DNA from: Octopus vulgaris
Lineage: Eukaryota
NCBI GenBank assembly: GCA_951406725.2
Contig: OX597817.1
Location: 8,742,001 to 8,806,000, forward strand
Reading direction: 5' to 3'
DNA: 64,000 nt
Shown here: one piece after another, positions 1-64,000 of the stretch
Position numbering within the stretch: the first letter of the stretch is position 1
Layout: every line of letters starts with the position of its first letter
The notes under the pieces: generated by a model
What the model saw: only the letters and a program-made list of their open reading frames with translations
What the model was told of the DNA's origin: nothing
The model's database searches: none
Program-made: the position numbers and the translations under genes

Positions 1-78
1 TTTGGCTGTGCTTTCGAGGCAATCGAACAACAATCTCGGTATTTCATATATCTGTGTACATCTGTATGCATGTATGTG

Positions 79-128
<50 letters not shown>

Positions 129-130
<2 letters not shown>

Positions 131-335
131 GGCGGCGGAGCTGGCAGAAACGTTAGCACGCCGGGCGAAATGCGTAGCCGTATTTCGTCTGCCGTTACGT
201 TCTGAGTTCAAATTCCGCCGAGGTCAACTTTGCCGTTCATCCTTTCGGGGTCGATAAATAAAGATGTAATCGAATTAATCTCTTTGTCTGTCCTTGTTTG
301 TCCCCTCTATGTTTAGCCCCTTGTGGGCAGTAAAG

Positions 336-340
<5 letters not shown>
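129..340 (+). mobile_element. SINE family A (tRNA-derived head plus Meta-like domain), long-tail variant with internal deletion
   Basis: GGCGGAGCTGGCAGAAACGTTAGCACG A-box-like head, GAGTTCAAATTCC B box, GCCGTTCATCCTTTCGGGGTCGATAAA central domain; many copies elsewhere in the window. Confidence 0.85.
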
Positions 341-370
<30 letters not shown>

Positions 371-1084
371 CATACATAACTATTCCTCCTCTCTCTCTAT
401 ATACATATGTATGTATATAAACGTGCACATACATTATACATACATTTAAGCATGAGTATGCAAATACTTACATTCATATACACGTGCATACATACATACG
501 CGTGCACGCGCTCAGGCACGCTAGTTCGGTCGTACAAGATTTATCCCTTAGTTACAAAACAAACAACTAGAAAAGAAAATACATTTTATAAGAAACGGAG
601 AGCAACATTAGTGGCAGGAAGAGGGGAATGCGAAAGCAGCAGATCGACCTGTTATCGATCCGATTACGTAGCCCTTTCATAGACATCCTCCAACATTAAT
701 GATGACTAAACAGATTTGTTTCTTTTACGTTCCTTCCAAGAAAAACCAAACAATCGTTGCTGCTGTTGCTGCTGTTGCTGCTGCTGCACCTACTACTCCA
801 CCTGCTGCTGCTGCTGTAGTCACTTACTACACTTATTACTGCTGTCACTGCTACCTCTTCTTCCTGCTGTATCAAATCACTCTTACTCTTCTCCTGGCCA
901 CTGGATAAACCCTAGCGCTGTTTACGTCGCTTATTACTGACGTTCTCAGTCACCCCCGTTTCATGTCGACGGTTGCAATTTCCCAGTAGACACTGCGAAA
1001 ACAGGTGTCATTATATAGACTAAACTGTCGCCATTTTAACATCACAGTTCAATGTTATATATGATATATATGATATATATATAT

Positions 1085-1117
<33 letters not shown>

Positions 1118-1164
1118 CATATATATAATGATAAATCTCAGAGCGAGTTATATATATATATATA

Positions 1165-1224
<60 letters not shown>

Positions 1225-1327
1225 GATTCAAAAGTAACTCTCCTTATGTTAAAATATAAATTAGTCTTCGTTTTTTGTGAATTTGTGAATTCTCCCTATA
1301 ATAATAATAAGATAATAATAATAATAA

Positions 1328-1398
<71 letters not shown>

Positions 1399-1699
1399 TA
1401 ATAAAATGAAAATGGTGAGTTTAAACGGACACGTTAATTTACTAGAATAATATATTAATTTGTAACATTTATATATATATGAACGTATCTACGTGTGTGT
1501 ATCTATGTTTGTCCTCCAGCCACTGCTTGAGAACCGATGTTGGTGTGTTTACATCCCCGTAAAACTGTGCCTTCCATCCTGCTTGGCTTGACAAAATAAA
1601 GTACCAGTCAAGTACTGAGACTGATGATATCAAGTAACACTCTCCCCTCAAATTCGCTGGTCTCGTGGCTAAATCAAATACAATTATGATTAGGGCAAA

Positions 1700-2120
1700 G
1701 GCAGTGTTTTGGTGGAATCGTTTGGCTGCCGGTTAAAATATCTTTTAACACATCTTTCGGCAAGCTGGTAGAATAGTTAGCATGCCAGATAAAAAGCTTA
1801 GTGGCATTTCGTCCTTCTTCACGTTCTCTATTCAAATTCCACCGAGATAGACTTTGTCTTTCATCTTTTCAGAGTCTATAAACAAATACCATTAGAGTAC
1901 TGGGGTCGATATGATTGACTTACTCCCTCCCCCGAAATTTCTGGCCTTGTGCCAATATTTGAAATCAGTATAAGTTCCAACTCTTTACGCTCTAATTTCA
2001 AAACCCGCCGAAGTCAACGATGTCTTTCGTCCCTCCAGAACGATAAAATAAACAAAAATTCGAGTACTGGAGTTGATTTAAGCGATTACCTCTCTCAACA
2101 AATATATGGCCTTTTTCTTT
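1700..2120 (+). mobile_element. Two degraded, nested SINE-A copies
   Basis: An old head at about 1700 is interrupted by a younger copy (about 1758-1968); the body resumes at about 1975. Confidence 0.6.
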
Positions 2121-2129
2121 TACTAGTAA

Positions 2130-2526
2130 CTAGCAGTATCGCCCGGCGTTGCTCGGGTTTGTAAGGGAAATAACTATATAAGCATTTTTAGAGATGTAAA
2201 GTATAATAGCAATCTCAATATGGCTAACCACAAAGGGAGGGGGTGTTACTGTAGATTTTTACGTTCTGAGATTTAATAAAACATTTTTAGAGAGTTACTT
2301 CCCTTATATAATAGCAAAAAAATGCATTAAAAATGGGAAAAAATGATGGTAATTTTTTTTTTAATCGTAGACTCATCGTAGACGCGCGCTAATACCCAGA
2401 AGGGCTCGATATGAATCACAACTATAAGATACCCGCTTTTGGTTACACTGCACCGCAAAATGTGGGAGTAGTTAGGAATCTAAATCGTATGAGACAGACA
2501 CACAACTTCACTTTTATATATAAAGA
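2130..2526 (-). mobile_element. Non-autonomous Helitron
   Basis: Minus strand begins TC(TTTATATATAAAAG) and ends with hairpin CCCGAGCAACGCCGGG then CTAG, inserted between A and T with no TSD; sister copy at 55630-56020. Confidence 0.85.
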
Positions 2527-2947
2527 TTTTTATTAGAGTAGTAAGGCCGAATCGGTAGAGCATAAAACAAGGGACCTACATCTCTTTAACGAGGCTGAGT
2601 TTCCTTTTCTATCTTCCGCAGAAGATAAAATATGTACAAGTTAAGTGCTAGGGTCCATTTAACCATTCTATCCTTCAACATGCGTGGCCTTGGGCCTATA
2701 TTTTAAGAATCATAATTGAGAAAACCTTTTGAATGGAAAAGAAGGCGCAACCTTCTAGGATATTTACTGAGATATGAGTGAGAATAGTAAGTGGATCTAC
2801 TCTCGACCAGCGCCTGCAGAGCAGAAAATATTGCTGGCTAGATGGAACTTGGCTTTGGTAGTCAGAATCATCATCATCCTATTCCTCCTCCTCATCATCA
2901 TCATCATTTAACGTCCATGCTGCCCATGCTGTCATGGGTTAGAATTG

Positions 2948-3080
2948 TATGGGGGTGTGGTGAAAAGTTCCCGGTTTTGGATAAAAGAAAATACAGGAGG
3001 ATCAGTTAATTATGATTTTATTAAACATATTCCCCACCCTCGGATTGATGCACTTATTGCAGCGACCCTTCAGTTATCTA
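2948..3080. mobile_element. Mariner-like terminal fragment
   Basis: TATGGGGGTGTGGTGAAAAGTTCCCGG TIR-like start, resembling the mariner end at 47793. Confidence 0.4.
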
Positions 3081-3303
3081 AGCCCTTTCAGTAGTAGTTG
3101 ACTCTGAGAAACAACAACTATTGAAAAGTTTCCAAGACGCAACGAGAATTTTAGGAAAAATAAATGAGTAAATGAGTGGAAACTTTACCGGTGAGTGTGT
3201 TAACTTATAAGGCACTAAAAGCGAATGATTCTCACCAGATACAACAAAATATGCTTCAATACACGAACTCACATAAAGAATCTTGCAAACCAAATCCCAA
3301 AAC

Positions 3304-3340
<37 letters not shown>

Positions 3341-3343
<3 letters not shown>

Positions 3344-3933
3344 GTTGGAATTTACAGAAAAGCAAACAACGAAGACAGGTGTATAAACAACAAACAGGTG
3401 TATTACTTGAACGCTCGGGAAGGTGAGGGAGTCCGGATGATCCCTGTGCAAGGACGATCCGAACACGGACAGGTGTTGCAAAGAGTGACCGATAGAGCGG
3501 AAATGGTGCGAGACTGGAGCGTCATTACCGAGTCGGATGCTTCGGAGATGTTCCGCGAACCGGTCAGCCGAGCGGCGTCCCATTTGCCCGATATATAGAG
3601 AAGGGCAGAGAGAGCAGAAGATGCAGTAGATGATATTGGTAGAAATGCAGGTGAAGGAGTCGGTGATGTGATAGGATCGATGATGGGTGCCGGTGAGGAG
3701 GGTGGTGTTGAAGAGGTAAGGGCAAGTGCGGTAGCGTGGGCGGTTGCAGGGGAACGAGCCGGGTTGGGAGGTTGGGTTAGGGAAGAAGCTGTGGACCAAA
3801 AGGTCTCGTAGGTTGTGGGCTCGTTTGAAGGAGGGGAGGGGCCAGTTAGGGAAGATGTGCGAAGTGGAGGGTTCTGACTGGAGTCGCCGGAAGGCTCTGA
3901 GAATGGTGCATTGGAGAGGTAGGGTTGTGGGGT
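3341..3933 (-). mobile_element. Penelope-like element 3' fragment: GIY-YIG endonuclease plus terminal repeat
   Basis: ORF 3269-3979 contains SFPCNRPRYRTCP...FTCISTNIIYCIFCSLCPSLYIGQMGRRSADRFAEH; 3341-3434 matches the terminus at 27100-27185; flanked by (CA)n and (TA)n. Confidence 0.9.
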
Positions 3934-4371
3934 AATATATATATATACACATATATAATCGGTTCTGTGAAAACCCCAACTACCGTATTATTTGTTTATT
4001 ATTAGTTTTTCTTTGTTTATTTGTGTTTATTTGTTTAATCAATTTATCTATTCCGTTCTTGACCTTATATCTGTATCATAAATCATTATTCTTATCGTTT
4101 ACGCCCGAGATCAAACTTCACACTCCATCGTCCGGGGATCGTTAAGTTAAGTAACAAATATTGTACTGCGGTTTGATCTCATCGATTCTCCCCCCCACAC
4201 ACACACACTCATCCACCCACTCACCTATCAGCAGCAGCAGCACACAAAATTTGTGGCTCCGTCATTATGTTAGAAACCACCACCATCATCATCATTGTAA
4301 TCATCGTTGTAGTAATCGTTGGCGTCGCAGTGGTCTTCGCCATTGTCGTTATCATCGTTGTCGTCATCGTC

Positions 4372-4374
<3 letters not shown>

Positions 4375-4437
<63 letters not shown>
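4375..4437. repeat. (ATC)n microsatellite
   Basis: Direct reading. Confidence 0.95.
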
Positions 4438-4438
<1 letters not shown>

Positions 4439-4449
4439 AGTGCGATAAA

Positions 4450-4665
4450 TTTGGCAGATTCACTAAATAGTCTGAAAGAAAATAACGGCAATTTATTCCG
4501 GGTGTGTATGTTCTGAGTTCAAATTCCACTGAAATAAACTTTGCCTTTCATCCTTCCATGTTCGATAAATAAAATATGTTACTTGTCAGGTACTGAGATC
4601 GATATATTCACTTATGACCGCCATCTCCCGAAATATCTGGCTTTGTGCCTATGTTAAAAGCCGAT
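4450..4665 (+). mobile_element. SINE-A, degraded
   Basis: B box GAGTTCAAATTCC and GCCTTTCATCCTTCC domain. Confidence 0.7.
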
Positions 4666-4795
4666 CTTCGTCATCATCATCATCAGCAGCAGCAGCGGTA
4701 GTAGTTGTAGTAGTAATAGTAGCGACGGTGGTGTAGTGGCAGTCGTCGTTGTTGTAGAAGTTGTAATAGCAGTTTTGTTTGTTGATGTGTTAAAA

Positions 4796-6100
<1,305 letters not shown>

Positions 6101-6159
6101 TATTTATTTATTTATTTATTTATTTATTCATTTCTGCAGTGGCTTTTATTTGTTGCCTG

Positions 6160-8410
<2,251 letters not shown>

Positions 8411-8575
8411 TTCTTATTAACCCCACGTCAACCATGATCGGAGCAGACTTATGATCAAAGACATGCCAACATTGACTACCCCGACCATTTTTTCCCCTTG
8501 TGCAAGTGTAACTCGGGGTCACATTCTCGAACGTGTATTCTTCGCTTTTCGTTTTCTTTACTTTCTTTTTTCATT

Positions 8576-8623
<48 letters not shown>

Positions 8624-8919
8624 TACAAGTTGTTTCCAGATTTGATTCCTATTTCTAGCAAGTCGAGCCACCACGTAGAGGCTCCGTCGCCAGCTAGCAA
8701 ACTGTGATGGTGATGGTGGTTGTGGGAGGTGCTAGTGTTGATGGTAATAACTGCAGTTTTAACAGTGGTAAGTACTATGAAAGCGGAAATGGCTTTGGTG
8801 GTGGTGACAGCGTTGATATTGATAGTTGTTATGTAACCAGGGTGGGGATGTTTTGCATGCTGATGTAACACTGGAGGGAGGAAGAAGGAAGATACAACAA
8901 AGCCATGGTGACAATATTA

Positions 8920-9996
8920 GGGAGGCGGGAAAATATCTCGCGGTGTTTCTTTCGGCTTTTCCTGTCTGAGTTCAAATTCCGCTGAAGTCAATTTTACTTT
9001 TTTATCCTTCCAGGGTCGAGAAAATAAAGCACCTGTCAAGTACTGAGATTGATATAATCAATTAACATCTCCTCCTACCTGCCCTAAATCTGAAACAATT
9101 GGTGAGCTGGCAGAATCGTTAGGACGCCGGGCAAAATGCTTTGCGGCATTTCGTCCCCCTTCGCGTTCTGAGTTCAAATTCCGCCGAGGTCGACTCTGCA
9201 TTTTATCCTTTCGCGGTCGATGAATTAAGTACCAGTTGCGTACTGGTGTCGATCTAGTCGACTGGCCCTCTCCTCCAAAATTTTGGGCCTTGTGCCTAGA
9301 CTAGAAAAGATTATTATTATTATTATTATTATTATGAACAAAGCTGCAAGCTGGCAGAAACGTTAGCACGCCGGGCAAAATGCTTAGCGCTATTTCGTCT
9401 GCCGTTACGCTCTGAGTTCAAATTCTGCCAAGGTCGACTTTGCTTTTCATCCTTTCGGGGTCGATAAATTAAGTACCAGTTACGCACTGGTGTTGATGTA
9501 ATCAACTTAATCCCTTTGTCTGTCCTTGTTTGTCTCCTCTATGTTTAGCCCTTGTGGGCAATAAAGAAATAATTGTTTGTACGCTGGACGAAATGTTGGA
9601 CGTAGTTCGCCCCTCGCAACGTTCTGAGTTTAATTTCAGCCGAGGTAGACTTTGCCTTTCATCCTTCGGGGTCGATAAATTACGTACCAATGAAAACACT
9701 GGGGTCGATGTAATTCACTAGTCCCCTCCCCCCAAATTAGGGGCCTTGTGCCTTTAGTAGAAAGGATTCTTATTACGAGGAAAGCGGCGAGCTGGCAAAA
9801 TCGTTAGCATGCTAGACGAAATGCTTAGCGCTATTTCGCCCGTCGCTACGATCTGAGTTCAAATTCCGCCGAAGTCGACTTTGCCTTCCATCCTTTTCGG
9901 TGTCGAAAAATTAAGTACCAATGAAACACCGGGGTCGATATAATCAACTTATACCCCTCCCGCCAAATTTCAGGCCTTGCGTCTATAATAGAAAGG

Positions 9997-10064
<68 letters not shown>

Positions 10065-10070
10065 CATTAT
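8920..10070 (+). mobile_element. Train of five SINE-A copies (about 8920, 9100, 9345, 9575, 9783) with (ATT)n tails
   Basis: Five B-box/central-domain repeats in the same orientation. Confidence 0.85.
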
Positions 10071-10364
10071 GTTGAGGAACGGTGGAAAGTTCCGTGCGGT
10101 ATTTATTCCGACTTTTTGTTTCGAACAGAAATCCCACCTTTCATTTTTTCGGTGTTTAAAGTACTGTTCCAATAATATTGTTATCATTCACTCTTCCTTT
10201 CTTCCTTCCGTTCATCCTCTCCACTCTACCCCGCTTCTCTCTCTCTCTCTCTCTCTCTCTGAATCCGCCACTTTACACTGTAAGAAATGCCTAGCGAGGT
10301 ACCCTTACCCTTATCACAGTGTCCCTTTCTCCAGATATTCTCCAGATATTCCAGATATATAAAG

Positions 10365-10780
10365 ACCTTTTTATCTTTTATTGGTTTCCCTTATTAGATT
10401 GTGACCATGCTGGGGCACCATCTAGAAAAGTTTTAGACGAACAAATCGATCTTAGTACTTACTTCCTTCTTTATAAACCTGGTTCTTATTCTATCGGTCT
10501 TTTTTTTTTTGGCGAACCGCTGATTTACGGGGACATAAACAAACCAACAACAGTTGTCAAACGATGGTGGAGACGAACACAGGCGCAAAGACACACACAC
10601 AAACACATACACACACTGATACACAAACACACACACATACGCATATACAAACACACGCACACACACGCACACACATGCACACACATACACACACACGCAT
10701 ATATATATTCAGGTTCCGTCTAGCAAATCCACTCAAAAGGCTTTGGTCGTCCCGAAGCTACAGTTGAAGAAACTCGCCCT
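10365..10780 (-). mobile_element. SINE family B, degraded
   Basis: Reverse complement of CCAGCATGG, GACCGATAGAATAAG and GAGTGGATTTG motifs, with internal (CA)n. Confidence 0.75.
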
Positions 10781-10887
10781 TGTAAAAGGGCATTTATTGG
10801 ACGAGTTTTCCAATAGCACAACTTATACGTTCTAAGAATTGTCCAAGGACGAACAGATATTCGCAACGGAAATTAAGAAAATACGAA

Positions 10888-12330
<1,443 letters not shown>

Positions 12331-12334
12331 ATAA

Positions 12335-12510
12335 TCCTTTCTACTATAAGCGGAAGGCCTAAAATTTTGGGGGAGAGGGCAAGTCGATTACATCGATCCC
12401 AGTACACAACTGGTACTTATGTATTTCATCGACGCCGAGAGGATGAAAGGCAAAGCTTGACCTCGGTGGAATTTGAACTCAGAATGTAAGAACGGACAAA
12501 ATACCACAAT
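12335..12510 (-). mobile_element. SINE-A, 5'-truncated
   Basis: GGATGAAAGGCAAAG...GGAATTTGAACTCAGAA (reverse of central domain and B box). Confidence 0.8.
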
Positions 12511-12816
12511 GTCATAATGGGTATGCTGGGCTTCCTATATTTTACCCCAGTGTCACTTTGATGGCCTGCAAGAAGAAGATAAGGATAATAATAATATACT
12601 TATTGTATCCAGTGGCAAGGTGCAATAAGACGATATCTGTCTAAGTTATCTAAGGTAGCCTGCATTTTTTAAAGAGTAAGGTATGATTTGAATGCGCTCT
12701 AGTAGTTGTATCATTGTTGCTGTTGTTGTTGTTGTTTTTGTTATTGTTTTTGCTGTTGTTGTTGTTGTTGTTGTTCTTCTTCTTCTTCTTCTTCTTCTTC
12801 TTCTTCTTCTTCTTCT

Positions 12817-12849
<33 letters not shown>

Positions 12850-13112
12850 TCGTCGTCGTCGTCGTCATCTTCTTCTTCGTTTTCTTTAACCCCAAGTTAC
12901 TTTTGATCAAGGAGACCTATTACCAAATATTCCAACCGTAACCATCACGCCGATATTTTTTTTCAGCATTTTTACTTTTTTTCAGACATAGCCTAACTAG
13001 GATTACATTGACCAAAGTGAACATTGTTAAGACGGTGTTATTTGAGAGACATTCTGTTGCTATACTTAACAACCAAGCGGCCACGAAGAAGGGTACTTCT
13101 ATAGATCTGTGT

Positions 13113-13702
13113 CTTCTTCTTCTTCTTCTTCTTCTTCTTCTTCTTCTTCTTCTTCTTCTTCTTCTTCTTCTTCTTCTTCTTCTTCTTCTTCTTCTTCTTC
13201 TTCTTCTTCTTCTTCTTCTTCTTCTTCTTCTTCTTCCAATCAGGACTCACGCCATTAGCCACAAAGAATAATCTCTAATTCGAGCCTACCCTAAGCTACT
13301 AAGAATGCGTGTGGCAACTTAAAGATCCACCCACCACACGCAATAGACTGGCGCGAAAGCTATGTAGTTATCCTCATTCCATAAATGGTGCCTTTTAACG
13401 GGTGGAGAGCTGAACCATCCTGGGGTGCAGAGGATTCACAATCTAGACTAGGGTCAGAAAGTTTACCACACCATAGTGGGTTACACCATGGTTCCTCTGC
13501 TTTGTGGCAGAAGTAGGAAGAAGGAGTGAGAGAAAGTTGTGGTGAAAGAATACAGCGGGGTTCACCACCCCTCCCCGCCGGAGCCTCGTGGAGCTTAAGT
13601 ATTTTTGCTCAATAAACACTCACAATGCCCGGTTTGGGAATTGAAACCGCGTTCTTACGACCGCGAGTCCGCTGCTCTAACCACAGGGCCATTGCGCCTC
13701 CA
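13113..13702 (-). mobile_element. SINE family C, variant with alternative 3' body and (AAG)n tail
   Basis: 13515-13702 matches the tRNA-like head of the copy at 51044; a different body runs into (AAG)n at 13113-13235. Confidence 0.75.
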
Positions 13703-13999
13703 CTGTTGTTGTTGTTGTTGTTGTTGTCGTCGTCGTCGTCGTTGCTACTTCTGTTGCTGACGTAAACAGACGTATGACCAAAAGATTTCAAGCTGTAACC
13801 ATCACGTTTTTTCATATTTCTGTTTTACGGACACAGTATAATTTTTATTTCTTTGGATGTATTGTTTTTCGAAAATATGCCTAGAGGTGAACCACTGCTA
13901 CTACTACTACTACGTATATTCCAATGCTGTTAAAATATATAATTTTAACGGCATTGTGCTCAACGCAGTTATCTTCAAAGCCAAAATCTTTAATGTCCA

Positions 14000-14600
14000 A
14001 AAGTTTTGATTTGGCTTCCAGAATGACATCACGTGTTCTATCGGTTAAAGTATGGGACACGAAATCGCACCCGGTATATTGAAATCAGCGAGCTGGCAAG
14101 TTTCTTTGGAGACAGTATCTGTGGCAACATAACTGGCCTTGCAAGACTTCACAAACTGCAACGGTGTCAGTACATTGGCCGATCTAGAGAATCCGAATTC
14201 CTGAACACGGCAAAAAAGGACACCTCCTGCCGAGAGACTTTTAATTAACTAAGACAGTCGTGGAATGTGAAAGACGAAATGTTCCTGAAAATCAACCCGT
14301 TTACCTATTGCATGTATCGTGTTAATAACAACACTAGTCAAGGAGTTGCATTGTTAACTATTCTGTTCCAAAAGAGAAAATTGGTATCTCCACCCAGGTG
14401 CTAGCGAGTTGAGAATGGCTCTTTAAAAATGTTCAACAAGCAAGCAATCACGTAACCATTTGGAAGTGCTACCTGCAGGTTAACCCCATGTTGCCAAACC
14501 TGTTGAGCACAGCTGCTAGCAAGCTGGCCATTCATCCGATGCGCTTTTGATATGGTCTTGGCATTGCTATCATGCAAGTGTGTACATTCATACAAAACGC
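14000..14600 (-). mobile_element. Possible highly degraded pogo/Tigger-like transposase relic
   Basis: Minus-strand translation MPRPYQKRIG...PGWRYQFSLLEQ loosely resembles the N-terminus of pogo-type HTH-psq transposases; many stops. Confidence 0.25.
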
Positions 14601-16040
14601 CAAGCTGCAGAGGCTTGTCAAATGGACTGACAAACACAAATACATGTACGTTAGACACTTGAAATAAAATAAAATTGCAGAAGTTAGTCAGATGATGAAA
14701 GAAAATTGATTGATTCGTGGCGGGTATTTTTACTTTTAGTATCGATACCATTGAAAAATTTGCCACATCTAATTTCGCTGTAAATACTTCTCATGTAAAA
14801 CAATTTACTGTCCGTATTATCCTTATAAACTTTCTTGCTGCCATCAACATCAACGACAGGAACAGCAATGAACCGCAAATGAGCTAGGATCCAAAATTCG
14901 ACGCTTCTGCTGATGCTAACGTGGGAAGTGTATTCCAGTTTAGGACACTTAGTACATAACACTTATTACCCTAAAGGTAGGGTGTGATTAAAGCTAATTA
15001 GTACTCTGAAAACAAACTAACAATGATTCCACTGGCGCCTCTTCATTTAGACAAAAGAACCGAATGCGAAATAATAGGAAGGAAAATTGTTTATTTTTCA
15101 GGCAGTCTCTCAGATCAAACCTCACAACTAAATTAAATACAACTGACTGCTTAATATTTATTTAGCATTAAATAACAGTGGGAAATATTAGGGAATTATT
15201 AATTTGTAACTAAGGCAACGGAGAAAATATATCGTTGCTATAATACAAAAGTGTTGTAAGTCCAAAACGTTGCTTTTTCAGAAAACGAAAAAATTGTCTC
15301 ATCATTCCATAGCAAAACCGTTTTTCATATCTTGGTATCTGAAGCAGGTGGAGATATGATAGTTTGACCAAAAGAACCGGCTGTTGCAAGCAAAAATAAA
15401 TATTAAAAAAAAATCGCATTTGGCAAAATTTTGACATACGACAGTTTAACATAATAGCAACGATAAGTTTTCAGAACTCTATTTTAGTCATCAAAAAAAA
15501 AAAAAAAAAGAATTCCCACTGTTATTTATATCAGTGATTGTGTATAATTTACCATTTACACTGTGGTAAATTGGTCACTGGAAAAATATTTGTGATGCAT
15601 CCTTCCTCTTGACGCCCCAAAATTAAGTCTATATGGCTAATATAGGCCAGAATGAGGATGTTTTCAATGAGGCGCTAATTCCAGTATCATCGGATTTTGT
15701 ATAATGATATACTTTCAGATGAGTCTCTTTTGCATTTCCCATTTCCCTTTATTTTAGACTGTATCATTAAATAACGAGAGAGAGAGAAAGAGAGAGAGAA
15801 ATTACGTTTCCATTACATTGACATCGTATTATTTTCGGATTTTAAAATAAAATATTTATATATAATAAAATGAAAAATTAAAATAAAATATATTTATTTT
15901 CGGATTTTATAAACAAATATTTTCAATTTTTTATTGTTTTTTCTATATATAATGTTTTCCGACATTCTATCGCCTTTTATAAAACTGATTTTCTCTATTT
16001 CTCACAGTGACTGAAGCAAACTGTAATATTCCTATACATA

Positions 16041-16449
16041 TAGGCGCAGGAGTGGCTGTGTGGTAGGTAGCTTGTTTACCAACCACATGGTTCCGGGTCC
16101 AGTCCCACTGCGTGGCATCTTGGGCAAGTGTCTTCTACTATAGACTCGGGCCGACCAAAACCTTGTGAGTGGATTTGGTAGACGGAAACTGAAAGAAGCC
16201 CGTCGTATATATGTATATATATAGATATGCGTGTGTGTGTTTGTGTCTGTGTTTGTCCTCCTAGCATTGTTTGACAACCGATGCTGGTGTGTTTATGTCC
16301 CCGTTACTTAGCGGTTCGGCAAAAGAGACCGATAGAATAAGTACTGGGCTTACAAAAGAATAAGTCCCGGAGTCGAGTTGCTCGATTAAAGGCGGTGCTC
16401 CAGCATGGCCGCAGTCAAATGACTGAAACGAGTAAAAGAATAAAAGAAT
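16041..16449 (+). mobile_element. SINE family B, full length (tRNA-derived head, CORE-like CTTGGGCAAGTG, internal TA/TG microsatellite, (GTAAAA/GA)n tail)
   Basis: AGGCGCAGGAGTGGCTGTGTGGTA head, GGTCCAGTCCC B-box-like, ends GACTGAAACGAGTAAAAGAATAAAAGA; more than 12 copies in the window. Confidence 0.9.
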
Positions 16450-16609
16450 ATGTTAGGATAATACTTAACTAAAGGCGTCTAGTTTTGTATAGTTCTGTGG
16501 CACACAAACACACACACATACACATCGCAAAGAGGTAGATAGACGAGATACATATACATACATACATACATACATACATACATACATACATACTAAGTAT
16601 AAGGAAGTA

Positions 16610-17480
16610 ATAGTTTTGAGTGGCCAAGAAGAAAAAGCTACAAGACATCGAAATCAATTTTGGTTTCTGTTATGTCGCAATACTCTTCAGAGGCTGTGTG
16701 AGCTACGCAATCCTCGTCGCCACTGTTATGTCGCACGTTCGGATGACCTCTACTCAATACTGCTCTGCTCCTCAACGCCTAGACTTCTATCTCTATATCT
16801 ACGTATTGCGCTAGCCTACTTCATCGTCTGGGGACGTCCACACAGCAGTTTCTTTGGGCAAACTTTCAGATTCTTTTCTCTACAAGGGCTTCAACGGCAA
16901 TTATGAAGAGAGTTTATCAGTCACCACAATTAAACGCTGAAACTGAAACAGAAGTCGAAGCTTCACTTATATGACATCCTCAAATTTTGCCTCAAGTCAT
17001 CTTTAAATCCCTTCATTTGTTCTTCAGCACAACGCTTACCTGTTAAGCTGGCTGTAAAAGTTTGGTTTGGGAATGCAATCTTTTTGTATCGAAACCACAA
17101 CGCCATATCTGCGAAGTTTACGTTTCATTTGTAAAAGCTGAATACCATTGATTTTGTGGACGTGATATGACTTTTATATCGGGTATTATGTCCAGCCACT
17201 TAGCTTTCAGATTTTGTGAAAACAATGAAGATAGGAACGGTCAAATTATTTCATTTATCTATATAATAGATAGAGATCATGATTCTATTCCACAGAATAG
17301 TGTAATTAGTAAAACTGTTTTATATTTTGAATCTTCGTATGTAGTGAAATATCTAAATCATTCCAAAGCCAATTTGCCTGACCCTCAAAAGCAAAGCTTG
17401 CTTTGCCAATTCTGTGCAAGACATCGAAACCTGTACCTAGTTTTCTGGAATCCACACTGGTAATTTGCATCCAGAGTGGT
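16610..17480 (-). mobile_element. RTE-clade LINE 3' fragment (degraded RT C-terminus)
   Basis: Minus-strand translation YQCGFQKTR and HRIGKASFAF...LWNDLDISLHTKI, typical of RTE/BovB ORF2. Confidence 0.65.
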
Positions 17481-17549
17481 CACAAGATCAATTAGGAAGC
17501 ATCTAGCTCTAGGTGTACTTTGATGCATGATTTCAATTTTTTATGCTGA

Positions 17550-18300
17550 TTATGGGACCAGAGTTCTTCATAGCAGCAAAGAAGCTGTATCTAACTCTTC
17601 AAATATTTTCAAGAGTATGGGCAACAAGAGCGCAGTCTCTTGGATAGGACAGTATTTCCCAGATCGTAAGCTGTAGCTTAGGTGTATTTGTGCGATCTTG
17701 GATGACAAGCTAGTCTTAATTTAGAAAGGTAGAATCTCTCACAGGCCTTACACATAAAAATCTGCTTTTTACGGGATATCAATATTTTCATTTTCACAAG
17801 GCAAACGTTCAAGTTTTTGGTCTTATATTCTGTTTGGCAGATTTAGATTAAATGTTCCTGCAAGGGGGTCTGTCATACTCCAGTTCTTCTTAATCGTTGA
17901 CTGGCATGTTTCCTTTGTGTGATCTTTTTAGACTGTCATCGTAACTCACCAGCGTTTGATTTGCATAGGAGCCAATACTCAGGAAAATTTTCGCTGTAAA
18001 ATAGTTATTTCTAGATAGATTGATTATATACTCTAACAAAGTGACCACATCATCAAAGACAATTCTTGTGGAGATTACTTTCTATACTTGGAGTCCATCA
18101 CCCTGAAGAATTTCTGTGTTTGGTGTAAAAGAGATTTACTTTATGTACAAAATCCTGCTTCGCTAGAATCAGGTGGCAGCTGGACCCTAAAAGGTCGGAA
18201 GAAAATATATAAACCAAACATAAGAACTACTCAGTTCTTGCTTTCTTGCTCAATATATAAATTTTTAAAAGCTGTTCTGTGATTCACCTGAAGCGAAGCA
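17550..18300 (-). mobile_element. Second, older RTE-like RT fragment
   Basis: Minus-strand EILQGDGL, VFDDVVTL and KRLR motifs in RT order, heavily mutated. Confidence 0.4.
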
Positions 18301-18603
18301 ACCACTCAAATCCGTACTGTTAACCTCATACATCATAACTAGGAAACAGTCTTGCTCGAATGCGGATTGAGTCATCATACGCACAAGCTCAAACACACAT
18401 ACTTACACGCATACACACCCTTACATGTGTGTGTGAGTGTGTGTGTATGTGTGTGTGTGTGTGTATGTCGTGTGTGTGTGTCGTGTGTGTGTGTGTGTGT
18501 GTAAGTGACTGGAAGAAAAACAGACACACGTTTCATCAGTGAAATATTTTTATTTAAAATTCAAAATTTGAAAGATGACAATTGCGGGAGATTTTGTCAA
18601 CAT

Positions 18604-18649
18604 CCTGCGCAAGGATGACACGCAAATTCGTGAAGCGTTCCATATTTTT
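18604..18649 (+). pseudogene. U6: U6 snRNA 3' fragment (46 nt) fused to SINE-B
   Basis: CCTGCGCAAGGATGACACGCAAATTCGTGAAGCGTTCCATATTTTT matches the canonical metazoan U6 3' end as I recall it. Confidence 0.93.
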
Positions 18650-18656
18650 CTTTATG

Positions 18657-19055
18657 TAGGCGCAGGCGTGGCTGTGTGGTAAGAAGCTTGCTTTCCGATC
18701 ACATGGTTCTGGGTTCAGTCCCACTGCGTGGCACCTTGGGCAAGTGTCTTCTCCTTTAGCCTCGGGCCGACTAAAGGCTTGAATGGATTTGGTAGACGGA
18801 AACTGAAAGAAGCCCGTAATATGTGTGTGTGTGAGTGTGTGTGTTTTCATGTGCGTGTATCTTTGTGTCTGTGTTTGTCTCCCCTCCATCGCTTGACAAC
18901 CGATGACAACTTAGCAGTTCGCCAAAACTTACCGATAGAATAAGTACCAGACAGACTTACAAAGAATAAGTCCTGGGGACGATTTCTTCGTCTAAAAGGT
19001 GGTGCTCCAGCATGGCCGAAGTCAAATGACTGAAACAAGCAAAAGCATAAAAGAA
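18657..19055 (+). mobile_element. SINE-B, near full length, directly after the U6 fragment
   Basis: Same head, body and tail as 16041; small internal deletion near 18905. Confidence 0.9.
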
Positions 19056-19779
19056 TCCCGAAACTGAAAGGAAATTATTACAATTGATTAGTAATGTCTA
19101 ATTCATGACATGAATAAGATATGATGAAACATCAGCTGAAATATTTGTCGGCCATTTTGACTATTTATTTCGAAAGATCTACTCTATGACGTATAAATCA
19201 GAAGCATTCCAGGCATGACTATCCCGCTTTATATATATAGGCATCATATATTGAATACTACGTTTGCTAATGAGGTCTTACGTAGCATTTTCTTTCTAAA
19301 GGGTGAGGATCAGGTGTGGGTTGAGGGAAATTGTGTTGTTATGACTAGCATGTCAAACGATTCCGGAAAGTTCCTACGCTGGCTTCTAAATCTAGGAGCA
19401 AACGTGAGAATGTAATTGTAGAATTGTGCAGTAGGCAACGTAGTGAAAACGGTTGACTGAATTCAGCGATATCTTTACAGCAGATTCTTGTGTGCATCAC
19501 CCACATGAGTGAGGCGTAATATTCCTTCGCAATAAACTAGGTGTGTTTCAGCATATTACAGTCTTCGAGTATTAAGTGGTTGAGAGACACATGTTCGAGA
19601 GAACGCTTACCTTTCATGAGATTAGCATAACTAGAGAATTTTCTTTCAGGAATACAAGTCCATACCTTCCATTTCTTTCTCGAGTATTCATTACAGCTTC
19701 TTCATGTCATGATGAACGTAAAATGGTGCTGATTCAAACGATGATACTTTTTTTCAAAAATATTTTCACAGGCACCTGC

Positions 19780-20175
<396 letters not shown>

Positions 20176-20960
20176 CTATACTCATAAGCACACATACATA
20201 CTCACACATACTCTTTCTTTTTCTCTTACACATGCACACTTGCACGCACAGACCCATACACACACACACACACAAACACACACACTCACACATCTCATTC
20301 GCTATTCAGTATGCAATCCATTTGTTTTACCTTTTCTCGAAGTAATGCTTTCGTATCGTGAATTCCCATGGTAACGAAGGCATTCACCACAATGACGTGA
20401 GCAAGTCCTCGGCCTTGAAACCGAAGACACTTCAGCAGAAAACGAGCGATCCTAAAGTGACAACTCCGTCTATGCTATACTTTCCTTTTCTCCTGCCGAC
20501 TGAAGTAACCAGGGATTAGCGTTATTTCACTGTCGCAAACGCGTATAAGACCCCGACTTAGTGCAGCGAAAAGTCTACCTTCTGTTTGTGGTTCCCAAAA
20601 ATTTAAGCCAATTAAATTAACTTGCATCAGGAGGAAAAATTAGGCGCTATAAAATACTTGCGCGTCCCAAATTATAATCAGAAATGCTTCAACGAATATC
20701 CCTCCCGAAATATTTGAACCCAAAATACGGCACAAACGGTGTTAATTAAAAGAACAAGATGACCCCGAAACTACAAACACCGCTGGTTTCGTACCAGAGA
20801 ATCTTCCTCATGTGTCCACTTTCATAAGCATGCAAATAAACAATAATATACACACATACATACATACATACATACATACATACATACATACATACATACA
20901 TACATACATACATACATACATACATACATACATACATACATACATACATACATTCATTCA

Positions 20961-22331
20961 TACAATCGTACTTGACCAAGTTTACATACATGACCCTGAT
21001 AACATCATGAAACTTCGAAGACAGCTCCTTGAGCAACACTCTTTGTCTGATAATCTAGAATACATGCCCAAAGACGTCGCTCAGCTCTACCGCCACGATT
21101 CATTAGATGAAAGGATGAGCCTGTATGAGCAGAAGACCATGCATGGATATGTCAGTAGAAAGCTCCGAGATGTTAGTAACATTGATCATGAAAGCAGTCT
21201 ATCATGGACCAATAGCCAAATTACTACCGCCCACTTTGAAGGGTTTGCGTTTGCAATCCAGAAACAGGAAATATCAACCAAGTACCTGATGGACAAAAGG
21301 GATAGAGATGCAGGAAAAGCGGTAAAGTATGATAACCGATGCAGACTTTGTGGAGCTAACACCGACGATATCCCTCACATCATAAGCAATTGTCTAAAAA
21401 TGTCATCACGGTAATATCTACTGATGAGACATGATGCTGCAGCTAGGACACTCTATAATGAAATCCATCGGAAGTATAACCCCGAGAACAAAGAAATAAG
21501 AACCCAAAGTATGGGAGAAGCCATAGCCACTCATAATAAATAGGAGTCCTGGTGGAATGTCCCAGTGAAGACGTCAATAAAATGCGAGCACAACAGACCT
21601 GATATAATGATTTGGGATCGAGAAGAGAAGCTGTGTACAGTAGTGGAAATTAGCTACTCAGCAGATGTTAACGTAAAGCTGAAGATCAGTGAAACAGAAT
21701 ACCTACGCTGAACTATTGAGAAATCTAGTTACTCTATCCAAATTACAAGTTTGGGTTTATACCTGTAATTATTGGGGCCATGGGATATGTAACACACTTC
21801 CTAAATACCGGTCTTGGAAAATTAGGCTTTTCACAACGAGGAAGGAGAAGGCTAATTCGGAGACTACAGATCCAATCCATCACTGAAACTGTAAAAATCT
21901 GTAAAAATTTCCAGGCATTTAAATATATATCAGCATGTCTAGATATGTAGCTATATGCATGAGAATATATACATAAAACAACACATACATATACATACAA
22001 TCCATCTCTAGAGCTGTAAAAATCTGTAAAACTCTCCAGAAGTTTATCATTTAAATGCATATGAGCATGTCTAGATATGTAACTATATGCATGAGAATAC
22101 ATGGATAAAACATACATATCTGCATATTCATACATATATACATACATGCATGCATGCATGCATACATACATACATACATACATACATACATACATACATA
22201 CATACATACATACATACATACATACATACATACATACCCTGTTGTTGATGTTGAAATTCCATTGAAGGAACATTGAATCTAGATTAGAAATTGGTTCTTT
22301 CTCTATTGGCAAAAAATCTTGAAATAAACTG
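20961..22331 (+). mobile_element. R4/Dong-like non-LTR retrotransposon, 5'-truncated (CCHC knuckle, restriction-like endonuclease, 3' UTR)
   Basis: EGFAFAIQKQEISTK...CRLCGANTDDIPHIISNC...RHD...HNRPDIMIWD...VVEIS; stops and frameshifts; abuts (CATA)n; 3' UTR has an about 120-bp duplication and (CATA)n. Confidence 0.85.
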
Positions 22332-22337
22332 ATTAAT

Positions 22338-22403
<66 letters not shown>

Positions 22404-22697
22404 CATAAATACAAACAAAATTACCTTTTTTTTGTCTTTGTTGCCGTACACATTCGCTAACTTTCTTACAAAGGGGCCTAATGCTCTCAGCTTAGACATT
22501 TTGGGGGGCAACTAGATCGAACCATCTCAAGTGTAACTGCCAAAAATGGTCGTGACTTCTGGTACTTGTCTGTTGAAAGAAAGCCAAGAATGCCCCGTTT
22601 TTTTTTTGCCTGTCCTTTTTATTGTTGTTTCTCTCGTCCACCTTTGCATCGTCTATCTGTCCGAACGTTTTAATGCCCTCTATTGCGTTTTTGTTCC

Positions 22698-22732
<35 letters not shown>

Positions 22733-22735
<3 letters not shown>

Positions 22736-23425
22736 ACCTCTACAAGGCGGGAACTCTCTACCAACTTCAAAACACCTCCCGTCTCTCCCCACCGCCTCCA
22801 ACCTCATTGTCCGCACCCCTTGCACCCCCACAGTTTACTTCCTCCCCCAAATCCACAAACCTAACAACCCTGGTCGCTCCATCGTCACCGCCTGCAACTG
22901 ACCCACCGAACTCATCTCCAGATCTCTTGACCGTGTCCTTGCCCCCCCTCCGTGGTTTCCCTCCCCTTTCACAACCATGACACCAACCATGCGCTTCGTT
23001 TGTTCAACTCCTTCCCTCCTGGCCCCTCTAAACTCTTCACATCCAGAGCCTTTATACGGTGATCCCACACTACGAGGAGCTGCGTGCACTCCAACATTTC
23101 CTTGACCTTCGACCCAACCCCTCAACCCGACACATCCACACTCGTTCGTCCTCTCACTCAACTGCTTCTCGTTCGTTGGTAACTTTTATCAGCAGTTCTC
23201 GGGAGTGGCCATGAAAACCAGAATGGGTCCCAACTATGCAAACCTGTTCGTTGGCTACATTGAGGCCCAAATATTCTCAAGTTTCACTGGTCCCACTCCC
23301 GAACTGTACGGCCGTTATATTGACGACTGTATCGGTGCGACCTCACTCTACCGCGAACATCTAGACCCCTTCCACTCTTTTGTCAAATCTTTCCATCCTG
23401 CCCTCCATTTCTCCTGCACTATCAC
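22733..23425 (+). mobile_element. Penelope-like element reverse transcriptase fragment
   Basis: YFLPQIHKPNNPGRSIVTAC and MAMKTRMGPNYANLFVGYIE...LYGRYIDDCIG motifs; frameshifted; follows (TA)n. Confidence 0.9.
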
Positions 23426-23901
23426 TCTCCAGGTTGTCCTAATTTCATGATCTTTGCCTGAAGTCATCGTGGCATTGCAAGATTAGTCATCGACGAACTC
23501 GATCTCGCAACAAGTTGTATTGGCTTACTTGGCAACCCAGCAACAGGTCTTCTGTTATCAGATCTCTTGCGTTTATCAAATGTCCAGTTTTGCATAGAGA
23601 TATATACATGTAGACTACACGCAAATACACAGTCATTGCATCGCGATGCACATGTATATATATATATATATATACACACATACAGATTCATATATACACA
23701 CGTAAATGTGCGTATACATTGATGCGAATATATATATATATATATATATAATACACACACGCGCATACGCACAGATTCACGTATTTACACATAAATGAAT
23801 GTGTATGCGTCGATGCATATACATGCACATACTCACGCGTACACACATACAACAGATTGACATATACACATAAATGCATGTATATGCACCAATGCGTATA
23901 C

Positions 23902-23967
<66 letters not shown>

Positions 23968-24212
23968 GTGTGTGTATATATATATGTATGTGTGTATGTA
24001 TGTATAGCATATATGTTCTTGTATGCATGACATCAAAGGTACTGGAATAATGTTCCCTTAATCGATGGTATCATTAGGATAACACGTGATGTGTAAAGGG
24101 CGAATGTACTTGTCAGAGATCCGATCCGTCTGCAACCTATTTCTTCACATTCACACAAATTCACACTGTAATTGTTATTATCAGTATTATTATTATTATC
24201 CTCATCATCATC

Positions 24213-24213
24213 A

Positions 24214-24281
<68 letters not shown>

Positions 24282-24302
24282 GTTGTTGTTGTTGTTATTA
24301 TT
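24213..24302. repeat. (ATT)n/(GTT)n microsatellite
   Basis: Direct reading. Confidence 0.95.
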
Positions 24303-24984
24303 TATCGTCTTGTAATCCGTTAGGCTCTCCAAGGAAAATTCTCCTTTTGATCTCTTCCCCTTAACTTTCGTCACACATAACTATACTCCAATGGAAAAAA
24401 AAGAGTGTGTAGTGGTGGTGGTCGTTGGGGGTGGGGGAGATAAGAAAAGGAAGAGAAATTAAGAAGATTGCATAAAAATAGAAAGGAAGAGCTATATAGA
24501 CCGTGGAATAAAATGAAGAAGAGTGAGCTGGAAGAAAGAAGCAAATAAAGATTAACGAATGAAGAAAATTGGAAGAAGAAGAAAAAAAGACAGGAAAGCG
24601 GTGGGAAATCGTAAAAAAAATATTATAAATAACTTAATAAAGCTATAAAAGAAAAAAAAACTTCTGCTGGTATTTTCTCCCCCTCTTCCATTTGAATGAA
24701 ACTGCTATTTTTTTTTTGTATCTTTTTATTATGTTGTTGTTTTCTTATGATTTTGTTTACGTTTTTCCCAGTCGTTGTGTAAGACGGTGTTGACGTCAAC
24801 GGTCACGTGATCAGAAACACATTCCGAAGAAAAGAAAGAGAAAGAGAAAGAAATTAGAAAGCAAGCCAACAAACAGGCCGCACCTTATTTCACTGTTGCT
24901 ATTCGAGTTGTTGTTGTTATTGTTGTTGTTGTTGTTGTCATTATTTAATGCTTATGTGGGCGTCTAGGTTCGTAGAACAAGAGG

Positions 24985-25316
24985 TTACAACCACCACCAC
25001 CAACACAACCACCACAACCACTATAGCACCTTCACCACAACTACCAGCACCACCTCCACCACTACCACCATCACTACCTCCACCACCACCGCCTCCACCA
25101 CCACCATCACTACTACCACCACTACCACCACCACCAACACCACCACCTCCTCCTCATCTACTACCACCACCACCACCACCACCTCCTCCTCATCTACTAC
25201 CACCAACACTGCCGCCACCGTCGCCTCCACCACCACCACCACCACCTCCACCACCACCACCACCACTATAGCACCTTCACGCCTCCACCACCACCACCCA
25301 CACCACCATCACCACC

Positions 25317-25362
<46 letters not shown>

Positions 25363-25400
25363 GCAACAGCAACAACACTATCACCAACAACACATTACCA
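24985..25400. repeat. (CCA)/(CAA) trinucleotide tract
   Basis: Direct reading. Confidence 0.9.
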
Positions 25401-25497
25401 AGATAAACCTTCTCCGACCTTGAAATAGAAGTATTTGTGTACACGGTTTCAATTCCTGATCAGAGTTAATCCCCGTAATAGCGGGTCGATGGCCCCT

Positions 25498-25710
25498 TAG
25501 ACCATTAGCATCTAAACCGGCCATAACTGCCTATTTTATGTTCAAACCAGCCAAATCTAATCTCTCACTCCCTAAATGCCATTCTGAAATTTAAAAAAAA
25601 CAACACCTTATCACAATCTCAAAGCCAGAAGATAATACAGGCTTAAATCAAAACCTGGGAATAAATAATCCTTACATTTAACAGAGGAATCTGAATGCTA
25701 AAAAGTAAAT
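25498..25710. mobile_element. Degraded MITE, piggyBac-like ends
   Basis: Inverted ends ACCATTAGCATCTAAA ... TCTGAATGCTAAAAAGTAAA resembling TTAA-CCCTTTAGCAT termini. Confidence 0.45.
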
Positions 25711-25811
25711 GGCCAACTACAACTTTTCTAGACGATCCTCATTTTAAGTCTTTGGAAACCAATTAGTTTGGTGCCGGTGTAGTATGTGAGCTACATACAT
25801 GTTTCTAGTAT

Positions 25812-26250
25812 AGCTGAGTGGCTTTGTGGTAAGTAGCTTGCTTAGGAACCACATGGTTCCAGGTTCAGTCCCACTGCGTGGTACCTTGGGCAAGTGACTT
25901 CTACTATAGCCCCGGGTCGACCAAAGTCTTGTGAGTGGATTTGGTAGACGGAAACTGCAAGAAGCCCATCGTATGTGTATATATATATATGCATGAGTGT
26001 GTATAAGTTATATATATATGCATGAGTGTGTATAAGTTTGTGTGACTGTGTTTGTCCCCCCAACATCGCTGGACAACCGATGCTGGTGTGTTTACGTCCC
26101 CGTCACCTAGCGGTTCGGCAAAAGAGACCGATAGAATAAGTACTAGGCTTACAAAGAATAAGTCCTGGGGTCGATTCGCTCGACGACTAAAGGCGGTGCT
26201 CCAGCATGGCCACAATCAAATGACTGAAACAAGTAAAAGAGTAAAAGAGT
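25812..26250 (+). mobile_element. SINE-B, full length
   Basis: Head, CORE-like segment, body and AGTAAAAG tail as in 16041. Confidence 0.9.
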
Positions 26251-26279
26251 ATCTATATTAGTTCAAATGATATATAGTT

Positions 26280-26652
26280 TGTGATCTACACCGACTTCTT
26301 GATTTACATTTAAAATTCATGTACTTCCTCGACTTTCGGTTGGTTTGGCATATAAACCAAAAAAAACTTTTATGATTTAAACACTTTTAGTTTTGAGACC
26401 ATTGTAGGAAGTCGCGATGAGAGCGAAAGAATTTTACACACAGGTTATTCGGGATGAAGAAACTGCAATAGAATTTCTCCCGCGCTATTAACTCCTTGAT
26501 GAACATGGAGATATTGATCCATGCAGCAAATATTGAGGAGAAATGGCGGAAAAACGAAGGAAAATAAGAGGTGAAGCCCGTCCTGTTTTTCGCTGCACAA
26601 AGAGTCTAGATTTAAAGTTGCTGTAGATCACAAAGGAATGTAGATCACATAC
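26280..26652 (+). mobile_element. Internally deleted DNA transposon with Merlin/ISXO2-like N-terminal relic
   Basis: From 26417: MRAKEFYTQVIRDEETAIEFL...LLDEHGDIDPCSK..GEM...VFRCTK (zinc-ribbon-like); inverted TGTGATCTACA / TGTAGATCACA motifs at 26280 and 26622-26650. Confidence 0.4.
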
Positions 26653-26835
26653 TACACCGGCACCACTAATTTTATATTAACAATATGATTAGGAGCGAGA
26701 GGAAAATAAACTTAAAATATTTCTTGGTTCAGATTTGAACCACTGCATTAAAAAAAAAAAACTTTAATAGGAAGTTTCTACTTAAACCGCTTGACCATTC
26801 TTCTGGACATAAGGGTCTTTTGTTTATTTAATGAA

Positions 26836-27000
26836 CAGGCGTAGGTTTACCAGCCACATGGTTCCAGGTTCAGTCCCACTACGTGGCACATTGGGCAAGT
26901 GACTCCTGTTTTATAACCTCGAGCCGACCAAAACCTTGTCAGTAGATTTTGTAGATGGAAAATGATTGAAGCCCGTTGTGGAAACTAATAGAAGCCCGCC
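26836..27000 (+). mobile_element. SINE-B 5' half
   Basis: CCACATGGTTCCAGGTTCAGTCCCACT...TTGGGCAAGTG. Confidence 0.75.
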
Positions 27001-27029
27001 ATGCCTGATCTTTAAATCTACAAGTTTTT

Positions 27030-27187
27030 ATTTTATCTCTGTTTATTTTCTTGTGTTCTTTTCTGTTAAAGAGCGTAGGCTCGAAACGTAAAAGACTTTC
27101 TCACTTTCCCGAGCGTCAAACTAATACACCTGCTTGTTGCTCATACACCTGTATTCATCTTTTATTTTTCTGTAAATTTCAATTATA
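27030..27187 (+). mobile_element. PLE terminal repeat fragment with degenerate minimal hammerhead motif (27057-27095)
   Basis: TTTT-CTGTTAA-A-GAGC-GTAG-GCTC-GAAA-CGT-A-AAAG; downstream sequence matches the terminus of the GIY-YIG element at 3341-3434. Confidence 0.7.
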
Positions 27188-27189
27188 TG

Positions 27190-27226
<37 letters not shown>

Positions 27227-27227
27227 T

Positions 27228-27605
27228 TTGTACTTTTACACGTTTCAGTCATTTGACTACAGCCATGCAAGAGCACAGCCTTTAGTCGAAAAAATCGACC
27301 CCAGGACTTATTCTTTTGAAGCCTATTACTATCGGTCTTTTTACCGAACTGCTAAGTTTCGGGGACATAAACACACCAACATCGGTTGTCAAGTGATGGT
27401 GGGCACCAAACAGACACAAAGACACATACACATAAACATATATACAATACGGGTTTCTTTCAGTGTCCGTCTACCAAATCCATTCACAAAGCTTTGGTCG
27501 GCCCGAGGCTATAGTAGAAGACACTTGCTCAAGGAGCCACGCAGTGGGACTGAACCCAGTACCATGTGGTTGGGCTGCAAGCTTCCTAGCATACAGTCAC
27601 TCCTC
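27228..27605 (-). mobile_element. SINE-B, full length
   Basis: Reverse complement of the family consensus. Confidence 0.85.
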
Positions 27606-27625
27606 TCTCTCTCTCTCTCTCTCTC

Positions 27626-27678
<53 letters not shown>

Positions 27679-27719
27679 GTATGGATGGATGGATGGATGG
27701 ATGGATGGATGGATGGATG

Positions 27720-27937
27720 GATGTGTATGTTCGTTTTCCATCACGGCTTGACAACCGGTGTTGGTGTGTTTACGTGTCCATAACTTCGCGGTTCAGCTTA
27801 AGAGACCAATAGAAGTATCTGGCTTGAAAAACAAAGTTGCAGGAGTCGATTCATTCGACTAAAAAATTCTTCAAGGCGGTGCCCCAGCATGGCCACATTC
27901 TAATGACTCGAACAAGTAAAAGATAAAAAGATAAAGA
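27720..27937 (+). mobile_element. SINE-B-related 3' half
   Basis: GCTTGACAACCGGTGTTGGTGTGTTTAC...CCCCAGCATGGCC...AAGTAAAAGATAAAAG. Confidence 0.8.
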
Positions 27938-27949
27938 TGAACTTTTTGT

Positions 27950-28410
27950 AAAACTGTTAAGAACCAACAGAAAATTGAGAGAAAAATATACATCGAAAGC
28001 CTTTTAGCGAAGTAATAAAAAAGTTCAGTGTTTTCTATACAGCTAGATGAAACGATTGATGTATCAATATCCTATCAATCGTTGCTGAATCCACAATATA
28101 AAAATTGACTGAGATTTAAACGACGAACTTGTATTTTATGTGACTATAGAAAACCCAACAAAAGCTCCAGATATCCTGGAAATAGTTGTTTACAATTTCT
28201 TTGGAATAAACAGTTTAAAATGGAAAAATTTTGTTAGTGCTAAGAACTGAACGTGCACCTGTCATGTCAGGTTCAAAATCTGGTTTCTTCCAAACATAAT
28301 TACGAAAAACGAAAAAAATATGTGGAGGGTAGGAGCCGTTAATGGCAACCCGAGTTCATTGCTTTATACAAAGAGACGTATTGATATCAAAGACGGTACG
28401 ACCCCTTCCT
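27950..28410 (+). mobile_element. hAT (Charlie/Buster-type) transposase relic
   Basis: FSIQLDETIDVS, APVMSGSKSGF and VHCFIQRDVLISKT motifs in correct order, frameshifted. Confidence 0.8.
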
Positions 28411-28692
28411 ACTCTGAGACAAATAAATATTGATGTATTGATACGCACACACATCCATAGATGATGCGTACATAAACTAGTTGTATACTTACACAAACAC
28501 ACTCACACTTATACATGTAACTATATACATATAGATACACACACTCACACACACACACACGCACATATAGATATACACACACACTCACACACACACACAC
28601 ACGCACATATAGATATACACACACACGCACATATAGATATACAGACACATACATATATACATATATACATATATATATATATACATACTCAT

Positions 28693-28724
<32 letters not shown>

Positions 28725-28815
28725 CACACATATACATATATGCATACACATATATATATATATTTATATATACACACACATATACATACATATACATATA
28801 TATATATACACACAC

Positions 28816-28860
<45 letters not shown>

Positions 28861-28874
28861 CATACATACATACA

Positions 28875-28907
<33 letters not shown>

Positions 28908-29756
28908 TTATATATATAGCACCTTCACCACTACCACCATCACTACCTCCACCACCGCCTCCACCACCACTATCACTGCCACCCCCACCCCACCCCGCCT
29001 CCTGTATGTATGTATATATATGTATGTACGTATATATATGTATGTATGTATATATATGTATGTATATACACACACATATATAGATACAAATGTATGCTTG
29101 ATCTCGTTCTCGCAATTCCTGTCTTTCTTCAATTCTATTCATTCTCCCTTTTAACGTGTGCTGCTATTTTTCTTATATTTTTTTTTTGCTATTTACTTCC
29201 ATCATGCTTATTATTCACCCTGGGTCCCTTGCCTTTTCTGTTTGTTTCCTTGATGTAAACCATTTTTTTAGGAAGGGTGGGACAAAAGCTGGGAGGGCTT
29301 TAGTCACGTATTTCAAGTTCAATTTCCTGCAAAACAAAAGCTGACTCACATGGATTTAGGGTTATATATATTTGTTTTTTTATTCACACATACACACGCG
29401 CATGCACTGGGACACATACACACACGCGCGCGCTCGGTAACGCACAAACAGGCACAGACACAGAAATATATATGCATGCCTGTACGTGTGTGTGTATGCG
29501 TATATGGGGATGTGATTATGTATGGATGTGTATATAGAGCTATATTTGTATATAGTGATATATTTGTATATAGTGATTTGCAGATAGTGATAGATAGATT
29601 TAAACACACACACAGACACAGACACACATGTATATATACTGTATATTCACACACACACACACACACACAGACATATATATTGTATGTGCACGCTTGTATA
29701 TGTGCATTGTATTATATTATATATATATATATATATATATAAGTTATGTATATTTA

Positions 29757-29905
29757 CATACACACACAAACACATACACACACAAACACATACACACACA
29801 CATAAACACATACACACACAAACACATACACACACACATAAACACATACACACACACAAACACACACACACACACACATACACACACAAACACATACACA
29901 CACAA

Positions 29906-29972
<67 letters not shown>

Positions 29973-30215
29973 CTCACACACATACACACACAAACACATA
30001 CACACACAAACACATACACACACACACAAACACACACACACATACACACACAAACACATACACACACAAACACATACACACACAAACACATACACACACA
30101 AACACACACAAACACACACACACACAAACACATACACACACAAACACATACACACACACACACAAACACATACACACACAAACACATACACACACACTCA
30201 CACACATACACACAG
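29757..30215. repeat. (CA)n-derived higher-order repeat, about 16-bp unit CACACACAAACACATA
   Basis: Direct reading. Confidence 0.9.
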
Positions 30216-30509
30216 ACGACGCACGCGTGTGCATAGAACCTTCACTTCATTTCTTTTTCCTTTACTGAAAAGATAAGTTATTGATTTCCCTTGCTACATC
30301 CAATTGACAGCGTTATAAATGTTTGGAGTGTAACTGGAGCGAAATTAGCAAATAATACAATTGCTATACGTGTACAAAGAGCATGAAATAGCAACAGCCA
30401 CAACAACAAAAATAACAGCAAGATCTACCACAAGAGTAACAACAACAACAACAACGAAAACTTAGAAATAAACAAAAACCAAAAGAAACACACGGATCAG
30501 GGAGCGGGT

Positions 30510-33050
30510 ATGATAGAATTTAGAAGCGTTGTTATAGAGATGTTAACGATAAGTAACCTCGTGTGTGAGACCTCAGTGTCATATTAAACAACACTTGCGT
30601 TAAAAGTAATGGAATGTTGTGTTATGAGATTGTTATGAAGTCATTTATCAAAGAAATGTTTACATTAGAAATGTATCTTGTTATCACTCTATGTAATATT
30701 ATTTAAGCAACACATGTAACGTATCACAGTTGTTATGTCTGAAAATCTGAAAGTTTCTAGTTATAAGACGATCCAACAAATATCTGTAACAGTCACGTAT
30801 TGTAATTCGAAAGAAGAATATATATTAAAATACCAGATGTAATCACTTCGAATTACAGATATAATCATCGTAGCTTAATGATGTTGAAACTAGGAATGTA
30901 TGATAGCTCTTTAACAACAAGGTATTCATTCAAACGTACTTTAAGCAATAGCATAAACAAACTTAAGCCTGTTTCTATAAATATAATACTTCAAACCAAA
31001 TTAATCTTTGTTACATAGTGTGAATCATTTGAGTTGAAAGTAAATGACGATCACGTATTATATGTATATTATATACAACAAGAACAGAATCATTATAAAT
31101 AAAAGATTTGGTTGGTCGTCGGAGTCCATCTAGAATGCCTAGAATATAAGATCCTGGTTAGAACATATATATGATGCTGTTTTTATTTTAAAGGTATGAG
31201 TACGGAGCTATGGTGTAGCTTGGTTTTGGCTGCATTGTGCTATAGCTAACCTGGTCGATCCTTGCTTAAACGTAGCATACCTTCCACTACAGGAAACGCG
31301 CATGTTTAAGATGGCCGCTCTGCGCGGTCCACATTTCCACACACTCAACGTACAACGTGGGGAAAGCAGTTGCAGCAATTCTCTTCGCGCCGGCCTCGGA
31401 GACAAGTGAAATTGGTGAGACTGATGTCCATAACGTCACCAAGAAAACATATGGGAGAAGAGATTCAGGAAGGTTACCATTTGGGGAAGGAAGGATTGGA
31501 CAAAGAAGTTAGTAAGAGGCCTGTGAAAGAGACACATAATGGCTATATAGAAAGGAAAGGAGACAAGTGTGCCGAGTGAGTTTGAGTGGAGATGATACGG
31601 GAACTAGGTGACTCTGAGGATGAAAGGCCACTGTAGTTGAGATAGAAAAAGAAGTGAGAGGAGACAGCACATTTGTGGACCAGAGATTGGAGTATACTAG
31701 TGAGTGACTCTGTGCCAATCCGTTGGTTGGTGGAGGTGGAAGTGGTCTAGAATGTTAGTATGTGTAGCAGTAACCCTATCCTAGATTCGTGTTTCTAGAT
31801 GCGAATTTCACTAGAGCCTTGTAGTGAATCAGCAACGTTTAGAACTGAAGTGTTTTCCAGCCCTGAAGAGAAACACCTTCGGAGTTTAGTTTTAACAATT
31901 GTAAGTCCTAGCATTTGTAGCGACTGCGAAGGGTTTAGCTGCATGTTTTCGTGACTAGATTTGATGTTGTAGATAGTGGTTTCCATAATATGAACCTTAA
32001 TTGTCTTCGTGTATTTGCGTTGGTGAATGGGAGTGTTTTCGTATTCTCTATTTATAGAAATAGCGCAGGTTTAGAGTCAGATGTCTTGGTTACATGTGGG
32101 AGATACCTACATGAAAAATGCTAAGGAATGGATGTGATACCATCTGCATAAGAATGAGTGTTCTTAGAGATGACGGCGAGTAGATTAATGATATATAATA
32201 AGGCAATCTAGGGAATATAACTGAATGTTAGGAAACACCAGTGTTGCAATCAACTGATTTCATTATGATAGTAAATGTTATAAATTGAAAGAAGCGTGTG
32301 TTGTGATCACAGATGTAATAGATTTGAACAAGAAACAGGTGTTATTATCATCATATGTGTATTGTGTTAGAATACGTGAGAGATGTATTGATAATAGGTG
32401 TAAGACACTGATGCTTATTGTGATCGCAGATCTATTGTAATAAGTGAGTTGAAAGCAATCCATATTCTTCATTGTATATACAATGCGCTGGAACAATAAG
32501 CAAACGTTATTATGATCATTGATATAACGTGACAGAGGGAGAAAAAAATGTCCGTTATAGCCACGTAAGTAATGCGTTGGAAGCAACAAATGTTATGATC
32601 ACAGATGTATGAAGTTGAAAGAAACAGATGTATATTATTACATATGTAATGTGTTAGTACATAAAACGCCTGATATGATTATGCATTAGAATTAAGAGAC
32701 ATTATTATGACAGATGTTAGCAGAAACTAATATTACGATCATAGATAGATGCAATGAGTTGGAAGAATTGACATCATGCTATAAAATATAGTGTATTGAA
32801 ACCACAAATGATATGATTACAAACGTCATGTTCTGCTGCAGCCGATGTTCAAACGTGCAATATTTAAAAAAAAATATTAGATGCTAAATCACAGAAGCTA
32901 TTAACGACTAAGATGTGTTACGAGTTCAAGGATGTAATTAAACAATGGACGTTATTACTACAGGTCTAATCATATTTAGAAAAGTGTGTTCATAAATGTA
33001 TTGGTGATTGTATCAACAACTGATGTGATGGTGATAATGAAGCAATACAC
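30510..33050. repeat. Ancient degenerate minisatellite (about 40-bp unit), interrupted at about 31100-32200
   Basis: Recurring TTATGATCACAGATGTAAT / GAGTTGAAAG-like words. Confidence 0.5.
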
Positions 33051-33163
33051 TAAAGTAGTGTCTATAACTCATTATTTGATTCTGTATTAGATAGCGAGGT
33101 GACAAAATAGTTAACACGTCGGACAAAATGATCAGTGACATTTCTTCCGACTTTTTGACTTCT

Positions 33164-33781
33164 GGAATATTTTCCGTTTGACCGGCAGATTTTTAAAATA
33201 ATTTTTTGTAACTAAACACTTTTAAACTTCGTATACTGGTAGAACGTGTCACATAATACATCTTTTTCTCTTGGCGTTCTTGAGAAAATGTGACACATTC
33301 TACCAGTATACGAGGTTTAAAAGTGTTTACTCTTTACTCTTTTACTCTTTTACTTGTTTCAGTCATTTTACTGTGGCCATGCTGGAGCACCACCTTTTAG
33401 TCGAGCAAATCGACCCCGGGACTTATTCTTTGTAAGCCCAGTACTTATTCTATCGGTCTCTTTTGCCGAAACGCTAACCCAGCATCGGTTGTCAAGCAAT
33501 GCTAGTGGAACAAACACAGACACACAAACACACACACACATACATACATATATATATATATACATATATACGACAGGCTTCTTTCGGTTTCCGTCTACCA
33601 AATCCACTCACAAGGCATTGGTCGGCCCGGGGCTATAGCAGAAGACACTTGCCCAAGATGCCACGCAGTGGGACTGAACCCGGAACCATGTGGTTGGTTA
33701 GCAAGCTACTTACCACACAGCCACTCCTGTTTAGTTACAAAAAATTATTTTTTAAATTTGCCGGTCAAAGTGAAAAGATCC
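33164..33781. mobile_element. Palindromic MITE (GG...CC ends) interrupted by SINE-B
   Basis: TTTGACCGGCAGATT... / ...AATTTGCCGGTCAAA inverted arms; candidate TSD GACTTCT/GAGTTCT; same family as 55020-55212. Confidence 0.8.
33330..33727 (-). mobile_element. SINE-B inserted in the MITE
   Basis: Reverse family consensus; TGTTTA direct repeats at 33324-33329 and 33728-33733. Confidence 0.9.
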
Positions 33782-34328
33782 GAGTTCTGAGTTCAAACTG
33801 TATCGAAGTTAACTATACACCACCACGCCCCACTCCATTTAGAGTCGATAGAATAAAGCACTAGTCAAGTACTGAGGCGGATGAATCGACTTACCCCTCC
33901 CCTCAAAATTACTGGTCCCGAATCGAGATTCGGAAGAACTATTGGATTCTGTCAATTTGAAAAACCGAGAGTTGGATATTATATTCATTCGGAAATTGCG
34001 TTTACGAAAACATTTAAAACATGAATTTGCCATCGCAGCAGTATTTGATGGTGTCTAGCGAATTAAGACCTTAATCCGATTCCGATGTTCGACTTATGCC
34101 GTTCCACTCAGCTGAATATCTCTGTAAATAAGTTGCAAGCTTGCAGTAAAGCTGTTGTTGTAGAGTACGATAAGAAACTAAAACAAAAGGACAAATCTAA
34201 GAAAACGCAACCACAAAAAATACCACCACCACCACAACAACAACAATTAGAACAAGAAAACACACAATTGTGAACTTTCTTTAATTCCTATCCTTCAGAA
34301 TGATGATATTATAGGAATGACAAGACTG

Positions 34329-35265
34329 CGAGATGGCAGAAACGTTAGCACACCGGGCGAAATGCTTAGCGATATTTCGTCTGCCGTTACGTTCTGAGTT
34401 CAAATTCCGCCGAGGTCGACTTTGGCTTTCATCTTTTCGGGGTCGATTAAACAAGTACCAGTTACGCACTGGGGTCGATATAATCGACTTAATCCGTTTG
34501 TCTGTCTTTGTTTGTCCCCTCTGTGTGTAGCCCCTTGTGGGTAGTAAAGAAATAGATATTTCACCCGTTGGTATGTTCTGAGTTCAAATTCCGCTGAGGA
34601 CTTTGCCTTTCATCTTTTCGGGGTCGATTAAACAAATACCAGTTACGAACTGGGGTCGATATAATCGACTTAATCCGTTTGTCTGTCCTTGTTTGTCCCC
34701 TCTGTGTTTAGCCTCTTATGGGTAGTAAAGAAATAGATATTTCACCCGTTGGTATGTTCTGAGTTCAAATTCCGCTGAGGACTTTGCCTTTCATCTTTTC
34801 TGGGTCGATTAAATAAGTACCAGTTACGCACTTGGGTCGATATAATCGACTTAATCCGTTTGTCTGTCCTTGTTTGTCCTCGCTGTGTGTAGCCCCTTGT
34901 GGGTAGTAAAGAAATAGATATTTCACCCGTTGGTATGTTCTGAGTTCAAATTCCGCTGAGGACTTTGTCTTTCATCTTTTCGGGGTCGATTAAACAAGTA
35001 CCAGTTACGCACTGGGGTCGATATAATCGACTTAATCTGTTTGTCTGTCCTTGTTTGTCCTTTCTGTGTTTAGCCCCTTGTGGGTAGTAAAGAAATAGGT
35101 ATTTCGTTTGTCTTTATGTTCTGAGCTCAAATTCCACCGAGGTCGACTTTGCCATTCATCCTTTCGGGGTGGATAAATTAAGTGCCAGTTGCGTACTGGG
35201 GTTGATCTAATCGATTGGCCCCTCCCCCAAAATTTCGGGCCTTGTGTCTAGAGTAGGAAAGGATA
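34329..35265 (+). mobile_element. SINE-A tandem multimer: one head plus five about 180-bp bodies
   Basis: AAAGAAATAG(A/G)TATTTC junction recurs at about 34547, 34727, 34909 and 35088; the last unit has the short CCCTCCCCCAAAATTTCGGGCC tail. Confidence 0.9.
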
Positions 35266-35275
35266 TTATAGATTC

Positions 35276-35376
35276 CTTCGGCTATACATATTCTAAAATT
35301 GGAACGATACGGAGAAGATAAGCATGGCCCCTGCGCAAGGATGATATGCAAATTCGTGAAGCGTTCCATATTTTTT
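35276..35376 (+). pseudogene. U6: Near-full-length U6 snRNA retrocopy fused to SINE-B
   Basis: CTTCGGC...CTAAAATTGGAACGATACGGAGAAGATAAGCATGGCCCCTGCGCAAGGATGATATGCAAATTCGTGAAGCGTTCCATATTTTTT; ACAGAGA box mutated to ACGGAGA; upstream is a SINE tail, not a type-3 Pol III promoter. Confidence 0.95.
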
Positions 35377-35377
35377 A

Positions 35378-35770
35378 TAGGCGCAGGAGTGGCTATATGG
35401 TAAGTAGTTTGCTTACCAACCACATGGTTCCGGGTTCATTCCCACTGCGTGGCACCTTGGACAAGTGTCTTCTACTAAAGACTCGGGCCGACCAAAGACT
35501 TGTGAGTGGATTTGGTAAACGGAAACTGAAAGAAACCCGTCGTATATATGTATATTTGTGTATATGTTTGTGTCTTTGTGTTTGTCCCCCCACCCCAACA
35601 TCGCTTGACAACCGATGTTGGTGTGTTTGTATCCCCGTAACTTAGCGGTTCGGCAAAAGAGACCGATAGAATAAGTACTAGGCTTACAAAAAAAAAAATA
35701 AGTCCGGTGCTCTAGCATGACCACAGCCAAATGACTGAAGCAAGTAAAAGAGAGAGAGAGAGTAAAGAGA
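35378..35770 (+). mobile_element. SINE-B, full length, directly after U6
   Basis: TAGGCGCAGGAGTGGCT head through GACTGAAGCAAGTAAAAG tail. Confidence 0.9.
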
Positions 35771-36095
35771 ATGACAGTCGGGTTGAATGAAGGAGTATTG
35801 CTCTATGATGGTTTCTGAACTATTTCTTGTTTACGAGCTTATGACGTAGAGAGAGAGAAGCTGGATTCTTTGTAACAGCCATCTTACTCTACTGATATTC
35901 ATTTCCATATCAATTACTTCTGCATCAACTGCAGCTATTATTACATCCATCTTATATCCTGCTATCGAAGTTGCATTCGAAGTGGGTTTTTTTTTTTTTT
36001 TTTCATTTTACATTTCTTTCATTTTTAGGTCACGCAGAAAGAAGCATTATCTATGTGTATACAGTAGGGAATTCTCCAATCCAACCGTTGCATCA

Positions 36096-36096
<1 letters not shown>

Positions 36097-36167
<71 letters not shown>

Positions 36168-36207
36168 ACTACTGCTACTACTACTACTACTATTACTACT
36201 ACTACTG

Positions 36208-36240
<33 letters not shown>

Positions 36241-36241
36241 T

Positions 36242-36274
<33 letters not shown>

Positions 36275-36291
36275 AACAACAACTACTACTT

Positions 36292-36344
<53 letters not shown>

Positions 36345-36348
36345 ACTA

Positions 36349-36379
<31 letters not shown>

Positions 36380-36380
36380 G
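36097..36380. repeat. (ACT)n/(GCT)n microsatellite
   Basis: Direct reading. Confidence 0.95.
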
Positions 36381-36574
36381 ATTGAACTACATATCTAGTT
36401 GATTCATTCGTGATGGTTTTGAGTCACCAGTTGCTACCATTATTTATTAGTATATGAGTCAGTCACCAATGGGGAAAAGAAATAGAAAATATCGGACTCT
36501 AAATCAAAAGAAGATTGTCATCCATAACATCAGTAGCTTCATTAATAACAACAGCAACAACGAAAAAAACAACA

Positions 36575-37450
<876 letters not shown>

Positions 37451-37844
37451 CAGCATTGCTGCTGCTGCTGCTGGGCAATATTAATGTGATAAGAGGATGC
37501 CATGAATACCTTGAATGTAAGAACAATTGTAATAGCAATCAATAACACCCATAGCCATAACAACAGCAGCAACAATAACTGCAAAAAAAAAAAACAACGG
37601 CAGCCTCAGTATTGAAATGGGAAGCAGCATCAATTAACATTAGCGTCTTAATTGGGCTAATGAAGAAACTTCGATGAGGCGTTTCAATTTGTTAGAAATT
37701 CCAGCCAGATGCCTGCAATTTCTTGTACCTTATCGCCTTAAAAATGGAAGGCTGTATTGAGGCTATGTAGTTGTCAATGTAGAAAGCGGTAGTATGACCA
37801 CAGCTGAGTAGTTTTTGATTGCTCGATCGGAGCCGACCTGATGC

Positions 37845-38310
37845 TAAACAACAACAACAACAGCAGCACCAGCAGGAGCAGCAGCCGTTCAAGAGTTTGG
37901 ACCTGGAGATCTCCATTTCCAGCGACTTCGAGAGCCACCTCCCAGTGGTGTCGGACGTCAACGAAGAACCCTCGACTACAAGACGACCAAAGATTTTTTT
38001 TCCCCAAGATCTGGGGTCTCCCGCCCCTAAGCCTTAGACCATCACCTAATCATCCTTACCCGTCTTGTTGCTTAGCAACAACAACAACAGCAGCAGCAGC
38101 AGTCGTCCAAGAATTTGGACCTGGAGATCTCCATTTCCAGCGACTTCGAGGGCCACCACCCAGTGGTGTCGGGCGTCAACGAAGAACCCTCGACTACAAC
38201 AAGACGATCAAAGTTTTTTTTTCCCAAGGTCTGGGGTCTCCCGCCCCTAAGCCTTAGACCATCACCAAATCATCCTTACTCGTCTTGTTGTTTAACAACA
38301 ACAACAGCAA
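37845..38310. repeat. Tandem duplication of an about 220-bp GC-balanced unit bounded by (CAA)/(CAG) runs
   Basis: TTTGGACCTGGAGATCTCCATTTCCAGCGACTTCGAG at about 37896 and 38114; CCTAAGCCTTAGACCATCACC offset by 220. Confidence 0.9.
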
Positions 38311-38313
38311 CCA

Positions 38314-38427
38314 CAGACAAACGGATTAAGTCGATTATATCGACCCCAGTGCGTAACTGGTACTTGTTTAATCGACCCCGAAAAGATGAAAGGCACAGTC
38401 GACCTCGGCGGAATTTGAACTCAGAAT
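38314..38427 (-). mobile_element. SINE-A fragment
   Basis: Reverse of central domain and B box. Confidence 0.85.
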
Positions 38428-38479
38428 GACAGGATACAATTTCAACACACATGCATGTATAAGCACACAGATGCACAGA

Positions 38480-38720
38480 TGTGTGTGTGTCTGTGTGTTT
38501 GTGTATGTGTGGTGTATGTGTCCTTGTGTTTGTCCCTCACCGCTTGTCAACTGGTGAAGGTTTGCTCATGTCCCCATAACATAGTGGTTCAGCAAAAGAG
38601 ACCGATAGAATAAGTACCAGACTCCAAATATAAGTCCCGGGGTGTTTCATTCGATTAAACCCTTTAAGTGGGTGTCCAAGCATGACTGCAGCCCAATGAC
38701 TGAATCAAGTAAAAGATAAA
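38480..38720 (+). mobile_element. SINE-B 3' half
   Basis: GCAAAAGAGACCGATAGAATAAGTACC...GACTGAATCAAGTAAAAGAT. Confidence 0.8.
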
Positions 38721-38976
38721 TATTTATACACATACATACATACATACATACATACATACAAAATTGTGTGTGTGTATGTGTGTGAGTGCATTGCATCTTT
38801 TATTAGAAACTGCATTGCACCTTATAGTAGTGAGATCATGAAATTCATAAGATATTTGTTTATTCCTTCGTCAACCCGACTCCTTAACACCGCTATGTAC
38901 TCGACAGACATTTCGTTTTGAAGCATACGTATATTGATTTCTAAGACCACGTTATTAATATCCCAATGCGAAATAT

Positions 38977-39022
<46 letters not shown>

Positions 39023-39028
<6 letters not shown>

Positions 39029-39165
39029 TAGATTATTTACATATGACGGATATTTGTCCTCCTCTTGTTTGATTTTAACAACAAACAAGATGAGGACAAA
39101 TATCCGTCAAATGTAAATAACGTAAATAATGTACATAGTTCCTCATCTCTCAAATATAGAACCAT
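39023..39165. mobile_element. Fold-back repeat terminus in (TA)n: 108-bp imperfect palindrome plus short unique tail, probably PLE-derived
   Basis: TGACGGATATTTGTCCTC...GAGGACAAATATCCGTCA inverted arms centred at 39076/39077. Confidence 0.65.
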
Positions 39166-39299
39166 CAATATATATATATACATACATATATACTAATATT
39201 TCGCTTACAGCAATGTAGCAACACGTGTGCTGTTGATGATTTCTTTTTCTTCTTTATACTTTTCCTTTTCTCCTTTCACCGAGAACCAAGCTAATACAT

Positions 39300-39834
39300 C
39301 TGAGAGGAGACAGTAAACGTTTCATATTCTCTGCGAGTCAATATTGATTTAGTCTTTCTGTTCATTATTCATGTCAGATGATTTATGATATGATATTCCT
39401 CAGCCAAACATAAATTGCAATGTTTTGAACATTTGCTGAAAATAGTGGCTTTGTCTAAGAGAAACCATGCAATGTTAATAGTCTTGTATTTGTCTTTCTT
39501 ATGTGAGATGCACTTTCAAAAATCTTTGCAAGTGGGTATTGAACGCTTTGGTATTTTACACAAAAAATAGCAACATGCTGATCACAAAGCATTCACAGAA
39601 TTACAATTGCCACTATCCAACAACAGCAGTATATGTATATGCAAAGATTTTGAAAGTGCATCTCACATAAAAAAGATATATACAAGTTTTGGTTTCTCTT
39701 AGACGAAGCCACTCTTTTCAGCAAATGTTCAAATCATTGCAATTTATGTTTAGCTGAGGAATATCATATCATAAATCACGACTAAAGTAATATTGGCTCG
39801 GTGAAAATATGAAACGTTCACTGTCTCCTCTCAG
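39300..39834. mobile_element. Foldback/MITE with about 200-bp imperfect inverted repeats
   Basis: CTGAGAGGAGACAGTAAACGTTTCATATT... versus ...AATATGAAACGTTCACTGTCTCCTCTCAG; spacer about 39531-39639. Confidence 0.85.
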
Positions 39835-40034
39835 GACAACAGACAATTTAACAGTGGGGATTAAACAATACGTGGAAGTCCTTCATTTCGTTTTTGATTA
39901 GCACGCTGAGGAAAATCATGTCCGAATTCCAGGAAACTAGCAGCAAGCCGTGGTATGGAAATAATTACAGGCAGTAAATATGTGTATTTATGCACCTATA
40001 AATGCATATATCCATACATACATACATACATACA

Positions 40035-40065
<31 letters not shown>

Positions 40066-40084
40066 GTATATATATATATATATT

Positions 40085-40429
40085 TAAGTAGACAAAAGAA
40101 TTATCTTATTACGGATAATTCGAAAAATAACCGATACCTGGGTAGCAAACTCACAACAGAAAAAGCACGGTTGAAGTTACGACCATAGGGCATAAAATCC
40201 GTGCCTTAGTGCGGAAATTTGAAGTTTAATTTAATATATTAAGTATAGGAAAGAATGGAGCTGAACGAAGATTTAACAAAGTTCCTTTATTTTATTTTCG
40301 ACATATGTTTCGAAGTCTGCAAAATCCCTAATTCCGAATGAATTAGGGATTTTGCAGACTTCGAAACATATGTCGAAAATAAAATAAAGGAATTTTGTTA
40401 AATCTTCGTTCAGCTCCATTCTTTCCTAT

Positions 40430-40433
<4 letters not shown>
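40085..40433 (-). mobile_element. PLE-like terminus with 94-bp-arm hairpin (40241-40433)
   Basis: Arms 40241-40334 and 40340-40433 differ at one position; contains CGAAACATATGTC; unique flank homologous to 49303-49448; in (TA)n. Confidence 0.75.
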
Positions 40434-40485
<52 letters not shown>

Positions 40486-40629
40486 TATACATGTATGTAT
40501 GTATGCGCGTGTATGTATGCATGACTGTATATATGCACACGTACCTTGACGTGTTGCACCATTGTAGCATATTAAAGATTATCCTTAAGCTTCCTCCTGT
40601 CAACTAACCAATGTCACAGGTTTCAATAG

Positions 40630-40673
<44 letters not shown>

Positions 40674-41192
40674 TCTCTCTCTCTCTCTCTCCCTTTTCTC
40701 TCTTTCTTTCTCTATTCTATTTTACATTTAATAATGAAGTTAATCCTTTACTTGTCCAAAGCATTTTCATAAGTATGCCCTAAACCGCCATGCGTATTTT
40801 CCAACTTGTAGTTAGCCCTCGTTTCATATATTCTGAGTAATATAAGCTTCTTTTCATAAGTCCCAGGTTTCTCTGGTTGTTGAAAAATGTTGACAGTATG
40901 TATCATATACGATGCATAGATGTCAGGGAAACGTATCCCGTGTATACATACTAATACACAGGAAAAGCAATGGGTTAACTGCCATCTCTTTCTAAATGTA
41001 ATCTTAAGCTTATGACTCCACGCATCACACTGCATTCTGCTTTCATATTCACAGATTTTCGTTTTTTAAATGCAATCTTAATACATACAGAACGTCACAC
41101 TTCCTTTATACTAACCTCGAAAGCATCCTGAGCGAAAAATACGAAAAAAATGTGTCTCATTTAACAACACCGAAAACACATATATACTATGC

Positions 41193-41411
41193 CAGTGGTT
41201 TTCAACCAGGGTTCCGCGGAACCTTAGGGTTCCACCAGTACAGTCCTGGGGTTCCGCAAGAAGTTACAAAACTGCTAAAATCGGCAGTAATTTTTAAGTC
41301 TCCTATGCAGATATGTGTGCATAAGACAATTAAATTATTGCACAGGGGTTCCTCGAGCCAGTGGAATGTTTCCTTGGGGTTCCGCTCCAGCAAAAAGTTT
41401 GAAAAGCACTG
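41193..41411. mobile_element. hAT-family MITE
   Basis: TIRs CAGTGGTTTTCAAC / GTTTGAAAAGCACTG with perfect 8-bp TSD TACTATGC (41185-41192, 41412-41419). Confidence 0.95.
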
Positions 41412-41799
41412 TACTATGCAATAAAATGTACAGTTGTCACTCACTGTTCTGCAAAATATTAATCTTATTACCCATTGCATTCTATATTTAATTAATTTTG
41501 TCTGAACTAAACATTTGGATAATAATTGTTCTCGTCACTAATTGAAACTAATTAATTAAAATGGCTTCATCAAATATGTTAACATCCACTTTACTATTAG
41601 CTGTATGCTATAATAAGCATGAACTTGCAGACAGCTAATTAAACATCACCTTAAAAAGTGATCCACTCTATTATATTCAATTACATCTAATGGAATCCAA
41701 GAGGTAAACTTAAGATTAGAAATAACAGCCAAACCTATCGTAGAGAGTATACTACTGCCATGAAAAATAATAAATAAATAAATAATAATAATAATAATA

Positions 41800-42005
41800 T
41801 TAATCCTTTCTAACATAGGCACAAGGCCTGAAATTTGGCGGGAGGAGAATAGTCGATTACATCGACCAAAGTACTCAACTGGCACTTATTTTATCGACCC
41901 CAAGAGGATGAAAGCAAAGTTGACCCCGGCAACATTTGAACTCCCGACTTGCTAACGATTCTGCCAGTTCACTGAATTAACAACAACAACAACAACAACA
42001 ACAAC

Positions 42006-42047
<42 letters not shown>

Positions 42048-42630
42048 TATTTCTTCTGGAAGCACAAGGTCTCAGTAATTAACTGGTACTTATTTAATCG
42101 ACCCCGAAAAGATGAAAGGCAAATTGATCTCGGCGGAATTCGAACTCAAAACGTAGAGGCATACGAAATACTTATTTCTTTACTACCCACAAGGCGATAA
42201 ACACAGAGAGGACAAACAAGGACAGACACACGGATTAAGTCGATTACATCGACCCCATTGCGTAACTGGTACTTATTCAATCGACCCCGAAAGGATGAAA
42301 GGCAAAGTCGACCTCGGTGGAATTTGAACTCAGAACATAGAGGCAGACGAAATACGGCTACGCATTTCGCCCGGCGTGCTAACGTTTCTGCCAGCTCACC
42401 TAATTAATAATAATAATAATCTTTTCTACTCTAAGCACAAGGCCCTAAATTTTGGGGGAGGGGCCAATCGATTAGATCAATCCCAGTACGCAGCTGGTAC
42501 TTAATTTATCGTCCCCGAAAGGATGAAAGGTAACGTCGAACTCGGCGGAATTTGAACCCAGAACATAAAGACAGACGAAATACAGATAATCATTTTGCCC
42601 GGCGTGCTAACGATTCTGCCAGCTCGCCAA
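41800..42630 (-). mobile_element. Train of SINE-A copies (about 41800-41975, 42050-42400 dimer, 42420-42630)
   Basis: Reverse consensus repeated, separated by (AAT)n tails. Confidence 0.85.
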
Positions 42631-43072
42631 ACACATTTAATTATGTTAATACATTTTATACAGTGTCTATTAAAATAGACGGGATAGTCACGATTGCAAT
42701 GCCCTTACTTATACGTCTGTTCATTCATAGTTGACCTCACAAGAACAACAACAACAACTATTACTACTGCTGCTGGTGTTGCTGCTGCTCACGGTAACCG
42801 ACCACACATATAACATATTTTAAAGGTTGAATTGTAAAGATTGGTATTTTCTTTTGCAGGTCAAGAAATAACATTGGCGGCTGACCCGAAAGGAAACCAA
42901 AATTCATCTTACACTGGAATGCTGTTCATATCTTTAAGATGAGGTTTTCATTACGTAAACGTTTGAACGTGGATTGCATAAAACTTCCGCTCGCCCTACA
43001 CTTGTTTATATATTGCAATGCTAATGCATTTTTTTAATAGTGTGTCTATGTTGGTGTATTTGTGTGTATGTA

Positions 43073-44082
43073 TAGTAATCTCAAGATTAATCAGCCGAAA
43101 TTACTACGATGATCCGGTTCTTGACTGAAGACTGAGGGTTTCGAATGTCCTGTCCGTGTTTATTGTGTCGTCTTCTAAGAGTTATACGTTCTTGTCCATG
43201 TTGTATTTTTCTACATACCTTAACATATATTCCAGGCGCCCCGTACCCTCTTAACATTAATGTGAGCACATATTCTTAATAATTGGTACGACTCTCTGTT
43301 TGTCTCTCTCTCTCTCTCATTTTTACTTGATCTGTCCCCTTCTCTCTCTCTTCTCTCTCCTCTCTTTTCTCTCTACTCATCCTCTTTTTCTCTTCTCTTT
43401 CCTCTGATTCTTTGGTCTAATCTTCCACTACCCTCCTATTTCTTTGTCTCGCTCTGCACTCACAGGTCAATCTTCGACACCCATCCCTTCTCCTCTCTGA
43501 TTCCTTCTTTCTCTCTCTTCTCTCTCTTTGTTGCGTTTGTCCCTCCTCTCTCTCTCTCTTCCTTTGCTTTTCTTTCTTTTCTTTTCTCTCTTCTCTGTCA
43601 CGTGACTGCTGGCTGAAATCTGCCTTTCAGCTTCTGACCATCGTCACGTTAACATCGTTGTTTTTCGTCCGCCGCTATAAAGGCTTTTTCCAATGCGCCA
43701 GAGAAAAAATTTGTTTGCTTGTTATCAGTCGTAAGACACTTGTTGTTTTCACCGTTAATGCTTCTGTATTTCATGTTTCTGTATTCCATTATTGTTTTTT
43801 GTTTTTTTTTATATCTGTCCCTTTTGCTGTCCTGGTGTTCGTATGCATTCGATCCTTCTTCCAGGAAATCTACGCTTCCAGCTTAGTTTTTCTAATGCTC
43901 GTTGCTTAGTTTTTCTTGGAGGGCTGGCTGTGATCTAGTAATCTCAAGATTAATCAGCCGAAATTACTACGATGATCCGGTTCTTGACTGAAGACTGAGG
44001 GTTTCGAATGTCCTGTCCGTGTTTATTGTGTCGTCTTCTAAGAGTTATACGTTCTTGTCCATGTTGTATTTTTCTACATACC

Positions 44083-44086
<4 letters not shown>
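43073..44086 (+). mobile_element. Non-coding element, 863-bp unit with identical 151-bp terminal direct repeats (pseudo-LTR-like)
   Basis: 43073-43223 identical to 43936-44086; CT-rich interior; flanked by TA/TG microsatellite; related copy on the minus strand at about 45080-45300. Confidence 0.8.
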
Positions 44087-44114
<28 letters not shown>

Positions 44115-44118
<4 letters not shown>

Positions 44119-44281
44119 CGCAGGAGTGGCAGTGTAGTAAGTAGTTTGCTAACCAACCACATGGTTCAGGGTTCAGTCCCATTGCGTGGCACCTTGGGCA
44201 AGAGTCTTCTACTATAGCCCCGGGCCGACCAATGCCTTGTGAGTGGATTTGGTAGACGGAAACTGAATGAAGCCCGTCGTA

Positions 44282-44285
<4 letters not shown>
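44115..44285 (+). mobile_element. SINE-B 5' half
   Basis: TAGGCGCAGGAGTGGC...GAAGCCCGTCG then (TA)n. Confidence 0.9.
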
Positions 44286-44347
<62 letters not shown>

Positions 44348-44466
44348 TGCGTATGCATATACGTTTATATGTACAAACACGCACACACACACACATATAC
44401 ACGCACAGAAATATGTGAGTGTATGTGTGTGTGTATCTCTGTATGTGTGTGTGTCTGTATACATCA

Positions 44467-44592
44467 CATGGCTCAGTGGTTAGAATGTCGGGCTCGCAGT
44501 TACAAAGTAGTGAGTTCGATTCCTGGATCGGGCTGTGAGTTGTGTTCTTGAGTAAGATACTTTATTTCATGTTGTTCCAGTTCACTCAGCTT
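44467..44592 (+). mobile_element. tRNA-derived SINE fragment (family D)
   Basis: TGGCTCAGTGGTTAG A box, GAGTTCGATTCC B box, TTCTTGAGTAAGATACTT CORE-like; weaker relatives at 48935-49035(-) and 56515-56645. Confidence 0.7.
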
Positions 44593-44689
44593 ACATACAT
44601 GTGCATATACATATATATATACATACACACACATATACATACATATATCTACATAACAGGCCACTAATTATTCTACTCTAGCTGTGTAA

Positions 44690-45060
44690 ACTGGGTATGG
44701 GGCTATGATATCTACTAAGTATATTTCCTATTTAGTATTGGGGAGGTTTCATTTATGAGGACGTACTCCTGTATTTGTCTGAGTGTTGCGTCCTTTGGGT
44801 GCTTGGATAAAATGCAGAGGTCAAGTTGACCCAGGTTGCCTCCATGTTTATCCTTGGTATGTATGGAGGATTTTTGTTGTTGTTGTCATATTGTCCCCAA
44901 TGTTCATTTAGTCGTTCCGCAATGCTCCTATGTGTCTCCCCTATGTATGTCATTATACGTAATGATACCAGTGGTACCTCCCCTAGATATAGAAACTAAA
45001 ACTGGAATAGGATACAAAGAACTTGTGACAAAGCAAGCAGTGAGAACACGTTGTATAAAA
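44690..45060 (-). mobile_element. PLE GIY-YIG fragment
   Basis: MTYIGETHRSIAERLNEH in ORF 44753-44953. Confidence 0.7.
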
Positions 45061-45079
45061 CCGACAAATATCAAGGTGA

Positions 45080-45535
45080 GTTCCAGATTATCTTTGCATT
45101 TTCGGCTGGTTATACTCGAGATTGCTCCAATCTGGCCAGCCCCAAGGAAAAACTAAACTAAGACCATTAGATTCCTTAGAAGAAAGCAGTGAATGTATAC
45201 GAAAACGAGGACGGCAAAAACAGAGAAATGTTACACAAATACAAATGCAATTAACAGGACATAACAACAGGTGTCTTTCGACTAAGGACGAATTAAATTA
45301 AGCTGGCGTGTGTGGTAGTAAAGCCTTGCGGCAGGGACATAAGATTTAACAAGCACAGGGAGGAATATAGATGTTGCACGGGTGGTAGTCGAACCAAGAA
45401 AGAAAGGTCAGGCCTTTCTTTATATGTATTACTGCAAATCGCAGTAATAAGTATATCACTGCGATTTGCACGTGCTGTTCCGTTCATCGTATCAGCTGGG
45501 ACTTTCGCCATCGCAGCAGACGGAGTGTTCCTATA
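45080..45535 (-). mobile_element. Relative of the 43073-44086 element
   Basis: Reverse complement shares TTAGTTTTTCCTTGGGGCTGGC...AATCTCGAG...CAGCCGAAA with 43905-43965. Confidence 0.6.
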
Positions 45536-45565
45536 CATACATATATGCATATATATATATATATA

Positions 45566-45760
45566 TAGTTAATCCAAACAAGAAAGCGCAAAAAAAAAAA
45601 CACAACGCGAGGACGTGGAACAAATATAGTATTATTGGACGCTCAGGAAAGAAGGAAAGAAGGAGGGTTTAACGTTTCGAGCGGAGCTCTTCGTCGGAAA
45701 CATAAGGAGAAGGAAAGATCCAGAGAAGGGAGACAGAGGAAAAAAAATCGCCAACGGTAC
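45566..45760 (-). mobile_element. PLE terminal repeat with minimal hammerhead-like motif (45667-45701)
   Basis: Minus strand GTTT-CCGACGA-A-GAGC-TCC-GCTC-GAAA-CGT-T-AAAC; downstream CCTGAGCGTCCAATAATAC resembles 27118-27137; in (TA)n. Confidence 0.75.
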
Positions 45761-45763
45761 GTA

Positions 45764-45806
<43 letters not shown>

Positions 45807-45864
45807 TGTTGCCCCAGTCTGGCTGCGGCCTTCGGGCTAAAACATTTTAAAGGATTTTTTAAAG

Positions 45865-45900
<36 letters not shown>

Positions 45901-45908
45901 ACATACAT

Positions 45909-45972
<64 letters not shown>

Positions 45973-46917
45973 TTATTCACAATTTCTGTCGACTATTTTC
46001 CACATCCCAGTCCTTGGCCTATAGGCGCGCTGTCTCCTCTCCGTGTTTTATCGATCGTTACTTTAGACGTTGCTCTTATCCCTTCTCTATTTTGACTCTC
46101 CTTATCCCTTTGTCTCTTCATGTCTCGTCACTCCTTGTATCCAAACCCCCAATCTTCGCACTAACTATAATGTCCAATCCTTTCTTCTCTACAACGTCAG
46201 ACCTACGAAAATTTCTTCCTTACTATAGTTTTATCCTGCAGTTTAAACCTGTCATTAGCGACATCATGCTCAGTGGTCTCAAAGGCCATAAAATGTTATG
46301 GGCACTGTCCCTTCCTCTCAGACTCGGCAGATTAAAATTAAAAAAAACAACAAGAAAATAAAAACAAAACGAAGTCGATTCGAAGCTTTCATAACAAACA
46401 ACACACTTGTTTAGCGTGCTACGCAGCAGGAGCGAACAACAAAACGTATAACAGGCGAAATTCTCAAGCACAGAAAGAACTATGCCAGCGCCTTCTATTT
46501 TAATAAGTAGTAGGATGCATTTTGAAGTGGGATTCGCCTACTATTTCTAGTACTTTAGACAGCCACATAGAGAAAGACACAGTTGTTCATTCGTGACATC
46601 CATTTATCACTGTGGTGTGTTCGTTTTAAAACTACGCAGTTTCTTTCTGCGTCTTAGCTATTTCGACACATCACGTAAGCAGCGAAGATCTCGGTTGCAA
46701 TACGATTTAATTGTTTCTAACTTTAGACCCGTTTTCCTGTCGTCGACGATTACCGCTCACAGATAGATACATATTGCACATTACACATATACACGTGGAT
46801 AGAAAGATGTAAATACACGTACACACTGAGACACACACATATACATATGTATATACATACAAATACATATACACTCTGTGTGTAGCATTTATACATATAT
46901 ATATATACGTATATATT

Positions 46918-46989
<72 letters not shown>

Positions 46990-47193
46990 CGCAAATGCAT
47001 GTGTGTATGTATGCTGATATATATATATATATATATACATATATATATACATATGTATATGTGTATGTGTGTATGCATGTATATACGTACTTACTCAAAC
47101 ACGCACACACAGACACATATCCTTGCGCATAATAAATTATTTGGTCGTCCAAACATGCCCTAGCAAGCAGTCATACACTCGCGCGCGTGCACA

Positions 47194-47224
<31 letters not shown>

Positions 47225-47520
47225 GCACGCACGCACACACATACACACGCACATGGTCGTATACACACAGATACACACCCAATTACACATTGGTAAACAG
47301 TGTGGCATGCACACATTACATATTATACGTAATACACGTATTTTAAGACGCATGCACACACGTTCACGCACAAAACACCTCCTTCCATTAACACATAACA
47401 GTGGCAGGTAAACACGCACGCACAGGTAAGAAAGCTGATACACAAATACAAACATGCGATGTCTTGCACCAAGTAACAAACACACCCTTGAGTCTGTCGC
47501 CGTCAGAAATACAGTAAACC

Positions 47521-47696
47521 TATTTCTTTATTACCCACAAGGGGCTAAACATAGAAGGGACAAACAAGGACAGACATAGGTATTAAGTCGATTACATCGA
47601 CCCCAGTGCGTAACTGGTACTTAATTTATCGACCCTGAAAGGATGAAAGGTAAAGTCGACCTCGGCGGAATTTGAACTCACAACGTAACGGCAGAC
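47521..47696 (-). mobile_element. Headless SINE-A unit with 15-bp direct repeats
   Basis: GAAATACAGTAAACC at 47506-47520 and 47697-47711. Confidence 0.9.
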
Positions 47697-47792
47697 GAAA
47701 TACAGTAAACCATTGATCCATCTATGGAAACCTATAACAAACAAAGTTAGTGTTTACCAATTATAATAAAAATGATCGATTAAACAAGTATA

Positions 47793-48160
47793 TACTAAGA
47801 TAGGCTGAATACTTCATAGGTTGAAAAGTTCATAGGCTGACCAAGATATTCTCAGAGACTGTGACCAAACGAGGTTTATTTTACAACATAGTGCCCCTTG
47901 CGGTTTACGTGCTTCTTCCATCGGTGTTTCAGCGCTGGGATTTCATTGGTGAAGAAGCCTTTTTGCACTGGTGATAAAGCGGGGTCATCATCACTTAATG
48001 TAGCAACCGCATCAACATGAATGTCTTTGGGGTCTCAACCCGTTTTCTGCAGGAACTTGATAATACTACAATATCGAATTTTGTCTATTTTCTTGAGAAG
48101 TTGCTACTAGTTATTTTTGAACTCTTCTTTGTATAGCAAGATGTCAGTTTACATAGTAAG
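47793..48160 (-). mobile_element. Internally deleted mariner
   Basis: Minus-strand IDKIRYCSIIKFLQK..PKDIHVDAVATLSDDDPALSPVQK (mariner N-terminal HTH) joined to a TIR-like GGTTGAAAAGTTCATAGGCTGACC end. Confidence 0.7.
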
Positions 48161-48179
48161 AAACAACACAATTAGTAAT

Positions 48180-48563
48180 TGTTTTGGCACAAGGCCAGCA
48201 ATTTTGGGGAAGGGGCTAAGTCGATTACATCAACCCCAATGCTCAACTTGTACTTATCTCATTGACCCCCAAACGATGAAAGATAGAGTCGACCTCAGCG
48301 AAATTTGAGCTCAGAATGTAAGGTCGGACGAAATACCTATTTCTTTAGTACCCACAAGGGGATAAACACAGAGAGGACAAACAAGGACAGACAAACGGAT
48401 TAAGTCGATTATATCGACCCCAGTGCGTAACTGGTACTTATTTAATCGACCCCGAAAGGATGAAAGGTAAAGTCGACCTCGGTGGAATTTGAACTCAAAA
48501 CTTAGCGGCAGACGAAATACGGCTACGCATTTCGCCCGGCGCGCTAATGTTTCTGCCAGCTCG
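48180..48563 (-). mobile_element. SINE-A dimer (head, long-tail body, short-tail body)
   Basis: Reverse consensus with internal GAAATACCTATTTC junction at about 48330. Confidence 0.9.
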
Positions 48564-49302
48564 CAGTATTTGCACTTATTTATAAGAGTTTGAAATGAAT
48601 GCACGCAAGATTTCACAGTCTTAGCATCATTCCTTCATATTCAGCCTGTGAACTTTTCAGTTCACATTTACATTCGAATGCGTATTCTAAGATGTGCATA
48701 CGTTTACACACGTCTAAAAACATGCACATATGCTCGCACATGCTCACATACACGTCCACTTGCGAACACAGAGACACTCGCATAAACACAGAGTCGTTCC
48801 CGCAAAAAAATTAGTCGCCCGGACACAGCTGTCTCGAGTTCTAAGACGCATGGAATCCGGTTATCCGGTTTGACCGGGATCACAAGATTCCCACTGAACT
48901 GGACGTCATTAGATCGCAGCGTTTTGTTGTGCAGCAAAGTGAAACTAAGTGTTCAAGAACACCATGTAGCCCTCGGTCCGGGACTCGAAAATATTATCTT
49001 GCGATTGTAAGCTCAACGCTTTAAGCATTAGCCAGGCGCATGCACCGTGTCAGCATAGGCGTTTATATATACACAAATCTATGCATTTCTTACTTTTGAC
49101 AAACAGAATAATGACCATCTAAAACAGCCTGAACGAAAACGGTTTATTTCATTCTGATAAAATTCAAGAAAGTAGAGCTGGTGACATACAAGCGTCTACC
49201 GTAAAAATATATGCCAAATGTAAGGTGGGAAAGGAGTGTTCTTGGAATTAATTTGAACAATTCACCATCACAAACCAAACATATATATATATACATATAT
49301 AT

Positions 49303-49660
49303 AAGAAAGTGAATGAATTATCCTAGTATGGGTAATTCGGTTAACCGATACCTGGGTAGCAAATTCACGTCAGAAAACAAGGTTGAAGCTATATGCCAAA
49401 GGCAGAAATCCCGTGTTCTTGTGTGGAAATTCGTGTGTTTTTTTTAACTATAAATAAATGAAAGAATGGAGTCGAACGACGATTTTAACAAAATTCCTTT
49501 ACTCTCAACACGTTTCGAAGACTGTATACTCTTAATTCCGAAGGAATAAAGGGTGCATTATGCACCCTTTATTCCTTCGGAATTAAGAATATGCACCCTT
49601 CGAAACATGTGTCGAGAGTAAAGGAATTTTGTTGAAATCGTCGTTCGACTCCATTCTTTC

Positions 49661-49671
<11 letters not shown>
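49303..49671 (-). mobile_element. PLE-like terminus with about 110-bp-arm palindrome (49449-49671)
   Basis: Centre GGGTGCAT-T-ATGCACCC at 49559; contains CGAAACATGTGTC; shares AACCGATACCTGGGTAGCAAA with 40129; in (TA)n. Confidence 0.75.
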
Positions 49672-49706
<35 letters not shown>

Positions 49707-49832
49707 GGTATCCCAACAAAGAGCTTATGAAGCATTTTGTCCGGATTGTTAATCCCTCACTATTAGCTATATATATATGTGTGTGTGTGTGTGTGTATAA
49801 GTATTTATGTATGTATATATGTATATATATAT

Positions 49833-50105
49833 ATTTGGTAGACAGAAACTGAAAGAAGTCCGTCGTATATGTGTGTGTGTGTGTGTGTATCTATGTGTGT
49901 GTCAATTTCTCCCTCTTTTTGTGACTCTCCTCGTTTGACTACTGCTGCTTGTGTATTTACGTAAACTAGCGGTTCGTCAAAAGAGACCGATGAAATAAGT
50001 ACTAGGTTTATAAAAAAATAGTCCGGGCGTCGATTTGTCCGAATACAAATCCTTCAAGGCGGTACCCCAGCATGGCCGCAGTCATAATGACTGAAACTAT
50101 AAAAA
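49833..50105 (+). mobile_element. SINE-B, 5'-truncated
   Basis: TTTGGTAGACAGAAACTGAAAGAAG...CCAGCATGGCCGCAGTC. Confidence 0.85.
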
Positions 50106-50112
50106 ACAGACT

Positions 50113-50150
<38 letters not shown>

Positions 50151-50495
50151 AAATTGTTACCAGTTCAAGTATGCTTGAGGTATATTCGAACCCGTAAAAA
50201 AGTCAATCACTGTATTTTGCCATGTAGAAAAATTTTTATCTGGTTGTAGACAAAGAGGTGTAAATACACCGAGTCAGTTCACAACGCTCCCTAACCGGAC
50301 TGTAGGATCCATGCTTTTCGGAGTGGTTACTTTCTCTTCAGGTACAGAAAGCCTAAGGGCAGACGCCACAAGAGACAGGTCGCTTCTTATGTCTCCAAGT
50401 AAAATGTATTCTTTTCTACTCTAGACACAAGGCCTCGAAATTTTTGGTGAGAGGAGCCCAGTCGATATACATATATACATGTGTGTGTGTATGTA

Positions 50496-50571
<76 letters not shown>

Positions 50572-50572
<1 letters not shown>

Positions 50573-50793
50573 TGGGTTGGCCAAAAAAGTCACCCGACAG
50601 TAAATCAAAATTCCATAAATACTATTTGTAATTCGATATGGACGCGAATGGAAAAATGTGTCGCTCAAGAGGGACTTCAGTTTGAACGATTTTCATCATG
50701 TTTCATATTTAGACGCTTTTATTAAATTCATTCAGTTTTCTTGGAGTTAAATGTCTTTGATTTACTGTCAGGTGACTTTTGGCCAAACTCTAG
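50572..50793. mobile_element. Tc1/mariner-type MITE
   Basis: TIRs TTGGCCAAAAAAGTCACCCGACAGTAAATCAAA / TTTGATTTACTGTCAGGTGACTTTTGGCCAA next to (TA)n. Confidence 0.8.
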
Positions 50794-50799
50794 CTCTCC

Positions 50800-51033
50800 A
50801 CGAATTTTATACTTTTAAACTGTTTGAATGCTGCTGTCTAACGAAGTTTTCCTATCTTGTCGTTAAAAGCACGAAAGAGTCAGTAAGACTGACGACAAAT
50901 GATGAGTGAGTTGTCTTCTTTTGGTATTTTGTCCTGCACTTTCCTCTCCTGTGTTTACGTATTTTTTACCCGTTGGTGATGTCCTGTACTTATTGTGTAT
51001 GTTTTGGCATTTTGTTCTGTACTTGTCTCTCCT
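50800..51033 (+). mobile_element. Repeat terminus (possibly PLE-related), same family as 58285-58620
   Basis: Shared GCACGAAA...TGATGA and GTTGGTGATGTCCTGTACTTA motifs. Confidence 0.5.
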
Positions 51034-51043
51034 ATATTTACGT

Positions 51044-51417
51044 GGAGGCGCAATGGCCCAGTGGTTAGGGCAGCGGACTCGCGGTCATAGGATCGCGGTT
51101 TCGATTCCCAGACTGGCCGTTGTGAGTGTTTATTGAGCGAAAACACCTAAAAGCTCCACGAGCCTCCAGCAGGGGATGGTGGTGATCCCTGCTGTACTCT
51201 TTCACCACAACTTTCTCTCACTCTTACTTCCTGTTTCTGTTGTACCTGTATTTCAAAGGGCCGGCCTTGTCACTCTCTGTGTCACGCTGAATATCCCCGA
51301 GAACTACGTGTCTGCGGAGTGCTCAGCCACTTACACGTTAATTTCACGAGCAGGCTGTTCCGTTGATTCGGATCAACGGGAACCCTCGTCGTCGTAACCG
51401 ACGGAGTGCTTCCATCC
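51044..51417 (+). mobile_element. SINE family C, near full length, with 10-bp TSD
   Basis: GGAGGCGCAATGGCCCAGTGGTTAG A box, GGTTTCGATTCCC B box, CCAT tail; TSD ATATTTACGT at 51034-51043 and 51418-51427. Confidence 0.9.
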
Positions 51418-52007
51418 ATATTTACGTATTTTTCAATCGTTGGTGATGTCTTGTACTCAATATGTAATTTTTATTTATATATATATATATATATATGTAT
51501 ATGTATATACACGTATATCTGTACAATAGATGAACGCATAAATACACAGACTCACAGCGTATATAATTATACATATATTTATGTATGCGTATTTGCGTAT
51601 GTGTGTGTGTGTGTGTGTATACAATAATGTACAATATATCCATATGCTTACGTACACGCACACACACATATGTACACAACTATGGAGAAGACGACCGGAT
51701 CCTTCAAAGATTGGACAGGAGAACAATTGCTGAAGAACTAGAAAAGCTGCAAGGCCAGAAAAAAAAAAAGCATACTCACGTATCAAAAAAAAATTGCTAC
51801 AGTTTTTACATATTTTATCTCTTCATGTGTAAGTATGTGTGTGTGTGTGTGTGTTTGAACTTTAAGCTTCCCTAGAACTGCAGTATTTTTGCTATCCTGT
51901 GTTGCTTATCCTGTCCAGTCTGCGAAAGTTCCACATTTCAAAGGTTTCTGTCTTTTTCTCCGTAGCTGTAAACATGTGTGTTTGGGTGTGTGAGTGTATG
52001 TACGTAC

Positions 52008-52060
<53 letters not shown>

Positions 52061-52133
52061 TATGTGTGTGTGTATGTATGTATATATATATATATAATAT
52101 ATATATGTGTGTGTATGTGTGTGTGTATGTATG

Positions 52134-52166
<33 letters not shown>

Positions 52167-52301
52167 ATGTGTGTGTGTATGTATGTATGTGGTGCTATTA
52201 AGTTAGACATGGCCTGGACCAATCTTTGGTCGAAACATATATAAGTTTATCTAAGTTTATGTGTATATGTATGAATGCATATGGATATATAAATGCATAC
52301 C

Positions 52302-52349
<48 letters not shown>

Positions 52350-52941
52350 TGCATACACATATATGTTAATATGTGTGCTTATGCATATACTCATATGCGT
52401 ATATATGTATGTGTGTATGCGCAAGGGTCTAATGTGTATCATGCAAGATAAATTTTTGATGTATTGAAACTATCCTCGCTTCTAGAAAATATGCAGCATT
52501 AAATGAACATGTATTTTAATTTCAGGACTTTTCAATTCTCCAAAATTGAAGGGGCCTCCAGGGAAAAGAATCTCAGAATGTCTGGAGATAACAAGACACC
52601 TGTGATCACGTTTCTTCATTAATAAGCATCATCAGCAATTCAACCTTCTTTATCTTATTTCCATTCTTTGTTTACAAATAAAAGCATCTGGCCATTCTGA
52701 GATATGTCTCTTGGCTCTTTTCGCTCTGCTTTTACCAAGCACCCCTTCTGTTTAAATGAGTTTTCCCACGGACCCCAGGATATTCTTATCCTTTACTGAG
52801 ATCTCCCTTTTAGTAGAAAGAATAGCTATAACTCTTTGACTGCTATTTCTAAATTCGGTGTGTGGTGAGGCAAATCGTTGCTAAACCCTTAATTACTTAG
52901 TATATACATATATATATAAATAAATAACTAAAATCAAAATT

Positions 52942-52979
<38 letters not shown>

Positions 52980-52984
52980 AAATT

Positions 52985-53045
52985 TTGAATTTAGTTCACG
53001 GACCCCCAGTACAACATTTGCAGACCACTGGTTGGGAACCACTGA
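52985..53045. mobile_element. hAT (Charlie-type) right end
   Basis: CACGGACCCCCAG...GGTTGGGAACCACTG. Confidence 0.6.
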
Positions 53046-53313
53046 CCTAGGCCGTGAACGTGTTCTGCTCTTCTTTGAATATACCTGTCTCATTCTGTAG
53101 AAGACGAGGTAAAACAACTGCTGAACTGATGAGGACTATCGGGTCAGAAACACTAGACCACAAGCAGCTGCAGAATATTTTTGGCGATTTTTAGCCTCAT
53201 GAAATAGCTCAGTAAAAATACAGCATAGTCTATAACTATTAATTGCTTACAGCAAAATATTTTAAAACTTATAAACGATTCGAAAACTGACCATTGGACT
53301 ACTTGAATCTCAA

Positions 53314-53695
53314 TCTCTCTCTATATAAACGGCAGTTTGTCTGTCTGCGTGTCTGTGTGTCTGTTAGGTTGTACCCTCACTCTGACCACGGCTTTCAACC
53401 GATTCTGATGAAACTTGACACACACATAGCCCAATGTCATAATTCAAAACTAACGCAGCGAAAATTTTGAAAAGTTCCCCCAGTTCTGAAAAAAATCGAT
53501 AAATTCGACATGGGGTCGAGAATCAGAAACACAAACCACAGATTGTCTAGGGGACGCAACTCGACCTTTTTAACTCTCAAAAAATTTACCATCATTTTTT
53601 TTCCATTTTTTTGCTATTTTTTGGCTATAACTCTCTAAAAATGCTTTATAGTTATTTCCCTTACAAACCCGAGCAACGCCGGGCGATACTGCTAG
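53314..53695 (+). mobile_element. Non-autonomous Helitron, second subfamily
   Basis: A^TC start, CCCGAGCAACGCCGGG hairpin, CTAG^T end; 3' about 120 bp shared with 2130 and 55630. Confidence 0.85.
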
Positions 53696-54789
53696 TTGGT
53701 ATTATTGCTCGAAGACAATAAGTAATGCTCGGACATTGTAACTTATTTATAACGCCCCTCATTTACATTACAGAAAGGACGTCTTATACTTTATGCACTC
53801 GTATACATTATTGATTAATTGATTTTGTTTTAGTCGACATAATTCCCTTGATAATAACTGATCTCACTTCTGGATCCTGTTCGAGAACGTTTACTGTGAT
53901 TGTTTCTGTTGTTGTCGAGTTTCTTATCTGTGTTTGTTGAATCGTTCGCTAGTTGCATCATATCTTTTATAAATGTTATGAATGGCTTCTTGTTTGTTGA
54001 CTATTAAATATTCCAGATTGTTACACATGAAACTAATATGATACTGCGCATAACCTATGACACTCTGGAGACAATACTCTCCTGATTAAGTATGTCGGGC
54101 TTGATAACAAACTCTTGTACTCTAACATATGATATGACAAATTGTTAAGCCAAACAACTACTTTTGTAAAATCGACTACATGTAACCCTATATAAAATCA
54201 CTCAGTTGCTGCGATATTTTTTGACATATTTCCCTTTGTGTAGCATCCGGCTTTTGTAACCGATCGGCAACAATTTGAAGTAATAATTGTTAAACAAATA
54301 TCTCACTGACCAATAAACTTCATCCTAATAAAGATAACAATCTCTGCTGGTTTTCATGCTGAGACGAAACGGACGAGTGGACAAGGTATGTGACACCAGC
54401 GCATGTTTTATGTATTCATATTTCTCCTCTGACGTTTCAAATTGTCACTGGTAAAATGAATAAATTACTAAGTACTTGACCTTTATCATAATGTAAAATA
54501 GATAGATTCTAGAATTATCAAACTGCTTCTTGGTAAAACCTTAGCCACCATCATTTATTTATCTTTCATCTTCTTAATGCTACAGAAAACAGATTAAGGT
54601 ATTATTAAGTCAATAAGAAAGCCAAATGACTGAGTCGTATGAAAGTTGTATATATTGCCTTGCGGTATTCCTTGCAGTTCTCTGCGATCTGAGTTCAATA
54701 CCCCGATGTCAACTTTTCATCTTGATCTTACTTTTTCTCTGGACTTGATTTTTCTTTTTCTGTCCTTTTACTCTGTCTGTCGGTTGTCC

Positions 54790-54879
<90 letters not shown>

Positions 54880-55019
54880 CACTGGAAGAAATCGGCTGCA
54901 ATCAGACCCAAAAAGGGATGGACGTTGATCGGCCTTGCGGACCAACAGTGACAAACGAAATATATACCTCCGATAATTGTTGTTCACAAGCAACGGTAGT
55001 AATTTTATTCAGCTGAATG

Positions 55020-55212
55020 CACGTCATTGATTGGTTGAAATTACCGAATTACGAGAACTTTAACACAAAATAACTTCGTAAACAAACTTTTCTGAAAAAC
55101 GTTAAGAGTAAAAGATGTATTATGTGACACATTCTACCAGTATACGAAGTTTGAAAGTGTTTAGTTACAAAAAGTTATTTTCTAAATCTGCCGGTCAAAA
55201 GGCAAAGATCCA
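55020..55212. mobile_element. Right arm of the MITE family seen at 33164
   Basis: TGTGACACATTCTACCAGTATACGAAGTTTGAAAGTGTTTAGTTAC...GCCGGTCAAA...AAAGATCC. Confidence 0.75.
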
Positions 55213-55629
55213 TTTCTTCAAAGTAATATAACTTCTTTTTAATAACATGGGGGTGGGGGTGAACACTGGACACAGTCCCGCACATAGGAATTATTGTTTT
55301 TGTACTCATTTTGTTGGTTTTTTTCCGCTTTTTTGCATTTTTTTACGAACGCAAAGAAAAGGTATTCGTTTACACATGGAATTCAAACGGAAGTTGACAT
55401 TTAAAACAGAAGTTAATCTTGTAATATTAAGCATTATAATTTATGTTTAATATACAAATAAACTTTGAAGTTTAATCATTTTTTAATAATCATTTATAAT
55501 TTCTTCAAAGTAATATGAATTTTTTTAATAACGTGGGAAAAAAATAAACTGGACCGTCATGCACTTCTTCAATCATTATAATATAGCGAGATAGATAAAA
55601 ACTGCAGTCATATTTTCCTTTATCATAAA

Positions 55630-56020
55630 CTAGCAGTATCGCCCGGCGTTGCTCGGGTTTGTAAGGGAAATAACTATATAAGCATTTTTAGAGAGTTGTA
55701 GCCAAAAAATAGCAAAACAATGCATTAAAAATGGAAAAAATATGATGGTAAATTTTTTTTAAATCGTTGACTCATCGCAGACATTTTTAGAGAGTTACTT
55801 CCCTTATATTAAAAAAATATGCATTAAAATGGAAAAAAAATGATGGTAAATTATTTTTAAGATCGTAGACTCATCGTAGACGCGCGCTAATACCCAGAAG
55901 AGTTCGATATGAATCACGACTATAAGGTACCCGGTTTTGGTCAAACTGCACCGCAAAATGTGGGAGTAGTTATGAATCTAAATCGGAGTAGACAGACAAC
56001 CTCACTTTTATATATAAAGA
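55630..56020 (-). mobile_element. Non-autonomous Helitron
   Basis: Near-identical ends to 2130-2526, with internal subrepeats. Confidence 0.85.
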
Positions 56021-57205
56021 TTTGAGATTCCGGTTTTAAACTATCTAAATTGATAATATCAACAATACAATATTCTTTTATAATAAAAACAGGAGGCCGA
56101 TACAAAAGAGAATAGATTGCTATTATGCTTTTATTCTGGCGCCGTGTAAGTGATTTCAAATTTGTTGTAACCCTTCAAAGATATTTGTACTTTATGTAGA
56201 GTTGACTGTATATTGCATATCATACTAATCAGCTGCCATGATGATGCTGAATCAACAACTTATGGACAAATCCCACGGGATTTTAACAGTCATTTTCCAT
56301 AAAAATAAGTCGACGATATTATCATTATACAATAGTTATCTTGTGTGTAGGCGCGAACAAATGGAAGGAAAAATTTAAAACAAACCCTGTTCCACTATTT
56401 AAAATAAACACATACACACATATACAGAGATACTAAGCCCGTGAGGAATCTACGACACATCCTCTCGTTGTGCGATTTACAAATAGTAATTTCTGTAATA
56501 CAGTTTACACTTCTGGACCTCGTGATTAGGTTGTGGGACTTACAATCAAAAGGTAGTAGGTTCGATTCTTCAACTGGGTGGCCTGTTGTGTCATTGAAAA
56601 ATGTAGACTGTTGCACGTTGTACCTACCTGAAAATGGTTAGCAGCTGACTGCTAGTGAGAACTTCTTTCTTTTTTCCTTTGTTTGTTTGTTTCCTTCCTT
56701 CCTTCCTTCCTTCCTTCCTTCCTTCCTTCCTTTCTTCCTTCCTTTCTTTCTTTCTTTCTTTCTTTCCCTCCTCCTGTCTCTCCTCCTGTTGCTATATCCT
56801 TGATGCTTCGCTGAGTTAAGAGTGAGAGGACCGAGCGGGTGTCTATGTCTGTTCGCACCTACATATGCACCTAAAGCAAGCTACCTGTTAATATTCGCTC
56901 GCGAGTGAGACTAAACACAATTTCGCAGAGTTTTCTCTGACGAGTAGTAATTCAACCTGGTCTTCTCGTTTCTCTGTTTGTTTTCGTTTTCTATGTTTTT
57001 GCTTTTATGTTATCGTTTCTCATTGTGTTCAACGTTTTTTTTCATGTCTTGTACCCATATATGCATGTATATATCCATATATATGTAGGTATGTATATAT
57101 ATATATGTATGTATATGTGCATATATTTATATATTATTTACATTATATATATACACATACATACATACATACAGACATACATACATACATACATACATAC
57201 ATACA

Positions 57206-57237
<32 letters not shown>

Positions 57238-57306
57238 CATATATATGTATATGTGTGTGTGTGTAAGGCGAGCTGGCAGAAACGTTAGCGCGCCGGGCGA
57301 AATGCT

Positions 57307-57341
<35 letters not shown>

Positions 57342-58284
57342 GGGGGAAAGAGAGGAAGAGAGAGGAAGAGAGAGGAAGAGAGAGGAAGAGAGAGGAAGAG
57401 ATAGACAGATAGATAGATGGATAGATAGATATACATACGTTGATATAATATACCGGTTTTATGAAACGAATGTGTATCACTCTAATCTCTCCCACTCTGT
57501 CTCTATGTGTGCGGGGTGGGTGGGTTGTATGTTCTTCACCCTCTCCTAACCGCTTGTAATGAAGCCGCTGGTTGGTTTCATTGCATTCCCATAACGTAAG
57601 CAGTTCGGCAAAATTGACCGATGGAATAAGTACCGAACATAAGAAGAAAACGTAAGCACTAAGGTCGATTAGTTCAAGAAAAAGCCTTCAAGGCCGTTCT
57701 TCAGCATGACCGCAGTCCAACGGCTAAAGCAAAATCAAGTAGAAGCTAAATCATACAAGTATTAAAAATGTTCTTTAAATCTATGGGGAATATGAAGAAA
57801 GCTCTATCAATAAACGCGAAAATTCCATAAGATTTATAAGGTTAATATTAAGACTAACTTCTAAACATTTTACGATATTTATGTTCGTAGCGTTTGTTAA
57901 TTTTAAGGCAAAATTACAGCAGGTGCTGACATAGGCTTTTCTAAATATGTTCAATGTATGTCTTTTGCTATAAATTGACTATAACACACACACATAAATA
58001 TAATCCCATATCAATTTTGGTAAATTTTTTATTCACCTAAGATATAAGAGACAACAGAACTGCATATGTCTGTGCTCTCCTGTACTGATGTTAACTGAGT
58101 CCATCTTCATTGAAAAGTAGGGTTTACTTCAGTCGATAGTTCCGAGTTCAGACATACTTCGTTGCACCTTGGGTAAGTGTCTTCTACTATAGCGTCGGGC
58201 TGACCGAAGAATTTGGAGTGGATGTCATAAAAGTAAACTGAGAGTAGTCCGACGTATATATATACATATACATATGCTTATATA

Positions 58285-58620
58285 AGTACAGGACATCACC
58301 AACTGTAAACAACATGAAGTACGAAAACAAGCGATTTCAATACGCAAACAACGAGGGAAGAAAACAATTGAAAACAGGACAAATAACACAAAGAACGATT
58401 CTTCATCAGTAGTCGGCTTTCTATCTACTCCTCATTTCGTGCATTCAGCGACAATATGAGTCTTTGCCCCCATAACTTCCAAAATAAATTTTGGATTTTA
58501 TGGAGGGTCAAAGTTGGGAACAAAAACAGGACAGCGGAGACATACAAGGAAACCGAACGAAAACGAACACGGAGGGTTGTTAGACCAGAACGAGGGGTAA
58601 AATAGTGAACGCTGGAAGAA
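58285..58620 (-). mobile_element. Repeat terminus (possibly PLE-related)
   Basis: Reverse complement shares motifs with 50860-50990; flanked by TA-rich microsatellites. Confidence 0.5.
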
Positions 58621-58910
58621 ATATTTTCTTTGCATTTATATATATGTGTGTATGTATGTATGTATGTATGTATGTATGTATGTATGTATGTATGTATGTA
58701 TGAATTAGAAATGGATACCAAAATAATAAATTGAATACTTTATCATTAAATGATATATTCAATTCAATTTTATTATTTTATACAAACAAATGACACTTCT
58801 AGTAAATTACAGCTGTTTCAACACCGTTAATGGAATCACATTTTTCAAGAATAATAAATACCATTTTAAACATAACACCTAAATTTATGTATATATATGT
58901 ATGTGTGTGC

Positions 58911-58965
<55 letters not shown>

Positions 58966-59082
58966 CGTGCGTGTGTGTGGGGTGCGTGTGTGTGTGTGCG
59001 TGTGTGTGTGTGTGTATGTATGTATATATATATATATATATACATACACACATATGCATATATACACATATATATGTATTAT

Positions 59083-59123
<41 letters not shown>

Positions 59124-59246
59124 TATTTGTTTCCACCTTTGAAACTGTTTCTTGTACACGGTTGACCAAAAGTTTAATTTATTATTTTCCTATTTTTCTA
59201 GCGCGTAGAAAGGCTTATAGCCAATCCCTTGTTATAATTATATATA

Positions 59247-59303
<57 letters not shown>

Positions 59304-59335
59304 TTATGATTATATATATAATTATTTATATATAT

Positions 59336-59383
<48 letters not shown>

Positions 59384-59680
59384 CACGAGATCTGTCCGAT
59401 CTTGTGACTGACAAAATTAAGAATAAGGTTCCGCAAACTGCACTAAAAGATATATTTAACTGAGTGAAGTTGATATCTTTCAAAATATAAGTTCATTGCT
59501 TCGTAAATCAGCAATTTGAGCCATTTTTCAGACAACTCCGGTATCGAAAATGTCTAAGCAGAGGGCAAAATTTATGAAAAAATATTGCATCATCCACGTA
59601 TCGTTATACATAATGTGAATTAACTAATTTTCTTACTTGTGTAAAGATCTAATAGATAACTAGTATTTTGTCTTTATACC

Positions 59681-60093
59681 TATTTCTTTATTACCCACAA
59701 GGGGCTAAACACAGAGGGGACAAACAAGTACAGACATAGGTATTAAGTCGATTACATCGACCCCAGTGCGTAACTGGTACTTAATTTATCGACCCCGAAA
59801 GGATGAAAGGTAAAGTCGACCTCGGCGGAATTTGAACTCACAACGTAACGCAGACGAAATACCTATTTCTTTATTACCCACAAGGGACTAAACACAGAGG
59901 GGACAAACAAGGACAGACATAGGTATTAAGTCGATTACATAGATCCCAGTGCGTAACTGGTACTTAATTTATCGACCCCGAAAGGATGAAAGGCAAAATC
60001 GACCTCGGCGGAATTCGAACTCACAACGTAACGCAGACGAAATACCGCTAAGCCTTTCGCCCGGCGTGCTAACGTTTCTGCCAGCTCGCCGCC
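59681..60093 (-). mobile_element. SINE-A dimer (head plus two long-tail bodies) with 14-bp TSD
   Basis: TTTGTCTTTATACC (59667-59680) and TTTGTATTTATACC (60094-60107). Confidence 0.9.
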
Positions 60094-60274
60094 TTTGTAT
60101 TTATACCAAAACAAATTTAGAAAAAAGCGAAATTACATATTTGTATTCAAGATTCTGACCAGGACCGTCTCTTAGCAAAAAAGATCTCGAAATAGTAAAA
60201 CAAAATTCGACAATGTCGAATTCGATAAACTTTTAGTAGTTTTAGTAATTAATGTTATTTATTGAACAATCATC

Positions 60275-60670
60275 GAGCGTTTCTTATTCTTTTGATACAT
60301 CATATGCTTCTTGTCAGGTCTAGCATTAAAAAGAAAAGGAAGGAAGAAGAAGAAAAAATATGTTGGAATGGGAGGGGCCCTCTTAAAAATGTGTCTATCC
60401 ATGTCTATGTGGTTGATAACGATCTGGATGTCGGTGCTTGAATTGAGGTCAATCTCAACTCAAATACTATTTGCTCTGAAAACTCAGGCGCATGTGCACA
60501 CACACACACACACGTATACATATATAATTGTGTGTGTCTATGTGTGTATGTACGTACGTATGTATGTATATAGCTATGTATATACATACATTCAAATATG
60601 TGTGTGTGTATATATATGCATACATGCCTACATGTATGCACATGCATAAACAGACACACACACACACATG

Positions 60671-60718
<48 letters not shown>

Positions 60719-60960
60719 AGTATTATGTATGTATGTATACACACACATATATTCCAGAACAAGTAGTATTTAAGCTAAGGCTGACCTCAATTCAAACGCC
60801 GACATCTAGATCGTTATCAACCACATAGACTTATTTAGACAATTTTCTTTTTTTTTTAAATAAAAGTCCCGCCCAAATCTAGATATTTTTCTTGTCTTTT
60901 GTTTAAACAGAAGATCTAACAAGAAACGTGCAATATATCAAAGAAATCGGAAACAACTTG
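60275..60960. mobile_element. Old foldback element with microsatellite-filled centre
   Basis: GTCTATGTGGTTGATAACGATCTGGATGTCGG (about 60403) inverted at CCGACATCTAGATCGTTATCAACCACATAGAC (about 60800). Confidence 0.7.
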
Positions 60961-61492
60961 TTTGGGACAATAATTGTGAAACGGGGTGAACTTGGTTCTC
61001 GGTATGTGGAGTAATTTCGAATTTAAGCAGCGACTCCAAGTTATCAGTTTCATTCGAGCTCATCACAGATTTCGCATATGACACCTGCCTACTCGAATAA
61101 TTTCACATTTTGCCGCTTTATTTCTAGCCTCAAATGGCTTTTTTTTTTATAGCTGAAACTATGTCTTTCCCCATTTCTAAGTTAAGGGTAAAACTAAAGC
61201 AACCCTGCAAAATATAACTGATCTTTACACACAGACGCACAGAATAACAGCAATCAAATAACGACAGCGGAGTGCATAACAAAACATCAGCGATCTGACT
61301 GTCGCCTGTACTCTTGACAAGAGATACCAGTTAGTTATTTTACACCTACTAGGCTCGTTCGTGTTAGCCCGATTTGCTAGATAATTTTTCTTTCCTTTAA
61401 GAATATTGTAGAACGGAAACTTTTTATGGATTGGAATTTAAATCCTAATCTCTATAGAAATTTATTGTTTCAAAAAACATTGAATTTGAATC

Positions 61493-62156
61493 ATTATGTT
61501 GTTCACAAAAATTATGGCTGATTTCAGAAACAATTTTATTCTGGAAAAATTAACAATAGAAATGTTTTGATTAGTCAAACTATGAGATGTTGACACATAT
61601 GCATCTCTGGCATCGATCAACGAGATTATTTATGCCTCGTTGATAAAAACTTATTGACTTTGATGCTAAGAAATCTTTGGAAGCTGATTCCACCTCTGGT
61701 TTGGGCATGAAAGTTTTATCACTTAAAGACGTGTTTAAATGATTAAAAATTGGTAGTCAGTAGGTGAAAGATCAGGAGAATATGGAGGATATCGTAAAAT
61801 CTCGTATCCCGAGTCTGTGGGTTTCTACAACGTCATTCTTGCAACATGTGGCTTTGCATTATTGTAGAGCAGAATTGGGCCTCGCCGATTCACCAATGCA
61901 GGTCTCATTTTTTGCAAGTAAGCACGCATTTCAGCGAGTTGATCGCAGTAAACCTCTGCTGTAATGCTCTGATTGGCTTCCAAAAAGCTGTAATTGACAA
62001 CACTAATTGCAGTCCACCAGACAGTCACCATAATCTTTTGCTGATGCAACATTGGCTGACCGTTTACAGTTATCATAAAGGATCTACTTTTCGTCACAAG
62101 TGACTATTCGGTCTAGAAAAGGATCATTAGTGTTTCGCAGAAAGAGCTTGAAACCA

Positions 62157-62158
<2 letters not shown>
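61493..62158 (-). mobile_element. Mariner transposase relic (catalytic domain)
   Basis: KIMVTVWW...ITAEVYCDQL...RRGPILLYNNAKPH and PYSPDLSPTDY motifs. Confidence 0.9.
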
Positions 62159-62224
<66 letters not shown>

Positions 62225-62249
62225 TGTGTGTGTGTGGGTGTGTGTGTGT

Positions 62250-62426
62250 GTGTATGTATTTGTGTGTCTGTGTTTGTCACCCCACCATCGCTTGACAAAT
62301 TAGCGTTTCGGCAGAAGACACCGATCGAATAAGTACCAGGCTTGCAAAGAGTAAGTCCTGGAGTCGATTTGTTCGACTAAAAGCGTTACTCCAGCATGGC
62401 CGCAGTCAAATGACTGAAACAAGTAA

Positions 62427-62430
<4 letters not shown>
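62250..62430 (+). mobile_element. SINE-B 3' half
   Basis: CATCGCTTGACAA...CCAGCATGGCCGCAGTCAAATGACTGAAACAAGTAAAA. Confidence 0.85.
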
Positions 62431-62496
<66 letters not shown>

Positions 62497-63235
62497 GTAA
62501 AAAAGCAACAGGATATGAAGTAATGATGCAGTACGACCCTTTCAAGCGTCTCCATTTAATTGAACAATGCCATCATTACATCAATTCAAATGCAGTGTCA
62601 TCATCAACTGCACAAATAAATAAATAGAATTTTAACCAGTTGGATACATTAATATAATTTTTCTCAAGAGGGAGAGGGAGAGATAGAGGGGGAAAAGAGG
62701 AATAACTAGAAAGAGGACACAAACAGGTGTGATGATGTAAAAGAGATACGTAGTTACCTAGGCAGAGGGAAAAGCAAAAGTCAGAAACAGCAAAAATGCA
62801 AGAGAGAGCAGGAGAGAGATGGTGGTGAAGTGCCAGGATATATTCACAAGTAACAGGGATCAGAGCGTAGACGGGGTGGTAGAGTAAGGAAAAGAGAGAG
62901 CATGCCCTCAAGGTACGGATGTCATAATATACGCGACCAGATATTGCCAAGATAGCGCGAGTAGGGAGTGGGGATTGCAGTGACTGGTGAAAACCTGGCT
63001 ATGAACAGGGGGTGGGGGAAAGCAGCGATACAGTGTGCAGGGCAGTGAGGGCAGTGATGTGGAGTGGGGGATAATCATAGTGTACGATGAGGAAATGTGA
63101 GGAAGAAATTTAGAAGAGATATAGTTCGGTTTCTTGGAGTAGGGTGTGAGGAAAATTTATTGTTACATATAGGTGGGACACAATACATCTAGCACTCAGT
63201 TTTGCTGACGTAGGCGGATATTCTCTAGACCCTAC

Positions 63236-63292
<57 letters not shown>

Positions 63293-63656
63293 AAATTGAT
63301 GTGTTATAAAACTATTCTGCACATACCAACAACATACCAACAACAGCCATACCAACAATCTAACATACCTCCATCATCAGATATCACTAGGAATTCGACA
63401 CCTGGGCAGTACCATTCAATCCGGTGGTATCAATAGCACTAAAATAAGTGTTGTTTGGGGGGAAAAAACATGCCTTAGACATCACCACGTTCATTCAATC
63501 TTAATACTAGGAAGGATTAAACATTAACATCATTAATTAAACTACAACAAAGAAACACATTTACCCTATCTACAAAAACAGTATCGGTAAATAAATTCAA
63601 TTAGTAAACCTCTAACTCCTAAAATATCTAACTAAATAGCAACCTAACCCTTGAAG

Positions 63657-63722
<66 letters not shown>

Positions 63723-63724
63723 CC

Positions 63725-64000
63725 TCTACTTCTTTCAGTCATGTGATTGTGGCCAGGCTGGAGCACCGCTTTTAGTCGAGCAAATTCACCCCAAGTCATA
63801 TTCTTTGTAAGCCTAGTACTTATTCTATCGGTCTCTTTTGCCGAACCGCTAATTTACGGAGAAGTAAACACACCAGCATCGGTTATCAAGCGATATTGGG
63901 GGAGGGGGACAAACACAGACACACAAACATATACACACACATACATATGTATATATACATATATACAGGCTATAGTAGAAGACACTTGCCCAAGGTGCAA
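63725..64000 (-). mobile_element. SINE-B, internally deleted, runs off the window end
   Basis: Reverse family consensus. Confidence 0.85.

Follow-up and report, generated by a model that had tools for sequence, protein, structure and literature searches.

A 3' fragment of U6 snRNA joined to a complete SINE in Octopus vulgaris, and how a single reverse transcription may have joined them

The locus described here raises a simple question: how did the 3' end of a U6 snRNA come to lie just upstream of a complete SINE? We addressed it within a window of 64,000 nucleotides of the Octopus vulgaris genome, meaning the whole stretch of DNA that was analysed. On the + strand the order of parts is a unique flank, 46 nt of U6, a short spacer and a copy of a repeat that we call SINE-B, with U6 and SINE in the same orientation.

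The U6 piece (18604..18649, +) is the last 46 nt of U6 and ends in 5 T. An earlier sequence-only reading had identified it as such, and this was borne out both by alignment to a longer U6 copy in the window (44 of 46 positions identical to 35330-35375, E 1.4e-16) and by the Rfam U6 model (43.4 bits, E 2.2e-9, just below the gathering score of 44). By a manual count from the alignment to the companion copy, the piece covers approximately Rfam model positions 60-105. The two mismatches between the copies lie where this one reads GACACGC and the one at 35.3 kb reads GATATGC, a difference which that reading had described correctly, and the Rfam consensus agrees with the copy at 18604. The ACAGAGA box and the AGC triad are needed for U6 function, and neither is present in 18604-18649, where the 5' 59 model positions, including the U6 5' hairpin, are absent. 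Measured against a functional U6, which would be full length with 5' hairpin and ACAGAGA box, the piece has neither the length nor these two elements; lacking box and triad it cannot work as U6, and it is a non-functional U6 retrocopy.

Could it instead be the better-preserved end of a decayed full-length U6? The Rfam alignment can be stretched to 18542 through a resemblance at 18559-18576, which we judged to be due to chance and rejected, its score being equalled in 2.8% of 4967 random windows, 5.3% of 1974 AT-matched windows and 8.9% of 5000 shuffles. Since this segment is out of register and the unchanged 46-mer beside it is far less diverged, we read the U6 as truly truncated at about model position 60. 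Matches to miRNAs at 18375-18548 were also set aside, as they are (CA)/(TG) repeats. Sliding local alignment of the longer copy found no third U6 piece in the 64-kb window (score 82 at 18604, at most 29 elsewhere), and a 17-nt motif from the U6 3' end has 2 matches in the window at up to 3 mismatches.

The spacer, CTTTATGT (18650..18657, +), is 8 nt long, or 7 nt if its last T is assigned to the SINE; a T precedes AGGCGC in 4/4 intact SINE-B starts, and both lengths are defensible. The 7-nt linker reported earlier is the same spacer with that T counted on the SINE side, and it becomes 8 nt if the SINE starts at AGGCGC. It represents either untemplated bases or the 5' leader of the source SINE transcript. 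The full-length SINE-B follows on the + strand, from the AGGCGC start to the end of the tail (18658-19056), and begins at the same base as the free copies at 16042 and 44116. It consists of a head and body with intact 5' start (18658..18820), in which A-box-like and B-box-like motifs can be seen by eye, an internal (TG)/(TA) microsatellite (18821..18880) and a tail (18881..19056) made of two short predicted hairpins and then two AAAAG(C/A)AT-type units. The extent previously given for the chimera, 18604..19055, was thus right at its start and one base short at its end. ARAGORN found no tRNA in the SINE-B head, nor did Rfam at E up to 10 (head of the 16042 copy), and a 27-nt SINE-B motif had 0 matches in a bacterial and archaeal genome collection. 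We take SINE-B to resemble octopus SINEs and its central motif to be CORE-like. At 18900-18960 (+) the present copy is short of about 19 nt of tail and carries a 4-nt duplication, and a similar, shifted deletion is seen in the free copy at 33734.

A companion chimera lies 17 kb away (35266..35773, +). It consists of a near-full U6 (35266-35375; 98.3 bits in Rfam) ending in 6 T, a 2-nt spacer and a SINE-B from 35379. We aligned 14 SINE-B copies taken from BLAST matches, a few further short fragments being left out; 7 of them have a head, 4 an intact start, and 12 are without U6. Two of the four intact starts carry U6, and both U6 pieces (2/2) end at the natural U6 3' end, on the same strand as the SINE and 2 and 8 nt before its start. 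For a U6 end placed at random, the probability of lying on the same strand and no more than 10 nt ahead of one of the 7 heads is 6e-4, and the linkage of U6 to the SINE is not a matter of chance. The 5' flank of the free SINE-B at 16042 (16026-16041, +) has a 10-nt TA-rich word in common with U6 35282-35291, probably by chance.

The surroundings of the companion are themselves repetitive. It starts directly on the ATT-type tail of a second SINE family (34326-35270, +), in which an internal unit of about 170 bp is tandemly repeated several times. Elsewhere, 4 of 14 matches to this second tail (5197, 9316 and 9767 on +; 42414 on -) are followed within about 35 nt by what appears by eye to be a head of the same family, an arrangement that could reflect either insertion into tails or template jumping.

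The two chimeras have separate origins, and their SINE lineages are distinct. Over head, body and tail, their SINE parts differ at 49/292 columns and have 0 derived (non-consensus) states in common, while 6 derived states are common to the SINE part at 18658 and free copy 27610; columns of the microsatellite and of the ends, where 4 states are common to both chimeric SINE parts, were excluded as unreliable. In a tree of 12 SINE-B copies (the two shortest fragments dropped, the microsatellite removed; n=2 chimeras), the chimeras were united in 0% of 200 bootstrap trees, and the AU test on a single clade gave p=0.022; the tree is otherwise poorly resolved, with no starred branch. The spacers differ in length (8 nt at 18604, 2 nt at 35.3 kb), and the T runs between U6 and SINE count 5 and 6, respectively. 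The flanks of the two chimeras show no match to each other, just as the sequence-only reading had said, and its view that these are independent insertions agrees with the 0/292 common derived states, the AU result and the different spacers. It had also suggested that a common linker would support a master element; the spacers of 8 and 2 nt and the lack of a clade disfavour a single master. Taken together, the absence of common derived bases, the rejected clade, the different spacers and the intervening T runs make one master element unlikely.

If U6 and SINE arrived as a unit, a target-site duplication might be expected to enclose both. A search anchored at the junctions found a candidate, ATCC, at 18602..18605 (+) on the left and 19055..19058 (+) on the right, so the earlier statement that there is no convincing duplication was too strong, this 4-bp word lying exactly at both junctions. 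The U6 piece begins with the final CC of the left ATCC, which may represent a microhomology, and the right ATCC overlaps the tail by 2 nt, just as the duplication does at the free copy 16042-16449. With the left boundary set at the start of the SINE the same search gave 0 bp, and with it set at the start of the spacer 2 bp. A duplication of at least 4 bp has a chance probability of 0.035, 0.059 or 0.168 under three nulls (20000 draws), so that ATCC, a weak candidate that is not significant in one of the three, is suggestive of a single insertion of U6 plus SINE. Duplications of at least 5 bp at this locus are limited to words 26-40 nt from the left junction. The free SINE-B copies at 16038-16452, 25807-26252 and 33324-33733 (3/3, the boundaries of two being set after inspection, with 44116, which has no tail, and 27610, which lies in microsatellites, left out) have duplications of 4-6 bp that overlap the tail end, a size range that includes the 4 bp of ATCC. 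This overlap with the last tail bases suggests priming by microhomology in the free copies. For the companion chimera, three choices of boundary gave a duplication of only 0-1 bp.

The relative age of the parts offers a further view of their history. At the 18604 locus, U6 shows 0/46 changes versus 18 private changes in 315 columns of the SINE, a difference that is not significant (Fisher 0.145); against the majority consensus, 13/155 positions of the SINE head are changed (p 0.04), a count that includes lineage differences. There is thus a mild and unexplained lean towards a younger U6 part. In the companion, U6 has 4 changes at conserved positions (by eye) and the SINE 12/314 private ones, and the two appear similarly aged.

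What process, then, could have produced such a structure? One target-primed reverse transcription running from the SINE tail to inside U6 accounts for all of its parts, and we consider this likely, summing over the readings that involve it. More specifically, we would give about even chances to a chimeric retropseudogene made in one such reaction with an end-to-end jump from SINE RNA to U6, a case built on the anatomy and orientation of the parts, on the separate SINE lineages and, weakly, on the duplication. The enzyme of a LINE would nick the target and prime on the tail of a SINE RNA, and its reverse transcriptase would copy that RNA up to the 5' end, where a few extra bases would be added or copied. 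From there it would jump, end to end, to a U6 RNA, entering at the oligo-U 3' terminus, and synthesis would stop 46 nt in, within the U6 internal stem-loop. The cDNA would finally be joined to the left flank, probably via a 2-nt CC match, leaving the 4-bp duplication. The SINE carries its promoter internally, downstream of the T run, so the U6 piece should not travel with later copies, and the locus is almost certainly inert.

The sequence-only reading had explained the truncation by incomplete target-primed reverse transcription of one U6-plus-SINE RNA. The first half of this stands, as a single reverse transcription stopped inside U6 is the most likely course, with ATCC around U6 and SINE together. 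The second half, a prior single RNA, fares less well: a jump between two RNAs and one pre-joined U6-plus-SINE RNA would leave identical DNA, and a jump better explains why both junctions lie at the very 5' end of the SINE. Biochemical work on the R2 reverse transcriptase lends this some plausibility, since in vitro the enzyme is described as jumping between templates after 1-2 untemplated bases, mostly A (PMC8857657). Such an overhang would presumably pair with the U tail of U6. On the other hand, overhangs of 3 or more A were non-productive in that system, the 8-nt spacer is longer than the additions of 1-2 nt with which jumping works best in vitro, and the authors doubt a physiological role for jumping (PMC8857657). 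The case also comprises two events only, and the companion chimera is without a duplication.

The LINE that would have supplied the enzyme should end like the SINE-B tail, and no such partner end was found in the window, in which Pfam gave 3 matches on 106 low-repeat frames (105 of 193 passed a complexity filter that mostly omitted frames inside SINEs, and two were added by hand, with 106 taken as the number scanned). The LINE sequence that we did see, at 20965-21411 (+), is what remains of a C terminus; it contains a zinc-knuckle motif (Pfam zf-RVT, E 0.0017, short of the curated threshold) and is presumably R4/Dong-like. It matched 2 proteins among 115 candidates, the best being LOC106878562 of Octopus bimaculoides (75% identity, E 2e-63). 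The window further contains a mariner-type transposase fragment (61828-62103, -; Pfam Transposase_1, E 8e-15) and GIY-YIG endonuclease-like remnants at 44756-44995 (-; weak in Pfam, E 0.009) and 3272-3979 (-; by eye), which probably belong to Penelope elements.

The rival that deserves most space, although we think it rather unlikely, is that RtcB joins U6, through a putative 2',3'-cyclic phosphate, to a SINE RNA cut just upstream of its structured head, with retrotransposition and 5' truncation to follow; this would amount to the one U6-plus-SINE RNA of the sequence-only reading, made anew each time. Ligation is the demonstrated route for U6/L1 chimeras in human cells, whose junctions are reported to end in 4-6 T (PMC6789731), compared with 5 and 6 here. 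It also explains the choice of U6. The spacers close with AT and GT, as do the flanks of free copies, and so could have been carried along from upstream of the source loci. However, a primary Pol III transcript, as of a SINE, should carry a 5'-triphosphate, and RtcB ligation requires a 5'-OH on the SINE RNA. With a 5'-triphosphate partner the reaction is described as failing (0/26 full-length joins; PMC6789731). Moreover, the human ligation partners are described in the same source as variably 5'-truncated with no preferred site (PMC6789731), while here the SINE begins 2-8 nt after the junction in both chimeras, so that ligation would require each SINE RNA to have been cut shortly before its head.

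Three further explanations carry less weight. Master sources, whether a U6-headed SINE family on the pattern of SINEU or a U6 gene whose transcripts read through into a SINE downstream, would account for two cases of identical architecture in 64 kb, and SINEU shows that snRNA-headed families exist (PMC4494074). We nevertheless find them quite improbable, given that there is no common derived base, that the clade is rejected, that the spacers differ and that many free SINE-B copies have the same tail; a variant with several masters, one per subfamily, may also be conceived. T runs act as Pol III terminators, and runs of 5 and 6 stand between U6 and SINE, which again speaks against masters. Two sequential insertions, with U6 cDNA primed at a T-rich site upstream of an older SINE or a SINE landing behind a U6 retrocopy, would fit the seemingly lower divergence of U6 (0/46 vs 18/315, p 0.07-0.15), and Doucet et al. 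read in this way one U6atac/Alu chimera that has an additional base and lacks a duplication (PMC4476161). Yet such a coincidence, with a chance of 6e-4 each, would be needed twice, the duplication around the SINE alone is 0 bp, the window holds no free U6 piece, and in the companion U6 and SINE are similarly aged; we consider this very unlikely. Lastly, a break at the SINE 5' end (18658) might have been repaired from the chimera 17 kb off, importing 46 nt of U6. Such local copying would give two rare structures near each other without a high genome-wide rate, but the SINEs already differ at columns 10, 27, 37, 40 and 42, and column 27 matches another lineage, so the common tract would be very short. 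In addition, the spacer would need about 3 changes in 12 nt beside an unchanged U6, and no duplication is predicted, all of which leaves this explanation highly improbable.

How does the octopus locus compare with known chimeras? It fits the broad class of U6/retroelement chimeras of Doucet et al. (2015), who describe U6 partnered with L2 or Mon-1 in platypus, with AnolisSINE2 in the Anolis lizard and with RTESINE1 in opossum; the 5' part of U6 is missing in the opossum case and from nearly all the U6-L2 chimeras of platypus (PMC4476161). As there, a U6 3' end with a T tract lies upstream of a retroelement in the same orientation, here with 5 T, 8 nt and a SINE; the octopus case differs in its mollusc host and in having a complete SINE preceded by a spacer, the L2 partners in platypus being described as short. 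For SINE partners, junction detail is absent from PMC4476161 and from the supplementary material searched. Duplications of 1-9 bp are given for 72.5% of 40 platypus cases, with none obvious in opossum, and those 40 chimeras come from about 2 Gb under a strict identity filter, against which the local octopus density is far higher (PMC4476161).

The mammalian U6/L1 and U6/Alu retrogenes, of which the U6/Alu events are called very rare (PMC4476161), are alike in that U6 ends in 4-6 T and is joined in the same orientation in one insertion (PMC6789731; PMC11838501; PMC2104539). In the canonical L1-type structure described in PMC2104539, U6 is full length and is joined directly to a partner that lacks its 5' part, and the listed examples have duplications of about 14-20 bp; the 18604 locus departs from three of these features, with 46 of about 105 U6 positions, an intact SINE start and a spacer of 7-8 nt. 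SINEU likewise has an snRNA-derived 5' end on a short retroposon, and recurrent 5' additions by template switch were proposed for it (PMC4494074). In contrast to the octopus chimeras, its heads derive from U1/U2, it has master copies and, in the available sections, no free partner with the same tail (Kojima 2015, PMC4494074). The octopus chimeras have a U6 head, their SINE is mostly free (12/14 without U6) and they form no clade (n=2), and thus they are not members of a SINEU-like family. Among octopus repeats, the tRNA-derived SINEs OK, OR1 and OR2 were described by Ohshima and Okada (1994; as cited in PMC4758252 and PMC4824008), the latter two sources listing OR2 or OR1 as CORE-SINEs. SINE-B is also an abundant short repeat, and its relation to OK/OR1/OR2 is putative, with A and B boxes seen by eye only. 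Our literature search, which covers few subscription papers or repeat databases, found no U6-SINE chimeras in invertebrates, and the available part of PMC9795677 has nothing on SINEs or U6. What appears to be new is therefore the mollusc host, the complete SINE and spacer in 2/2 cases, and the occurrence of two independent cases 17 kb apart.

The value of the locus lies in its being a record of mechanism. The unusual points are the intact SINE, the spacer and the local density, with U6 at 2/4 intact SINE starts. Whether U6 chimeras form by jumping or by ligation is settled only for human L1, and the two predict different junctions where a complete Pol III SINE is joined by its 5' end. Two cases 17 kb apart hint at an unusually frequent way of making U6-SINE fusions. 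Two chimeras in 64 kb correspond to a 95% range of one per 9-264 kb, which becomes one per 11 kb-2.5 Mb when the first copy is not counted, and the window may be unrepresentative in this respect. Should the density prove a local accident, the locus would add one example to a known class. If it holds genome-wide, octopus would offer thousands of junctions on which jumping could be tested against ligation, the phenomenon would be extended to invertebrates, and counts of U6 genes in annotations would be inflated. A bolder conjecture, which for now seems to us doubtful, is that octopus genomes hold thousands of independent insertions of U6 plus full-length SINE, and that their LINE enzyme routinely leaves the SINE RNA at its 5' end and jumps to U6. 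If true, this would constitute a large natural germ-line record of end-to-end template jumping, distinct from the mammalian RtcB route, and a visible intermediate on the way to snRNA-headed SINEs.

Follow-up and report, generated by a model that had tools for sequence, protein, structure and literature searches.

A U6-headed SINE-B in Octopus vulgaris is probably one of many independent chimeric retrocopies made by reverse transcriptase template jumping

The locus lies in a 64,000-nucleotide stretch of Octopus vulgaris DNA (the window; contig OX597817.1, positions 8,742,001 to 8,806,000), where the sole Rfam match reaching the gathering score is a U6 snRNA (RF00026) at 35266-35375 (98.3 bits, E 3e-24). 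This match and our alignments agree with the initial annotation, made from the sequence alone, that about 100 nt of U6 ending in its T-run are joined to a complete SINE-B in the same sense (Table 1; SINE-A to SINE-D and T1 to T3 are working family labels). Two details of that annotation were revised: the U6 part is 4 nt longer at its 5' end, starting at 35272, and the single A described as the joint is present but is probably the first base of SINE-B itself, many free copies carrying AT before AGGCGC when read by eye. Sequence comparison revealed no promoter in front of the focal U6, and its upstream sequence is unlike the upstream regions of U6 genes. The focal unit would be dead as a mobile unit: the promoter of a U6 gene is external to the transcript, Pol III would terminate at the T-run, and transcription from the promoter of SINE-B itself would begin downstream of U6.

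Table 1. Coordinates of the focal U6+SINE-B unit, its target site and the second such unit in the window
Feature	Coordinates	Strand	Basis or remark
Second U6 piece, 5'-truncated at ~nt 62	18604..18649	+	95.7% identity over 46 nt
8-nt linker	18650..18657	+	absent from all others of the 33 joins
Full-length SINE-B, older variant	18658..19054	+	head 87.3% identical to focal head; end read from the sequence
Left target duplication copy, intact, 18 nt	34305..34322	+	in-cis record of the empty site
Older SINE-A tandem array, ~181-nt period	34323..35261	+	self-BLAST matches 34373-35264
Right target duplication of the SINE-A array, first half	35262..35271	+	split by the U6+SINE-B insert
U6 snRNA retrocopy, ~nt 3 to 3' T-run (six T)	35272..35376	+	Rfam; alignment to U6 gene copies L004, L017, L020
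Full-length SINE-B, no gap after U6	35377..35768	+	333/373 aligned bases (89.3%) identical to young copy L031
SINE-B 3' tail, two stem-loops, related to tails of two reverse transcriptase-coding LINE families	35705..35741	+	position by alignment; consensus fold of five tails from other loci
Right target duplication, second half	35769..35776	+	split by the U6+SINE-B insert

SINE-B, whose head is matched 12 times in the window, is assembled from a tRNA-type head (by eye), a CORE-like body, a microsatellite, a LINE-type tail and terminal repeats. Words in the head, picked out by eye, are presumably A- and B-box-like, and neither ARAGORN nor Rfam reported a tRNA there. Alignment to L031 places a deletion of about 22 nt in the focal copy, immediately ahead of its tail. 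The 7-nt motif named as shared in PMC5786205 is present in most SINE-B copies and carries one change in the focal copy; the octopus families OR1 and OR2 are members of the CORE-SINE superfamily (PMC4824008, PMC4758252).

The target site of the focal unit is recorded in cis, as positions 35262-35271 and 35769-35776 placed end to end are exactly 34305-34322, an 18-mer found intact once in the window. On the simplest reading, the SINE-A array would have made an 18-nt target duplication, and U6 and SINE-B would later have entered its right copy together, with little or no duplication of their own; the first bases of 35262-35271 partly resemble the usual end of a SINE-A tail, which tempers this reading. 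Taken by itself, the split duplication may also be compatible with two blunt insertions at one spot. Head-to-tail SINE-A arrays of ~181-nt units are frequent in the window (34323-35261, 4507-5995, 8942-9998 and 42073-42583), and a long (CTA)n/(CTG)n microsatellite lies 300 nt downstream of the focal unit, at 36090-36300 and beyond.

Across the genome, the exact 27-mer at the 3' end of U6 occurs 166 times, and exact joins of U6 to a SINE-B head number 33, on many chromosomes, against 39,030 exact SINE-B heads, such that about 1 in 1,000 heads (about 0.1%) is U6-headed. We classified 100 of the 166 U6 ends, the first by coordinate (C1 to mid-C12); copies without mutations are over-represented in this sample. 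In 72 of them U6 is joined to a SINE head, a SINE fragment or a ~45-nt LINE tail, all in sense and none antisense. The partners comprise SINE-B (head 21, interior 5, tail 6), other SINEs (SINE-A head 10, SINE-C head 1), short tails (T1 11, T2 7, T3 8) and 3 other repeats, the repeat library having been built from the sampled loci, so that the single SINE-C and two of the other repeats match only themselves. With internal SINE-B and other repeats set aside, 56 of the 72 partners begin at the start of a head or tail. A repeat partner is thus usual after a U6 end, but SINE-B heads account for only 21 of 100 and U6 is not tied to SINE-B. The assertion that the adjacency is hard to explain by chance was borne out: the chance of meeting a SINE-B head in sense no more than 15 nt from a given site is about 1e-4, or 1e-3 if tenfold more diverged SINE-B copies are allowed, against the 21 of 100 observed. 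Nested or tandemly repeated SINE-B heads were seen in the U6-headed copies L143, L056 and L043.

The 28 ends with no assigned partner are 8 gene-like copies (7 in one tandem cluster), 2 U6-U6 arrangements, 6 matches to AT-rich arms (one a (TA)n artefact) and 12 unclassed ends, among which one decayed T3, one LINE 3' end and two SINE-A ends were recognized by eye. The cluster (G000:C1:139.42-139.43 Mb; L020-L024, L068, L074) holds seven tandem U6 genes spaced ~1.1-1.4 kb apart, preceded by words that we take to be octamer-like and TATA-like, and at least two further U6 gene types exist (L004, L017). The U6-U6 tandem L082 was considered as proof of serial jumping and dropped, as a shared private change and an octamer-like word upstream make local duplication likelier. 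In a separate set, an antisense U6 piece is followed by a sense one to form a palindrome, flanked by long AT-rich inverted arms and mostly inside (TA)n (L094, L095, L097, L101, L110, L118, L123 and L135, around position 1500), possibly the result of fold-back copying by another element; the L135 arm also follows the T-run of a U6atac in L221 and occurs in L200 and L201 with no U6 upstream.

U6 is one of several donors. Among the 30 best U6atac matches, 24 have these same partners, joined at the points used by U6, a further 2 are joined by eye and 2 are gene-like. For 5S, 13 of 47 matches lie outside the gene array, at 12 loci; in 11 of these the partner is a SINE head or tail, and the twelfth is a 5S-5S arrangement with a piece of open reading frame; a pattern for one 5S variant recovered 8 joins. 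At least 4 of the 12 dispersed loci keep the gene trailer up to the T-run, which indicates that 5S precursors were copied. None of the 30 best U2 matches is joined, a weak control since these look like genes, and a pattern search recovered 8 U2 joins, near full length. A tRNA-CCA pattern gave 2 matches only, one of them a duplicated event with no intact CCA, which counts against jumping. Two candidate tRNA donors were set aside: at L078:1366-1570 a tRNA-Lys(CTT) abuts the 5' side of a truncated U6, after which come ~40 nt from the start of a second U6, and here the tRNA is real and the join is not clean, while the pre-tRNA-like piece in L188 reaches only E 0.2. Two composite arrangements were also seen. 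L318:300-720 is a three-part chimera running from a precursor 5S through a full SINE-D to a T1 tail, and L283/L284 contain head-to-tail 5S-5S, both with their gene trailers; behind them lies an open frame that spans at least 200 codons, has no Pfam match and resembles a Penelope-type reverse transcriptase.

The short tails T1 and T3 (7,989 and 1,485 exact copies in the genome) each form the 3' end of a LINE family; the two families are related (77% identical) and encode RVT_1. For the LINE clade Pfam and Atlas returned RVT_1 only; from their motifs the two families are presumably akin to the CR1/L2 group. The T1, T2, T3 and SINE-B tails fold as two stem-loops with 13 pairs, 3 of which show compensatory change among five sequences, and the SINE-B tail both aligns and folds with the tails of the two LINE families, as a LINE-derived tail should. 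A LINE bearing the exact SINE-B tail was not found, and the LINE-like end joined in L104 has no Pfam match. The copies of these tails break at a fixed place. In the first 30 copies of T1, the sequence stops within 14 nt of the stem in 12 and continues for at least 158 nt in 18, with no end at 15-157 nt; in 30 copies of T3, it stops within 3 nt of the stem in 8 and continues for at least 193 nt in 22. The breakpoint thus lies at the foot of the tail stem in 20 of 60 copies, and this sharp tail-only class exists with or without U6. Tail-only free SINE-B is rarer (2/63). Three of the 12 short T1 copies are tRNA-type SINE-D joined at the stem-foot point. Among 25 SINE-D copies seen, five (L156, L161, L169, L032 and L318) are cut short and carry a T1 tail at one common junction, which suggests an amplified tail swap and a candidate young SINE subfamily; one further copy (L263) is joined to a SINE-B tail. 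Other heads appear in similar positions, with L151 containing a SINE-like head that ends in a T-run and is joined to a T1 tail, and L188 and L203 (just before 1500) containing a pre-tRNA-like piece and another SINE-like head, respectively, directly 5' of SINE-B starts, with weak Rfam support.

The junctions themselves are similarly constrained. In 25 pattern-selected joins of U6 or U6atac to tails, the partner begins 0-5 nt before the stem in every case. Extra junction bases are present in up to 19 of the 25, with G rare (3/67) and the first extra base C or A; 19 is an upper figure, given that one parent context was mis-extracted and that some of these bases may instead come from the leader of the source locus, from a gene trailer or from variants of the parent subfamily. 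Across the 72 chimeras, the 5' end of U6 lies within nt 1-25 in 54 and within nt 55-80 in 18, with no end in between. In human U6, nt 55-80 form the internal stem-loop, which bears several methylations (PMC13109388), and the overlap of the second cluster with this element would fit copying from RNA. Among the U6-headed copies placed in the SINE-B tree, all 8 chimeras of the young clade have a truncated U6 compared with 4 of 15 older ones (Fisher p 0.0013, noticed post hoc).

The second unit of the window repeats the focal architecture 17 kb away, as had been annotated, with a U6 piece at 18604, an 8-nt linker and a full SINE-B. The two loci could be one local duplication or an assembly artefact, and they do lie on the same strand and closer than chance suggests: by plain arithmetic, any pair of the 33 joins would fall within 17 kb with a chance of about 0.006, in a window picked for having two, a figure that counts against independent events. 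However, their SINE heads, at 87.3% identity, are no more alike than to unrelated copies, their flanks are unrelated (local scores 20 and 19), and their linkers and U6 5' ends differ; a duplication is rejected, and the reading as a whole is extremely improbable. On a larger scale, the annotation had proposed an amplified U6+SINE unit, for example by read-through from a U6 gene into SINE-B, which would make the joins a U6-headed SINE family descended from one or a few masters. The 33 exact joins on many chromosomes and the commonest linker, which occurs 4 times, are in keeping with such a family, as is mild clustering in one of two trees. In the first tree the U6 label changes 16 times against 17.8 when shuffled (117 of 500 shuffles as low), and in the second, which leaves out L143_29 with its nested second SINE and adds the focal copy, 14 times against 17.9 (22 of 500 as low); copies with damaged tails are in neither tree, and the U6 label may be slightly clustered. 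Set against this, a single U6-headed clade was rejected for 23 U6-headed and 32 free SINE-B copies (p-AU 4.6e-13, a cost of 103 log-likelihood units), the U6-headed copies trace to three U6 gene types and fall in young as well as old SINE subfamilies, and 24 different linkers occur among the 33 joins, which are few beside the 39,030 heads. A master locus with a U6 promoter was likewise rejected, as none of the 33 upstream flanks resembles the upstream regions of four gene-like references (best score 24; one reference, L124, is only doubtfully a gene), and the T-runs of the 8 gene-like copies among the 100 sampled ends are not followed by a SINE, contrary to read-through. The SINEU families of crocodilians (Kojima 2015, PMC4494074) also carry an snRNA at the 5' end of a non-autonomous retroelement, with repeated snRNA addition, and are amplified with a common structure; Kojima regards them as true families since no abundant headless partner exists. 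The octopus unit shares the snRNA head but is polyphyletic, shows no descent from a master with a common junction and makes up ~0.1% of an abundant headless partner family, which by Kojima's argument points to independent chimeras. The amplified-family reading is already largely refuted, and we hold it to be very improbable.

If the joins are independent, U6 and its partner may have arrived separately, travelled as one ligated RNA or been linked during reverse transcription. In a two-step route a U6 copy would come first and its T-run would serve as a preferred target for a later SINE. These elements favour AT-rich sites and make little or no target duplication, such that a second insertion could be invisible; free SINE-B target duplications are rare (4/35 at 8 nt, null 9%). 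Against two separate arrivals, none of the 72 partners is antisense, the joins occur at fixed partner points, only ~4 of 30 free SINE-B heads (by eye) follow a T-run, and the gene-like U6 copies, which also have T-runs, attract no SINE. Repeats of at least 8 nt surround the whole unit in 11 of 70 cases (4% for mismatched pairs), although most of these are (TA)n tracts, and surround the partner alone in 0 of 70, so that duplications flanking only the SINE, raised in the annotation as a sign of independent insertion, were not seen; an unpositioned search at 8 nt gave 6 of 70 outer and 0 inner repeats. The enclosing duplications that the annotation had proposed to look for thus appear at some loci, with the (TA)n tracts weakening the count; a 17-nt duplication at L031 and, at the focal site, the split 18-nt duplication of the SINE-A array point the same way. 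Co-insertion of U6 and SINE-B as one unit, as read from these sequences, is supported, not closed, and the two-step route appears quite improbable.

In other species, U2 and precursor 5S end in a 3'-OH and SINE RNAs start with a 5'-triphosphate. These ends bear on ligation of U6 to its partner followed by copying as one template, the RtcB route described for human U6/L1. That route has been proven in human cells (Moldovan et al. 2019, PMC6789731), human U6 ends in the required cyclic phosphate (PMC13109388), and in both hosts the U6 T-run is joined to a retroelement with U6 and U6atac favoured; in octopus these are the commonest donors (~72% of 166 by sample, and 24/30) compared with 8 U2 joins. 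The fixed tail breakpoint could also be an RNA cleavage site leaving a 5'-OH. However, RtcB requires a donor with a cyclic phosphate and an acceptor with a 5'-OH, and it did not join a 5'-triphosphate RNA (PMC6789731), and the human chimeras, in the passages of that paper cited here, have precise joins to variably truncated L1 with no preferred site. The octopus joins instead fall at fixed sites, among them the exact SINE start with its presumed triphosphate, include U2 and precursor 5S donors with presumed 3'-OH ends, and contain extra junction bases; the precise join to a variable partner is not what we found. Searches at five loci yielded no ribozyme family at the tail or head breakpoint among 50 Rfam matches to E 1. 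Ligation therefore fits poorly if the end chemistry of other species holds here, and we consider it an unlikely source of these chimeras, though ligation and jumping could coexist. The recurrent joining that the annotation had offered as its other explanation is upheld as to recurrence, with the step placed more probably during reverse transcription than at the RNA level.

We therefore regard the focal unit as a one-off chimeric retrocopy, one of many independent ones, probably formed when a LINE reverse transcriptase jumped end to end between templates. The all-sense partners, the fixed partner points, the many donors, the independent origins and the split target favour this reading, as do the extra junction bases, which are akin to the additions made by the R2 reverse transcriptase. 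In vitro, that enzyme makes end-to-end jumps and untemplated additions, for which it favours dATP and uses pyrimidine dNTPs poorly (PMC8594491). In octopus, the LINE protein would bind the two-stem-loop tail of SINE-B RNA and prime at the target, and the reverse transcriptase would copy as far as the RNA 5' end; this end would be the start of the SINE or, where a LINE or SINE tail is copied, a strong stop lying 0-5 nt beyond the stem foot. Next the enzyme would add a few untemplated bases and jump onto a small RNA at its 3' end, in most cases an oligo(U)-ended Pol III transcript (U6, U6atac or precursor 5S) and sometimes U2. U6 would be copied to near its 5' end or to a stop at nt 55-80, matching the pattern of its 5' ends, and the unit would end up between two halves of one target, as it does at the focal locus.

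The nearest precedent is the set of U6-L2 and U6-Mon-1 chimeras of platypus and the U6-AnolisSINE2, U6-L2 and U6-RTE chimeras of Anolis (Doucet et al. 2015, PMC4476161). There too U6 precedes a piece of SINE or LINE whose mobility depends on a LINE recognizing a structured tail, U6 is often 5'-truncated, the partner is short and target duplications are short or absent, and the chimeras were attributed to template switching, as ours are. The octopus copies share with them an intact U6 3' end 5' of a retroelement, the same orientation of both parts and independent origins. They differ in having an invertebrate host (the word "invertebrate" does not occur in the main text of PMC4476161), in joins that map to the SINE start and the tail-stem foot, a mapping absent from the main-text passages of that paper cited here, and in donors that include U6atac, precursor 5S and U2. 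We found no description of U6-SINE chimeras from a cephalopod or other invertebrate in the open-access literature. The class itself is thus already known from platypus and lizard, and the focal locus is an ordinary dead retrocopy; new here are the invertebrate host, the broad donor range and a breakpoint fixed at the base of the stem in the LINE tail.

These chimeras also relate to how SINEs gain their parts. The exchange of SINE heads and tails by template switch is a model drawn from finished SINE families (PMC4824008, PMC5786205), and it shares with R2 jumping (PMC8594491) the addition of a small-RNA head to a LINE tail or SINE during reverse transcription. Where those papers treat finished families or reactions in vitro, the octopus genome holds many unfinished products and one, SINE-D with T1, that is apparently amplified. 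More broadly, and more tentatively, we propose with somewhat less than even confidence that these LINEs have a built-in stop past the 3' stem, reached in about one third of insertions, and jump from there and from SINE starts onto any U-ended Pol III RNA, the genome being a catalogue of SINE birth.

Annotation of this genome and the choice of U6 promoters should take into account that most of its U6 and U6atac matches are chimeric pseudogenes. The octopus set bears on the question of whether U6 chimeras arise by RNA ligation, as for human L1, or by reverse transcriptase jumping; where the LINE recognizes a structured tail, the junction sites and the range of donors favour jumping. The tail-stem breakpoint common to U6, U6atac, 5S, U2 and a tail-swapped SINE provides a handle on how SINEs acquire LINE tails. 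If the broader proposal is true, heads with no internal promoter (U6, U6atac, U2) would die as single copies, whereas heads with one could found families, as SINE-D appears to have done with T1, and 5S-headed copies would be waiting founders; the long-inferred model of tail acquisition would then gain a defined molecular site.
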